Source: Polymyxa betae A26-41 (Eukaryota > Protista > Endomyxa: Phytomyxea). Taken from it: a stretch of DNA of 62,608 nt. The stretch is taken from contig RBZT01000508.1 of the NCBI GenBank assembly GCA_003693705.1, positions 1 through 62,608 of the forward strand. Direction: 5' to 3'. The translations under genes and the position numbers were made by a program. How positions within the stretch are numbered: position 1 is the stretch's first letter; every line of letters starts with the position of its first letter. This document shows positions 1 through 62,608 of this stretch, in pieces. A model generated the notes under the pieces. It saw nothing but the letters and a program-made list of their open reading frames with translations, did not search any database and was not told where the DNA came from.

Positions 1-161
1 ACGGTACGAGTCAATACGCTGCTGACAGTTGCTGTTTCGAGAGGTCCGACTAATTTGAGATCTTCCCTGGGATGATATTCTTTGATAACCTTGATCAAGG
101 CCGGGGTATGAGTGGTTTCGAGCCAGTGTTCTGAGAGCAATAACGATTTCTTCGGGGGCAT
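1..161 (-). CDS. 5' part of a hypothetical ORF running off the window (MPPKKSLLLSEHWLETTHTPALIKVIKEY...)
   Basis: ATG on the minus strand followed by an open frame to the window edge; no recognisable domain. Confidence 0.3.
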   Translation of the reverse strand, partial: MPPKKSLLLSEHWLETTHTPALIKVIKEYHPREDLKLVGPLETATVSSVLTRT

Positions 162-313
162 GATTGATACTCCGAGTACGTGCTATTGACCAACGATAGG
201 ACGAATGACAGCCGTCAGGACAACCGAATCAAGAAACGAGGCAGCCGCAGCGCATTTCACACACGAAGGGCGAGCACTACTTCATGATGCACAGTCCAGT
301 GAGCTGGAGTTAA

Positions 314-620
314 GAGTTCGTCTGGAGGCAGGCTGAAAACGCCGTTCCGTGGCTCAAAACGCCGTTTTGAAACTGAGTTGCAACTGTCTGGAGGCAAAAC
401 GGAGCCTCATCCGAAAACGCAGTTTTCTTTTCAAAACGGAGTGCGTGTCGCCGCACCTCCCTGACGCACAGGATTCTGCGCAAACGGCGTTTTGTCTTGG
501 GTGTCTGGAGATTCCAAGCCCATCAAAACGCCGTTTTAACAGAACGCCGTTACGACGATTTGAAACAACGGCGTTTTGCCGTAACGGAGTTTTGAAACAC
601 GGTCGCGTCCAGACGCGCTC
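314..620. mobile_element. Tourist-like MITE (PIF/Harbinger superfamily, non-autonomous)
   Basis: TAA on both sides (311-313, 621-623); imperfect TIR gagttcgtctggaggc versus the reverse complement of the right end gagcgcgtctggacgc (13/16); interior packed with AAACG(C/G)CGTTT-like palindromes. Confidence 0.65.
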
Positions 621-645
621 TAAAACTAAATTTTGAAAGCCCGCC

Positions 646-960
646 GTTTGCGCAATTTGCGCAAAGGATTTGGATTTATATTTTGCGACGCTTTGCGCGG
701 TGTGATTTTTTTCTGCGCACTGTTTGCGATTTAATCGTTGGCTTTGCACGACAATTAGTGGTCGCCATTCGCTCAGTTTTTATTGGATTGCTCAGATTCT
801 TGGATATCTTGCAGCGCCATGTCTAAACTTTGGAACGCAGTCATCGTGAATTGCCTAGAGCTGCACGCATAACGGCAAAGTGCGAAAAATCTACAAAAAA
901 TTAGAGATTTTGCATTCCTTTGCGCCGATTGCGCAAAATGCGCAGAAATTTTTGCGGTGC
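646..960. repeat. Array of TTTGCG/TTGCGCAA-like motifs upstream of the transposase (probable subterminal binding sites)
   Basis: Repeated tttgcgcaa, tttgcga, ctgcgca and attgcgcaaa at ~647-730 and ~880-960. Confidence 0.45.
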
Positions 961-1009
961 TGTCATACAGAGAAAGCGACTGTGGCATTCCTAGCTGCTG
1001 CAATCGCCC

Positions 1010-2007
1010 ATGTCTGCTAACTCACGATGGTTTATGGCCCGAACAGTATCGCTCTTGGGACCGGCGACGGACACTCAGAGATGGCATAAGCGATTTCGCA
1101 CCCTCTTTGGTGTTTCATTTCAGATCATGATTTCACTCTGGGAGCTTTTACAGTTCAATGCCCCATCACAGTTTCATAGGGAGCATCTACTATGCGGGCT
1201 GTTTTTCCTTAAGGTGTATCCAGCAGAGACTGTAGCGACCTGTGTTTTCGAGACAACAGGAAAAACGTGGCGGAAATGGGTCACTATTGTTGTTCAAGCT
1301 ATCTCTGAGCTTGAATTGGTACGTACAATAAACAATTTCAGAGTTAAAATTGGGATTGAAAATGGAGCCATGATGCAGATCATAGAGAATTTGGATTACA
1401 ATAATTTGGTTCCATGCCCGGTTAAAATACTGAATGTGTTGACATATTTTCTGGGATGGCCGCTTTGAGGATTGGGACTGCGATCAACCATCCTGTTATG
1501 TCGACGGAGTTGATTTCGCTGTTTTTGAACAAACTGTTTGGACAAAGGATGACTTCTCTCACAAAATGAAGCATGTCGCACTCCGTTATGAAGTGGCAAC
1601 CGCTTTAGGATGCTCAAAAATCGTGCATATTGCAGGTGCCCTATCGCCGGTCTGTGGCCAGATTTGAAACTAGCACAGCATCATATCATCCGTCGTATGC
1701 TGGATGATGAAATGGCTTGTGCAGATTTAGGTTACCGAGATGGTTGTGCTCGAATGATGACACCTTTCCGAAACCCTAACCCTTCTGAAAAAAATTAACA
1801 GCGAAATGCATGTGATTGCAGCTCGGCATGAAACAGTGAATTCCCGATTGAAGACGTTTGGTTGTCTTGGTGTGAAATATTTTTCATGGGCGCGAGTCTC
1901 ATCCGACTGTGTTTACCGCCTGTGCCAACCTCCTTCAGCTGCTGTTGGCAGAGGAGCCTCTTTTTGACTGGCGAGACTCTGTTGCAAAGTTCAAAAATAA
2001 CAATTAA
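1010..2007 (+). pseudogene. PIF/Harbinger-type (DDE_Tnp_4-like) transposase, frameshifted
   Basis: HLLCGLFFLKVY N-terminal motif; catalytic-type motifs YVDGVDF...SHKMKHVALRYEVA, WPDLK...ADLGYR, ARHETVNSRLK; C-terminal EEPLFD; frameshifts near 1637, 1790 and 1885. Confidence 0.8.
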
Positions 2008-2189
2008 AAACCAGCCCTTTATTCATTGGAATACAGATAAAATCGTGTCTGATGTATTTTGTGGAAATTACCGGAGCCTCCAGGGTATCTTTGATGAAAA
2101 AATGTAAGTGGCCTGAAAAGATAGGTACGTTTGTATAGAGTTCATTAAAAGATACGTAGACACAGCCACCCACCCTCGGCCTCCGTAGA

Positions 2190-2575
2190 ACTGCAGCTTC
2201 CGTTTCCCTGATTTACTGATGAATTCACATACCGACTTATGCGGTGCCATGAGAATTCCTGCTTCAGACGGTGAACGCTATATGATGACCATTCTTGATC
2301 AGTATACTCATAATGCGGAAACATACTGTATTAAGGATAATTTCAGGCATTTGCTTGCTTCGAACGGTATCGCAAACTTGTGCGAAACCAGCACAAAGCA
2401 AAATACAGTTAGGCGTCGTTGGCAGAAACCACAGGAATTCCTGTGGTTTCTGCCCGCATTGATGGAGGCGGCGAATGCAGCTCAATGAAACAGTTTGTTA
2501 AATGACAAAGGCATTTGCTTAGAGCGTACAATGCCATATAGCTCCAAAGAGAACCCTAAATCGGAGCGACGCTGT
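2190..2575 (+). mobile_element. Ty1/copia integrase-core relic
   Basis: HTDLCGAMRIPASDGERYMMTILDQYT, then in a shifted frame RIDGGGE...KGICLERTMPYSSKENPKSERR, matching the copia rve motifs HxDLxGP, RTDNGGE and PYTPQQNGxAER; interrupted. Confidence 0.75.
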
Positions 2576-2998
2576 TAACTACCGCGACCAGGGATAGCCT
2601 GATCCAAATGGATGAGATCCAGGACTCCATTGGTAGATTTGACTGCCAAGAAGGTTCCGTCCTTCTATCTGTCCATGAATATCACGACAAACACGCGGAT
2701 CCTCTGTGCAAGAAGCCCCTAGACGCGTTCTTCGACTGAATTGTTGGATTGTACAGAGAGCTGCATGATCTTCCACACAATGTATGACGAGATTTTCTGC
2801 TTTTAGAATATAGCGGGTCGCTGCTGCTGTCGTCGTTCTAGTAAAACCACTTTCAAATATCTGACGTAATTCTAGAAGAATTCAAATCTGGAACATAGAA
2901 AATGCAAATTATCTGCGTTTTTCCCTAAGAAGGAACAAACTATCCTTGGATTTTCTGTGGTCAGGTGAACATCCCCGTTTTATTTTGCCATGCTGATA

Positions 2999-4639
2999 TC
3001 ACTCGTCAAAAGTTTGCGTCGAATTGTCGATCAATTCTGCAGCAAGATCGGATGCGAGTTTGGCTTTCTCCAGGACTTTCGTTCGCCCCTCTTCATGTAA
3101 TTTGAAACAGATTTAGCTCCAGTATGCCAACAAATGTTACTATTGACAGACATTATAGAATTGCATCGTATTTAAATCCATATTAAAGCTCTCCCTAGCA
3201 TGTGCCAGATCTTGGGCCCCAATCAAACCCGCCAAGAACGCTTCAATGCTCGCCTCCAGATAACTAAGAAGAACAGTGAAAATTAGCCGGCGTTCGCACG
3301 GTCGGTATCACTTATCAAAGACGAAGATGCCCTGATCTCGAAGTTCCTTGCGCCTGTAAGAATTTTATTCCTGTCAAGCTGCATACTGAAAAAGTTTACC
3401 TCTTGGGTGAGGTCTTGGGATTGTTATGCTTATCAACAACATCGTGAATCAATGACAATGCCACCTGATGATTGGGCTCCTTCAGGACCTGACGCATGAA
3501 CTGAACATCACCTTCGCCGCTATCTCCTATCAATACAAATCTATATCTATGTCAGAGGATGACGCAAGCATGATGTTCAGGACGAACTCGTAATCTGGAT
3601 AAAACTGCTTGTACGCCATGTAGTTGCGGAACTTGCCTCTAGCCTTGCCGCCGTTGGTCCAGGCGATGCTGGTTGCCGCAATAACTGTGATATTGGGGAA
3701 TCCTTTCTCGAGCAGTTGAAATTTCGTCCACCATATGAACAGACGGTTAAAATCGTCAGGCCGCGCCGTCAAGAACGCCACATTGTTCCACATCGGCAAA
3801 CAGCCATGGAATGAAAAGTAGAACATGCGAATACCGGGATAGACAGCGACGCCAGGGAAGCTCTGATCGTTAAGACTCGGGAACAGAGTGTCGTCGATAT
3901 CAGAAAGCACCTTTATCGATCGACGATTGTGGCTCGCAAGCTGCGCGTGAATGTGGGCCACGACGCGATCCAACATGGCCTGGACATGCGATAAAACGAT
4001 TGGGACAGCTGCGACGAGCTCGTACAGGACTGAGAATCCGTGAGGTCGGAACCAGCTTGTCGTCCAACGCATTGCGTAGCTGTACGAGATCGCTGAATGT
4101 TGTTGATGTGATGATTTCCAAGAATCTGAAACAACCTCAGTAATTGGTAGCGGAAACACCGATGCGCCAGACTTCGCCTGTCTATCCGGCCTGGATAAAT
4201 CATCCAGATCCCGGACGTAGGCGACCTTCTCGTCCAGCGTCATTGTTGTTACGTTCAGAAGTTCACTGATACATGTTTAGTGCTGGGACGTACTGGCCCT
4301 GGTTGATAAAGCGCGAACCTGTCCAATCTTTGCAGAGGTGGTGCGTTCGTTAACAGATTCCTGGTGCAGAGCACGGTCATGATTACGGCCATACCGGCGA
4401 ACCTCTGCCCGATCCAGGCCATCGCCATCAGCTCGATACCAAAATGACAGGTCAAGTTCGCCAGGCAATGGGATAACTTGCTCGCTCAGAATCGCTGTGA
4501 AGTGTGCCATGATGTGCAACAGTCCGGAAACTTTTATGTTCCAGAAAACAGTTCGAGGTTGAAAGGTGTAATGATAGCTGACACCGAGCAACCGGCAGGT
4601 GTAGCGGATGAAATCGTCGCAAACCAACATGGTCAACAT
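2999..4639 (-). CDS. App1-like HAD-family phosphatase (putative phosphatidate phosphatase), multi-exon
   Basis: VLSDIDDT (DxDxT) motif, FLTARP, spliced LIGDSGEGD, then GIFVFDNYLEASIEAFLAGLI; GT-AG introns; stop inferred at 2999. Confidence 0.65.
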
Positions 4640-4965
4640 GAAACAGTTTCGCTCAGATTTGGCTGAATAAATAAACTTTTAAGGGGCAGTGGGTTTCAGA
4701 TTCGATCAGACGGCGAGACGAGCCCATTTTTGAAGACGGCCAGTTCGAATTGTTCGACAAAGAATCTTCGGCGGGAAAAATTGCCGACCGTGTCGCGTGC
4801 CTGGCTAGATAAAAGCAGAATCGGTAGATATTGATTGAATCCAGATGGAATGTTCGCGCTGTCGTCATCGGTTTGAGACCGATCACGAGCCTAGTTTCTG
4901 CACGTAAATTCTGTCGCGTTGTGGACAGAGATTCACGATCGTAAGCATTTGATAGGAAATGCGGC

Positions 4966-7900
4966 ATGAGCCGATCCAAAGGGCCAACGAAAGCGGTCCC
5001 GCCCATCCCTACGAAGGCGCCATGTCCGGCATCAGCACCACAGTCTCGATCTGCACAAGATGTGACCAACGAAATCGCTGTCCGAAACTGGATTGAATCG
5101 ATGACAATGATGAAGCTGAACAATGACGATATCTGTTTGGCGTTGCGATCCGGAATCGAATTGTGCATGTTATTGAACCGAATCCAGCCTGACCTTATCA
5201 AGAAAATCAACCGGGTTAACCAGCCATTCCTGGAACTTGAGAATATTGGCAAGTAGGTCACAGCATTGTTTGTTGGTAGAAACTCGAACATCGAAATAGA
5301 TTTGTTCTTGGAGCGCGAGCCCTGGGTGTTCCGAAATCCGACGTAAACCGCCCTGTTTGTATTGTGTTTGTCGATTTGACTATGATGGGAATCGCAGGTG
5401 ATCCAAGCTGCCGATCTTTGTGACGCTCTAAATCCAGGTCGAGTGGTTTCCTGCATTATAGCGCTGGCTAGGTGTGCAGAGGTCAAAGCTCCAGATCTTC
5501 CCCGATTAGATCTTAATGGCTCAAAGTTGCAAGCCAACGAGACGTCGAAAAGCGATACTCAGAAACTAAACCAGCGGCTCAGTGTCTCGATTTCCCCGAT
5601 CAGCGCCTCCATGATGGATGCGAATTCCGCTTCGGCATTAGAGTCGCAACTAAAGAGGAGGCAATCTTCGATTATTCTGCAAAGGTTTAGTTCGGCAATG
5701 TGCAGCAGCAGCTTTAACGTTTGACGTCCTGACGTAGAGAAGTTGATCATTTAAAAGAGGAAAAACATCAATTGGAACAAACGAATCAGGAGAGGATCGC
5801 GCAATTCCAGCAACTTCAAGCTGCCGATAAGAATATGATCGGCAAGCTTCAGATCGAGAACCAAACAGCGATGATGGAACTCGACCAAATGCGGACCGCT
5901 TTAAAGAAAGCTGAGATCGATATGGCCATCCAGAAGAAACAGGTATGATGGCGTATTAAAGGGTGGTCATATCATGATGGTTTCAGAACAGGCAGAAGCA
6001 GATCGATTGCAGGCAATGACACAACAACAACGTGCCGTACAAGATGCAACGGAACAGTTAGAACAAAAGCTGACTGCCCAACACCAGCGTGAGCTGGAAC
6101 AGCTCAAAACAGCATCGAAGGTTTTGATCATGCCTGCGGATTATGAAACATCTGATGAAGGATCCAGGCAGCGTTGGATGAACGCAGACGTCAAATTCAA
6201 AAGGAGAGTGAAGAATTAGGTGCCAAACGAGGCAAAAAACTTGAGAATGCTCTGCAGCGTATCACTCAATTGGAGCAAACCGACGACAACAATCATAACG
6301 ACGAAATCGCTCGAATTAAGCAAGAAGCTCGAGTCCAGATAGCCGTTGAAAGCGAGAGGTATTTTGATTTTCGGGGCGCTTTCTGGAATTCTGAATGAAT
6401 ATCTTTAGAATTCGTCTAGAGGCAGATCAAAGAGCTATTGAGCAAGTGCGTTTGCAAGCTGAACGGGCAAAACAAGAGATAACGTCCGTTAGCACAGTTC
6501 TGAGAAAAATTAGTATCACCTGACATGACCAATTAGAGCTCAAGTTACCGAACAATGCCAGTTAGAGCTTGCCAAGATGAAAGGACAGATTGAGACACAT
6601 GTCGTACAGAAGACGACGGCGCTACAAGCGGAAACGAGGCAACGCGAACGAGAATTACGCAAAAGTCTAGAAGTCGAGTTAACTAGTTTAGAATTGCTAG
6701 GTAAATCTAAAATCATGAAGAACAGTTGAAATGCTGAGGTGACGTCTCAGGGAAAACGTTGGAGCAGGAAAGAGCACTTCGCGTGAAATATGAAGAAGAG
6801 CTTCAGCACGTTCGAGACGATCTCGATCGCAAGATCGCAAGCGTTCGCGATGAGCAGGTAAGCACATACCAGCAATTACGGAGAACTGTCAAGTTCATTT
6901 TCGACTAGATGCTACATCAGAGTGAAAAAGAGGCCCAACTTCGAAAAGAATTCGAAGATGAGCTGCAAAGAATGAAAGATGTTCTCGAACAAAAGGTGCG
7001 ATCTGAAGAAAGGTTAAGAGTCGAAGAACGAAGAAAGATCGAGGAGAAGTATAAGACCAAAGTCCAGGAACTCAACCGGAAACATCTAGAACTATTGAAG
7101 GTTGGTCATACTGTCCCTAACCAAACCCCCGTTTAGTCATTCCATTTCGATGCAGAAACAAGCGGATTTAGAAACCGCTTCAGCTGAGGACCGTGCTGGA
7201 TTAGAAGGGACGGTGAAACAAATGGAAGATACCATAAAACAATTAGAAGCAGAAGCCCAGGTTCGATCAGCGGTAGAACAAGAGCGAGACCGCTTTATGG
7301 CAAAGGTGATTGCTTAGAGATAAGCAATGCTAGTTAATGCTGACATCCCACACAAGATTGCAGAATTGGAGAATGAGAAGCGGAATTCCCAGGCGGTCTA
7401 CGAGCAGCGACTCCGGTTGCTGCTATTGATAATCAGTCGCCGCATTTCTGATTTGAATACCAGGGAAGTGACTGAAGAGTTGACGAAGCAGCGAACAGCC
7501 CTGGCTAAGCTACAAGACGAGCTCGACAATAAGCTAAATGATGAACTCGCCATTATAACAGGGCCTGGGGTCGCAGCCAACCGGTAACATAATTTCCAAG
7601 TTGTGTGCTCACCTGGGGTCATTTCACTCTGTTATGAGAGCGCTCTCTGTTTATCATTTGCCAATCATGGCTGTTCTATTCGTTGAGTGTTGAGGTGTCT
7701 TTGGTGTCTGGCATCAGTTCCAAGAGCACTGCAATGACGGCTGATAATATTCTATAGAGAGGCGGAACTGCAAGCGCTCCGTCTGTCGCAAGAGGACACG
7801 TTGAATCAATACAAGGCGGAGATCGATAGACTGAATCGAGGCCTAATACAGGAAAAAGAACATATCGAAAGGCAAATACAGCAGCAGTATGAAGATAAGC

Positions 7901-8909
7901 TGCAAGCGCTGCAAAGTCTGAATCTATCAGCATTTTTTCAAGGATTACCTGACTTTGTTATTTAAAGGTCATCTGGACGCTGAGCATCGTACTGTGAAGA
8001 ACCTAAAAGCGGAACTCGCGACGATTAAGAAGACGCAAAATTCAAGCGATCATGCAAATACAGTTCAGGTCTTACAGAAGGTCCGACCGTAATACTTTCC
8101 CCAATCACTTTTTAAACTTGACAATAGGCTCTGGTTGATATGGGAGTCACCCATAGTCGAGATGTGGATGCTTTGAAGACGAAGTTCGCACAAGAAATGA
8201 CGAAAGCTATCGAGACGCTTCGTGCCGAGTATGAACCCAAACTGGCCTCGCTACCTGGAGACGATAACAGACAGCAGCTGATTGCATCGTATGAAGAGAA
8301 ACTGGAAGCTGAGCGCTCCGCTCGTTTGAAAACTGAGGCAGCCCTTGCCGCCCAACCAACGCCACCGTCATTGGAATTGGTTGCACCACTGCCTCTAACT
8401 GTTGGCGTTCCTCCACCGCCGCCATCACCGCCTGCTGGCGTTCCTCCACCGCCACCACCACCGCCTGCTGGCGCTCTACCGCCTCCGCCACCTGTTTCAA
8501 ATTCCAGCCCTGTTGATCTCCTTTCGGCACTTCGAAATATGCCATCTCTGAAGGTACTTAATTGGAAGTCGTCAAATTTATCTCTCATCAACACTTGTGA
8601 TACAGAAAATCGAAACTGACGATTCACAGACAAAGCTTTCGGGGCAAGCAGAATTATTAGAAGCGATCAGGTCCCGGCCTAAGCTCAAGAAAGCGAGCGA
8701 ACGCAAGCTACCAAATAGATCCAGTAGTAGCGGCTCTGATAAAGGAAGCGCTGGCCTGATGGGTATGATGGGAATGATGAATATTGTAGGATCGGTTACA
8801 GACTTATCGAATGAGATCATATTTAACAATACGCTGTTAGGCTCAGATTGCGGCTCAGAAAGCAGCTGCAAGAAAAAAGCGAATGCAAGAATCCGATGTT
8901 TGCGTGTGA
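4966..8909 (+). CDS. Calponin-homology + long coiled-coil + poly-proline + tandem WH2 protein (actin regulator)
   Basis: CH motifs WIE, LRSGIELCMLLN, ENIGKF, ALGVP, DL and VVSCIIALAR; E/Q/K/R-rich heptad exons; PPPPP tracts at 8410-8490; WH2-like DLLSALRNMPSLK and ELLEAIRSRPKLKK; last exon AQIAAQKAAARKKRMQESDVCV*. Confidence 0.75.
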
Positions 8910-9268
8910 AAGTTTGTAAGCGATAACGATTAGCCACAACGTGAAACAATTTTAGTCACTGCTTTCAAAGAAATTCTTGATTGTATAGTACAGATTGCTA
9001 CAAAATACAGTGTCTTTGTAGCCCAGGATTATAAACATTGTTTAAATAAGTGTTTTGTTATCTGAAAGGGTCTCTGGTGCTTGGGTTATCAAATGGTTTA
9101 ATGTTGATCGTAGATCGTCTTATAGGCTGTAATTATTCCCTTTCTTTCTAAACCGGGGCAGAATCTGATTAGATAGTTGAGAATTCTTCGATATTTCGGT
9201 GTGCTTGTAGAGAATCCAATCTACTCGACTGACAAAATTAAAGCGTTGAATGACTCGTTGTCGTGATT

Positions 9269-9830
9269 CTATCTAACAACTATTCGTTTAGTATCCCAAC
9301 TCATGGTGCTGACAGATTTTGAAGATCCCAAGTCACGTTCAAAATCGATTCCGACAAGTTCCATGAAATATGCCATGATGTATTTGAGCATCCGATAGAG
9401 CAACGGCACCCGACAATCAGAGACTCTCAGAAGGACCGTTGTGAACTTGATGCAGAACGAGCTGTAACCGCCATTGGTTCTCAGTCCAGAATCGTCCAAT
9501 GCCGAAGAGTTGCAGTTCTGGACTTTGTTGAATGATTTTAACAAGAACGTTTTCCGAAGCGCACACAGGTCGACCGCATTGGCGGAATGCCGCTCATCCT
9601 CTTCGCATTGATCGCTTCTAGATACGTTTTGTGGTTGGTTCATCCACAACAGATGCAGAGTATCGAATAGGCATTCAGGAGTACTCGCTTTAACCGAATA
9701 ATGTTGCCCAACGGAACTTCTCGAAACAAAATGCATAAAATAGTACGAAACGCAAATTCTTCGTCTTCATCAGCTTCTGCGTCTTCTTCGTAATAATACG
9801 AACTCTGTCACGGTTTAGCCACCCTGTACG
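9269..9830 (-). CDS. Hypothetical protein (exon structure unresolved)
   Basis: Open frames including an acidic YEEDAEADEDE stretch; no domain recognised. Confidence 0.25.
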
Positions 9831-11032
9831 GCTTCGCTTTCAATACTTCCACATCATTCAGACCAGATCGCAATCTGTGGATCTGAATGCTGCAGAAGGG
9901 CGATTTGAACTTGGAGATGGTGGCCGAATTCAACATCTGTCAATTGCATAGATGATCGTGGCCCATGATTAAAGTTTGATCGGTTCTGGTGGCGACGGGC
10001 TGGCTCAAGCCAACACCTTGCGCGTCCTTCACGACAAGCGCCATGCATCCGATCAACGCCACGATTGCGGCCGCCCCAAGGCTCGATTGTCACCATCTGT
10101 TATACACAGAAACGTCATGGAAGATTGGTCAAATGTAATCTGCCGTCATTGGTCAGAAATTGATTCCATCTCTGAGGGCTCAGAATACCAAAACAATGAG
10201 CTTCTAAAAATACACATGTAATAAAAGTATTATTGGCATATGTAGTGATATTCATTTACTTCCTATTGGTACAATATACCAGCAGGACGACAAACATGAG
10301 AAATGGATTCATGAGAAGAACGCCTACAAGGTGATGATTGTGATCGCCAACTCACAACGATCAGCTTGTCGATTGATCCATAATACCAAGATATGAATTC
10401 TACAAGAGTCTAGCTCATATGCCTTGTAGCATCGAGAGCGACTTATGGTATGAGATTCCCAAAATTTACGACAGAAAAATTCAACTCGTTCAAAATGCAG
10501 ACAGCATGCTGGGTGTAAACTCCATCAAAACAGAATCTGGTAGTGCTGTTTTAATACGAAATGCTGCATAATGTGAATAAACGCAGCTCTTCGAATCACT
10601 GAGCCTGGGTCACAGTTTTCATGGGTAGGCTGTATAGCATGTCTGCAGCAAGCTTTCACCTTCCAGATGCCTTCATAGTCAACTCCAACGATAATACTAC
10701 AACCACATTGATCCCTATGTTGGCTTCGTCAGCTACGACGGCAACGCCTCCCATCAACATCGTGAACAAGTCGAAATGAGCGATTGGGGGCTCCTCCTCC
10801 TTGTAAGCGATAAGAGGCCGCCCCGCTCCTCATTGATGTCATGTCCACATCTCGAGGTTTAAAATGGCCAAACTACAGTCATCTTTATCAAGCGTTTTTA
10901 CAACACTGTAGTATCTCAATTGCAGGAAGCAGCTATCATGCTGTATAATGAGACCTGTGAAGTCAGACCCGACGCTTGTGGCTCTCAGAGCGTATTCGAT
11001 ATAGACTGTGTGGCGTCGGAGATCCAGCATCA

Positions 11033-12147
11033 ATGATCAAAGGAGCCATGAACCGTGACGACATCCGCGATCTGGTCGTTGGCGGGCACGTCCCGATCCG
11101 ATTCGATCTGGCGGCCACCGACCTGGCCAGCCCTGTAGCCCCCGTCCCCATCTATGTACTTCGGCCGCTGCTAGCCTCACCCACCTTCTAATCGCTCATC
11201 GACAGATTCGAGTTCGTCGCGTCGCTTTCTTGGTGCAGTTCGTCAAATGCCTGTCAGAATGGTTTCAAGGTGCGATGAAAATAGCCACCAAGGGTTTAGG
11301 GTTTTAGAATTGCTCTTTGCAGAGTTCGTCTCAGATTTGTCGTGCGATCCTTGGCTGGAATGTGACCAGCTGGGGCCGATTCCGTGGCAGTATCCAGCTG
11401 GGGCTCTGTACGACCTGCTCGAAACTCAGCCGCGACCATGGCGCCTTCGTGTCCATTATTCAGCGTTCCCCTGCGCCGTCGTCATGAGCTTCACTAACGG
11501 CGCCAATTCGCCTCGCGCTCATTTCCTGAACTCGCTTAAACAGGTCTCATTCATCGATGCTTTTCAGTTCCGTAAAACTGAATCTGTTGAAGGCCGCTTT
11601 TCTGATGTTCGGGACTGCCGAGCCTATCATGAAACTCGCTTCAGAACGCATCCAGAATCTGTTCGATTCAATGTCGCTCGGTTTGTTGTTGAATGACATC
11701 CCGTTCGGAATGCTGAAATGCCTCTCAGGGTGTGCACCTGCCGTGCTGGCCCCGGAGGAGATCGTCACCGGCGGCCAAATGAACTGCCTCCCAGTCCGGT
11801 TCGTGAGCGTTGAACGCGACGGCACTATTCGGGTCCGACAACGGCCGCTGTCGGCATCCGATTCGTGGACAATCGCTGCAGCTTTCGAGTTTGTCACGGG
11901 CGCCTCTGTTCGCGAATGCGAATTCGTGTCTCACGGGGTCGTGCTGGACCCAGGTCGGTGTGTTGTAATCGATGTTTGCTGCTTCTGGCAATGACATGTC
12001 TGATCGTGTGTATTTTGTTTTCCAGAATCCGATCTGAATGCAATCTGTATTTCAATCCCATTCTGTGATATGTTCGTGTACATCACGCACGGACCGAAGA
12101 AATTGGTACCGGGTCCCGGGCCTATCTATATCGGACCTGACGAATAA
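11033..12147 (+). CDS. ATG5: Autophagy protein 5
   Basis: GHVPIRF, PIPWQYPAGALYDLL, PWRLRVHYSAFP, FLNSLKQA, HGVVL and DMFVYI motifs across spliced exons. Confidence 0.85.
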
Positions 12148-12156
12148 ATACCTCCG

Positions 12157-14509
12157 CTATAGTTTATTCTCGATAGAAAACAGGCGGACAGTATGGTCAG
12201 TACCACAAGTTGCCAGCAGAGGATACTGCCCCATCTTCTTAGGCTGCCAGCAGACCTGCTTAACAGTTCCTGAATGTGTCATTGATGTGGGCAATGTATG
12301 TAGATGGCGCCATTGTGATCCACACGCCATACTCTGCCATAGTTCAATACGACCATCTTCACCACCAACTGCTAACAAGTCGCCGCTAGTGAACGCCACA
12401 GCCGTGACAGCCGTCGACAGCGTGAACGCGCCGACCTGTGAGAAGGTCCCTGTCGTCCGATCAAGAGCCCAGGCTTGGACCTGCTTATCTCGACCACCCG
12501 TCACGAAATACGAATCATCGCTGTTCCATGCGCATGACCAGATTACCCGGGTATGGGCATTCTTAATTTTGTGTGATCGACGCCATCCATCAGCGCCATG
12601 AACGCTGACACAGACGCTGCGATCTCTCGATATCGATAGCAGATATTGATCATCACCTGAGAATGCCATCTGGATAACGGTCAGGTCGTGGTTCAGAAGA
12701 CGTTGCTCTTCTTTCCACGTCGAACATCGCCAAATGATGATGGCGGCGTTATGACGGTCGCGTGATGTCGATGCCGACGCCAGCCATGCGCCGGAATGCG
12801 ACGCGCACACCGAGAACAGATGGTTGCCGTGCCCGTACAGCTTCGCCACCTCGGGCCAGAGAGAATCCAGAGCCAGTAGCGATTCTTCGGGCGGTACCAC
12901 CACATCGGTCAGGATGCGTTCTCTCTCCTTCATGATCTTATTGGACAGACTCAATGGTGGCAAGTAGACGCCCTCAGCACGGGACATTTCGTCCTTGCAG
13001 AGCACGACGCCGCTCAGATCGTGAAGATCGCGCAGGAACGGCTTCGGGGCATCGAACACGCGCAGGACCTTCTCTTGTCCAGCTGATACGAATCGATGCT
13101 GAACGCCGGGAACTGTGCATATGCACGCCATGTCATAGCCGTGAACCTGATTGGGGGTGAATTCGTGGAATGTAGGGTTTAGGGTTTGTCAACCTGCGGA
13201 CGAGAGATTTCGTGGAATGAGAGGGAGGGTGCTCGGGGCGATTTCAACCAGGGCGCGTAGACGCGCGTGGTCTGATCTTCTTCGCCGATTGACACGATGT
13301 AATCGCCATCAACGTCCCAGACGATGCCGGCCACGGCCGAACAATGTCCTGACCAGACAGTTTTGCTGTGCCAGAGGCCACGATCGTCTTGCGCCCAGAG
13401 ATAGAAGGCGCCATTGTAGGTATTGGTCAGAATCATGGAGGCGTCCGGTGAGAACGCCACCGCGTAGCAGGCCAGATTGTGACCGCCGACTTCGCCCGTT
13501 TGAGACATTGAGACCCATTTGTCGTCTTCTAAGCGCCTAAGGACAGTGATGTCAGTCAACGCTTATCATAAACAGCAGTAGCAAAGTTGAGAGATACTGA
13601 GAAAAAGCCATGATAAGAACCAAATCATTGTGTTTGTTAAACAGAAAGCAAAGAACAAAGCAGAAACTCGTCAGACCATGACATAACAGTTTTGTCAAAA
13701 GATGTCGAATAGAGGCTGTGATCAGGTCCCCATTTCGCATTCATCACTGAATGGTCATGTCCATCCAGGACGGCTTCCAGCGTTACATCCAATCGGGGTC
13801 GCTGTTCAGCGTCACTGAACGACCAAATGCGAATGTTGCGATCGAGAGAGGCGCTGGCCAAGACGCATTCGTCGCTGACACCGACTGCCCAATCCAGGTC
13901 GCGGATCCAATCAGCATGACCTTCAAGAGCAGCGACCTGTTTGAATAGGTCGTCCTCTAAGCGGTAAATGACAATTCTGGCGTCGACGCCGCCGATCGCG
14001 AGGAAGATGCGATCATTGTAGAGGCAGAGCGCCGAACAGAGAGGCAGAACACGGCAGTCGATTGTTTGAAAAAGTTTCGTGTTTTTCCAGACGCGAACGC
14101 ATTTGTCTGAGGCCGCCGTTGCCGCCAGAAAGTCGCCCGACGGCAGCGCTAGAGACGAAAGATGCCCGATTGATTCCGAATGGGCGGCGATCGATGATTC
14201 GAGAGAATACTCAGGGCCTTCATAGTTCCAGAAGTTTAAAAAACCCAGAGAATCGCAAGACAACAGACGGCGGGTGCCATCGTTAATCCAACGAACGGCG
14301 TTAACCTGAGACTCGGGCGCATGACCGACAAAGACGGCCTCGATCTGGGCGGTGTATGGATTGCCGATCACGACGAGCGGCCCCGAGCAGAAGGCCACGC
14401 GATCCATGTTGGAATCGCGACCGCGCTCCCAGCTGATGCCACATGACGACCGGTTGGCGCCGGTCGCCACGAACACGGCTGAAGTCGTCAGCTCGACCTG
14501 CTGCTCCAT
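12157..14509 (-). CDS. ELP2: Elongator complex protein 2 (WD40)
   Basis: LEGHADWIRDL, LEAVLDGHD, GEVGG, DQTTRV, HEISRPQVHGYD, FVSAGQEKVLRVF and LWPEVAKLYGHG; an alternative upstream ATG lies at 14557. Confidence 0.92.
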
Positions 14510-14620
14510 CGGTAAAATGACCGCGCCGATAACGTGAAGGTGACCCGCAAATTTCATGAGAGAAACCCTAACCCTACCCTAACAATTGAACCCCTCGCTC
14601 ACACAGAGCATAGGTTGTGA

Positions 14621-14698
14621 ATGTGGAGGGATGACATGCGATCAGTATGTGGAGGGATGACATGCAATCAGTATGTGGAGGGATGATATGCGATCAGT
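14621..14698. repeat. 3 x 26 bp tandem repeat (atgtggagggatgacatgcgatcagt)
   Basis: Three near-identical adjacent copies between the CCCH gene 3' end and the ELP2 start. Confidence 0.9.
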
Positions 14699-14763
14699 GC
14701 AATTGAGAGACTGTAGAAGCGCGTTCGACGCGGGATTTGCTGATTACAGTGTTTATTGACTTT

Positions 14764-15246
14764 TCAGAAGGATGGAGTTAATACGAATTGTGATGGACGT
14801 AATAGAATATCATTGGTGAGGCTCTTGGTCGACTTTCGCATCGCGTCTGGGGCAGCGATAGGCAGCAACAGGTCCAATGGTAGAGCCATGGGAACGCTAT
14901 GGGTGACTGGCGCTGGAGAACTGACACCTACGACGATCTGAGCTGACGTCTCCTTGTGGATGAAAGCGCATCGCGGCCCAAACGGACAGAATCCTTCGTC
15001 ATGGAATCGGCGACATTTCACCGTCTTGTAGAGATGATGACGATGCAATGGACGAAGTTCCGGTTCACCATGTGCGAATTGACATTTCTGGTTATAAGGG
15101 CATTGGCCTTGCTCAGACCAAAGCCTGCACATTTCTGTTTTGTATTTGCTGGCATTCAGCTGCGAACGTGACTGCGGTTTCAAGCCCGCGTGGCGATGCG
15201 AACGCGATTCATGTAGGGCTACGAGCTTGGCGTTCGCGCTGAACAT
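14764..15246 (-). CDS. Tandem CCCH zinc-finger protein, tristetraprolin/ZFP36 family
   Basis: KYKTEMC-x8-C-x5-C-x3-H and LYKTVKC-x8-C-x5-C-x3-H. Confidence 0.9.
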
Positions 15247-15590
15247 TTCGGGTGGTTGGAGGTTAATTATGCTTCAGGCTGGTCTTATGAACCAATAATA
15301 ACAATATAGAAAATAGAGATTGACGAGGTTTGCTGACGACAAACTATTGGCAGGAATCTAATTCCGGCATGAATCAATCGATGATTCAACATATGTGAGG
15401 GTTTTGGCCATGTCAAGCTTCTTTGACCAACAAGGAAATTTCAGATTGGCAGCAGATATATCCGGCAAAAGAATGGACAGAAATTTACGACAACAAATCT
15501 TTACTGCATGCTTGGTCAAAGGGATGCATGATGTTTGGGAGGCATGGAGAAGATATGGTGTATGTTTGGAACAATTATTGATACGCAGGA

Positions 15591-18088
15591 TTACTCCCAT
15601 TCGGTCTGCATAATGTCAATGAAGTATGAGCGGTAAATCTCTAGACTTACAGTTCCAGGTGGCTTTGCTGTTAAATCGTAGCAGACGCGTTCAATATCTG
15701 GAATTTCCGACAGAATTCTTTCAACCATTTGGTTCAGACTAAAGGCAAGTTGAATATCAATAGCCGGAAATTGACTCGGCATAATGGCATTACATGGTTT
15801 CCTGGAAATGTCTTCCGGGTACGGCTGGCACTCCCGTCATGAAGTCATGCGTTACGAACGGACGCAACGTGATACATCGCTTGCCTGCAACGCCGAAATC
15901 CGCTGGAAATAGAATAACAGGGACTTGCGCCAAAACACGATGTAAACTGTTCTCTAACAGAATCTCATTGACACTGTGCATTGAGCATTAGACAAAGGTC
16001 ACGATCAGTGCGGTTGGCAGCTCACATCTTGTCAGCAGCGCGAACCAGAGCAATCTCGTCGGTTCCTAGAAAGGACGGTGTGATTGTCAGCGGTACAGGC
16101 GTGTGTAGATCATCGTTTGAGTTGCGACCGGGGAACAAGAACACGACCCGATTAACAGAGTGAACCTTCTTCGGAATCGAACTTGCAATCGACATCAACT
16201 TCAGCGCGAAATCAGATTTCAACAGCGTTGGCGCCAAATTAATACATTACCTGAATCCAGTTCGGTTTGGAAGAACGAATACCGACACACGACGCATAAG
16301 ATCGACCATCGCCTTGAACCCCAACAGTACGAATAGGAAGAAGATCTGCAGCGATATCTGGATTATAAAGAATAAGATTCGCCTAGAAACCATAACTTGA
16401 TAAAACATACTGTCAGAGTTGAATTGCTTTAGCTGAGCAATAACGGATTCGTGTTGAGGAGATAGATAAGGCTGTGAAGCACAGATGATACGGATAGCTA
16501 AGCCGGGTCCAGGGAATGGCTGGCGCCAGACCTGATGCAACATATCAGCCACAGAACTTGAGGATTTAAGAGACGGCCATTACCAGAGATTCGGAAAGAC
16601 CAAGCTCAACGCCCAAAGCACGAACTTCATCTTTATGGTAGTCCCGTAACGGCTCAACAATACGTCCTAATTCGCGTAAGTGTCGAACAATAGCCGTGTC
16701 GTTATGGTGCGTTTTAATCACGTGAGCGGCTTTTCCGATGCTGGGGCTGAACGACAAACTTGAGAGAGCAAATCAAATAGAATCGGAGCCAAAACGAACC
16801 TTCCGGATTCAATGAGATCGGGACGAAGAGATCCTTGTGCAAGAACACAGGTTGCTGCATCCAAACCGAGACGACGCAATTCTTCGTCGCAGACAGACAT
16901 GAAGCAGTCGCCGATAATCTGACGTTTCAATTCCGGGTCCTGAACCTGGTGAAGAGGCAACGTGCGGACTCCATTCACGACAGTCGTGGAGTGTGCGAAT
17001 CGCTCTCGGGCGTCGATATAATGCAGCTGTAGGCCTAACACCGAGAGCGCTGTCATCACCGATTCGCTTTCTTCATGGCGCATGAATCCCGTATCGATGT
17101 GAATGGCGAAGATCCGCTCGTGAGGAAGAGCTTTGCTGAGCAGGGCGCAGACGACCGTGGAATCGACGCCACCGCTGGCCAGCACCAGCACAGAGGCGGT
17201 GGGACCCACCGCTTTCTGTATATACTCGATAGCCGACAGCTGACGGCATTGGGGCGTGTACGTCTGGCGACAGCCGCAGACATCAACCAAGAAGTTCTTC
17301 AGCATGGTCACACCGTTCTCGGTCAAGTTGACCTCCGCTGAATCATTAGAATTTAGAAAGCGTTGGTGGGAACGTAGCAAGGACCAGTACGATGGAACTG
17401 AACGCCATACAATGGCAGAGATTTGTGGGCGATTCCGACAACAATATCGGAATGATCGGATGAGCGAGCCGTCACGTCATATTCTGGGCTTAACATGCCG
17501 ATGCTATCACCATGTGTGAGAAGAACTGGAGTTGGAGTGTCGATATCTTTCCACATAGGGGAAGATTCTGTAAATCACAATTAACTGTGCTCTTGATAAG
17601 CAGCAATCTACGAGACCTAAATCGATGTCAAAAACGCCATCTTCGCGCGTAGTCTTCCGTTCCATGGATCCACCAGCAGCAACATTGAGTAGCTGCATTC
17701 CTGATTCAGACCAATCAGCAAGGAAATATGGGTAAGATGTGAAAGGCACATGCCATAACAAATGCCCAGTACAGGTTTCGTCTTCAGGATGTCTAAATCG
17801 AAAGCAGCAGCGAGATCGGGATTGTCAGCCAGGCTGTTTGGACCGCCTGAGATAATCACTCCTTTATAACGTTTATCGGCAATGGCAGAAGCTCTTGTTT
17901 CAAATGGCATAATCTCTGTCGATGCATTAGCTAAGAAAGTGGACCACATTCAGAAATTTACCAGAGCGAATGTTCAGTTCGCGAACGCGTCTGTCTATAA
18001 CCTTGCAGTATTGGGCGCCCGCATCCAAAATAACAACGATATCCTCATCATCGTGAACAGGCAACAGATCAGCGACAGGAACGCCCAT
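15591..18088 (-). CDS. GUA1: GMP synthase (glutamine-hydrolysing)
   Basis: [57 protein letters not shown] and KPPGT-TEWE*. Confidence 0.95.
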
Positions 18089-18339
18089 CACCAGCGATCA
18101 ATTGCTTACAGGTGAAGTCTGGAATCTTGTTGGCGGCCACAGCCGGGACGGGACAGTTACTCCGGAGGTCTCCAGTACGGCGAATCTATTTCGGGCATCG
18201 CGACATTTTCCAACGGAACTCGAATTAGGAAATTCAGTCAGGACTCAGGAGTATTGTTTACCGTACTCGGACCAACCTGTAGTCAGAACCATCGTTATTG
18301 CTTTTTAAGCAAATACAACAGCAAAGCCTTCTGGAATTG

Positions 18340-19130
18340 ATTCAGCTGATCCCGAGAAGTTCAATTGTGTAGAGTTTCGATCCTTCATTAACCTCGGTTT
18401 CCTCAAAATGTGATTGCATTATCGTGAGAAGCAGAGCGTGACGACGCCGGGAGCGGAAGATTTCCGAAAAAGTTCGTTCAAACTTGATAGGTAGCTTTCC
18501 ACAACGAAGAACATTTTCATCCATTCCTTCCGGTTGAAAAAATAATAAGCAAAATGTTGAACATCAAATCAACTTAAACTTCGGGGCCGCTTACTTTGAC
18601 TGATGACGAGCGGCTTGATCTTCTGTTTAAATCGGTTACGTTGACACATATTAACCCAACGGTGATTCGTTGCTTCTGAACCTGTCAGCTGAGTTTTGGC
18701 AATTAACCTCTTTGGATGAGCTTTCAAAAATTGAGCAGTTTCGTCCAATCCAAAACATTATCTGGATTGACCCATGCGAAACGAAAGTTTTCAACTGATG
18801 CCGCCCCATGAATTTGTGTAACCAGCCATTAGAAAGACGTAATTCGTTGTCGATGTTCAGGGCGTTCTTCACTTCAACAGCTTTTGAAACGTCTCAAAGA
18901 TTATGTTAAGGTTAGCTAGGGCGATCCATGGTATAAGCGCCGGGTCTAAGTAGGAAATTTGCAAGACTTGCTCTTTTCAGATCAGGTGAATGTATAGTCA
19001 TAGGGTTGCTTAGGATCTTGTACAATGCCCAAAATCGTCGTGCGGCTGACTTGATACCCTAATCTCCTCTGACATTAACATTTATGTTGTCATGGGACGT
19101 AGACATGGCATATCAGTGTTTTCGGGGCTA
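18340..19130 (-). pseudogene. pogo/Tigger (CENP-B HTH + DDE_1) transposase relic
   Basis: YQVSRTTILGIV (HTH), LRLSNGWLHKFMGRH, degenerate NxDET region and LVISQSKRPRS; several stops and frameshifts. Confidence 0.7.
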
Positions 19131-19559
19131 TCCGTAATGACGTTCTCTTCCTGCTAGGACTTGAGACCATGAGACTAACTATCTGGGCTAGACGCTCCAA
19201 TTCGACCGTCTTAGCTGGCCAGTCCAAAAGGTGACGAGTCAATAGATAAAAATCAGGCTTTTATAGTTAATGGTCTAGATTGAATGACGAAGCCAATCAT
19301 TCAACTGACAACAGCAGGGTCGCGTCGCCAGGTCAATGATGTCGTTGTAAAGAACCCATAGAACAATTTCCCGTTTAAATCAATCAAAGTAAAGTAAAAA
19401 GTTAGGAGGATTTCACAGCTTTTGATAGGTATGATACATAACATAATCGATCATGAACACAGTGACGCACTTTTATCATTCTCGAACATTTCACCTTTAG
19501 AACGTACAGAAATGCGTTTGTGAGATATTTGGCATCGTCTGCCATCCGTTTGGTTCGGA

Positions 19560-20393
19560 ATGCTTGAAGCCGTGAGTCGTCAAGATTTTAAGCAGCATGC
19601 AAGTAGAGTATTGCTTTGGTCGCTTGCGCTTTGGACCCTAATGCTGCAGCGCTGGATTCCGCTTATCCCATCTCCTGCGTCTTATTCATCCAGCGATAAC
19701 GACGATCCGTTGCTGATCGAACGTAACATCCAGGACATCACTCCCGCCCATACAAACACTGTTATCCTTCTCCTCTTCATCCTGTCTCTGGCAGGGATGA
19801 GCTCGGCTGCCTTGCAATATGTCAATCAGCTACCCTATCAGGTACTAAGGCTGACAAAAATAATTTTGATCCGTCGCGCCTTCTTTGGATTGGCTATTGG
19901 AACCTGTATAATGAAGAGGATTGTATTCCTTATTCTGGTGTTTGATTTTTTAAATTAGGTTGTTGGAGTTTTGTTGTATGGGCTTTGGGAGCGAAACAGA
20001 TGCTGTCGACACTCATAATAGCAATGTTGCTTTCGTCTTTGATAGTGGTCCCAGCGGCTATTGTGTATGGCGATGATTACTCTGAGTGGCGTCGGGCATT
20101 CATATTGTTTCAGTATGCAATTTGGAGAATGATTCAGGTCCTTATTGAAATTGGTTAGGACACACAATCATTTTGAAAAAGAATTCATTTTGAGCGTGTA
20201 TGCTGGAATCATTTTTTGTTGGTGTTCTTCAGTTTTGCTGATACTGGATTGGGATTACGCCATTCAGACCTATCCAGTTCCGAATGTGCTGGGCTTGATA
20301 GCCGGTTTTACAACCATGTCATCCTTGCATGCAATCACTCTTGTCTTTGCCCCCCCATTAGCATCCGCAGCTTTATCTCGCAAAAGAAGTTAA
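19560..20393 (+). CDS. PIGF: GPI biosynthesis protein PIG-F/GPI11
   Basis: Small multi-TM protein ending in ILDWDYAIQTYPVP (family PLDWDRPWQxWP); two introns. Confidence 0.75.
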
Positions 20394-20539
20394 ACGAATT
20401 GTAATATATTCTCGTTAGAGATGTCTGATAGTATTAGTAGCTTAAAAGCACCTTTTATTATAGATCAAAGGAGTAATTTGTGCTATCAGATCCGCTTCAC
20501 AACGCCAAGTAAGGGCCTAGCAATGCGGTTCATTCCGCA

Positions 20540-20860
20540 GTGATTCTGCTCCTGGCGGGGCATTCGGTTTCTTGGTTATATACTGCGATGATCATCTCCT
20601 GGTTATGAAATCTTCTGAATACTGATTACTGAAGGCCATAATTAACAGGGGGTTTACGTTTCTCGTATAATGAGTCTTGCGTCCTTCGACTCTACATCGC
20701 TTCATTATCTGTTGTTGTCCTTCATCAAGCTCTGGCATAGACACAGGTCGATGCCCATGTTGCCAACAATCACGCGTCCTTCCCGCCGTTGAATGAGATG
20801 TTCGACACTTGGGTGTTATGGGCATGTCCCGGGGGCGTTCGAAATTTTTGGTGAATCTCA
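20540..20860 (-). mobile_element. Possible degenerate Helitron Rep fragment
   Basis: HAHNT...C...NVNPLLIMAF...YITK loosely resembles the Rep HxH..C / NPxLL / YxxKY motifs; stop-interrupted. Confidence 0.25.
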
Positions 20861-21439
20861 ATGGCTTGCATTATACTGAACTGAGGCGTACGAATTTTTA
20901 AACACGACCACGGTGAGTTGCTTCCATCAGATCTAATCTATCCCAGAACAGTCCGGTATGAACAATGAATTGAAATTCAATTGGAAACTAAATCACAGTT
21001 TAATTCATAGATCAATGATTCCCTTCCAGATCAAAACAGCTTGATATGAGAATGCATCGTTTAATCCTGATATTTATATGAGTGGTTGGCAAAATATCTC
21101 GTATCTGTACTTCAAGAAGCTTCTGAACACATTTAAGCAAGCTGGATGAATAAGACAGAGATCGAGTACAGATACGATTTCCTATTCTGTCATTGGACCT
21201 GCGAAACAGCAAATAATGGGCATGACATCAAATGAAACGATCCACACGGCAGCTCCAAGCTCTAAGTCGACCAGCACAGCCGCAACAGCTGGGATTCTCC
21301 CTCAATACGACGTCGTCGCAAAATGATGCTGGGAAGGAACCCAACGTGACTCCTGTTTCACTCTCTATCGTGATGGAGGCTTGAAAGTGTTTCAACAGAA
21401 GCACATATCCAGACTGGCTCTCAAGCTGGCAACTTATGT

Positions 21440-21488
21440 TGACTCATGACATCAGACTCTTGACGTAACATGGTGGAGGATGACGTCA
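21440..21488. promoter_or_regulatory. Cluster of bZIP-type sites (TGACTCA, TGACATCA, TGACGTAA, TGACGTCA)
   Basis: Four AP-1/CRE-like motifs in 49 bp, ~125-175 bp upstream of the ATG at 21613. Confidence 0.45.
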
Positions 21489-21612
21489 ACGTCTTGGTCG
21501 TGTGTAATGAGTATAGCCCGTCTCTTCCCAATCAAATGCACCCATTTTACTATTAATCGGGCATATTCGACAAGGTCCACTGTTAATTTACTCTAAGCCT
21601 CTCTACTTATCT

Positions 21613-23846
21613 ATGTCACGATCTATGATCCGAAACTTGCTGCTTGGTAGCGCCGTCGCTCTGGCGTCTGCCCAAAGCGACACGTTGGCGAACATGGATC
21701 TGACAACTGCTGAAGCTGTCCCAACCACGTGCACGGCGGCTCAAATGTCTTCTATCTATAACGCTTGTCTTAACCAGTGTGAACCCACGCCTGCTAATAC
21801 CATCATCGGCTGTGATGACGTTCAAACTCGTTTCCAGATTGTCAAGTGTGCTGCTTTGACTGAACAATGCAACGGCCAGCCCGAATCTGGCGTTATTCGT
21901 CAAGCTCAAGTCAACCGCTTGAAGGAAGTCTGCTTGAACGCCGATTCATTCCGCAAGTCCGATGTCTCGCTGGTGTTCGCCTCTGCCGCCGATGTCGCCA
22001 ACTCGTTGACCGCCCAATCCCAGATCGAACAGTTGACCCTGAATGCCCAAGCTCTTAACAATGTCAACTCGACCGGATTGCCATCAATTCCGGTCGGCAT
22101 GCCTGGCAGTGGCCTTCCAGGTATCAACGGCGCCCAAGAAATTCCTGTTCGCACCAAGCGTGGAATCAAGTACCCTGGCGGTCCCCGAAATCCAGCCGGT
22201 GTTCGTGGAAGTGGCGGTTTATACGGCAACGAGTCTCCATCTGTGGATGATGTTCTTAGCCCACTACCCAGCGACATCGACCTGATGTTGCCACCCATGG
22301 TCAACGGCGGGGTTCCACCTATGGTCAAGGGCGGCGTTCCATCCATGGTCAACGGAGGGATGCCACCAATGGCCAGCAATGGCGCTGGCCGTCCCAAGAA
22401 GGGCGTCTTCTCGAGCAACGGAACCGGTATCCCCAACACCAATGGTATTATCCCAATCGACATCATCGGCGTCTCAGGACCTGGTGGCATCAACATCGAC
22501 ATCATCGACGACACTCAAGGTATCGAAATCACGGGAACTCCTGGCTATGGCGTTGGTGTTCACAAGCCTAGATCTCCACGCAAAGGTCAAGGCAAACGCC
22601 ATGGCTCTCCACGCAATGGCTACTTTGAGATCGTTGGAGGAAACGGCACTGAGGTTCACAACGGCAAAGATGTCTACAATGTCAAGAACGGCAAGTCAGG
22701 CATCGAGATCGGCGTCGGATCTGGTAACGGCGGTGATACCTACATGTTCGATATCAACGGCAAAGGATGGGGCAAAGGTGCTGGATCTCCTAAGAAGGGC
22801 AACGGACAAGGATTCGGTTTTGGATATGGACAAGGCTCCGGAAATGGCCAAGGATCTGGATTTGGACAAGGTTCCGGCTCTGGCCAAGGATCTGGNNNNN
22901 NNNNNNNNNNNNNNNNNNNNNNNNNNNNNNNNNNNNNNNNNNNNNNNNNNNNNNNNNNNNNNNNNNNNNNNNNNNNNNNNNNNNNNNNNNNNNNNNNNNN
23001 NNNNNNNNNNNNNNNNNNNNNGGCTCTGGCCAAGGATCTGGATTCGGACAAGGCTCCGGCTCTGGCCAAGGATCTGGATTTGGACAAGGCTCCGGCTCTG
23101 GCCAAGGATCTGGATCCGGGCAAGGCTCCGGCTCTGGCCAAGGATCTGGATCCGGGCAAGGCTCGGGCTCAGGCCAAGGATCTGGATTCGGACAAGGCTC
23201 CGGCTCTGGCCAAGGATCAGGATCTGGACAAGGCTCCGGTTCTGGCCAAGGATCTGGATTTGGACAAGGCGTTGGCTCCAGTTCTGGATCTGGCCAAGGC
23301 GTCGGCTCGGGCTCCGGCGATGGATACAACACTAGCATTGGCACTGGCTCTAGTGTCGGCTCCGGAAAAGGCGTCGGTCAAGGTGTTAGATCTGGATCTG
23401 GACAGGGTGTCGGCTCTGGATATGGACAAGGAATTGGTTCTGGATCAGGAAGCGGCTCTGGCTCAGGAAGCGGTCCTGGCTCAGGAAGCGGCTCTGGCTC
23501 AGGAAGCGGCTCTGGATCTCCTAGCATTCGAAAGAGCACCGGTGCTGGCGATGGAAAAGGCAGCAGCGGCAGTGGCAGTGGCAAAGGAGCTGGCGTCAAG
23601 GAATACACCTGGAAGCAGACCGGAGGCAAGAAAGGCGACTCTTCATCTTCTTCATCTTCCCCGTCGTCAGTTGGATCATCAGTTACTGCTACCATGGGCA
23701 ACGGCACTGGCGCCAAGACTTACAACACGACCAAGTTCCACACGACCAACTCGACCTCTTCAAAACCGAACTCGGTGGCAAAATTGGCCGGTCCAGCTCT
23801 TTCCGCTGTGGTTGTCTGCGCATTGACCGCTTTCTTTTCATTTTAA
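21613..23846 (+). CDS. Secreted, GPI-anchored Cys-rich + Gly/Ser-repeat surface protein
   Basis: Signal peptide [12 protein letters not shown]; Cys-rich N-domain; [12 protein letters not shown] repeats; after the gap the Gly frame ends ...[27 protein letters not shown] (GPI-signal-like); the N-gap length shifts the frame in the ORF track. Confidence 0.75.
22800..23515 (+). repeat. Coding tandem repeat, ~36 bp unit (ggctctggccaaggatctggattcggacaaggctcc), containing the assembly gap 22896-23021
   Basis: Repeats directly visible on both sides of 126 Ns. Confidence 0.9.
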
Positions 23847-24278
23847 ATTCTATAAGCAAAGTGTGATCCTAGTCGATATGCTTAATAAATCTCGATTGTT
23901 TTTAACTTTTGCGAATCATATTTCGATTAGCTCAATTTGCATCTAAGGATGCTAAATAGTAAAGATCACACAAACCGTTTCCAAAGTCTCCTACCTGAAT
24001 GCATTTTTTTTTCTCAAATATCACTTGCAGCACTTTCATTGATCAAAACTGAAAAAGAAATGAAAAATTTTGCGGAATGTAAAATCTATATTGGGAATCT
24101 GATAGCAGAGCGCAGTCGAAAGCCGGAGGCCGCGCCCATCATAACGAATTGCTCTCAAAACACTCAATCCACGTCATCATTTTTCATTACCATCGCTCTA
24201 TTCGACGTCGGTCTGTCGTTTGCCATCCTTGTCGCCAGCTTGCGTATGGCTTTGGCCTAGGCTAAAGCGCCGGGCGCA

Positions 24279-27200
24279 ATGGGTGGCTGGAAAAAGGAGT
24301 TCCAAAGCATTTTGAGCCGGCTGAAGCGTGAGCCTGGATATGTCTACTTTAAAGTGGCAGTCGATCCAGTTGGGCTGCATATTCCCCTTTATCCATATCT
24401 CATAAAATGCCCAATGGATTTGGGTACCGTCGAGGTATGATGCTCTGCGAACATTTAAGTGTTTGGATTGGAAGAAAGGCATTATTCAGCATATTCGTCC
24501 CCTTTTTATTCAACGTCTACAACCGACGCATGTAATATTTTAGGCAAAACTATCTTCAGGTGCATATGAATCGCAAGCTCCAGCCGCAGTTGATGTTTTG
24601 ACCTGTTTCAACAACGCTTTATTATTCAATGGCCCATCTTCTACTGGCTCCGATGTTTACAAATCAGCCAAGTCAATGCGAGGGACTTTCGCTAAATTGC
24701 ATCGTTCAAAATTTGGCTCGGATCCGCCTTACACTGGATTCCACGTTTCTGCACCAGACCCTCTTCCTGAAGAAGAACGTGTTGAATTGACGAAACCGAA
24801 CGTCGCGATTTTGATGGATATGCTAGATAGGCTTAAGAAGAAGTACAAGAAGGCCCTTGAGCCTTTTATTTTCTGTGTCGATCCGGAGCGATATCCGGAT
24901 TACTATAAAAGAGTCCCGAATCCCATCGCTCTGTCTGTTGTTGAGGTCAGGGGAGTCAATCTCTCGATTTTGTTCGGTTCTCTGACATTTTTTTAAGCTG
25001 AAAGGCTGATCCTCTGGTTACTTCTTTTTGGTTATCTGGTTTGCGTGAAGAGTCACTCTTTGCTTGGCGTGAACAATCACTCTTTGATGCGATTCACTGT
25101 TTTATATGCTACATAATTCTCACTCGTTTATTATTTCGCTGTCTTTTTTCACTCGCATCAATGGAGCTTGTGGTTAATGGGCCCCAATCTAATCATTGCT
25201 TTAGGCCAAACTTGAGCTTCATGGATACGAGATGTTTGGGCATTTTGCAGCAGAAATTCGGCGGATTTGGAGCAACTGTCAACTATACAACGGACAGGAT
25301 AAACTCTCAAGGCAGGCAGGAAAGATAGCTGCAAAATTCGAGAAATACCTCGGCAAAGCTTTGGACGATATGCGGTCTATTGTTGTGATTGATGATGGTC
25401 CTGCTAAGAAGGCGGCAGCAATGGTCGTTCTCCCTGTTTCATTGGCATCTAGCACTCTCGTCGACCCACAGGTTGTTCCAAAAGCTGAATCTCCACTAGC
25501 ACCATCGGCAGCTAAGCCTAATTCCGGTCTCCCCGCTAGTATTGAACCCGAAAAGCTTCCAGCTCCACCTCAGGTAGGCTGTTGCTTCTGATCTGAATCG
25601 CAATACTCATTTCGTTTAGAAAGCTAAACGGGATCAGTCGATTACACTAAAATTGGCTCTTTCATCGCGACCTCCGTTCAATAAAGCCGCTTGTCTCGAC
25701 ATAATCAACAAGCTCATCAAAGACAAACGCTCCCAATTGTTTCGAGATCCTGTCCCCGACTCAGTTCCCGGCTATCGCGATGTTATTGATCGACCGATGG
25801 ATCTGAAAACAGTTCGGGTATTCTAGCTGATTTACCCTGATGTGAGAGGCTTACCGTTTGTAGGGGAATATTCAAGCAGGGCGCTATGAAAGCAATGATG
25901 ATTTCGTAGCAGATGTGGCTCAGATTTGGGAAAACTGTCGCACTTTCAATGGACACTCCCCCATTACTGATATAGCCAATGTTCTCGCTACGAAATTCGA
26001 GCGAGATCTACTTCCATTACTTGATGCTGAGTATCCGCCTGTTTCTCAGGCGTCAAAACTTTCAGCACCACCCCCGAAACCAAAACAGCCCAAAGTTCAG
26101 CCGCCCAAAGTTCAGCCTCAGCCAGTTGTTGTCGAAGAACCAGTTCCAGTGAAAGTGGAACCTACACCTCCTCCTGCTTATTCTGGTCCCATTCTGCCTT
26201 CAATTCCTATTCTGCCCACTGCAGCTGATGCTTCACTAATATGTATTCCCTCTCAGCCAATGACCAGGACCTCTTCTCGTCTTTGCTCGACGATTCTGCG
26301 TTCTGTTATCTCAGTCGACATGTCTGGGGATTTTATGGATCCCCTTGACCCTGATATGTATAATTATGTCGGATATGACGAGTACGTTAAAAAGCGGATG
26401 GACTTGAAAACGGTCAGAAGGAATCTGGACACAGATCGCTATCCTACACCAAACGATTTTTTTGCCGATCTCAATTTGGTGTTTCTCAATGCCCTCACAT
26501 ACCCTGGCACTCCATTGCTTACCAAAATTGCTGCCAGGTATCTGTACTTACATGCTGAAACCGGATTTCTAGAGGCTTTTCCTGGAGCCAATTCCAAGCA
26601 AAACCTCAAACAACCGTGGGTCCAAGCTGCTAGGACTGCTCTGAATGAAGTCAACGCTTATGATTTCGGAAGGCTGTTTGCCGAACCAGTAAATCCCATC
26701 GTATTCAATCTTCTTGAATACTACGATCGTATTGAGAAGCCACGAGATCTCATAACTGTTACAAGGCGTCTTAATGCTGGTATTTACAGTACAGCTAGCG
26801 AGTTCCTTGCGGAAGTTGACCTGATTTGGTCCAATTGCATGCTCTATCATGGTGACACGAATCCTGATCTTACCGATGTTGCTGTTAACTGTCGAACTGT
26901 CTTTTTGGAATCGTTTGATCGCGCTCTTTCTGGTGTTTCAACGTCGGAATCTACTTCAACAGAACTGACATCCCTTCCTCCTGTCACTGGGGAATCAACT
27001 CTTCCGCCTCCCAAAGCCCCTGCAAAGCGACCGGTGCCCACACCTGCTGTCCATCTAATTCGGCGTCTCAAGAAGATGGATACTCAACAGGTATTCCACT
27101 TTCCTGTGGACCAAGCTCTCTATCCCGAATATAAAAATTTCGTTGAGAAGCCGATGGATTTGGGGACCATTGAAGCGAAATTATTGGAAGGTGGCTATTT

Positions 27201-28005
27201 TAAAGCTGAGGATTATATCGCTGATGTTCGACTGATTTTCACAAACTGTTCAGCATATAATGGTGAAGGGACTCCTATTCGTACACTCGGAAATCGTATG
27301 GCTGGAGTTTTCGAGTCCCATCTAGAAAAAACTGACATTCAGGCATCTCTGGATGAAATTCGCATCAAACTCGAACAGAAACGAGAAGAGAAAATTCGAA
27401 AAGAAAAAGAGAAGGAAGAGAAGAAAGTCGCCATTCAACAAAAAGCTGCTAAGCAAGCCTCGGAATCTGCAAAACGAAAAGCTGATGGCGGTGATGTACA
27501 TGGTCCGCCTCAGAAAGCCGCTAAGATTGACCATAGTAAAGCCAGGAGACCGTTGCCACCCGTACCGAGTGCGGTCTCAGATGAGCTGGTGTTCAAAACT
27601 TTACCCCCAAGAATCCCCATGCCTGTTTCAGTTCGTAAGAAGCTGTTGCCGTTAATACGCTCCCAAATCAGCACCTTAAAGTTGATACCAAAATCGATGT
27701 TATCTTCAAATTCAACTGACGGTCCAAAGACTGCTGAAGCTGATAAAAGCAACGAAGAAGCGGTACAACTTCTCGCTAGGGGATCAAATGGGATTAAGTT
27801 TCGGCTTGGTGCCAAGTTCAAAACAAGGACCAGACCTCAGAAAGAAGTCAGTTGTTCTCGCGCCGGTCCTGTTTTTGCTAATTCCATGGACGCTGATGAT
27901 GCGATGAATATCGATTCCTACAGCCAATGGGATTCGAAGGTTCAGTCATGGCTTCAGAATATGCAGTCGGAATCAAACACTTCAGTCGATTGTTGGGCAA
28001 GATAG
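24279..28005 (+). CDS. Six-bromodomain protein
   Basis: Six bromodomains (F..PV...Y...PMDL..V / NC..YN patterns) after joining exons; start MGGWKKEFQSILSRLK. Confidence 0.85.
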
Positions 28006-28152
28006 AGCTCTCTTTTCTAAGGGCTGATTTGATCTACATCCCATTCCATATATCAATGAGATCAAGTAATTGTTAATATACTATGTATTGAATAGATTAA
28101 TTATTAAATATTTATAACAGAGATAGAATCCAAGCATGTCCGCCAATGCTTT

Positions 28153-29031
28153 TCATTGGCAGTTTGAAGTTTTGTCAGAATGAATTCTGCCATTCCTGAG
28201 ACGTAGCCTGTCCAAGTTGGGACTTAGTTCGCTGTTAGCATTTTGTTTTGATTTCGGAGAATGGACAGTCCGCTTTCTCAAAGAAACCTTTGCTTTGCGA
28301 AGAAGAGCTTCATTGAGGCGATAACCAAGCTTTTTGAGTGATAGAGTAAAAAAATCGCCACAAACAAGAACGGATTCTTTCAGGGTATTGAGGTCCAAGC
28401 GAATGTGATTAAAGGACTCAGTAAGGGTGGACATACTCTGGAGCTTCTCCTGGCGATTCAATGAAGACTGAATTGTTCTCTGAAAACGCAGTTCTTGCAC
28501 TGATCTCTCCAGTTCAGCGATCTTTCCCTCTGCGTAGTGTCGATACGCTTGGAATTCATCAAGGGAGAGGCGAAGCTCATTCTGACATTCTGATACGCTG
28601 CGATGTGCAGCTTGTAAAGCTAATAGCAGCCCATAAACGTCAGCGTTTTGTTCAGAGTCAATTCGGGTAATGTTACACGAGCGAGATTTAGCATCATTTG
28701 TACTTTCTGGAATCTCATCGTATGGATATATATTTGGAGTTTCTCCCAGCTGCTTATCAGAGGTGCTGACATTTGTTGTTAGTTGGACGTCAGCATTGTT
28801 GACATTGACAAGCGAAGCAACTGACGACGGACTCGTTCGTCTTTCACTTTCACAAGGAGGAGACGTATTAGTTTTGGGAGAATAACTAGTGCCGTCATCA
28901 TATTGAAAATTAAGTTCTAGCTGAGCTCCCGTAATTTCTTGAGCAGAGCATGGCCCGGAATCTACTGCGGTCTGTAGATCTGGATTGACACCTCGATAGA
29001 AATCGGCCAAGACCGAGCTCTTCATCACCAC
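28153..29031 (-). CDS. Hypothetical coiled-coil protein (probable further 5' exons to ~29310)
   Basis: 292-aa open frame with a heptad region; no domain recognised. Confidence 0.5.
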   Translation of the reverse strand: MVMKSSVLADFYRGVNPDLQTAVDSGPCSAQEITGAQLELNFQYDDGTSYSPKTNTSPPCESERRTSPSSVASLVNVNNADVQLTTNVSTSDKQLGETPNIYPYDEIPESTNDAKSRSCNITRIDSEQNADVYGLLLALQAAHRSVSECQNELRLSLDEFQAYRHYAEGKIAELERSVQELRFQRTIQSSLNRQEKLQSMSTLTESFNHIRLDLNTLKESVLVCGDFFTLSLKKLGYRLNEALLRKAKVSLRKRTVHSPKSKQNANSELSPNLDRLRLRNGRIHSDKTSNCQ

Positions 29032-29436
29032 ATCATTACGAATGAATAAAAGTGTGTATTGAATGAAAGCAAAATTGAAACTTAGGAGGAGGCCAAGCGG
29101 GAGGCCAATCCTTCACAGATAGCCTCAATGTGAATGCCACAAACAAGATGATGGTCGTCTGATCAAACTTTTACAGATTATCAGAATGATCAACTCATGT
29201 CATCATGATACTGGTCGATAATGCTGATTGGGGATGAGGCTCGATTGCCTGGCTACAAAATCGCTTCTCGCCAAACAACCGTTAAATGGATGAGCTGCAT
29301 AGCCCATAGCCCATTTAGGGGGCCCTCAATACCGTCATTTCCGTTCTTTCAAATCCCGTAGATTTGCTTTTTTCCTGACTTGATGACCGGTTTGATCATT
29401 CTTCATACAACTTAATACCTCACTCCTTTTTAACCA

Positions 29437-30422
29437 ATGGAAACCACTATCGTATTTGTCGTCGTCATCTCGGCTTTCTTCGTCCCGTTCTGCGATGCGG
29501 CCATAATATCCGATTTGAGTCAGAGCCAGGAGACGTCCCAAGGAATGATGCACCAAATGGTAGTAACCTCTGCCTTGTGAATATCCACCTATCTGATTGC
29601 GTTTATCTGCAGGAACAAGGCTCAGACTATCCCTCCCATGGATTCAAGCAGAACGTCTGGCTCGTGAGAGATTTGGCCGTGAACACCGTCGAAAAGAATG
29701 TCAATGACATCGACCTGCATAACAATGTATGGTGTCGAATTGATGCTGGAAGAGAGACAGGCATTGACATGATCATATCTCAAATCGTATTGGTAAGTTT
29801 ATTAGTCCAATAATTAGAGGGTTATGCTAATGTGCTATAGCTGCGGGTTCTCTTTCGAATCATGTTCAATGCTTTCAGAGAATGGGATGCTAAATCAACA
29901 TTATCACAGATTGTTGCTTCCTTTCGTGCTTCGGAAGAAGGCAATCAGTATCTGCGTTCAATGTCGTTCAAAAACGTGAAAGACGCAGCTCCAAGGCTGA
30001 CAAGATCGTTGACAAGGCCGACGATGCCTCAAATCAAGTCGTTGTCGCGAACCATATCGAGGAATGCTGTGCCTTTGACGAGAACCGTCTCGAAGAATGT
30101 GATCGAAATGCATGTTGATGCAGCAAGGTTCTTCCATCAATTCAGACTCGTGAAATGCATCTTGAAGAACATCATCCCGACCGATGGAGATCTGATCGAT
30201 GTCGCTAGTAATGTTATCTTAGTAATGTGGCTTACTTGTACTGCTCATGCTTTGGCCAAGAACGCCTTCGATGACCCTGTTAGTCTGATCACGTACCAGC
30301 TAACAAGAGAAGGAATCACTCTTAGAAGGTTCTTAATGGATATGGTGGCTCTCATTTACATAAGTTTTTACGTCATACGATTTATTTGTAGGTTGACATG
30401 CAGATTTATCTGCAAACACTGA
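29437..30422 (+). CDS. Secreted/membrane orphan protein (3 exons)
   Basis: Signal peptide METTIVFVVVISAFFVPFCDA; two GT-AG introns preserve the frame; hydrophobic C-terminal segments. Confidence 0.65.
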
Positions 30423-30923
30423 AATCATCTGATCAAAGTAAACAGAAAATACCTCAAATCTCTGATAATTTTGTAATCGTTTGACCCTGTATTGCGTTTT
30501 TTTAAGGGCCGATCACATTGCATCTCGGGGGTCGCTTAGCTCTTTCGTTCGAATCGATTGGTTCCTAAAACGCAAGTAGTAGTGTAAAACACGACTTTGA
30601 AGCGGGAACGATGCATCAATGACAGTGTTTGGCAGACAGGTCAACAAAGTGTCAAGGTATGGATGGCAGCCAAAGCCTCGTTAGCTTTAGAATCTGTTTT
30701 ATAAATGTGATAAGAATCAAGTCATCACTCAATCTGAATTGTAACAAATCACAGAGTGGTAACATTACAGTTGAGATTATTCACGCAATAACAATCAGTC
30801 ATTTCCAATTTTGTGATCGTTATTGATCTCGTCATTGATCTCCAGATCCAGATATCGACGGATTAGTCGGACCTGACCATAATCCAGACGGTCCCATTGC
30901 CAGGCATTGGCCCAGTTTATCTC

Positions 30924-31487
30924 ATGTCTGCTGAGAATAGAGAACACCCGCTCAAGGCGCGGTATTCGCTATGGATAGCGCCGCGCTCCTTCGCCGGCGC
31001 CTACCAGGCCCAGCTCACACATTTGGCGACGTTCTCCACCGTCGAATCGTTCTGGCGTCATTGGTCTTGGACGATCAGACCGAGTGAGATCGGTTTCAAC
31101 TGCGATCTGCATCTGTTTCGTGACCGCATCCGTCCAATTTGGGAGGACGACAACAATGTGAACGGTGGCAAATGGGAGATCCATCTCAGGAAAGGGATTG
31201 CATCGCGCTGCTTCGAGGATGTCATCCTGGCCGTTCTGGGAGACCAATTCCGGGTCGGTGATGAGATTTGTGGCGTGGTGGTCAGCATCAAATCGCACGA
31301 AGATATGTTATCGATCTGGAATCGATCTGCTCATGACCAGGATGTGATCAGCAGTATCCGAGACACACTAAAACAGATCCTGAACATCCCCTCGAACCAG
31401 GCTTTACAATACCATGTTCACAGCGAGAAGATGGCCGCCATGCAACAGCAGCAGGTCCAGCAACAACGTCAGCAGCAACACCCTTAA
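30924..31487 (+). CDS. EIF4E2: eIF4E family member, class II (4EHP-like)
   Basis: HPLKARYSLW (Tyr at the class-I Trp position), TFSTVESFW, HLFRDRIRPIWED, NGGKW.I.LRKG, LAVLGDQF and ICGVVVS. Confidence 0.88.
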   Translation: MSAENREHPLKARYSLWIAPRSFAGAYQAQLTHLATFSTVESFWRHWSWTIRPSEIGFNCDLHLFRDRIRPIWEDDNNVNGGKWEIHLRKGIASRCFEDVILAVLGDQFRVGDEICGVVVSIKSHEDMLSIWNRSAHDQDVISSIRDTLKQILNIPSNQALQYHVHSEKMAAMQQQQVQQQRQQQHP

Positions 31488-31530
31488 TGTACCTAATATA
31501 ATTGAGTCATAGCACAGCGATACTGTTTTA

Positions 31531-34500
31531 TTAAGTTTGATCTAGTATGAGGGCAACCCCTCGCAACCCCAATGTGCTTGAAGAGCATGGTAGCTGAACT
31601 TCAGCGGACAGATCCCGCCGACTACTGTTTGTGTAGATTGGAACAATAAGTTGCGGCGTGGTCAGTGCTCGGTCTTCAGGCAGCGCCCAGAACATCCTCG
31701 CGCGTCGAATTTCGGTCTGCAATGACGCGATCAAATCCTAATACGACAAATGCGGAGTATGGCAGTACCTGGATGGGATCACCATCGCAGCTAAGAATTT
31801 GCCGTTCTGAATCCCAGATCGCAGAACTCAAAATGAGGTTTTTGACATAGAACCCCGTTTGACAACGTTCATCACTCTGGACAATTGAAGGTCAGTGGTC
31901 AGAGAGGAAAAAGTCAAGAATGCTAGAAAGCTTACAGGACTGAGATCGATTTGGAGCCGCATCATGTCGAGAGCCCAATTCTGTTCAATTGCTACCACCT
32001 GTTTAGTGCAGGAAATAAACTTGGATGGGTCCAAACAACCAGTTCCTAGAACGTGCTCGCTTTAGCGCAGACGGACACACGATCTGAGATACTTCGTCAC
32101 CTAAATCGATCTCTGATTGCTGAATGGGGCAGCAAGTTGGCAACTGCGAGCTGGCTGAGACACGGCGCCCGACATCACGAACATATCCTAATGGGGTCAG
32201 CATTGATATTGATGGCGTGTACAGACGCAGCCATGTTTCAGGAATGCGATTGCATCGTAGCGTGGATGTCTACGACGTTCAGTAAGGACCTTTAGACGAA
32301 GGCGAAATGCGAACTACCAGATTGACGATTTCGCTACTCGGAGTGGTCTTGCTTGATTTCAGAGTAGATTGCACCAATTGCAGGTCATCGATCATGATAT
32401 GGATCAAATTTTGCCAGCTTGAATGCTCATTGTGAACAAATTCGCTGATTAAATCGTTGGCGTTTTCGTCTGAAAAAGTTGAAATTGCGATTTTCAATAA
32501 AAAAACACAGGATTACCAAAGCTTGTCCTAAGGCGATCTTTGTACTGGACAATACAGTCAAGGCATTGGTGGATCACATCAGCTAAACGCATCTGCCAGC
32601 TGTCGTTTTCATTTTGGGAGTGCTTTTCAGCAATAAGTTGATATGAAACAATTGAGGGCTGTCGCATACCAATGTATCAGCGCTCTCATCCTGCAGCATG
32701 ACGATTTGACGGACGAAACGACGACCTGATTCAGTCAACAAAATCGACGACGTCTGCCGAGGCAACCCCAGCGGGGAAGGGTTTTCGAACAGAGGCATGG
32801 AGGGCGCTATGATATCGTCGAAGTCTGAGTGTCGCACGCAAGTCGCCAATTGACGATTGAAGTCGGTCTCGAATTGCAAAAGGTCGAAGTCGGAATCGAA
32901 AATCTGAGACGAGTTTAGTCTGTGTGATTGTGGCAACAAGTAAATACCCACTTTGTTATCAAAGATCTGGTCGATGAGAAGTTTAAGACAATGGCGATCA
33001 TGGCGCTCCTGAACCTGACCTCCTAAACGGAAAACTATGGACGTCTGTACACAAACGATAAGGGTGTTCGCGTACCGAACGCAAAGAGCAATAAGAGAGC
33101 GCGAATAGCTTGAAGACGATCGGGGCTGGTAATCGCTGATTTTCCGATGAAAGAATCGATGACCACCAATGCACAGTCCAGGTCGACGGTAGAGAATGAA
33201 TAACTCCTTGTCCAGCCGATCGGCTTATAATGAAGCCGTTCCAAGAGCTAAAACATTATTGGATGCAGCAGCCAAGTAGAGCGTCGCTAAATGCATACCT
33301 GAGCGTATAACCAGGCGCACAGAAAATACAGACGCGAACGTGAACGCGGCTGATGATCGGCACGATCGATTGGAATCAAATTCCAGGAAGATTTTAGAGC
33401 AGTGGACGGGGCCGATTCAATGATTGCGACATTACAAAGACGAAGCAGGCGGATCTGATCACAGACTTAGTCTCTTGATGAGATGGTTATCGATTGTAAT
33501 ACCGGGAGCCGATCTGATGCATCTAGCTGAGCGGATAAAGTATGTCGTGATGTTACGCAGTGGTGTTCGTTATCTCGCAGAGCAGCTTCCAATGCCGTGA
33601 GCCACAAGCGCGATCCCAAATGGATGTTGCACAAAAGAAGGCGTCGCTTACCCTAATAGCGATCAAAATCTAACAGAATTACGCAGGGATAACGAATACA
33701 AGTTGTATAGCATCCAGCGCGGATTGGAAAGATTCCTCCGAGCCCAAACTAATAATGACAATATCATCAAAGTCATCCTCCTTTTCGATAACTTTTTTGA
33801 TATCGGTGAGAGCGTCGGTGAGCAGTAATCGAGGACCAGGCAATTCTAAATTCTGAAACGGAGGCCCTAGCAATCGTTACTTCAGACAACATTGAAAGGG
33901 ACGTCACTTGAAATATGATACCAAGAGCATCCTGTACGTATCGCTTCACGCAATGTGGAACCTGTTCAGGATACAAAACCGATGAAACGACGGCCGATTC
34001 GATCGAAGGCATTTTAAAGAGTTGATCGGATAGAGTATGAAGACCCAAATCATTCAAGAACGTGACTCGTTTGTCAAGCTCGGCAAATCCAGCAATGCAC
34101 TCCTGATCGAGAGAAATAAAAAAAAAATGGAAAACAGAACCAAATTCAGTACGGTGGCTTTGTTAAACAATGCAGCATGGTCAGAATCTAACAGAAGGGC
34201 AATTAAGAATGAGAACAGGCTCTGGTCGACAAAACGAATCGAAGCGATATAAGCATCGTTGATGGCGCGAGCCAGACAACGACGTAAACGCTTCATGTCT
34301 TGTTCGTCTTTGCCAAAAGAAGTTAAGAATGACCGCAGCATAAGAAATAGTGATTGGGCCGAGAACTGATACAATGGCGAAACCCTAATTGCAATTTCAA
34401 TGAGTTCTTTGAACGTGCTCAAAATGCTGTTATACATTTCCATGCGCTGTAAGAGAGAATAGATATTGGTAACGAACTCAGTGATGGGCGCGTATCTCAT

Positions 34501-37500
34501 CGAATGGGCCATAATCTGTTCAAGCAATTCATCCGCCTTTTTCAGCTCTAAACAATGTTAAACAAGCCAGACAAATTCCTCATATACCGACCTAGATTTG
34601 CCTGCTGCGATTTGCGGCTGGCTTGTTCGAGCTTCGATACAAGCGTTACGTCATCAACAATGTTGCTGACTGATCCCGATTCGTTCAGATGCTGCAGTAT
34701 TTCTCGCTCTGACAAAGCCAAACTAAGCCGAGTCTGTTCGGCTTTCGAATGCAGTGTGAGTCGTTGCGAATGCAATTCAGGTGTCAAGACTTCCTGTAAA
34801 CGGAGTGAGAGATGATTTCTAGAATTTCTTGTTGCCGGTAAAAACATAAAACCGACCTGAATTAAGTGCAAAACTTGATCGGAGAGCGTGTCCTGCGTTA
34901 CAGAGAAATGAACAAATGTTACTCGTGAGCACAGATCTAAGCAAGCCCCTCAGATCAGATAGTGACAGATTAGAGCAACCGACCTGGAGTGAAGCGGGCC
35001 TTCATGTCGCGAGTCACCATGATCAGATGGAATTTGGGTGACACGTCAACATCGCGATCAACGACACGGACCACAGTGCGACCATCAAGACGAATAAATT
35101 CGCGATTTAACACCGGATTTAAAATCGGATCGATATCCTACCAGATGTCAGCACATGACTCGAATGAAACGACGAAAAATGAGAACATATAACTTAAAAA
35201 AAGAGAAACAAGAAAGAAGTCAAATATCGAGTTAAGACAGTGTTCTCTCGCACCTCAACATCTTCAATCAGTAAAACAGTTCCGAATCGCAAACACGAAG
35301 TAAGCGTTTTCAAGAACATGGGACTAGACAGCCGAGTTCGAGTAAGCTGTGGGTATCTAGTTATGAGATGAAAATCCGGGGTAGAATATAATCTTTGATA
35401 GGGTTTACCTGGCTTGAATAAATGCAGCTGCTTGATTTGCTGGATCGATTAGTAGCGGATATCGAGGGCTCTGCTCCAGAAGCACAGCATTGCTGAGGGC
35501 GTTGTTTCCAACAGGAAGACCCAGCAGAGACCATCGAACGTGATCGTCGGCGGAGCTCATCACCTGAAACATAGAATAAGAAAACAGCCAAGATGACACA
35601 AATATGTAGAAGCGACAAAGGTTGCAGGGTCGGTAAAATGGGTTCAATGCATTTAGAGCTGAACACAGATGGAAATGCAGATCCACCTGTGAGAAGTTCA
35701 GTTCGGTTCGTGCTGAAAGAAGGCAATTTTGGTGCCAGAGTTGAGCGAGCTGATCGCGATTGTGCTCGTCGAAATAACCAGCATAGACCAGAAACGCCGA
35801 GCTCAATACGGAATCGCCAAGAATGGATTCGAACGCGTCGGCAGCTGCCAGAGATGACGCTTCCCATCGAGCGCGTTCCGATGATAATCCAGCCACTACA
35901 CCGAAACAAGTTAAGCAACAAGTTTGAATCTTGACAAATCACGAAACATAAACGCTTTTGGAATTTAAACAGAGGACGTGCCGATTTTCAACGAGCGATC
36001 GCATCCCGATTCGACAGATTCAATTTCTGATTTCAAGGACTGAATTGAGGCCACCATCTCGGCATAACGCTGCTTTATAACGGCGATGTGTTGTTCGATT
36101 TCATGCAATGACGCGCACAGCTGTGAATGTTTCTCCTCCAGTTCGTTGCTGTCGTTCAAAAGCAGCTCCAGCTAGGTAGAATAAGCAACCGGTTAATGAT
36201 GGCTGCGGGTGACGAATACCTGAGAGCGCATCGGGGCAACCGCTTGCAAGACATCGCTGTATTCGATCTGGGATTTCACCCAAGAAACCAGCGGCCCGCA
36301 TGCCACGCTGGCATGATTTACAGTCTGTATCAAAATTAGTTGGCAGCGGAAAACGACAATAGACAAACTTCGAATGTAAACTCTGGATTGACCATATAGT
36401 CAAGTTTGATCGCCATGCGAACACCCGGCGTGACATTTTCTGGGTCGAACTGGTCCAAATTCAGTATTACGAGATTAATACTAATAACAACCAGGCTGAC
36501 ATTCACGATCGAGCTGATAAAATCGGCACGACGCAGAACGCGCCGGACTTCAGTCCACGATTTGCAGGAGACTCCCAACAGCAGCAAGGTGGGCTCCAGG
36601 GCGAGCTTGACAGCCGCAGGTGGATTACTATCAATTGTGAATATCCGCAATGCATACCAATCGCAATGCCTTTACCTGAACCCGCGGATTTCGTCCAGCG
36701 ACGCCTTCCGAATCGATTGAACGGCGCTTCTCGCCTCATCTAGCTTTGGTTGGATCGCATCCAGATCGTCCTGTCCGTCAAGTTAAAACTTTGAGAAGGC
36801 ACATCAAGCTGGTATGACCCGAATGATGCGTTGGCGCTCTGAGATCTCAGCACGACGCTCGTTGAGCTGAGCTTCAACGGCAAGCGTTTCGTCACGTTTC
36901 TTCTCGGCCATCGACTGCTCTTTGAGCACATCTTCCAGTGTCGTGTTTGCCACTTTTATTTGCTGTGAACAAACATGAGAAGCGAAAAAAACGTTTGCCG
37001 ATTATCCCACCCGATCGAGCGTTTGGCGAACCGCAATTAAATCATCCTGCATATTTCTAACGTCAACTTCAGTGGAACGTAATTTTTCGAGACCAGAACG
37101 GCGATGCCCTTGTTCTGTGTGTAAAATAGTATGTCAGCGACGGTTTGGAGACGCCTTGTTCGTGCTTATACCATAGTCAAGGGTATTGCGACATTCTTGA
37201 ACGACTTTAATGAATGTATGGAGAAGGTCGACATAATGGCGAGGAGTGACGTAACAGCATCTCTGAATGCGATTCAGGCGATGATCATCGCTGAATTTAA
37301 CTGTGGATCGATGACACGAAACTAGCGACTTCTACGCCAAAACGTTAATCTTCGGGAAACTGGATCACAAACAGTTAATTTCCAACCGCGACTGAAACGA
37401 TCGAGTCATCGTCCTCATTGAATATGCCCGCTTCATGAAGTAACTCGATAGCGATTTGATGTAAGGCATCATCGGACCAATCCCCTGTTTCACAGGACAG

Positions 37501-40500
37501 CTGTTTATGACCGAGCTATTGCGGTTAAAGCAAACATACCGAACCAGTCAACTACGCACCGGTTGAACAGCGCCGGCGAGGTATTCGAACGATTGAAGAA
37601 ATCGTCGTTTGCAGGATTCATTGTGAATATGATGTGAACGTTTCGCTGAGCACGTTGGCGAAACCAGGCGTAGACGACGTCATCATTATCGCAGGTTCGA
37701 ATAGACTAACTTTGGATCAGAACGTTACGAAACACTGTAGAGCTAAATTTACGGGATCATCGACCTGCGAAATTACTCGACGACAGCATTGCATCAGAGA
37801 TGCAAAATCGGCACCTTCGAACAAACCTGGTATCTGCACGCACAGTTCAAAACAATACAGCGAAGTTAGATATCAGATAAACAAGGCGCAAATTGGACAA
37901 ATCAAAAGTTGTCGAAAAAATGCACCTCGCCACACGTAAGCAGTTCGTTTAGCAGTTCAAGAAAGCCGGATTCGACAGCGTTCGATTCGTCAAAAACGAA
38001 GACGACGGGCGCCGATACAGCAGCCAACATGAGGCGACGAAGATCTCCAATAAACTCGTTAATCGAGTATCCGCGATGCAGCTTGATTTGTACAATATTC
38101 ATGTTCAGCAACCAGCTTACGAATCGTGTCAGAAGGGTTTCTAAATTGCTTCGTTAGAGATTGCCAGGCTTGAGAATGGTTTTGTACGTACTTCCTGCCC
38201 CACTTGTACCGCAAAGAAGCAAATGTCCAAACGGCTGCGATAATACACGACCGATTCGTAACAGGTGTTCAATAAGGGAATCAAATCTGTTTGCAAGCAG
38301 CTCGAATCCCATTCAATGAGATTATGGTATCTTACAGGACAATATTGACATCGACCACTTCCTCACGGAAAGCAGGGAGGCGGTCTCTAACAAATTCGCA
38401 AAAAGATTCCATAGAAACTGGTTCATAGACGCCAGTGCAAAGCGAAGAAAACAAGACGGGTCGTTGCAAGCAAACTTTCAATGATTCCTAAGATAGTAGT
38501 GAGAATGTGCAAAGACCGATCCCAAAATATTACCTGATCGAGATCGAAGTTATCGACTACTGATTTATCAAGTACATCGAGCATCCAGTTAACAGATTCA
38601 GAATCCACCAGTCGATCGGCGAAGATGCGATGACCTTATAAACAGTTAAGACAATGACAGCAAAATCAAATAAACGACGTAACCCTCATGTAACCAAAGA
38701 CGAACAAATTCCGGCCAGGTAAGAAGTTCATTTCGATTATAGGATTGCAGTGCAATGTGCAAGGCGCGAACCCATCGTGTTAGATCTCGTGGTGAATACT
38801 GTGTCAGGAAACAATAAGGGACTGCAGTTCTGCCAGATTAATATCCGATGAGCAAACATACCACATAGTGTCGATATTGGAAGGCCAACGGTGAAAACTT
38901 TCTACAGGCAGCAGTAAAGACTTCAATCATAGCTCGAGTTAAAGCCAAATGTTGAGGAATCAATCCAGGGCGTTCTCGCAAAATCGCCTACAGCTTTGTT
39001 GAGCAAGAACAGTTAAAGAGCCCAGCGAGGAAATTCAGACGCGATTAAAGCAGGAATAAATGTGAAGAAGTGAGCCAGGGTCGGGCATGTCAATGAACAG
39101 GATGGGGGTATGACGTAGTAAGCGAGGCGACATTGCCTGACGAGATGCGTCTTGAGGTGGATTACAGGCACCAATCACGACGATGTTACAAAGTCGAACG
39201 TAGTGTCTTTCGTCGCAGTCCCAGAACGCACCTGCACTGGATTGGCATGACAGATGGACACACTGAAGTTCTAATACCGTGCTCGATTATCGATCGCAGC
39301 AATGATAGGGTCGGTTGGGAGCCGACCTCGTCCAGGGCAGGCAGGTTGATTTCGTCGCAGAAAACGATCAGTTTCGAGACTGTTGCAGGACTCGGGTGAA
39401 GTTCCACCTACGAACAACATGAAACATGGAGCAAGTGTGGGCAAGTAAGGAATAAAATTACCTGATTGATGCCGTCCTTAATCAACTTTCTCATCGAACA
39501 ATGCTGCTTTAGGGCCTTTATCACTAAACTGGGTGTCGTGACACTTGAGAATGACAGCATCACACAAGAATAAGATGACCCAGCATCCTCGGAAAGCAGT
39601 GATTTCATCAGCATGGATTTTCCGGAGCCAGGCGGGCCACACTATGTGATGTCAACATGACGCCGATAAATAAACATGAAATAACCATAATGAAAGACCG
39701 GTTGGCTTCAATCATCGAATAGCAGAATAAACGATACTGGATCGTCTGAGAGCTATCAATGAAACATTCCGATGATAAGACATCCTCTGGAGACAGAGAA
39801 GGTGGGTTCACCTAACGTGCTTGTAAGTGACGAGTTAGAAGTTATGAAGAGAGCCGACCTCAAACAGCTGCCAAATCCCAGTTGATTTACAAAGATCGGA
39901 ATGTAGCACCTCAGTGGGGACTTTGGGCCAATGATCTCGCTGAGATAAATCAAAACAAAGTTAAGAGCATGAAGGGAGGAGCTCACCAAACAAAAACTGA
40001 GGTCGTGAGAGTGGATGTGGTTGATGAAGTCAATTTGGGCGGAATAACCCAGATCACAAGTGGCTGCCCATATTAACGACTGAATCAAAACGCGAATATG
40101 AAACCGGTTAACGAGTAAATCATCCTGGAGTTATGAGCGTTACAAAGAGATCGCCCAGATCTTCAAGACCATTTCAACCTTTGAAAGAAAACCGTAACAG
40201 CGACGTTGAACAAGCGAGATAAATGTGATTAAGATCCGCTGCGAGCAAGCACCCATGATACCAAGATGGCCGTTAGCGTGGCGCCATGTTAAAGCGGTCA
40301 ATACCAATTGGGTATGTTGAAGCAATAAAGATACCAATTTATCGCTTGATATGCTCTGTTGTGGACAATTGTTACTTTGTTGGCAATATGATCGAAAATG
40401 AGGATTACTGTCGCAATGAGATGACGATAAACCACTTCCTCCGATACCAAGCTCTTATCAAAATAGACCATTCCACAACGACTGATTGACGCCGGTGTCG

Positions 40501-43500
40501 CAGGTGTCAAGTCAGAGACTTCGAACACGATTCGCACCGAATCTGGTAATTCCAATCGCTCTCCTAAACAAAGTATTGATCAACGATGGAATAAACTTTA
40601 TCGCATTCATACCGTTCGGAAGACAAAGCTTCTTCGTATCATCAAGTAAAGAATTCAGGTTTTCCGCCCATTTTGGATCAATGTCGCCATCAAAAACGAT
40701 CCAATGACGATCTGATTTACTAGCGCTACTGCAAATCTGTCGTAGTAAAGAAGTGAAAACGCCTGAAAGCAGATGAATTCTGAGCTTATATCACAAGATG
40801 AAGATTACCATCAGTCCAGGCAAGAGTGATCGGATCTACATAGCCAAATAATTGAGTTTTCGTGACTGCTTTAGGTGCAATCACATGCAGATTCACATTG
40901 ACATCAGGTAGTGTTAGACGTTGTGTATCCAATAAAGAACGTAAACAGGTCGATTTGCCAGAACCAGCATCCCCGACAAGAATCAGTCCATGTCGACAAG
41001 CTTGCAACGATTCACTGAAAACTATGGTTATCGATTGCTTTTTACACACATTATGATTACAGTTGGTTGAGCTTCTCAAGCCAGGCTGGCGTCATTGTCA
41101 GTTGTAGATGTTCGGCGACAGCTGCAATGGAGTCGGGCACAAATTCAGAGCGGATTCCTTTTGTGGGTTAATTTCAGTAAAGGTTAAAATAGTATTGGTT
41201 ATTGTACCACTTAGATTAGCAACATCAGGGAAGACCGAGCGCAGCAACAGCATGAATAAGGGAACATCAGGCGCGATTAGACGAGGCATCACACTGGTAA
41301 GTAGAGTGTCGACTATAACTTGCCATTCTTCACCGCACGAACCATTTCGCAGGACATGACCCGCTGATCGTAAGATACTCTTCAATGATCGCAAACCGAA
41401 ATCGTAATGAATCTACAGATAGTTCGATAAAGAAAAATGGATACTGACACGACATACTTGTGAAGAGAGACGGTTTCTACACAACGATAGAAGCTCAACC
41501 ACACAGGAGGCGATCCTTTCCGATTGAGTGAATCCTTGTGAGTAGAGCGTCACCTGAAATATATCAAATGCTGAGATCATTATGGTATTCAGGCTACCTT
41601 GGCAATGCAAATGCTTTCGGGCTGTGCCATTGGAACAGAGCGGAATAAATGCTGAAGGTTATCAGGAAGCGCATTTCGCCCAGCCTAAAAATTATGATTT
41701 TCATGAAAAGGAGGCAGCAGGTACCATACATAAGTTGGATTTAAAGTCATGAACAAACCCAGATGATGATTAAGAGGAATGGAATTCTCTTTCTGGTGTG
41801 CTGTAAAGACGACATAATTCGAACGCTGACGAAGAGCACATTGTATCGTGTATATCTGCTGCGAAAGCGAAGACAACGTGTTTTTTGTCAAGCTAAACCT
41901 GTTCATTGACGGTGGAGAAACCAAGAGACAAGCGCATACCGATTAAATTCGTCAAAGCAACCCCAGGCTCCCGACATGCAGAGTCCAGCCAGGATCCGTT
42001 CCATGGCAACGATATCGAAGTTCTCGTCGCAATTGAAAACAATAACATGCCGACCAAATAAGCCGCCCAGAGCTTTAACCTAAATGGGATTTTTAGCAGC
42101 TACGAGTAAGTAGATTCAGGCATGATACGGTTTCTGTTTTTCCGGTTCCTGAACAATGACTTTAGTTCCTTACAACAAGGAAATATAGAAGCGATACCTG
42201 CAGGCCCATATGGAGCACCTCCAAAACCATAATGCAATGCATGAATAAGAGCGGTGAATGTATTCAAAGTCAAATCAGTGTAGACCAGCAGTTCAGGGAC
42301 GCCGATATATTCAAATCCGTGATGAATGCTGATTCCAGCCATTCGCATCTCCAGCACGGCAGGAGTGGACCGAGATGTGATATAAGATCGAAATGACGAT
42401 TGCCAAGTCCAACACGATGTAGAAACTGATCTAGAGTTAATTACGCTGACATTACGTTTTCCTGTCTACCTTCATGAGAGTTAATGAGCTGATTAACTAC
42501 ATCTCGTTGGTGCAACAACTCGTTCAGCAGGGCTTCGGCGTTCAGGAAACCGATGCCGGCAACGTTAGATGTGACAAATGCAATCGTCAGCGACAGCTGC
42601 ACCATTACAGATTGCAAATCGGACATCTCAAAAGCGCGCTCGACCGCGCTTGTCCAGCAAACCTGCTCTTAATCAGCAGCAATTGAGAGCATATGGGGTC
42701 GTACTCGGGCAGCCAGAAGCTGTATTTGGATGGGGAATCTTGAGATCCAACACCTCATATCCGATAGATTGCTGGGGAACGAACTGATAGCTCGAATCTG
42801 CGTTTTCTATAAGCATTGTGGAACAGTGATAGGCGAACACAAGTTACCAGCATCGACGCCAATGTCTGCCGCATCTGATTCTCAACTTCTGCTAGCCACG
42901 ATTGCAATCTTGTTTGATTCGATGCGATCAAAACCGGGTCCTCGAATAGGACCGTTTCGCCGGATTTCGATGACATCCCAGTTATTGAACAATCACCGCC
43001 CTCCTGCTCCTAAACGATGGAATTGAGCATCCTTTTGGTCTCCATTGGGCCGAGTCACATGAATTATAAGCGTAGCGATTCCAGCGAAAAGTTTTGAGAG
43101 GAACGGAGCACAGTGGGTCGGAGATGAGGGGTTTGCGAGCATTTCTAGTAAGTCTTCATCACCTGTTCCAAATCAATAAGCTGTCGCCAGACACAATCTT
43201 CGGCCCTTTTTCGTGTTGAAATTAGTAGTTGCCATAACCAAAAGATAGAGATCAAGCCACTGCAACAAAAGGCAAAGCGAATTAAAAGGAAACGAGTTGG
43301 AGACGTAAACTCAGTACCGATGAAGAAGAGACGTGGAAAATCGGCACGTTGTCGCTGTAAGAACTCGCCCAGACCTGCTTGAACTTGATCGATTCGTGAA
43401 ACGATCGATGCTAATTTTGGGGAGATTTGAGCAGCATAAGAACCGACCCGCAACAAACTGTAACCAGATCCGTCGTTTTGAGCATCAGCAAGCAATCGTC

Positions 43501-46500
43501 GATAATCAGAGTCAAGGTTGCTAAATTGCCGATAATGATTGCTGCCTAAGTCCATAAGAGCATTGTTTCCTCCTTTCAGCGATCCTGATAATGAAAGCCA
43601 TCGTTTTTGAACGTCATTCCAAACCTACACGGCCTATAAGAAAAACAACTGCGATGCAACCATGGTTGACCTCGGTACCTCTAAAATGTCGTTGATAGCG
43701 CCGAGACAAGTAACTCGCTGCTCTATCAAATCAGCAACGCAGCTTGCATAAGGCGATGAACGCATCGAAGTTAGGGTGGAGGCCTGATCTGAAACGACAG
43801 AGAAAATTATCGCCCAGTTGCAGATTACATCGCCACTGAATTGAAATCGCAGATCTCGCAGTTCATTTTCCATTTCTTCAAGGCATCGCATCTGGTAGCG
43901 CTCTGTTCAACAATAAACAAGAACGGAACCATATGATTACCAAAGCATTCTCCCCCTACAGAAATAATGTCAAAATAATGGGATGCGCGACACCAACGTA
44001 AAATCAAACGAAACGAAACAATCAGAAATGCGATTCAAAAGTGACCTGGGCTTGTTCGACAATGGAATGAATTTGGTCTCGAATCTTCAATAAATGACCA
44101 CCACAAGACCACACATCAGCAACACTTAGCTCTGACCAGACGGTGACATTTGCTGTGTCACCGAACAACAAGGCGACTATTTGTTTGTGATGAACAGATC
44201 GCAAACCCGACGCATGAAGAGCCACGACAATGCTGTTTATCGACAGCAAAAACTCTACACGCTTGAACAAGACAGTATGCGCATCGTAAAGCCGGATTGC
44301 ATTTGGCATTGCCATTAATGTCGTTTGTAGTTGTGTTAACGCAGAACGAATCGTCGATTGCCCTACAATAGTACATTAGCAATTGACTGCATCAAGATGC
44401 CAAATACCAGAATGAGCGAGCTTCAGTTGCCCAAGGTCGTGTAAAACGGAACAGACTGGCGAAAGCTTGGACCAGAGAGATCTTAGATCACATATGTCAC
44501 TGTCAAGAGCTTCAAACATCTTTTCGCAATCGTAAATATCAAGAAGAGAAGACGAGGCCTGAAAAATGTCAGGCTGAAGACAGCAGAATTGGACAAATAG
44601 TGACCTCGGCCTCAGCTTCATGAGCGTTTTCAGAGCTGGCTTCAGAGATGAACTGAAGAGCATGGGTAACAGAAACTGCTTGTTGACGTAGATTAGAAGA
44701 TCGCTTATAAAAAAGATCCAATAAGAAAACGGCTTGGTCAGCTTGACATTGACCATCAACGGGGCGTTTTTGTTGCCATTCGTCGTTAAGTTGATGGGTG
44801 GCGGCTGCACAAAATGGCATGAAAATGGGATTAAAAAGGTGCTAGCAGCTAACCAATGAGAGCATGGCGCTCAGAGTTGAGATTTACATCGATAAGGTGA
44901 TAAACGTTTCGCAATTGCTGAAGACGTATTTGAAATATCTGTCCAACAGCGTCATTAGTGGATTCAATCGTTTGAATAGATGGCGGCATGTCCGAAGAAG
45001 TTAGAAATCTCGAACAAGAAATTATCAAATTAACGCGTTCTCCCCAAGTTGATAAGTGTTTCTGGACAGAGCGCAGCAGATCGAGCGAGATACATAGCTC
45101 GGGGACGGGGACGGAATGTAGCCGTGATGTCATCGCCTCTAATCGGGAACGAGTTGTCGAAAGAATCTCATAAACCACACGCTTCTCTTGAGAAACCAGC
45201 GTGTTTAAATGCAATGTAATCTGGCGATTGATGGAAGATATTCGGTCCTGAACAAGCAGAATCACAAAAAGCACACACACAGAATAGGATGTCCGACTTC
45301 GATAAGAGGGTGAATGTTCTGAGAAATTATTGTGATGGCGCCGATATGATAGTCGCACCGATCAGATAAAAATCGATCGCGATCTGAGCATAGCGAATTT
45401 AACATCGAGCGACAGCTGTGAATATCAGGGATTTTCAGTATGACATCCTTCTCATCGATGTCTAAAAAACTTTGAAACTTCATAATTTCAGATAAGTAAT
45501 CACTGGAAGATTTCAACCAGCCGCTAAAACTTGCCAAACAAGAAATGATAGGATTTAAGTCATCAACAGCGGCATGAGAATTTAACATTGGACTCGGAGC
45601 GTGCAACTTCGATAAACTAACAAACGGCCAAATGAACGCTTCTAGCTGTTGCATCCTAACAGCCAGCTCAAGGATGATTCGACGAAAAAGAGCAACGCTT
45701 ACAGCAAAAGACGCGCTTCATGAAGAGATGGACTGAAAGTCAAGACGTTATTGCTTATCTCAACTTGGATCGTAATAGTGGGGCGATTGCGCGCTTCAGT
45801 AAGCCACTTTTGAATTAAAATCGCAAAACGCTCGCGAAGTTGATTCTGAACAATATGATTGATACGGGCTAGCCATTTGCCACAGTTGACATGATCCGGA
45901 TGTTGGATAACAGAGTGAACATGAACCTGAATGTCTTTCATAAGCTGGGAAACGGTGTCCCCATTGCATTCGGCAATCGAGCGACATAAAGAGCCGATAG
46001 CGGACTCGGCGATGGAAACAACCTCGTATGATGATTGAAGAGAAGCGACAGCATCCGCAACGCAATCGATCGCTTCTTTAAGACGAGAATCGCTGGTTCC
46101 CCAACGTAAAGTTGTTAGATTCCGGATAGCAGTTTGTGATTTAAGTTTAAGTTCGGATAGGACCAGTGAAGGACCGGAATCGTTGCTCATTCGTGTTATC
46201 GAACAAAGGTAGGCATGGAGGATATCGTTCAAGCGCACAGCAAACGGCTGTTTCGATTTAGCTTCGCTGCATCGAACACGGATATCGTAAGGAATGCGAA
46301 GCTCAAGGGCAGACAGAGCCCGGGCCTCTTTCAGCAAAGCGGATAAGGCATTGCTGAAATTAACGTCTGGAATCAGACGTTTACGGGCAGCTGGAATACG
46401 TAATAGAGCGTCGTCAAGCGAGAACAACACGGACGATGATACTGATTTCCAGTTCTCCAGCTCAGCATCCCCATGCCTGTGCAAGCGCTGCCAGAAGTTA

Positions 46501-48733
46501 AAACACAATGAAAAATGATCCAATTTTATGAACGGTACCTGCCTGAAAGCATCACAATCATGCTTCAGAGCAATACCATCAACATGATGCGTCCAACGAG
46601 GGCCAAGAACGCTGCTGATTCGTTCAAGCCAAAGGTCCATGTTTCGCTCAATACCGCGGCTGTAGATACGTCAACACAGATTGAAATAGAATGAAGGAAG
46701 TCATACACCCAAAGCAGAATGCCAGTAATCGTAGGGACATTTCTTGCACGACACGACCTGGCCATCTTGCCGCTATAAAATCCAAGATCATAGCGTTCCT
46801 GCAGAGATTGCAGTGCTTGACGAGCACATGATAATAAGCATTCCTGATAAGGAACAAGAGCTGTTTGAATTTGGGGTCGAGCTAGAAGTCCTTTGAAACG
46901 AGAGCAAACAGCAAACATGACGTCAGTATCATTAGACGCCTTGTCCAGCTCTGAACGGATTCGCTGTTCCAGTTCCGATTCCAAATTTTCGATTCGTTTC
47001 GAGTACTGGGTTGCGCAAGTGGTATATGCAACTGATTCTAAATCGAGAACATTGACGCCGCGAAATGTCTGCAATGATGATTCCAAGTCAATGCAGTAAT
47101 CAGGGAATGTATCCCGTAAGATGGTCCACAAATCATGATGCGATTTGCGAAGAGTGTGGATCTCAGCCACGCGAACGTTGAATTCGGTTAAGTGTTTGTC
47201 GTCGTATTTAAGCGTGTCGCTAAGCGCCAGTAAGGTTTCACTTCGCTATAACAAAGGCTGAGAAATACGGACCAGCATATTGTTCTGTTACCTGCTGCCT
47301 TGAGCAAGATTGCAATCTGAATTCGCGAATATCGTCGCGAAATGAAGCTCCTTCGGCAAGCCACAGAGTTATGGCGCTCTGAACAGATGATGTCACAGCT
47401 TTAAAATTATCAAAAGAAAGATTGAATAGATGAGTCCCATCAGCCTACAAACAATTCAGAATCTTATCATTTCGTTGAGAAATACCGAACCAAAGTTTGC
47501 AATCGAGCAGCTGTATCCCGGCATAATGTCTGTATAAGTTGCAATGCTCGAGAAATCGGGTAGTCGATACGCTTCACCATCCGCAAATGTACGAATACCT
47601 TACTGATTGCATGGCATAAATCGCTGATATTAGTTGCATAGGTTAAAGTCTTGATCGGGAGCTCTTGTAAAAACTCACAGTAAGCTGCAAAACATTGTCA
47701 GCATGTAACAAATATATATACGATATTGAACATGCACGTTTTTTTGAAGAATAATTACGCGAGCTTATTCGTACCTGTAGTCTTAGCCTTCAAATCGCTG
47801 AATCCGGATTCATTGTGAAATCCCGTTACAACAAACAATCGACGTTTCTCTTGCAGTATTCCCAGCGTTAACTGGACAACATTTGACAGCAGCTGTTGAT
47901 GGATGAGTTCCACAGCAGTAGCTACTGATGCCCAAAAAGAAATCTCGTCTGCCACAGTTCCAAGGCGAGGATCCCGATCTAGCAAAGCAAACTCTTTAAA
48001 TTTCTGCCGCCACTGTGTCACTTTTTTCTGCAAAGCATTCAGGATACGGTCATCGTCGCCAACAGCGGAACAAATTTCTTGAAGAGTGGACTTAGGGCTG
48101 GAATGTAGGTAATTGCAAACCCATTCTGGAAGCTCAAGCGTCGTTGTGGGAATCTTGACGGTAACAGAAGTCCTATTTGTGTCAAATGTTAACATCAGCT
48201 GAAAAACACGATTGTAAACAGAGCAATGGTCAACCTGTTGAGGTCGGATTCTAATTCGGCTAACTTGGCTGAGAAATCAGTCAAGGAGGTGGCCTGATGC
48301 TTCATCAATATGATATGTGCCTTCAATTGATTCGCGATCGGGGTTTTAGACTGGATTGGATAAGCTGCGATCTGATATTGTAGGCCCTCCATGTTCTCTT
48401 CCAGAGGATCATTGTCGATCCGGTAAAAGGCGATGCGTTTATGATTGTCATCCTACACAGATATCTTTGAAAACGATTCCAGAAACCCATAAATTTATCG
48501 ACCGGTTCTGAGGCATTTTGAAACGGAATCGTAGCGGAAAGGGTAGGAATTCGACCTTCACAGGCCGGATGAACAGCAACGATCAGCAGCGACCCATTGC
48601 TGTGTGCTTTACTAAATGCATGGACAGCCGCAATGCTGTCTGGATTCCAGTTGGAAGGACCGACTTCTACGCCAGCGAAACATGATGTGAGACGAGATAG
48701 ATAGGAAATGATGGCATCATGATCCGTAGCCAT
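31531..48733 (-). CDS. DYNC1H1: Cytoplasmic dynein heavy chain 1-like (divergent, many introns)
   Basis: [17 protein letters not shown]; [17 protein letters not shown]; P-loops [26 protein letters not shown] and GTSGAGKT; WGCFDEFNR; [19 protein letters not shown]; FCDEINLP; NPPAAVK; C-terminal RGVALI. Confidence 0.92.
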
Positions 48734-49559
48734 CTTAAATGATGAGGGTACTGGATCCACAACGTTACCCAAAACAAAAAAGCCCGCCTGCATGGTCCAG
48801 GGGCTACACAGTCTTTACTCCTACAATATGAAGATTCATTCAACTGGAAACTCATCTCTATGTCAGCGCGCTTCTAGTAGCACTTTCAGCAATAGAGAAA
48901 TGAATATTGAGCTTAAGCATTAGTGTCCTAGGCTTTACACTGGACCGGAACATGATTTGATGCAAGCTTTAATTGGTTGCGTCGCATTAAGGCTAGACTA
49001 TGCAACTTGCGATCTAGCCTCCGCTTACAATACAATTCTGATCAATTTCTGATTTTGTTGGCTGAGAAGTGGCCAACCTGAATCAATGTTAGTAAGTCTC
49101 CAAGTGATTGTATTGTTATAATATCTACTCTAACTGTGCCCCACAGTTATACTGCGAATTCGATGACAGTGGTCATTCTCTTATCTGTATATAGTTCTTA
49201 TAAGTATAGCCCAATAGGAAACACATTCCTTCAATTCAAGCTTCATTGTTGACAAGGGGGTTGGGTCGTCCAACACAGAACCAATCGTTTAGTCAGTAGC
49301 TGCTACTAAACAAAATCGGAGCTAGACAGCTTATTGAATCCGCCAACATTTTTTCAGTGGCCGATTCATGATTGCTGTCTTTTATAAACCAAGTCACTGC
49401 TTGGATTGAATGATCCGAAGCTGTAAATGCAACAAACCATATCATAACCTACCAGTGACATCAGCATGCTCAAAATCTGTTTTCTGGGGATCCCAACATG
49501 CACTGAATCGTATATCGCAGTCCACTGACTCAGATACATCTTATGAAAGAGCAGTTGCT

Positions 49560-52346
49560 ATGGGTGAAAAGGGATTGGTCGCGTGCCCAGTTCCAGTACA
49601 ACAGATCCAGCAGTTTCCTCCAATGGCGACATCAGCGGACAATGAAGGCTTCTTTGAAGGGACCAATCATCTGGAATTGATAGCAGTGTGCGTTCTAGTT
49701 GTCTCTGTTGCTCTTCACTCACTTCTACTCTACGTCCATAAAGTTAGTATAGTTTCATTGACGATGTTATGTGAGAACTTGTGCCATTGACAACTGCCCT
49801 AGATCACTCGAAGGCATCGCAATGTAGCACAAATGCTTGATCGAATGTTCCATGGTCGATATCTGGTTGCTGTTTGTTGGTCTTGCTGAATCCGAATCAG
49901 AGCTCATGATATTGGGTCTCATTAGCACGATCCTGTATTTCTGTGAAGCATCGAATCTGTTCTCTCACACTGAGCTTGAACGGATCCATCAAATTCATCT
50001 CACTGTAAATCATTACGAAATGCACATCGTGATGCGTTTAACGTTTGGTCAGCTATTCTTCACTGTGATTGGATGGGTATTTGCAAGTATCTTGCTATTG
50101 GCTACGAGTATCTAGTAAGTACCTCGCATTGTCAAGATATTATGTTTGATCATTTTCAGCATATCGTTCACTTGGAATAAATCAGAGCAGTCCATACCGC
50201 AGCAAAACAGACTACAGCAAGAACTCGATCAAATCAAAAGTGAGTTGGCTGAAACCAGGTTTTGGCTCCTTCCATTTCACTTGGCGAAATTGACCAGAAG
50301 GAACGAGGTTTGTACTACTTCATTGCCTTATCTACCTGCTATAACATATGATGTAGCTTGAGAATTTTGTCAACTACTCTGAGGTCCGCCAACAATTTAT
50401 CGATTCAAACCATTTGCCGAAAAATTACAATTTCGGATACTATCTCCGAAAGTGCAAACGGCATGTCTTTTTGACTTTGGGCGGGATTCACACATCTGCC
50501 TGGATTACGGTAACTGTTGATATTCGTAGAAATTAGGAGTGACTAATTGTATCTAGGTGGCATTTGTACTGTTGCTTGATATGATGTATCGAAATTATTT
50601 CGCATTACTGAGTAGCGTCCCGCAATTCGTGAAAGACTTTGAGTTCTATGCAAATGGAGCGCTGATGTTCGTGTCAAGCGTTGTCACAGCACTTTCACTG
50701 ATTGTTTTCTACAAATGTAAAAACATTCTAAAACATGTAAGAAACCGCCAAACCTGTAGTTGAATTAAGTTTTCCCCAGTTGCAAACATCCGAAATGATC
50801 AAATTCGATGCTCTAGCGAACAACTATATGATTCGGTCTAACTTTGATGATGCTCTGAACGACGATTTGGAGTTTGATGAAGACTCAGGTTAGTTCGCCC
50901 TGTTTACCGCTGTGAGAAAACTTCTTATATCTGTTGAAGGGCTCGCTGAAATGACAAGAAATGCTCGTGTTTACAGCCATGATAAATGGGTGCATGGAGA
51001 TGAGAACCGAAACGTTGTTCAAGGAGTTGCAATTGTTGTATCGGAATACAGATATGAATATCGACCCAACAAGCAGCAGGAACTGTATAGGCTTTGCAAC
51101 GAGCTGTGCTAAATTAGTGACATGTTGATTGTAGGTTCTGGTTCGGGTCTCACCTCGTCCTATTGCGTTTCATCCAGTCGATCTTGGCGATCATGATCAT
51201 CATATGCTCAATTATGGTAGCACACTACGTTGCAGGTGGAAACATCAGTTTCTGCATGATGACAACTGACAGCTTGCAATCAGGAGGAAAAGTGCTATAT
51301 AGTTGGACACCAGTCATTCTGACAATCATGTTCATATTGGTATTCGTGTCGATCGCCTCTGCAATTCCGCTTTATACAATAATTGTTCATGTTGGAGAGC
51401 TGGCAGTACGTTATTTCTAGCTTGCTATTTGGCATCTGTTCGAACGGTTTTTAGGATATCAAAACGGTTCGAGAAGCTGCCAGGAAAATTGAGCAACGCA
51501 GGCACACGGCCAGACAGGCGAAATTGACAGTTACTGCCCCGAAAGCAACCTGTAAGCTCCCAGTTTGTTTGCTACATATCACTAGGTCATGCGAATTTAC
51601 AAGTTGCCAATCGCATGGAAAGAATTCTGATCAGTTCATGGATGGAGTCCCTGATACAATGGCTAATCATTGCGAACCTTGTAGCAGTAGCCATACCCCT
51701 GGTGTTTTCAGAAAATCATTCTGTTCAAAATGCTGGTGATGTCATTACTTTGAGCATTACAGGTAGGCATCTAACCATTCGAGGTCTCTCGGTGCTAATC
51801 TCCCATGTGCTACTCAGTTTTCTTCCTCCTAGAAATTATTATCAGAGGAAGTATTTTGGGATTTTCGTATTTCTTTATTGATTGGTGGACCATTGTTGAT
51901 TGCGTCGTTGTGATTGTGTCGTTTTTGGCTGCGGTTATCCAGTTTTGGTATCCCATCGCCGATATAACGACCGTATTGCTGGGCATGCGTTTGCTTGAAA
52001 GTGGACGAGTCTGGAGGATAGGTCTGATGTCTTGATCACTTGTTAAGTGAGCTAACAATATGTTTCAGCCCGTAAAATCAAAAGGGCAAGGGCTGCGAAG
52101 CAATATCAACAGCAACATCACGATCCTTGGGATTACTCCAAAGATGATAACCCCATGCAACCTACCCAACCATCATACATTCCAGAAGATCATTCTGAAA
52201 AGTATTCATCCTCTGAAATTGATGAAGAGTATACTGATGCACCGAGAAGGGGTCAACGATCCTTAGTTAATGCATCAGAGGACGTCGGGTCAGTTGTTGT
52301 TAGTCTGAACCGAGGACAAGCATCTGAAATATTATCACAAATCTGA
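49560..52346 (+). CDS. MLO-family 7TM protein fused to a C-terminal Hv1-like voltage-sensor domain
   Basis: Spliced MLO motifs ELMILGLIS, IHQIH, VRQQFI...H...YNFGYYL, LFWFG...LLRFIQ and AIPLYTIIVHVG; then S1-S4 with FFLLE, WTIVD and RVWRIAR; all junctions are GT-AG and in frame. Confidence 0.75.
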
Positions 52347-52474
52347 GCTGATGCCACAATGCTTAGCCCTCGGCTCCTGCAGACTGCTTTCTGCTAGCAA
52401 ACTGTTCTATTTTAATGTTAATATATTCGTTGAACTTAATAACACATTTTCGTCGATTGAGGGAACAGTTTATT

Positions 52475-52903
52475 TTATTGAGAAGTTACAGCAGAACGAG
52501 GTGAAGAAAGTTGTGATAATCGGTGAGATGCGATTGTTGGGAAAGAAGTTGGGTTTGATGCGAACAGCACAGCATGGACGGAGCTTGTTAGCAGAACCGA
52601 GGCCAGAACGGCATATTCTGGAAGTACCATTTCTGCACGCGTCTCCAAAGTGGGTTTGATGTAGGTCCGAACGGGACCATGAAATGACGAAACCGAGTCC
52701 AGAACCGGTTCTGCTCTCGCTGGCGCTGAATTCATGATGAGAATATAACACATTGAGTGAATATGATGGCTTACATCCCTTCTAATTAGATTCTGTTGCA
52801 GCCCATGCAGAAGTCGTCTCGTTTGTCTGATAGATACCAATTGTTCTTGCCGACGTTGCCGACGACGTCGCCTTTGGTGTCTAATCTCACGTGAAGATTG
52901 CAT
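52475..52903 (-). CDS. Small hypothetical protein with an Arg-rich N-terminus
   Basis: ORF with RRRRRQRR; probable intron near 52730-52775. Confidence 0.35.
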   Translation of the reverse strand: MQSSREIRHQRRRRRQRRQEQLVSIRQTRRLLHGLQQNLIRRDVSHHIHSMCYILIMNSAPARAEPVLDSVSSFHGPVRTYIKPTLETRAEMVLPEYAVLASVLLTSSVHAVLFASNPTSFPTIASHRLSQLSSPRSAVTSQ

Positions 52904-53255
52904 TGAACCAGCTTAAAGATGATGGAAATCAGAACGCAACGACGAAGATGTTGAATCAAAGACGGAAAGCCTTTTACAGGTGTGAAGAAAGACGCCGAGA
53001 TTCAGATCTGCACACGAGCATTGGGACGGAAATCTTGCAACCGACTCCAAATGGCTAAATATCAAATGTCAATGCCTGCTTAAAACGTGTCATATAATTG
53101 TTAAGAAGTTGGGAGTTGGTTAGTGTGATCATGACACTCGGGATTAATCTCATCCTCGCACATCGAACTCCATTATAGCATCATTTCTGACCCTGAACTT
53201 CCGAACCAGACATCCAATCGCTATTTGATTACAGACTCTAATCTCGACCTGCACA

Positions 53256-53816
53256 ATGGCGATTCGTATATCGACCGTGGCCATGGTTGTCTTCCTGGCC
53301 TTAGCTGTGGGATTCTGTGCAGGCGGCAGGAAGTTCAAGACCTACTATGAGGTTCTAAACATCACGAGATCGGCGTCGACCAGGGATGTCAAGCTGGCGT
53401 ACTACAAAGTCTCGCGAATCAATCATCCAGATCGAAACAATAAGAGTAATGCTGATCGACGAATGGCTGAGGTGAATCGGGCCTATGAAGTCTTAAAGAA
53501 TGTTAACCAGAGAGCTGCCTACGATCTGTATTTGACCATGAATGGAAATGCTCACCATCCTGATTGGGATAAGAATGGAAGTTTCTCACAATGGCAGACC
53601 TTGATGAATATGTTGTATCTCAGCGATTATCATTGGTTCTGGCAGATCACCATCGTTCTGCTGCTGCTAGGAGTCGGATCCGCTCTTCTGGGCGCCGTTC
53701 TCACTCTAATCACACCCATTATGAAATTTGCCAGTTCTTGGACGTTCTGGATCATGCTTGGCATTTCCCTGTTTAACCAGGGATCGACATGGATGTATGG
53801 CGGCAAGAAGAAATAA
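53256..53816 (+). CDS. ER-type DnaJ protein (signal peptide, J domain, C-terminal TM segments)
   Basis: YYEVL, HPD, EVNRAYEVL and RAAYD; N-terminal hydrophobic signal. Confidence 0.9.
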   Translation: MAIRISTVAMVVFLALAVGFCAGGRKFKTYYEVLNITRSASTRDVKLAYYKVSRINHPDRNNKSNADRRMAEVNRAYEVLKNVNQRAAYDLYLTMNGNAHHPDWDKNGSFSQWQTLMNMLYLSDYHWFWQITIVLLLLGVGSALLGAVLTLITPIMKFASSWTFWIMLGISLFNQGSTWMYGGKKK

Positions 53817-54045
53817 TAAACTCAACCCAGATGAATTAGATGCTTACAACAATTCACAATTAACTTGGTGAAAATTCGGAAAGTTTTTGTTGGGAGGTTG
53901 CACTGACAGGCAGTCAGTGGAGCGCAGCCCGTGTCTTCACTGGACATGTATCGTTGATATACACAAGGAGGATCCAGTTCGTTCTATGATATCACATCTG
54001 TAAGAGCACAGCTGCCTGAATCTATCATTTTCCTGCTCTGTCGCA

Positions 54046-56012
54046 ATGTCGACGTCGGCGTTGGCTCAGAGGACCCAAGAGAAGCTCATGGAGCGTATCA
54101 AGGCCCTCCGAAAACTCAAGGAAAATCGCAAGTGTTTCGAATGCTTGTCGAAGGTTCGGGCCCTGGCTGTTGAATCGGGCTCGGGATCTCATATGAAAAT
54201 TTTTTCAGAGCCCGTCGTGTGTAGATACGACACATAATACATTTGTTTGTATGACATGTGGTGGGATACTGAGGATGTTCAATTTCCGAGTGAAATCCAT
54301 CTCCATCTCGAGCTTTGCAGTTAGCGAAGTCGAAGCTCTAGAATCTGGGGGCAATAAAGTCGCTCGGAAAAAGTGGCTGGCTGGGTTCGATGGCGAGCAC
54401 CCGCCTTCGGGCAATACTGAACAAATCAAAGAGTTCATTCGTAAGAAATACGAAGAGAACGCCTGGGTGAACAGGTCGGGCAAAACCAAGAGAAAGAGCA
54501 GCAATAAGCCTGAACCTGAACCTTCTGAGCAAGATCAAACTGATGATGATGAAAATTCAGAGGTGATTTCCTGTTTCTTAACAGCTGACTTCCAATTCTG
54601 ATAATGTATTACAGGCTGCTCCAACTGCTCCGGTTGAACGAAGAAAGTCTGGCAGTAACCGACCCCAGACAAAGACACAGTCGGCAGCGCCGCCTGATCT
54701 TCTCGATCTTAATGCTATCTTCTCCTCCCAATCGGCTTCTACGGCACAGGCTCCGAATTTCGGCAGTTCGTTTCCATCACAGCCGAACATGCAGGAAGCC
54801 CAACATGCACAGCCTTTCTCTTCTCAGACGCGCTCTGATTGGGGTGGATTCACCAATCCCATGTTCCAAAATTCGTATAATCAGGCGCCGCAACAGATAG
54901 CCCAGCAACCCCCACAACAACTCGGACAATCGTTCCCGATGGATTCGTTTTTTGGTGCGGCACCTTCGGGCGGCGCCAACCAATATTCGAATGCAATGCC
55001 GCAGGCTGGATATCATCCGAATTCTTCTCCATTCGGAATGACTCCATCACAGCAGCCACAATCAACCCAAATGTCGCATTTTCAGGCAATGGGCCAGAAT
55101 ATGCCCATGCAGCAGCCGCAACAGCAGCAGGCTGATTCGAATATGTCCCGAATACCATTTCCGCAACAAATGGCTGGAGCGAATGGGTTTTCTCCCGCTC
55201 AATCGCAGCCAAAACTGCAGTCGCCATTTGTCCCTTCTGCTCAATCGAATTCCGACCCATTCGCCGATCTTTTGGCTACACAAACGATGGCACCGAATAT
55301 GTCCTCTCTACCATCCAATCGTGGCTCTGTTACTGGTGACGATCTCTTTGGAAACAGCAATCCGCCATACAATTCGCAACATCCGCCCCAACGAAACTCG
55401 TTAACGTCAGGGATCACATTCGGAAATGCAAACGTGGCATTGGGTGGGCAGCAGCAGCCTAAACGTAACTCCATTCCTTCAGATATTGTATTTGGTAATG
55501 CAAGTTTGGAGTTCGGGTCTCCTGATTCGTTTGATGCATCGAATCCGTTTGGGCCACCACCGCCTGTAAATTCAGCACCTGTACAGATGGGGTTCTATCA
55601 CAACCAGTCGCCCAATGTGAATTTCGGGATGGATCCACCCCCGGCCAACAACAGGGCGTATGCCCAACCTGCTGCAAATATGTCTCCATCCCCTTTTTAT
55701 TCGCAACCAGCATCGTCAGTCAATCAGCCCATCATGGCGAGTACGCAGCATTACTCGCAACCGATTCCGATGCACCAGCAGCAGCAGCAGCAGCAGCAGC
55801 CACAATTTGGGCAAGCGCAGGGATTCCCACAGGCGTTCGCTCCAAGGCCAATAGAACAATTTCCATTTAATAACATGCCTGCTCAACCTAATGTTCCGTC
55901 TTACAACATGCAGCAGGTGCCTACTACGAATACGGCCGTTCCAGATTTCTTCAGTAAGCAGCGACCTGTAGACTCTCTGGATACCGACCTAAATTCTAAT
56001 CCGTTCTTGTGA
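54046..56012 (+). CDS. ArfGAP domain protein, AGFG/Hrb-like, with a Q/P-rich tail and NPF/DPF motifs
   Basis: ENRKCFEC...FVCMTCGG, RVKSIS, GGN, FIRKKYE; DPF, NPF and terminal NPFL. Confidence 0.85.
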
Positions 56013-56141
56013 TACATAAATATTGTTCAATATTCGCTAATTGTATACTGTAGGTCAATACAATGCTCTTCATGATTATGGATATCACAGTTCAGGTAAT
56101 GGTTTATTCCCATCCATCAGTTAACAAGCCTTAAAAGAAGA

Positions 56142-56774
56142 TTATCCCACCGATTGATCAATTGATAACACATCTTCTGATACCTTTGGTGACGATTGCT
56201 CGACCCGGATGATCTTCCCGGCCTGTTCTGTCCCATTCAGGGCCCGAATCGCTTTGTTCATACTGGGCTCCGACCCGAACGTCACGAACCCGAACCCTCG
56301 CGACTGTCCCGACGAGTGATCGGTTATGATGCGAGCGTGCAGGACATTGGCGAACGGCTCGAACCAGGACGCCAACGTCGATGCCGATATGCAGCAATCG
56401 AGGTTGCCGACGAACACATCATATTCGTTGTGACCAAATCTGGGCCAGATGCTCACATACTTGGTGACGGGTGGCTTCCGTATCATGAAATCGCCATTCT
56501 CGGGACCTTTGTCGGGGCGCGGCTTGTTCATGTGTTCATCGTCGAGTGCGGGTGATGATGATGGGTGTGGCAATACCGGATCTGGAACACGATGTATACT
56601 GCGAGGACGTTTAATTACCTTTCTTGAGCTGGACCTAGACAGGGCGTTCTCCCAGAGTTGTTGATCAGCATCGGGTAGAGTGCATAACGGTCCAAGATTC
56701 TGTACCAAATTGTTGCCGTCATTTTTGTCGCTCATGAGATTCCGGTCGGTTAACAATCTCGCCGATTGCCACAA
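56142..56774 (-). CDS. RRM RNA-binding protein
   Basis: RNP2 VFVGNL and RNP1 RGFGFVTF; the start may be the ATG at ~56735. Confidence 0.85.
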   Translation of the reverse strand: MWQSARLLTDRNLMSDKNDGNNLVQNLGPLCTLPDADQQLWENALSRSSSRKVIKRPRSIHRVPDPVLPHPSSSPALDDEHMNKPRPDKGPENGDFMIRKPPVTKYVSIWPRFGHNEYDVFVGNLDCCISASTLASWFEPFANVLHARIITDHSSGQSRGFGFVTFGSEPSMNKAIRALNGTEQAGKIIRVEQSSPKVSEDVLSIDQSVG

Positions 56775-57105
56775 TGATCATGGTTGAGGTTCATGTCGTT
56801 TTACCCATTCAGCCACAGCTTCGGATCGGCGATTCAGTCGGAGCATTGACGGGTTCCGACTCCGTTCATCGCTGTTGATGCTCGTAGTGGACGATTTACA
56901 TGATCGGTTCAGGTATGTTTTAGTCTTCATGATTATGTCTGTTATCACCATTACTACATAGCCGGTCTTTCAAAATCTGATCAATCATTGTATAGCCAAC
57001 GTTTTATGGAAAGCGCTGGGCAATCTGGCCCGTTTTATGATAAAGGCCGTTTTAGGCTAATTTGTTGAATAAAGGTTGACCGATTGCGATTCATAATGAC
57101 GATTA

Positions 57106-57879
57106 ATGCTGAGCTTCGTAGGCAATAATCCGGTCGCATTCCATGGGTCGTTCTTCTTCCCATCCCGATACATTGTGGCTGTTGTGACCTTTCTGATTAT
57201 GGCTGCATTACAGATGACATTCATTATCATTATCTGTACAGCAGTTGGGATATGGTCTATAATCATATGCAGCGTCTTCCTTGCTCTTGCCTCTTTAACA
57301 TTCATCATGTCATCGTGCTGTGATCCAGGAATAGTACAACGTCGTACACAGCAGATCGACCTGGCCAGCACATCATTCCTCAAATTCTGTGCGGTCTGTC
57401 AGATCTGGCGTCCGCCTCGATGTAAACATTGTCGTCAATGTGACAATTGCGTCGAGGATTTCGATCATCATTGTTTCTATCTGGGCAATTGTATCGGGCG
57501 ACGAAACCGTCGTTGTTTCGTCCTGTTTCTGCTTCTGACCGCCTTGATGCTGTTCCTAAATACGATAACAGGCGCCATATACGAAGCGTTCACATATTTT
57601 TTACTTTTAGATATAGAACCGATGAAACCGAGTATTGGGGACATATTCTATCGACATCGATCAGGTGCAGCATTGGTTATAGTTGCCGCCATCTTCTGGA
57701 TTATACTCTCATATCTGTTGATCTGGAATCTGATTGTAATTGGTAGAGGTCAGACCATGGTTGAATATATTAAAGGTACATACAGGACTACGCCCAATCC
57801 CTATGATCGTGGTCTCATTCAAAACTTTTGGCTCTTCTTTACCGATCCAATCCCAGAGAGTCAAGTCTACAACACATAA
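57106..57879 (+). CDS. DHHC palmitoyltransferase (Erf2/ZDHHC9-like)
   Basis: DPG, KFCAVCQIWRPPRCKHCRQCDNCVEDFDHHC, GNCIGRRN, T..E and NPYDRG. Confidence 0.92.
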   Translation: MLSFVGNNPVAFHGSFFFPSRYIVAVVTFLIMAALQMTFIIIICTAVGIWSIIICSVFLALASLTFIMSSCCDPGIVQRRTQQIDLASTSFLKFCAVCQIWRPPRCKHCRQCDNCVEDFDHHCFYLGNCIGRRNRRCFVLFLLLTALMLFLNTITGAIYEAFTYFLLLDIEPMKPSIGDIFYRHRSGAALVIVAAIFWIILSYLLIWNLIVIGRGQTMVEYIKGTYRTTPNPYDRGLIQNFWLFFTDPIPESQVYNT

Positions 57880-58016
57880 ACCGACCAATGATTATTATCA
57901 CAAAAATATCTCTTCTAATTGATAGCAAGCAGAAAATGTGGAAGTTTGGAATGGGTTGAGTCCGACTTCCTTCAAATATTATGGATCGGCCAATACAATA
58001 GATAATTACCGACCTC

Positions 58017-58772
58017 ATGATGCTATTCGCCGGTAATAACGCTCTGCTTTGGGGCGGCCGTCTCGTCGTACCGGCCCAGGTCGCCTGGACCGTTCTGTAC
58101 ATCAATTTCCTGATCATTCTGCAATCATGTTTCAGTCTGGCATTGTATGAACGTGTTGGGATGTGGATATGGCTGGCGACCATCCCCCAGCTATGTCTCA
58201 CCGCCATCTACTATCTTCGGGCAGCCTTCACCGATCCCGGCATACTGGCCCGGTTCCTGGTCGCCAATCGTACTGTTCCGGCCCGGTCGCAGCGGTCCCT
58301 ATATCAGCATTGCGACCGATGTCAGATCTGGATTGAACCACAAGTTCGAGCTCGTCATTGCGATATCTGTGATAATTGTATCTCTAATCATAATCATCAT
58401 TCTAATACTCTTGGAATATGTATTGGACACAGAAACTTACCACTTTACGTCTTATTTCTCATATGGGGTAATGTTCTGGTCCTTTCAGATGCCAGCGTAC
58501 TGGCCCTGGCCGTTTATGTCGATCGTGTGTTCTGGACTGAGACGCCCGGTATTGGTCAGCTGTTAATGTTGTCCATATTTGCTATGCCGATGTTGATTAT
58601 TATATGGATGGTGCCGTTATATTCAATCTGTAAGATGATCGCTAAAGGTAGACCAGGATGTAGACCTGATAATCATAGTTGTGGGTTTATATATAATTTT
58701 ATGAATGTATTTTATGAAGAGATTCCTGTTAGCCAGATCAGAGTTGATGCAATACAATCTATACCCAGATAG
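58017..58772 (+). CDS. DHHC-family paralog with a degenerate active site (NHHS)
   Basis: DPG, CDRCQIW...RARHCDICDNCISNHNHHS..LGICIGHRN; N-terminus similar to the upstream gene. Confidence 0.8.
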   Translation: MMLFAGNNALLWGGRLVVPAQVAWTVLYINFLIILQSCFSLALYERVGMWIWLATIPQLCLTAIYYLRAAFTDPGILARFLVANRTVPARSQRSLYQHCDRCQIWIEPQVRARHCDICDNCISNHNHHSNTLGICIGHRNLPLYVLFLIWGNVLVLSDASVLALAVYVDRVFWTETPGIGQLLMLSIFAMPMLIIIWMVPLYSICKMIAKGRPGCRPDNHSCGFIYNFMNVFYEEIPVSQIRVDAIQSIPR

Positions 58773-59053
58773 ATCATGGCTTTTAATATGACCTCTCATG
58801 ATATAATTCAATCAAGCAGTACGATAAAATGGATCGTCATTGTCAATATCATGATCTCGCAGCAATGTTTTAATAATGGGGTGCTCGTAACAATGTGAGC
58901 AAATGTCCAGATCATAAATACATAAGTTTATTCAGCGATGATTTGCCCATCGTGTAACCTTCAAAAGCTTAATGCCTTTCACAGTGCTCATCGATGTCAT
59001 GGATATGGTCGTCCAGAAATGTGCACAGCATAGGCAAATAGCAGAGAGATAAA

Positions 59054-59531
59054 TCAAGAGGAGAGGTCATGAACGAGGGATTGGTCGATGTAGGGTAGAC
59101 TGCAAGATAATTGATGAAATGATACAGGAGACTTGATATCATCATAATCAGGCCAATGAATAGGTTCTGATTCCAATACAATATCTTTAATCCAATAAGG
59201 ATCATTTGTATGAGATCTGGGCTGCCAGACTACTCCAACTGCAGGGAGAGACAAGTACTGCAGACTTGTCAGATATGGTCTGACATCCCAGATCTTCTTG
59301 ATCGTCGGCCAGGAACTCGCTTGTGATAGATTCATCGCATGAACATTTGGGCTGGGATTGGGCCAGGCTTCGGCGTAAGAGCTCGTTCTCTTCTTCTAGG
59401 GCTGTGATTCGTTGTTGAAGAAACAGGAACATCTCCCGCTTCCGGATCCGTGACCGCAGAGCCGCTTCCTTGTTGCTACGCTTACGTCGCTCCAACGGCG
59501 AAGATGATAATGTCAGCCCACTCGCTACCAT
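59054..59531 (-). CDS. bZIP transcription factor, HAC1/XBP1/bZIP60-like (109 aa unspliced, stop at 59202; 152 aa spliced, stop at 59054)
   Basis: Basic region RRKRSNKEAALRSRIRK with a leucine zipper; KSAVL at the IRE1-type splice site; twin CTGCAG hairpins. Confidence 0.8.
59213..59295 (-). other. IRE1-type bifurcated stem-loop with a predicted 19-nt non-spliceosomal intron (59242-59260)
   Basis: Hairpin gacaagu[CUGCAGU]acuuguc; hairpin cucc[CUGCAGUU]ggag; basal stem agaucugggaugucagac / gucuggcagcccagaucu (17/18 paired). Confidence 0.8.
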
Positions 59532-59646
59532 CAATTCACGACGGCGATACAGATTAATGAAGATTAATGAGAAGACGAGAGAAAGGCCACTCCGTAAGAA
59601 AACTGCGTAATAATATCATTCTGATTAGGGTTTGGAAATTGTTCTA

Positions 59647-59656
59647 TGACACGTCA
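59647..59656. promoter_or_regulatory. TGACACGTCA, a Hac1/UPRE-like element upstream of the bZIP gene
   Basis: ~115 bp upstream of the bZIP ATG; contains GACACGT. Confidence 0.35.
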
Positions 59657-60259
59657 GCAATCAGATCTCTCATTTATGCTATGAAAGTGCAGACTTCCAT
59701 TTACACAATGATGGGTTGTATTAATGGTCCAGTAAAGACTCTTTACAGTTATGTTGATCAGCTGCCAGCAATATCGGTATAGGGTTTATATCAACAACCT
59801 TCAAACAGGGCTGTCGATGATAGATAGGGCTCGCAGATAAGCGTTTGTGTTCTATCAATCAATAGGTCTCTGTTTGTCTTACAGATTTCCGTGCCTCTAT
59901 TAAAATGGGCAACATATTAAATAATGTGACTTGTCGATGGTATTAGGTAGCTTCAAACATGGATGTTGGAGATCGGAATTCTTTCATCTGTTTCAACCCG
60001 ACTACGCTTATGATTTTGAATTTCGGAATGAAAACATGTTCTGAGATCAATGTGTGATTGATTAGTGATTAATCAGAGCGGATATTAAAGGTCTATTTGG
60101 TGTTGTTGTGTTCTTGGAAGATTCTAGTCTTAGGGGGGCGGAGGTTGCGCAATCTTCCGTCTCTCCGCCACCTTCACGTTATTAGTCTGTCTCTCTCTAT
60201 TACATCCATATTAGATATTGAACTTGATACTTGAATATCAACACAGAACTGATAGAGTC

Positions 60260-60897
60260 ATGACGTATGTGATGTTACAAGTGTGATTGTATTATAATAG
60301 GGTTTACTAACATGTCTATGTAGACATTCAGAGGTTCTCATTCCTAATCTTCTCTGGGGACAGGACAGTGATCATATCTTCGCTACCATCAATGTTGCTG
60401 ATCTTGACTCCGCTGATGTCCAATTTGATGAAAATCAAGTCACTTTCAAGGGGTCGAAGTCTGAGAGGTCTGGAGACGCCAAGGACTATGCCATGTCGGT
60501 GGAGCTGGCTGAATCCATTGATGTCTCGGGCTGCAACTGGGCTAAACGCGCTCGTAATGTACAGATTGTGATGAAGAAGGCGGAATCTGGAAAGAAATGG
60601 ACACAATTCGCCAAAGATGTTAAGAAATGGAAGGCTCATGTTGCTGTTGATTGGAACAAGTGGGTTGATTCTGATGATGAGGATAATGTCCCAGGACGGT
60701 TTGATGATTTAAGTGATATCATGGGAGGTGGTGGTGGCAATATGGATCTCGCCTCTATGATGAAGGGTAGTGGTGCAGGAGGATACTCTCCTGGTGCTGT
60801 TGATGAAGAAGAACAGGATAGTGATGATGAAGAGCTGCCTGAACTAGAATCTGAACCAGCTCATGTTGAAGCTGAACCTCAGGCTACCGAACATTAA
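60260..60897 (+). CDS. SBA1: Hsp90 co-chaperone p23
   Basis: 5-nt first exon ATGAC and intron 60265-60323 with TACTAAC; P..LWGQD, VAVDWNKWVDSDDE and an acidic tail. Confidence 0.88.
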
Positions 60898-61069
60898 TAG
60901 ACATTAGAAGTTGATGGTACAACCCATGACAATCTCTCTCATTAATGCTAGATTTATCCATGCAACTTTCTTTTATGTCTTTGACAGAAGCTTCAGTTTG
61001 TAAAGCGTTTTTTTACCAATTCTTCTGGCTGCTTTGTATATAATTGAGAGCGAGTTAAAATGGGTTTAT

Positions 61070-61840
61070 TCAGTGAGCCAGTAAAGTCAATGCTGTTCCT
61101 ATAGCAGCAATAATAGTAACAGTACCAATTAAGGTATTAGTAATAGGATCAGGTTTGTGTACACCATATGCTGAATGAATAAAGATATTCTCGATTAGTT
61201 CACCAAGCTGCATGACTCCATCACGAACAAACCGACCAATACTCTGAAACACGTGCTTTAATGTCTCCAGAAATGATCCATCATCATCATCATCATCATC
61301 ACCATCATAGTAGATATGGTCGGGTATGACCTCGATCTGAACAGATTGTGATCCCATAATAAGGCGTTGTTGTTGATTGAGTTGGGTCTCGTTCTCCGAA
61401 TCAGTTTCCTCTTCAATAACTTTCTCAACACATGCTAATACATATGGATCATGAACAAATTTATCAACAAGACGTTCTGTAACACGAACTGCTGTACCTG
61501 GCTTCATACCAGAATCAATGACCACTATCAAGGGCAGGGTCAGTACGTCGTCGTCTATCACGACAAGTATTACCTTGTCGTGCATGATCCGGTACTCGTG
61601 TCCATAGTTCCTGTGATAGTGATGAAGTGGTTGGTACATCAGTCTCATCATGTACAAAGGTCCAGCTATTAGCAGAGGATGGATCTGAATCAGTGATCAT
61701 GGAGGTCACAAGAGCAGCTGCACCAGCAGCATGACGACCACTTTGACCAGCCTGTTTCATGATTGATGGGATGGCTTTAGAGGCGTTCATGATGGAAGTC
61801 AGGAGCTTTGGATACTGAATGAATATGGTGATGTAGTGGA
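61070..61840 (-). CDS. Hypothetical tail-anchored protein (further 5' exons probable)
   Basis: Intron ~61525-61573 joins the 61515-61790 and 61070-61657 frames; acidic D-run; C-terminal hydrophobic helix. Confidence 0.45.
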
Positions 61841-62608
61841 CCTTAAGGAGATGGGATATTTAAGGGTGGTATAATATTCAGTAATACGGAGATAGAAAGG
61901 ACAGGCCCCCGGTCATGGGTAGTAAGTAGGCTATGTGGGGTGTTGGGCTCACCTCCACCCCAGTTACGCTATTTTTTTCACTACTGACAAGTGACGCAAC
62001 ATTTCCACCATAGAATCTTCCATATTGTCTGTACAGAGAATCTTCATGCATTTTATTACGACTTTTCTCATATAAATCTTATCATCAACCTGCCATATTA
62101 CCAATATATGTAACATAACTCTTCCAACAATCATCTCTAATAGAACCAAATGACATTCAGAAATCATGAGCAGTCAGGTTCATGTTACAATAATAGATTG
62201 TTTGTATTCATTGTCGATCTAGGGCCAGTATTCCGAACCCAACTGGCCACGGCCTCGATTGCTGTTTCGAAGCCAATGACCTCTGGTCGTACTGATTGCT
62301 TTTATGAAGTTAATAACTGATGTATTGTGACGAATACTAACTACACAGTTTCTCAATTTGCACAATTTTTGGATTATGTAAACAAACTCATGATGAAATG
62401 AATGCTTCAGAGGATCTGATATTGCACCAATATATGATCTGTTCAATAATCATCTCATGCTAGGTCAGACAAGTTCATAGCGAGTATTGACAAGAGACAG
62501 ATTGGGTTGATTATAGTATAAATATCTCCATAATAGAGGCTGCAAATAATAAATAATATTGCACATGACAAGGTTAAGTATTAGAAGTATATTGTTATAT
62601 GTTGAATA

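Follow-up and report, generated by a model that had tools for sequence, protein, structure and literature searches.

A divergent MLO-like domain followed by a pore-less voltage-sensor domain in a single predicted gene of Polymyxa betae

A gene on the forward strand of the window, i.e. the whole 62,608-nucleotide stretch of Polymyxa betae DNA that was analysed, is predicted to encode, in a single chain, a seven-helix domain of divergent MLO-like type and, after it, a four-helix voltage-sensor domain. In the papers searched, we found no description of such a protein, in line with an earlier note on this DNA whose author did not know it from the literature either, and the fusion is apparently an undescribed architecture. 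Judging from the gene and its relatives, the fusion is very probably real and conserved. The complete reading, in which one gene yields an 11-helix membrane protein whose sensor controls the activity of the MLO-like domain, receives a probability of roughly 0.6 from us.

Read from the genomic sequence, the spliced frame comprises 14 exons and 13 GT-AG introns of 34–60 nt (Table 1). It runs from an ATG at 49560 to a stop codon at 52344–52346, and the resulting CDS of 2163 nt (720 codons plus stop) lacks internal stops. A second in-frame ATG at 49410 makes the start codon uncertain. Five of the 13 junctions (introns 2, 6, 10, 12 and 13) are fixed to the codon, since the spliced sequence aligns gap-free to an uninterrupted stretch in a relative; the region in which the two domains meet and the sensor is encoded holds four junctions, of which three are fixed in this manner. 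For intron 10, 22 residues spanning the junction align in this way to both contig L004 and a paralog that lies on another contig, C806, of the same genome; the first 11 residues of exon 11 align to L004 immediately after the end of its TM7. Intron 11 preserves the frame with either of its acceptors, which comparison cannot separate because they sit in a fast-evolving linker: the 34-nt form is shorter than the remaining 12 introns (43–60 nt), while in its acceptor the AG follows a pyrimidine, the commoner arrangement. The motifs and introns named in the earlier note were all found where it had placed them: the frame passes through introns 10 and 11 as it described, intron 13 does split the RxWRxxR string of S4, and the two parts have no intergenic space between them and appear to belong to one gene.

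Table 1. Predicted features of the fusion gene, with coordinates in the window.
Feature	Position	Strand	Basis or remark
Fusion gene, entire coding region	49560..52346	+	Open spliced frame; collinear with L004, L005 and C806 paralog
Second in-frame ATG, 150 nt before 49560	49410..49412	+	ORF 49410–49790 shares frame
Exon 1: N-terminus and TM1 (49680–49736)	49560..49742	+	TM1 matches C806 paralog
Exon 2: short cytosolic loop 1	49803..49854	+	Exon 2/3 junction uninterrupted in C806 paralog
Exon 3: TM2 with MLO-type E-L-M-x-L-G motif, short outer loop, TM3 start	49901..50004	+	Homologous paralog piece matches Pfam Mlo positions 26–69, E 0.007
Exon 4: TM3	50053..50114	+	Spliced frame, hydropathy, relatives' alignment
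Exon 5: large cytosolic loop 2, first part	50160..50307	+	Spliced frame, relatives' alignment
Exon 6: conserved loop-2 motif block, first half of TM4	50357..50509	+	Pfam Mlo match
Exon 7: TM4 (second half), outer loop, TM5	50557..50736	+	Intron 6 junction uninterrupted in L004
Exon 8: cytosolic loop 3, acidic start	50780..50888	+	Spliced frame, relatives' alignment
Exon 9: cytosolic loop 3, remainder	50940..51084	+	Spliced frame, relatives' alignment
Exon 10: FWF motif, TM6, outer loop 3, TM7 (51304–51396)	51135..51405	+	Relatives' Mlo matches
Intron 10, 49 nt, immediately 3′ of TM7	51406..51454	+	
Exon 11: basic helix after TM7 (conserved), linker (variable)	51455..51551	+	
Intron 11: donor 51552, acceptor 51585 (34 nt) or 51603 (52 nt)	51552..51603	+	
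Exon 12: linker end, S1 (51636–51707), S1–S2 loop, S2 start	51586..51762	+	S1 aligns to L004 and L005
Exon 13: S2 (Phe-x-x-Glu), S3 (Asp), most of S4	51818..52021	+	Pfam Ion_trans match
Intron 13, 47 nt, within S4	52022..52068	+	Spliced S4 aligns gap-free to uninterrupted L004 S4
Exon 14: basic S4 end, 82-residue polar acidic tail, stop	52069..52346	+	

The fusion is also borne out by its relatives. Ten of the 14 exons (3–10, 12 and 13) match L004 in the same order, and six (1, 3, 6, 7, 8 and 10) match the paralog, whose parts are ordered identically to those of the fusion gene. Short exon fragments, which MAFFT misplaced, were compared by local pairwise alignment. In L004, the end of TM7, the linker, S1–S4 and the tail up to the stop codon form a single open frame of 262 codons, a length expected by chance with a probability of about 4e-7. 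Its first in-frame Met occurs only within S2, and no stop separates TM7 from the sensor. L005, in which the frame is open up to S1 and Met is absent throughout that stretch, is 84% identical to L004 at the nucleotide level. Exon differences between the two fall mostly on third codon positions, and exon gaps measure 3 nt only, except for a single 1-nt gap at the extreme end of the overlap; the introns carry gaps of 5 and 13 nt. Since the same fusion occurs in a paralog of this genome and in other organisms, we consider the architecture to be real.

A wrong joining of two adjacent genes, an MLO-like one ending soon after TM7 and a sensor gene starting from the in-frame ATG at 51615 shortly ahead of S1, is a rival reading, helped by that ATG and by intron 11, which homology does not validate. 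Against this stand the absence of stop or start codons between TM7 and the sensor in L004 and L005, the identical layout of the paralog and the distance between TM7 and S1, which is only ~240 nt with two introns included. Moreover, the intron 10 junction is confirmed at codon level, and with this intron removed, the frame of the MLO-like part cannot stop without first running into S1. We therefore judge two separate genes to be highly improbable, even though the ATG at 51615 could allow an additional sensor-only product in this species.

Turning to the N-terminal part, the Pfam Mlo profile (PF03094) matches exon 6 of the fusion gene (profile positions 237–283, E 0.041, 12.7 bits), two pieces of the paralog (231–293, E 0.0013, 17.6 bits; 26–69, E 0.007, 15.2 bits), L004 and L005 (both 344–403, 12.8 and 13.6 bits) and L010, a metagenome relative (346–457, 20.1 bits). 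Taken across the family, the matches cover four collinear regions with E values from 0.041 to 2.3e-4. For four of the six pieces, Mlo is the top or sole family; the other two each have two weak matches, of which Mlo ranks second. The pieces were scored singly and each lies below the 24-bit cut-off, so that of the two profile searches proposed in the earlier note, only the one with Ion_trans exceeded its threshold (see below). Scanning this genome and control genomes with PF03094 gave no match, the fusion locus included, which is uninformative because the gene is split by introns; a PDB search with the MLO exon likewise returned no match.

Topology and motifs point in the same direction. Hydropathy gives seven helices ahead of the sensor, followed by S1–S3, whereas the amphipathic S4 was placed through alignment and its Pfam match, together giving the approximately 11 transmembrane helices anticipated by the earlier note. 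Lys plus Arg counts in successive loops (1, 5, 1, 13, 2, 12, 1 and 11) alternate as expected for an MLO-like domain with its N-terminus outside and C-terminus inside and a normally oriented sensor, and loops 2 and 3 of the MLO-like domain are large (91 and 93 residues). The FWF motif common to all MLO clades (Kusch et al.) is present exactly at residues 380–382, immediately ahead of TM6. The loop-2 block, Arg-x-x-Phe-Ile with Tyr-Asn-Phe 13 residues further on, is near to, if not exactly of, the all-clade form TLR[LH]GFI and [FY]DF given by the same authors. The first outer loop of ~13 residues contains no Cys and thus lacks the extracellular cysteines of land-plant MLOs, and a Trp-containing calmodulin-binding site after TM7 was not found in the fusion protein. 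Both features are likewise missing from non-plant MLO-like proteins (Kusch et al. 2016, PMC4824068), meaning that the land-plant type is excluded and the wider MLO family is not. On these grounds, we read the N-terminal part as divergent but MLO-like, in which form the MLO identity proposed earlier is supported.

The C-terminal part is, by the same kind of evidence, an S1–S4 voltage-sensor domain without a pore. Pfam Ion_trans (PF00520) matches exon 13 just above its cut-off of 25 bits (E 1.1e-5, 25.2 bits, profile 45–103), the relative P0003 more strongly (E 8.5e-10, 38.7 bits) and the paralog less so (E 7.8e-4, 19.1 bits). All of these matches lie within positions ~11–111 of the 241-position profile and hence cover S1–S4 only. 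An own-genome scan matched the fusion locus solely at positions 40–104 and yielded no second Ion_trans match on its contig. No pore segments (S5-P-S6) were found after S4, which is followed by ~80 polar residues and the stop codon, and the tail in exon 14 matched no Pfam family. In the fusion gene, L004 and the paralog alike, the charge-transfer centre is intact, with Phe and Glu in S2 and Asp in S3, and S4 carries Arg at positions 1, 3 and 5; the S4 of the paralog was read in the tblastn register, which is uncertain as it differs by three residues from that of MAFFT. Together with the Ion_trans match, these residues bear out the four-helix sensor module described in the earlier note. Atlas searches yielded no more than weak leads, the nearest clusters being generic Ion_trans with all scores under 0.9, and an AlphaFold2 model of the P0003 sensor from a four-row alignment (pLDDT 60.6, pTM 0.28) was judged unusable.

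Among representative proteins, exon 13 found one true relative, P0003; two further matches proved to be spurious repeat proteins. Word-index protein searches returned the queries' own contigs and P0005 and nothing else, and an initial metagenome scan found no relatives.

The earlier note had called the sensor Hv1-like, a label that we do not retain. Hv1 channels are defined by an acidic residue in S1 together with RxWRxxR in S4 (PMC10377628). At the middle of S1, the paralog instead has Gln and the other three genes (the fusion gene, L004 and L005) have Asn, so that none of the four genes compared carries the acidic selectivity residue (Asp or Glu). RxWRxxR is present in the S4 of the fusion gene, yet L004 has Ser in place of the Trp and Leu in place of the middle Arg, and the S4 of the paralog also lacks the Trp. 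For P0003, the top per-domain scores in the PDB are close to one another for the Hv1 chimera 3wkv (20.7 bits), Ci-VSP (about 18.5–20 bits) and domains II and IV of Cav2.1 (16.6 and 18.7 bits), and in the Cav2.1 alignment the S1 Asn pairs with the S1 Asn of that sensor. The scores thus show no preference for Hv1, and the sensor, as far as its residues tell, is not an Hv1-type proton channel. That the sensor is itself a conduction path, with the MLO-like protein carrying a tethered proton or leak channel of the Hv1 kind, would fit the missing pore domain, the RxWRxxR string and the appearance of 3wkv among the weak matches; given an S1 without the defining acid, an S4 Trp confined to the fusion gene's copy and the Cav2.1 pairing, we regard it as very improbable.

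Whether the sensor responds to voltage is a separate matter. Position 2 of S4 is never basic (Glu, Gly or Gln) and L004 has Leu at position 4, a pattern that could leave little gating charge. The sensor of the metagenome relative (L010/L011) appears degenerate when read by eye, its pieces are unrecognised by Pfam and the putative S4 of L010 shows only two Arg. The TM7–S1 linker also appears nearly neutral, with 23.7% differences between L004 and L005 and 15 nonsynonymous against seven synonymous codon changes. All of this would suit a genuine fusion whose sensor is voltage-insensitive and serves the MLO-like protein in structure, assembly, trafficking or lipid contact. Such a role seems unlikely to us in view of the retained charge-transfer centre and S4 arginines, the fact that three S4 charges suffice for Hv1 (PMC10377628) and the conservation of the sensor exon, which equals that of the MLO core: exon 13 is 44% identical to P0003 and among the best conserved exons of the gene, compared to 25–55% for the MLO exons, of which exon 6 is the best conserved (55% to L004, 47% to the paralog).

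We favour a protein in which the sensor works on the MLO-like domain. Its predicted order is the MLO-like seven-helix domain, oriented N-out and C-in, a short cytosolic linker opening with the conserved basic helix, the S1–S4 sensor in its usual orientation and without pore segments, and finally a disordered polar tail. Because the charge-transfer centre and the three S4 arginines are kept, S4 would be expected to move with the membrane potential. This movement might be passed to the MLO-like domain via the TM7–S1 linker or via a basic helix extending S4, and the sensor would thereby set the activity of that domain, most likely cation (Ca2+) entry, much as an appended sensor governs the Na+/H+ exchanger SLC9C1 or, in voltage-sensing phosphatases, the enzyme. 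We rate voltage control of the MLO-like domain at slightly under an even chance. More tentatively, the protein could be a natural voltage-gated MLO channel, with S1–S4 gating the cation pore of oligomeric MLO-type seven-helix domains.

What the MLO-like domain itself does bears on this last step. Plant MLOs are reported as Ca2+-permeable channels, and a 2026 preprint on a plant MLO still weighs a direct against an indirect role in Ca2+ influx. The domain might accordingly be a receptor or scaffold, with voltage altering interactions or signalling rather than Ca2+ flux through the domain, a possibility helped by the lack of functional studies of MLO outside plants and by the fact that the fusion protein has neither the invariant outer cysteines nor the calmodulin-binding site that mark plant MLOs. 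The reported channel activity of plant MLOs speaks against it, as do the Mlo-matching TM2, TM3 and FWF–TM6 regions, which include helices predicted to line the trimer pore, and we hold it to be quite improbable.

MLO proteins are important in plant disease and fertilisation. We know of no experimental MLO structure and, to our knowledge, MLO gating is debated. Since voltage is a stimulus that the experimenter can set, a natural fusion would make the activity of the MLO domain directly accessible to voltage clamp. If the protein were a voltage-gated MLO channel, it would provide a ready handle on recordings of MLO gating and represent a voltage-gated pore unrelated to the classical voltage-gated superfamily. 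The partners of voltage sensors known to us are of few kinds, namely classical pores, a phosphatase, the SLC9C1 exchanger and the sensor's own proton path, to which an MLO-type partner, if true, would add a further one.

The fusion also informs the evolution of the family. The earlier note had proposed that the sensor replaces or extends the calmodulin-binding tail, a land-plant feature that is absent from or unrecognisable in protist MLO-like proteins (PMC4824068); its idea of an extension therefore holds while that of a replacement does not, and the sensor is best seen as an addition to a protist MLO-like protein rather than a swap. It would appear that protist MLO-like proteins acquired regulatory modules unlike the plant calmodulin site.

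Compared to known systems, the fusion shares with plant and protist members of the MLO family (PF03094) the seven helices in N-out/C-in orientation, the large loops 2 and 3, the loop-2 motif block and the FWF ahead of TM6, but it adds a C-terminal S1–S4 sensor and has a merely ~13-residue first outer loop. Known fusion partners of MLO are EF-hand/calmodulin-like, glycosyl hydrolase, RNase H-like, LEA and mechanosensitive-channel domains; a voltage sensor is not among them. With Hv1, it has in common a pore-less S1–S4, the S2 Phe-x-x-Glu and, in the fusion gene's own copy, the S4 RxWRxxR string, whereas it lacks the S1 acid, its motif is unconserved in relatives, its tail shows no obvious coiled coil and its sensor is tethered to a seven-helix domain. 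Ci-VSP, which is among the weak PDB matches of the sensor, and TMEM266 resemble it in having a pore-less sensor that acts on or sits beside a non-pore effector and an S1 without acid, yet the effector, where known, is a cytosolic enzyme that follows S4, as opposed to a membrane domain ahead of S1. A parallel in layout is SLC9C1, the sperm Na+/H+ exchanger, in which a membrane domain from outside the channel superfamily is likewise followed by an S1–S4 sensor of the Nav/Cav type in a single chain. SLC9C1 has an NHE transporter as its partner and a cyclic-nucleotide-binding domain, where the fusion has an MLO-like domain, a short basic helix and a disordered tail; the parallel implies homology for the sensor fold only, and coupling in the MLO-like fusion is inferred. 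The SLC9C1 sensor, whose S1 has an Asn in contact with S4 arginines, governs the activity of its partner domain and sets a precedent for joining a voltage sensor to a transport domain that is not a channel (PMC13095418).

The fusion gene has the appearance of a protist gene with numerous very short introns: computed splicing of 13 GT-AG introns (34-60 nt) joins 14 exons into a frame of 2163 nt, i.e. 720 codons, with no internal stops. The frame was read from the window sequence, homology searches were run per exon, and the question of whether this is one gene was decided by comparison with the sequences of relatives. Five junctions could be placed to the exact codon, since after splicing they align gap-free with uninterrupted sequence from a relative. 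For intron 2 this is the paralog and for intron 6 the contig L004; at intron 10, directly after TM7, the aligned stretch spans 22 residues across the junction, and the other two, introns 12 and 13, are both within the sensor. Intron 11 lies in the fast-evolving linker, where two acceptors both preserve the frame. The start codon is uncertain because a further in-frame ATG, with the frame open from there, lies 150 nt upstream of the start first chosen; L004 suggests a short N-terminus of ~20 residues before TM1. Upstream, a run of long minus-strand ORFs, apparently exons of a large gene, has its 5′ end toward that of the fusion gene, ~770 nt away; downstream, the ORF list holds a reading frame of 186 residues with hydrophobic ends and a J-domain-like His-Pro-Asp motif.

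Coordinates of the fusion gene, its relatives and its neighbours, with the profile regions of matches to Pfam Mlo (PF03094)
Feature	Sequence	Position (nt) or profile region	Strand	E-value
Fusion gene	window	49560-52346	+	
Further in-frame ATG	window	49410-49412	+	
Intron 11 acceptors	window	51585 and 51603	+	
In-frame ATG immediately before S1	window	51615-51617	+	
Downstream ORF	window	53256-53816	+	
Upstream ORFs	window	45699-48793	-	
Paralog (loci L007-L009)	C806	~27523-30050	+	
In-frame TAA (aligned to L004 ~1263)	L005	~424-426		
Microbial-mat relative	L010	2-2200		
Microbial-mat relative	L011	1775-4418		
Mlo match	paralog	profile 26-69		0.007
Mlo match	window gene	profile 237-283		0.041
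Mlo match	paralog	profile 231-293		0.0013
Mlo match	L004	profile 344-393		0.039
Mlo match	L005	profile 344-403		0.022
Mlo match	L010	profile 346-457		2.3e-4

With the sensor exon as query, a set of 1.84 billion representative proteins yielded one true relative, P0003 (45% identity), which is encoded on L004, an assembled contig of 3.5 kb. This contig holds the entire homologous gene, to which 10 exons of the window gene (3-10, 12 and 13) align in the same order, and on it a single unbroken frame of 262 codons runs from the end of TM7 through linker, S1-S4 and tail (chance ~4e-7). The opening ‘M’ of P0003 is a GTG picked by a prokaryotic gene caller; the earliest in-frame Met past TM7 lies within S2. 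Because the frame is unbroken and offers no Met before S2, this organism, going by its sequence, has no way of making the sensor except within the MLO-like chain. Two misjoined genes are thus an unlikely explanation, all the more since in the window gene, splicing of intron 10 leaves an MLO frame that ends only after passing S1 in another frame, which likewise argues against two genes. An in-frame ATG immediately before S1 could allow a sensor-only product through internal initiation or a second promoter; L004 and a second contig, L005, have no counterpart of it.

L005 shares 84% DNA identity with L004 and the same layout as far as S1, with no Met between the end of TM7 and S1. Exons of the two differ chiefly at third codon positions, with gaps of 3 nt only (except one 1-nt gap at the extreme end of the overlap), whereas their putative introns carry gaps of 5 and 13 nt and differ at 20-23% of positions. 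Relative to L004, a 3-nt insertion places an in-frame TAA within the best-conserved MLO exon of L005; pseudogene status, variation in the assembly and other causes are all conceivable. Searching the Polymyxa genome itself with the L004 proteins uncovered a paralog on another contig, C806, which is collinear with the window gene, has its parts in identical order from TM1 to S4 and carries short introns within the linker. The continuous frame of L004 and the shared order in the paralog bear out the earlier note's view of the MLO part and sensor as one gene; its listed motifs and introns are all present as well.

A second metagenome scan yielded L010 and L011 (98% identical to each other; GC 53%), in which a stop-free stretch of 687 codons comprises a giant cytosolic loop, FWF, MLO-like TM6 and TM7, the same conserved post-TM7 motif and a linker of ~225 codons. 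Beyond it, reading by eye finds S2 and S3 motifs like those of a sensor, then an S4 with few charges; this looks like a degenerate sensor, and its pieces on L010 did not match Pfam Ion_trans, though Mlo was matched on the same contig.

The N-terminal domain can be filed as a divergent MLO-like member, in keeping with the original proposal, based on piecewise profile matches, layout and motifs. Across the family, the Mlo matches cover four collinear profile regions, each weak singly because single exons are short. The E-values are scaled to 24,736 models; as Mlo had been named beforehand, the probability per model is at most ~1e-6. Scored separately, the paralog's two pieces total 32.8 bits (cut-off 24). 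Hydropathy of the window gene indicates a seven-helix layout in which Lys and Arg gather in every second loop; cytosolic loops 2 and 3 are large, and FWF stands immediately before TM6. This layout and the all-clade motifs found here match the published tabulation (Kusch et al., PMC4824068). The extracellular cysteines and calmodulin-binding Trp of plants are absent from the domain, as they are from non-plant MLO-like proteins (Kusch et al., PMC4824068).

The four-helix voltage-sensor module proposed for the C-terminal part is matched by Ion_trans in the window gene (exon 13: E 1.1e-5, 25.2 bits, cut-off 25, profile 45-103, i.e. S2-S4), in P0003 (E 8.5e-10, profile 11-110) and in the paralog (E 7.8e-4). 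None of these matches reaches the pore half of the profile, and S4 of the window gene is followed by ~80 polar residues and then the stop. Scanning the Polymyxa genome placed 34 Ion_trans matches elsewhere, and only profile 40-104 at the fusion locus; this 27-Mb genome has at least 34 matches over many contigs. The Phe-x-x-Glu of S2, the Asp of S3 and Arg at S4 positions 1, 3 and 5 are kept in the window gene, L004 and the paralog; in the same order, S4 position 2 is Glu, Gly and Gln, never basic, and position 4 is Arg, Leu and Arg.

The label ‘Hv1-like’ did not hold. The Hv family is marked by an acidic residue in mid-S1 plus RxWRxxR in S4 (PMC10377628). Of the four genes here, the paralog has Gln in mid-S1 and the others Asn; the paralog's S4 carries five or six Arg but lacks Trp. 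The S4 Trp is confined to the window copy, and in L004 the middle Arg is missing too. A PDB search aligned the S1 Asn with that of a Cav2.1 sensor, and per-domain scores show no preference (Hv1 chimera, 20.7 bits; Ci-VSP, ~19-20; Cav2.1 domains, 16.6-18.7). An Hv1-type conduction path, for which the RxWRxxR of the window copy might speak, is therefore unlikely, given that all four genes lack the mid-S1 acid and both L004 and the paralog the Trp; judged by residues and scores, the S1-S4 module is a generic sensor without a pore, outside the Hv family.

Listed MLO fusions include EF-hand, glycosyl hydrolase, RNase H-like, LEA and mechanosensitive-channel domains, with no voltage sensor among them (Kusch et al., PMC4824068). 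Full-text searches pairing MLO with voltage-sensor terms turned up nothing relevant; an unpublished database entry (InterPro, UniProt architectures) may exist. Reviews list pores, VSP, Hv1, TMEM266 and SLC9C1 as partners of voltage sensors (PMC10377628, PMC13095418).

Since the end of TM7 is cytosolic, S1 starts from the inner face of the membrane and the polarity of S4 is the normal one. A conserved basic helix of ~15 residues follows TM7 in all four genes. S4, too, continues into a basic helix; apart from the post-TM7 helix, the linker evolves near-neutrally (L004 versus L005). The best reading, by analogy, is that the sensor would set the activity of the MLO-like domain. Its main rival is a sensor that is no longer voltage-sensitive and plays a structural role instead. 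Control by the sensor would have a parallel in SLC9C1, a transporter governed by the sensor appended to it (PMC13095418): both place a sensor on a membrane domain—here, the fusion is known from sequence and the coupling is proposed.

What the first reader, a model, noticed from the sequence alone, without database searches (positions are those of the whole stretch)
59054..59531. IRE1-type unconventional splicing cassette in a protist bZIP: a hidden HAC1/XBP1/bZIP60 equivalent with a 19-nt intron
Seen in sequence: on the minus strand, just after the bZIP, two CUGCAG loops lie exactly 19 nt apart. One caps a perfect 7-bp stem (gacaagu/acuuguc) and the other a 4-bp stem (cucc/ggag). Both sit on an 18-nt basal stem with 17 positions paired (59278-59295 with 59213-59230). 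The protein reads KSAVL at the first loop. Established: IRE1 cuts CNG|CNG loops in such bifurcated stem-loops in XBP1, HAC1 and bZIP60, whose proteins read ESAAL/ESAVL at this site; Candida albicans HAC1 has a 19-nt intron. Inference: removing 59242-59260 shifts the frame. The short tail (VLVSPCSWSSLAAQISYK*) becomes an acidic/aromatic activation-like tail (AVGVVWQ...EPIHWPDYDDIK...DLSS*), extending the protein from 109 to 152 aa. Standard GT-AG gene finders would miss this. It would place an IRE1-bZIP unfolded-protein-response arm in a lineage where I am not aware of it being characterised.
Basis: partly seen in the sequence, partly recalled or inferred. Interest (0 to 1): 0.92.

Follow-up and report, generated by a model that had tools for sequence, protein, structure and literature searches.

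The report
Predicted IRE1-spliced bZIP mRNA, Polymyxa
A small bZIP transcription-factor gene of the plant-root parasite Polymyxa betae carries the twin-hairpin RNA signature that the ER-stress sensor IRE1 cuts in yeast HAC1, animal XBP1 and plant bZIP60. This rhizarian protist therefore very probably uses the same cytoplasmic splicing switch, although no RNA data could be checked.

Summary
On the minus strand, just after a bZIP domain, two hairpins with CUGCAG loops sit on a 17/18-bp basal stem. This is the minimum-free-energy fold (z -3.1). Cuts after G59261 and G59242 would remove 19 nt. That moves translation from a frame that stops after 18 more codons into one open for 61 codons with an acidic/aromatic tail (109 -> 152 aa).

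Independent support:
- Rfam RF04247 (Hac1/Xbp1 non-canonical intron) matches over its full length at 33.2 bits, E 2.4e-4, below its gathering score of 41.
- The genome is the Polymyxa betae draft. It encodes IRE1 (kinase + KEN RNase) and RtcB.
- The Plasmodiophora brassicae orthologue has the same cassette with a 23-nt intron. The 4-nt difference lies inside the predicted intron, so the spliced junction (S-A-V-G) is the same.
- All 8 codons across hairpin 1 are identical between the genera, against 13/27 in the bZIP block.
- Each species' basal stem pairs with its own partner strand.
- A metagenomic relative has an overlapping 131-aa ORF in exactly the predicted frame.

Verdict: a new member of a known kind, apparently the first in Rhizaria. 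Confidence is about 0.8.

The parts
59202..59531 (-). Unspliced ORF: ATG at 59531, 109 aa, stop at 59204-59202. It encodes a bZIP plus a short tail (…DKSAVLVSPCSWSSLAAQISYK*).
59343..59492 (-). Basic-region leucine-zipper domain.
   Evidence: Pfam bZIP_1 2e-9 and bZIP_2 3.8e-9. Whole-genome bZIP_1 hit at C539:59343-59492.
59278..59295 (-). 5' strand of the basal stem (AGAUCUGGGAUGUCAGAC).
59250..59270 (-). Hairpin 1: 7-bp stem and 7-nt loop CUGCAGU (59263-59257). The predicted IRE1 cut is after G59261.
   Evidence: The sequence is identical in P. brassicae.
59242..59260 (-). Predicted 19-nt unconventional intron (CAGUACUUGUCUCUCCCUG). It has no GU-AG ends.
   Evidence: The 4-nt indel relative to P. 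brassicae lies inside it.
59233..59248 (-). Hairpin 2: 4-bp stem and 8-nt loop CUGCAGUU (59244-59237). The predicted IRE1 cut is after G59242.
   Evidence: Arabidopsis bZIP60 also has an 8-nt second loop (PMC3216516).
59213..59230 (-). 3' strand of the basal stem (GUCUGGCAGCCCAGAUCU).
59054..59241 (-). Predicted exon 2. It supplies CA of the junction Ala codon, then 61 codons in the shifted frame (VGVVWQPRSH…EPIHWPDYDDIK…DLSS) and the stop at 59056-59054. The tail is net acidic (9 D/E against 3 K/R) and rich in aromatic and hydrophobic residues.
59647..59656 (-). TGACGTGTCA about 116 nt upstream of the ATG. It resembles a UPRE/ACGT-core bZIP site and could be an autoregulatory element. This is tentative.
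   Evidence: The motif is not enriched genome-wide: 27 copies against 29 for the control pattern.

Best explanation
The gene encodes the Polymyxa betae counterpart of HAC1/XBP1/bZIP60, a bZIP transcription factor whose mRNA is switched on by IRE1.

The unspliced mRNA encodes a 109-aa bZIP with a short tail. Under ER stress, the IRE1 KEN RNase is proposed to cut after the G at loop position 3 in each of two CUG|CAG loops, that is after G59261 and after G59242. The long basal stem (17 bp here, about 29 bp in P. brassicae) would hold the two exons together. RtcB, the only matching ligase type found in the genome, would join them.

Loss of 19 nt shifts the frame. The bZIP then gains a 61-aa acidic/aromatic C-terminal tail, presumably a transactivation domain, giving a 152-aa active factor that induces ER-folding genes and perhaps itself.

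Shown: the structure, the motif, the frames, its conservation, and the presence of IRE1 and RtcB. Inferred: cleavage, ligation, stress dependence, and the activity of the new tail.
For: 1. The anatomy is exactly as described, and it is the MFE and centroid fold. All six conserved CxGxxG nucleotides are present in both loops.

2. Rfam RF04247, 'bZIP non canonical Hac1/Xbp1 intron', matches 59224-59284(-) over the full model (1-72) at 33.2 bits, E 2.4e-4. Scaled to the 27-Mb genome for this one family, I estimate E of about 0.002.
   - The P. brassicae orthologue scores 33.9 bits.
   - None of the other five bZIP loci of the genome match.
   - The only other match the whole-genome scan listed is 24.3 bits and is not in a bZIP.

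3. The machinery is present.
   - IRE1 has kinase and KEN domains: Pfam Ribonuc_2-5A 5e-35, and a 6e-20 match to human IRE1 with the RNKKxHY Asn and His retained.
   - RtcB is present at 1.6e-82.
   - No Trl1 CPD domain was found.

4. The cassette is conserved in Plasmodiophora brassicae (L004).
   - Hairpin 1 is identical. Hairpin 2 is ccucc[CUGCAGUC]ggagg. The predicted intron is 23 nt.
   - The canonical twin fold is within 0.2 kcal/mol of the MFE. The region folds with z -5.1.

5. The 4-nt indel between the genera lies inside the predicted intron.
   - The unspliced reading frames therefore differ after it.
   - The spliced junction reads S-A-V-G in both.
   - The shifted frame stays open for 61 and 60 codons.

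6. There is RNA-level constraint. All 8 of 8 codons across S-D-K-S-A-V-L-V are identical between the genera, against 13 of 27 for identical residues in the bZIP block (Fisher p 0.009).

7. The basal stems co-vary. Each species' own flanks pair at -29.6 and -30.8 kcal/mol. Cross-species combinations reach only -14.4 and -17.2.

8. A third relative, P0081 from an ENA metagenome, reads …DKSAALVPSPLQS….
   - If it uses the same CUGCAG codons this implies a 23-nt intron.
   - Its contigs carry an overlapping 131-aa ORF at frame offset +2, exactly the frame a 23-nt excision would give.

9. Spliceosomal introns in this genome are GT-AG and about 50 nt long, as in the IRE1 gene itself. The 19-nt element is not of that type.
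Against:
- The Rfam score is below the family's gathering score (33.2 against 41 bits).
- The two predicted spliced tails show no detectable sequence similarity. BLASTP finds nothing, and the global alignment has z -0.95. Their reality rests on ORF length and composition. The chance of an ORF that long is about 0.035 for P. betae and 0.125 for P. brassicae by my own composition estimate.
- The protein collection holds no protein corresponding to a spliced P. brassicae isoform. Both members of that cluster are the unspliced 162-aa form.
- Only two DNA orthologues exist, so formal covariation statistics are not possible.
- The second loop has 8 nt, not the canonical 7. Arabidopsis bZIP60 has the same feature (PMC3216516).
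- The IRE1 kinase reads HKD and DMG in place of HRD and DFG.
Confidence: 0.8

Rival explanations
1. The twin-hairpin element is a conserved, functional RNA structure, but it is not a splice cassette. IRE1 or another factor uses it for cleavage and decay (RIDD-like), translational pausing or mRNA localisation. The 109-aa protein would then be the only product.
For: - The predicted exon-2 tails of the two genera show no sequence similarity.
- No spliced-form protein is present in the protein collection.
- There are no RNA data.
Against: - Two complete CUG|CAG sites sit on a closing stem, which is the geometry needed for excision and ligation rather than for a single cut.
- In three taxa the frame reached by excision is open for 61, 60 and at least 131 codons, while the unspliced frame ends within about 30 codons.
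- The 4-nt indel sits inside the predicted intron and leaves the junction S-A-V-G intact.
- RtcB is present.
Confidence: 0.1
2. The conserved element is a peptide motif (DKSAVLV) of the bZIP protein. The RNA fold is a by-product of a palindromic coding sequence.
For: The peptide DKSA(V/A)LV is conserved in all three relatives.
Against: - All 8 codons are identical at synonymous sites, although genomic GC differs (45% against 58.5%). In the bZIP block only 13 of 27 are identical.
- The non-conserved flanks still form a long stem in each species, using different sequences.
- The second loop is conserved as RNA (CUGCAG) although it is read in different frames in the two species: P-C-S against L-Q.
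- An Rfam structure model detects the site.
Confidence: 0.05
3. The resemblance is due to chance: an ordinary bZIP gene with an accidental pair of CUGCAG hairpins.
For: - Loosely defined twin CNGCNG hairpins occur about 0.075 times per 62-kb window by chance, roughly 30 per genome. One other such pair is in this window at 16033-16094(+).
- The Rfam score is below the gathering score.
Against: - It lies just 3' of one of only about 6 bZIP domains in 27 Mb.
- It has a 17-bp closing stem, and the frameshift leads into an open frame.
- The Rfam E-value is 2.4e-4.
- The element is conserved in another genus with co-varying flanks.
Confidence: 0.03

Closest known systems
Plant bZIP60 / OsbZIP50 mRNA (IRE1A/B substrate)
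   Same: - The bZIP domain is followed by twin stem-loops with CxGxxG loops on a flanking stem.
- The intron is 23 nt in dicots, as in P. brassicae and as inferred for P0081.
- The second loop has 8 nt instead of 7 in Arabidopsis.
- Excision causes a frameshift.
(PMC3216516; PMC11077094.)
   Different: - In bZIP60 the unspliced frame encodes a longer tail with a transmembrane domain, which splicing replaces by a shorter one. Here the unspliced tail is short (18 aa after the junction Ala) with no TMD, and splicing lengthens the protein.
- The intron is 19 nt in P. betae.
- Plants ligate with a Trl1-type tRNA ligase (my own knowledge). Here only RtcB was found.
- The bZIP domain has no specific sequence affinity to plant proteins. 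Its best hits are a mix of chytrid, diatom and plant bZIPs.
Metazoan XBP1 mRNA
   Same: - The intron is short (26 nt) and lies in twin 7-nt-loop hairpins.
- The frameshift lengthens the protein and adds a C-terminal activation domain (PMC3216516).
- The ligase is RtcB (my own knowledge; the review PMC13247085 was listed).
- The loops lie in the same codon phase as in P. brassicae, so the peptides look alike: human …SAAL…PLQQ (from memory) against SAVLVCPSLQS.
   Different: - The intron length differs.
- XBP1u carries a hydrophobic region and a translational pause that target it to the ER. Nothing comparable is evident in the 18-aa unspliced tail here.
- The basal stem is much longer in the phytomyxids.
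Fungal HAC1/hacA mRNA
   Same: - IRE1-dependent excision occurs at twin loops.
- Introns are 20-23 nt in filamentous ascomycetes.
- The C. albicans intron is short and causes a frameshift into a different C-terminus (PMC13703316).
   Different: - Fungi ligate with Trl1 (PMC13703316). No Trl1 CPD domain was found here.
- S. cerevisiae has a long intron that blocks translation by pairing with the 5' UTR.
Rfam RF04247 (bZIP non-canonical Hac1/Xbp1 intron)
   Same: The alignment covers the full model (positions 1-72). It includes both hairpins, both CUGCAG loops and the outer stem.
   Different: The scores are 33.2 and 33.9 bits against a gathering score of 41. Matches below a family's gathering score are not counted as members, so these sequences would not be in the family's curated hits.

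Membership tests
IRE1-dependent unconventionally spliced bZIP mRNAs (HAC1/XBP1/bZIP60) | The mRNA encodes a bZIP transcription factor, and the site lies 3' of the bZIP domain. | tested here: met
   Pfam bZIP_1 2e-9 over residues 15-64. The site starts at residue 88.
IRE1-dependent unconventionally spliced bZIP mRNAs (HAC1/XBP1/bZIP60) | Two adjacent stem-loops each carry CxGxxG in the loop and are flanked by a closing stem (definition in PMC11077094). | tested here: met
   Loops are CUGCAGU (7 nt) and CUGCAGUU (8 nt, as in Arabidopsis bZIP60) on a 17/18-bp stem. This is the MFE and centroid fold.
IRE1-dependent unconventionally spliced bZIP mRNAs (HAC1/XBP1/bZIP60) | Excision changes the reading frame or replaces the C-terminus. 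| tested here: met
   The intron is 19 nt (23 nt in P. brassicae). The shifted frame is open for 61 (60) codons, while the unspliced frame stops after 18 (28) more codons.
IRE1-dependent unconventionally spliced bZIP mRNAs (HAC1/XBP1/bZIP60) | The RNA motif is conserved in orthologues beyond what the protein requires. | tested here: met
   The P. brassicae cassette is present. Synonymous codons are identical in 8 of 8 against 13 of 27. The flanks co-vary. Only two DNA sequences are available, so no formal covariation statistic could be made.
IRE1-dependent unconventionally spliced bZIP mRNAs (HAC1/XBP1/bZIP60) | The genome encodes IRE1 with a kinase and a KEN RNase domain. | tested here: met
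   The gene lies within G000:C667:13000-22000 (L008; KEN domain at C667:19224-19631). Pkinase 7e-10, Ribonuc_2-5A 5e-35, and human IRE1 KEN 6e-20 with the RNase Asn and His retained. The kinase has HKD and DMG variants.
IRE1-dependent unconventionally spliced bZIP mRNAs (HAC1/XBP1/bZIP60) | An RNA ligase able to join the exons is present (RtcB or Trl1). | tested here: met
   RtcB lies at G000:C968:81459-82813, 1.6e-82. No Trl1 CPD domain was found.
IRE1-dependent unconventionally spliced bZIP mRNAs (HAC1/XBP1/bZIP60) | The intron is removed in vivo on ER stress, in an IRE1-dependent way. | not testable with these tools
No spliced-form protein is in the protein collection.
IRE1-dependent unconventionally spliced bZIP mRNAs (HAC1/XBP1/bZIP60) | The spliced product activates UPR target genes. 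| not testable with these tools
   Only hints are available. The tail is acidic and aromatic. TGACGTG-type sites lie upstream of the gene itself and of calreticulin, and the motif is not enriched genome-wide.
Rfam RF04247 | The score reaches the curated gathering threshold (41 bits). | tested here: not met
   The scores are 33.2 bits (window) and 33.9 bits (P. brassicae). The alignments are full-length with E 2e-4. These are significant matches, but below the curators' cut-off.

The most novel reading that the evidence does not exclude
This is a genuine IRE1-bZIP splicing switch in Phytomyxea (Rhizaria). As far as my literature searches show, it would be the first identified outside animals, fungi and green plants/algae. 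It would place the twin-loop cassette in the SAR supergroup and support its presence in the last eukaryotic common ancestor.

It has a twist. Between two genera the intron changed by 4 nt (23 against 19). This flips which frame the unspliced mRNA reads and leaves the spliced product's junction untouched. That is a natural experiment suggesting that only the spliced frame is under selection.

A less likely variant is acquisition from a plant host, since the 8-nt second loop and the 23-nt intron look like bZIP60.
Probability: 0.7. Interest if true: 0.65.

Novelty: new member of a known kind. Interest (0 to 1): 0.6.

Why it matters
The IRE1 branch is regarded as the oldest arm of the unfolded-protein response. 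Its transcription-factor substrate, however, has been pinned down only in opisthokonts and green plants/algae. In Dictyostelium, for example, it is still unidentified (PMC6025073). Several parasite lineages lack IRE1 altogether (my own knowledge).

A recognisable HAC1/XBP1/bZIP60-type cassette in plasmodiophorids would do three things:
- It would extend the mechanism to Rhizaria and support an origin before the split of the major supergroups.
- It would correct the gene models of P. betae and P. brassicae. The P. brassicae gene is annotated only as the unspliced 162-aa protein.
- It would give a simple RT-PCR read-out of ER stress in obligate biotrophic plant parasites (the clubroot pathogen and the rhizomania vector), which are hard to study.

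The 19- versus 23-nt pair also shows how such introns can change length without harming the spliced product.

Tried and rejected
- More orthologues by protein search:
  - Three word-indexed searches found only P. brassicae P0001/P0002 and the metagenomic P0081.
  - The exhaustive HMMER profile search gave 282 bZIP hits. Among the 150 best listed, only P0001 and P0081 carried the SA[AV]…LQ signature.
- More orthologues by DNA: the protein-pattern scan and the hairpin-pattern scan of JGI metagenome contigs both found nothing (one search failed as busy).
- DNA for P0081 was not retrievable because the sample files are too large.
- Stramenopile check: contigs of the best-scoring bZIP hits, two of them from diatoms (L015-L018), have no RF04247-like element. 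This is uninformative, because they are transcript-like contigs or unrelated bZIPs.
- Similarity of the two spliced tails: none was found.
- P. brassicae strain polymorphism, to test the frame under selection: the three loci are identical.
- UPRE idea: TGACGTGTCA is not enriched genome-wide, 27 copies against 29 for the control. The 8-mers are at chance level in the window. One TGACGTG lies upstream of calreticulin and none near ERO1 or the calnexin-like gene.
- Whole-genome RF04247 scan: it scored only 74 of 1822 candidates and did not list the window's own site, so it cannot prove uniqueness.
- Spliceosomal intron: rejected. The element has no GU-AG ends, is only 19 nt long, and the genome's introns are about 50 nt with GT-AG ends.
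- Literature: six full-text searches found no report of this switch in Plasmodiophora, Polymyxa, Rhizaria or other SAR protists. Hooks & Griffiths-Jones 2011 was not held. One search was wasted on a badly chosen phrase.
- The exons were handled separately by reference.

Full report
**Observation.** The element was read on the minus strand.
- Hairpin 1 is gacaagu[CUGCAGU]acuuguc at 59270-59250: a 7-bp stem and a 7-nt loop.
- Hairpin 2 is cucc[CUGCAGUU]ggag at 59248-59233: a 4-bp stem and an 8-nt loop.
- The closing stem pairs 59295-59278 with 59230-59213 at 17 of 18 positions.

RNAfold of window:59200-59310:- returns exactly this bifurcated structure as both MFE and centroid: -40 kcal/mol, z -3.1, with no shuffle folding as well. 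In a 291-nt context the same structure is kept in both the MFE and the centroid.

The ORF 59531-59202 is a bZIP (Pfam bZIP_1 2e-9). It ends 18 codons after the Ala codon that spans the first predicted cut. The frame reached by deleting 59242-59260 is open for 61 codons down to 59054.

**Chance.** My own scanner looked for twin CNGCNG hairpins with stems of at least 4 bp, loops of 7-8 nt, and spacing of 12-60 nt.
- It finds this site and one weak other pair at 16033-16094(+).
- Shuffled windows give 0.075 per window.
- About 30 such pairs are therefore expected per 27-Mb genome, so the hairpins alone prove nothing.

The context is what counts. The genome has only about 6 detectable bZIP domains, and this element sits directly 3' of one of them.

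**Independent RNA model.** Rfam 15 holds RF04247, 'bZIP non canonical Hac1/Xbp1 intron'.
- It matches 59224-59284(-) over model positions 1-72 at 33.2 bits, E 2.4e-4 for that search. Scaled to the whole genome for this single family, I estimate about 0.002.
- The score is below the curated gathering score of 41.
- The other five bZIP loci of the genome give no match.
- A whole-genome scan listed only a 24.3-bit match outside any bZIP. That scan scored just 74 of 1822 candidates and missed the window's own site, so it is not exhaustive.

**Organism and machinery.** G000 has 27,085,814 bases in 1001 contigs, and the window's GC is 45.7%. The Polymyxa betae draft is described as 1,001 contigs, 27,085,946 bp and 45.1% GC (PMC6328671). 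The only close protein homologue is from Plasmodiophora brassicae. The genome is therefore P. betae (Plasmodiophorida, Phytomyxea, Rhizaria).

It encodes an IRE1 gene split by GT-AG introns (L008 = G000:C667:13000-22000).
- It has luminal-like exons, a kinase (Pfam Pkinase 7e-10) and a KEN RNase (Ribonuc_2-5A 5e-35).
- The KEN domain aligns to human IRE1 at 6e-20, with RNKKNHY keeping the RNase Asn and His.

RtcB is present. No Trl1 CPD domain was detected.

**Comparative evidence.** The P. brassicae orthologue (P0001, annotated as 162 aa; locus L004) has the same cassette.
- Hairpin 1 is identical, hairpin 2 is ccucc[CUGCAGUC]ggagg, and RF04247 scores 33.9 bits.
- The canonical twin fold is within 0.2 kcal/mol of the MFE, inside a basal stem of about 29 bp. 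The region folds with z -5.1.
- Its predicted intron is 23 nt.

Three further points argue for splicing rather than a mere peptide motif.
1. The 4-nt indel between the genera lies inside the predicted intron. After it, the unspliced frames differ: P-C-S-W… in P. betae against C-P-S-L-Q… in P. brassicae. The spliced junction reads S-A-V-G in both, and the shifted frames stay open for 61 and 60 codons.
2. All 8 codons of S-D-K-S-A-V-L-V are identical, although genomic GC is 45% against 58.5%. Only 13 of 27 identical residues in the bZIP block share a codon (Fisher p 0.009).
3. The flanks that form the basal stem differ in sequence, yet each pairs with its own partner (-29.6 and -30.8 kcal/mol) far better than with the other species' partner (-14.4 and -17.2).

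A third relative is P0081, 119 aa, found only in ENA metagenome assemblies.
- It reads …DKSAALVPSPLQS….
- Its contigs carry an overlapping 131-aa ORF at offset +2. That is the frame a 23-nt excision would produce.
- No DNA was available, so its loops are inferred from the peptide.

**Weak points.**
- No RNA data could be consulted.
- The two spliced tails have no detectable similarity. They share only length and an acidic, hydrophobic composition: 9 D/E against 2-3 K/R.
- No spliced-form protein exists in the 15-billion-protein collection.
- With two DNA sequences, covariation cannot be tested formally.
- No further relatives were found in any protein or metagenome search. The best-scoring other bZIPs, two of them from diatoms, lack the element.

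**Mechanism proposed.**
1. On ER stress, IRE1 oligomerises. Its KEN RNase cuts after the G at loop position 3 in each loop, that is after G59261 and after G59242.
2. The long basal stem keeps the exons together.
3. RtcB ligates them.
4. The 19-nt loss shifts translation into the 61-codon frame, giving a 152-aa bZIP with an acidic/aromatic tail that acts as an activation domain.

The unspliced 109-aa form may be inactive or inhibitory. A TGACGTGTCA about 116 nt upstream of the ATG (59647-59656) could allow autoregulation. The motif is not enriched genome-wide, so this is only a hint. All steps after 'structure present' are inferred.

**Comparison with known systems.** The element meets the published definition: CxGxxG loops in two adjacent stem-loops flanked by a stem (PMC11077094).
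- It resembles plant bZIP60 in the 8-nt second loop and, in P. brassicae, the 23-nt intron (PMC3216516).
- It resembles XBP1 in that splicing lengthens the protein and RtcB is the available ligase.
- It resembles short-intron fungal HAC1/hacA (PMC13703316).
- It differs from bZIP60 and XBP1u in having no hydrophobic segment in the unspliced tail. Its basal stem is also unusually long.

By sequence, the bZIP domain has no special affinity to any of these. The top HMMER hits are chytrid, diatom and plant bZIPs.

**Novelty.** Six full-text searches found no report of an IRE1-bZIP switch in Plasmodiophora, Polymyxa, Rhizaria or other SAR protists. A cross-eukaryote survey of the pathway does not mention protists (PMC4891664). 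The Dictyostelium review states that its factor is still unidentified (PMC6025073). I file this as a new member of a known kind.

Noticed in passing
L008 (G000:C667:13000-22000), about 5330-5400 and 5640-5660: The IRE1 kinase reads H-K-D-I-K-P-A-N and A-D-M-G where IRE1 proteins normally have HRD and DFG. The HK|D junction is split by a GT-AG intron of about 50 nt. The catalytic Asp and Asn are kept, so nucleotide binding may be intact.
   Followed up: partly
L008:6228-6725: The KEN-domain open frame carries a 17-aa insertion (vfmlllatsihndiilq) relative to human IRE1. It is probably a short in-frame intron read through.
   Followed up: no
ENA assemblies ERZ23498364 and ERZ27279858 (protein P0081; no DNA retrievable): An uncultured relative encodes a 119-aa bZIP with …DKSAALVPSPLQS…. 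An overlapping 131-aa ORF lies in the +2 frame. It looks like a third carrier of the cassette, from an unknown organism.
   Followed up: partly
window 59647-59656(-), 53085-53092(+), 35039-35048(-); G000:C811:26908: ACGTGTCA/TGACGTG-type sites lie upstream of three genes:
- TGACGTGTCA about 116 nt upstream of the bZIP ATG.
- ACGTGTCA about 170 nt upstream of a signal-peptide J-domain protein (53256-53816).
- TGACGTG about 370 nt upstream of calreticulin.

Counts are at chance level in the window, and the 10-mer is not enriched genome-wide (27 copies against 29 for the control).
   Followed up: partly
G000:C596:73565-73627 (L007:1501-1563): This is the only other RF04247 match listed in the genome scan, at 24.3 bits and E 0.41. 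It has one CUGCAG and one CGGCAG loop in a GC-rich stretch and is not next to a bZIP. It is probably noise.
   Followed up: partly
window 16033-16094 (+): A second loosely defined twin hairpin (CAGCAG and CAGCGG loops, 4-bp stems, 55 nt apart). It is at the level expected by chance.
   Followed up: no
window 58969-59205 (-): A third-frame ORF of 78 aa is hydrophobic at its start and overlaps predicted exon 2. It cannot be reached by removing 19 nt, and no role is evident.
   Followed up: no
G000:C811:24490-24594 and 25403-26538: A weak bZIP_1 match (22.7 bits, in a 310-aa open frame) lies directly next to the calreticulin gene on the same strand.
   Followed up: no
L004:3352-3459: The basal stem closing the twin hairpins in P. 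brassicae is about 29 bp long, far longer than the 12 bp of the Rfam consensus. The P. betae stem has 17 bp. Long exon-holding stems may be a phytomyxid feature.
   Followed up: partly
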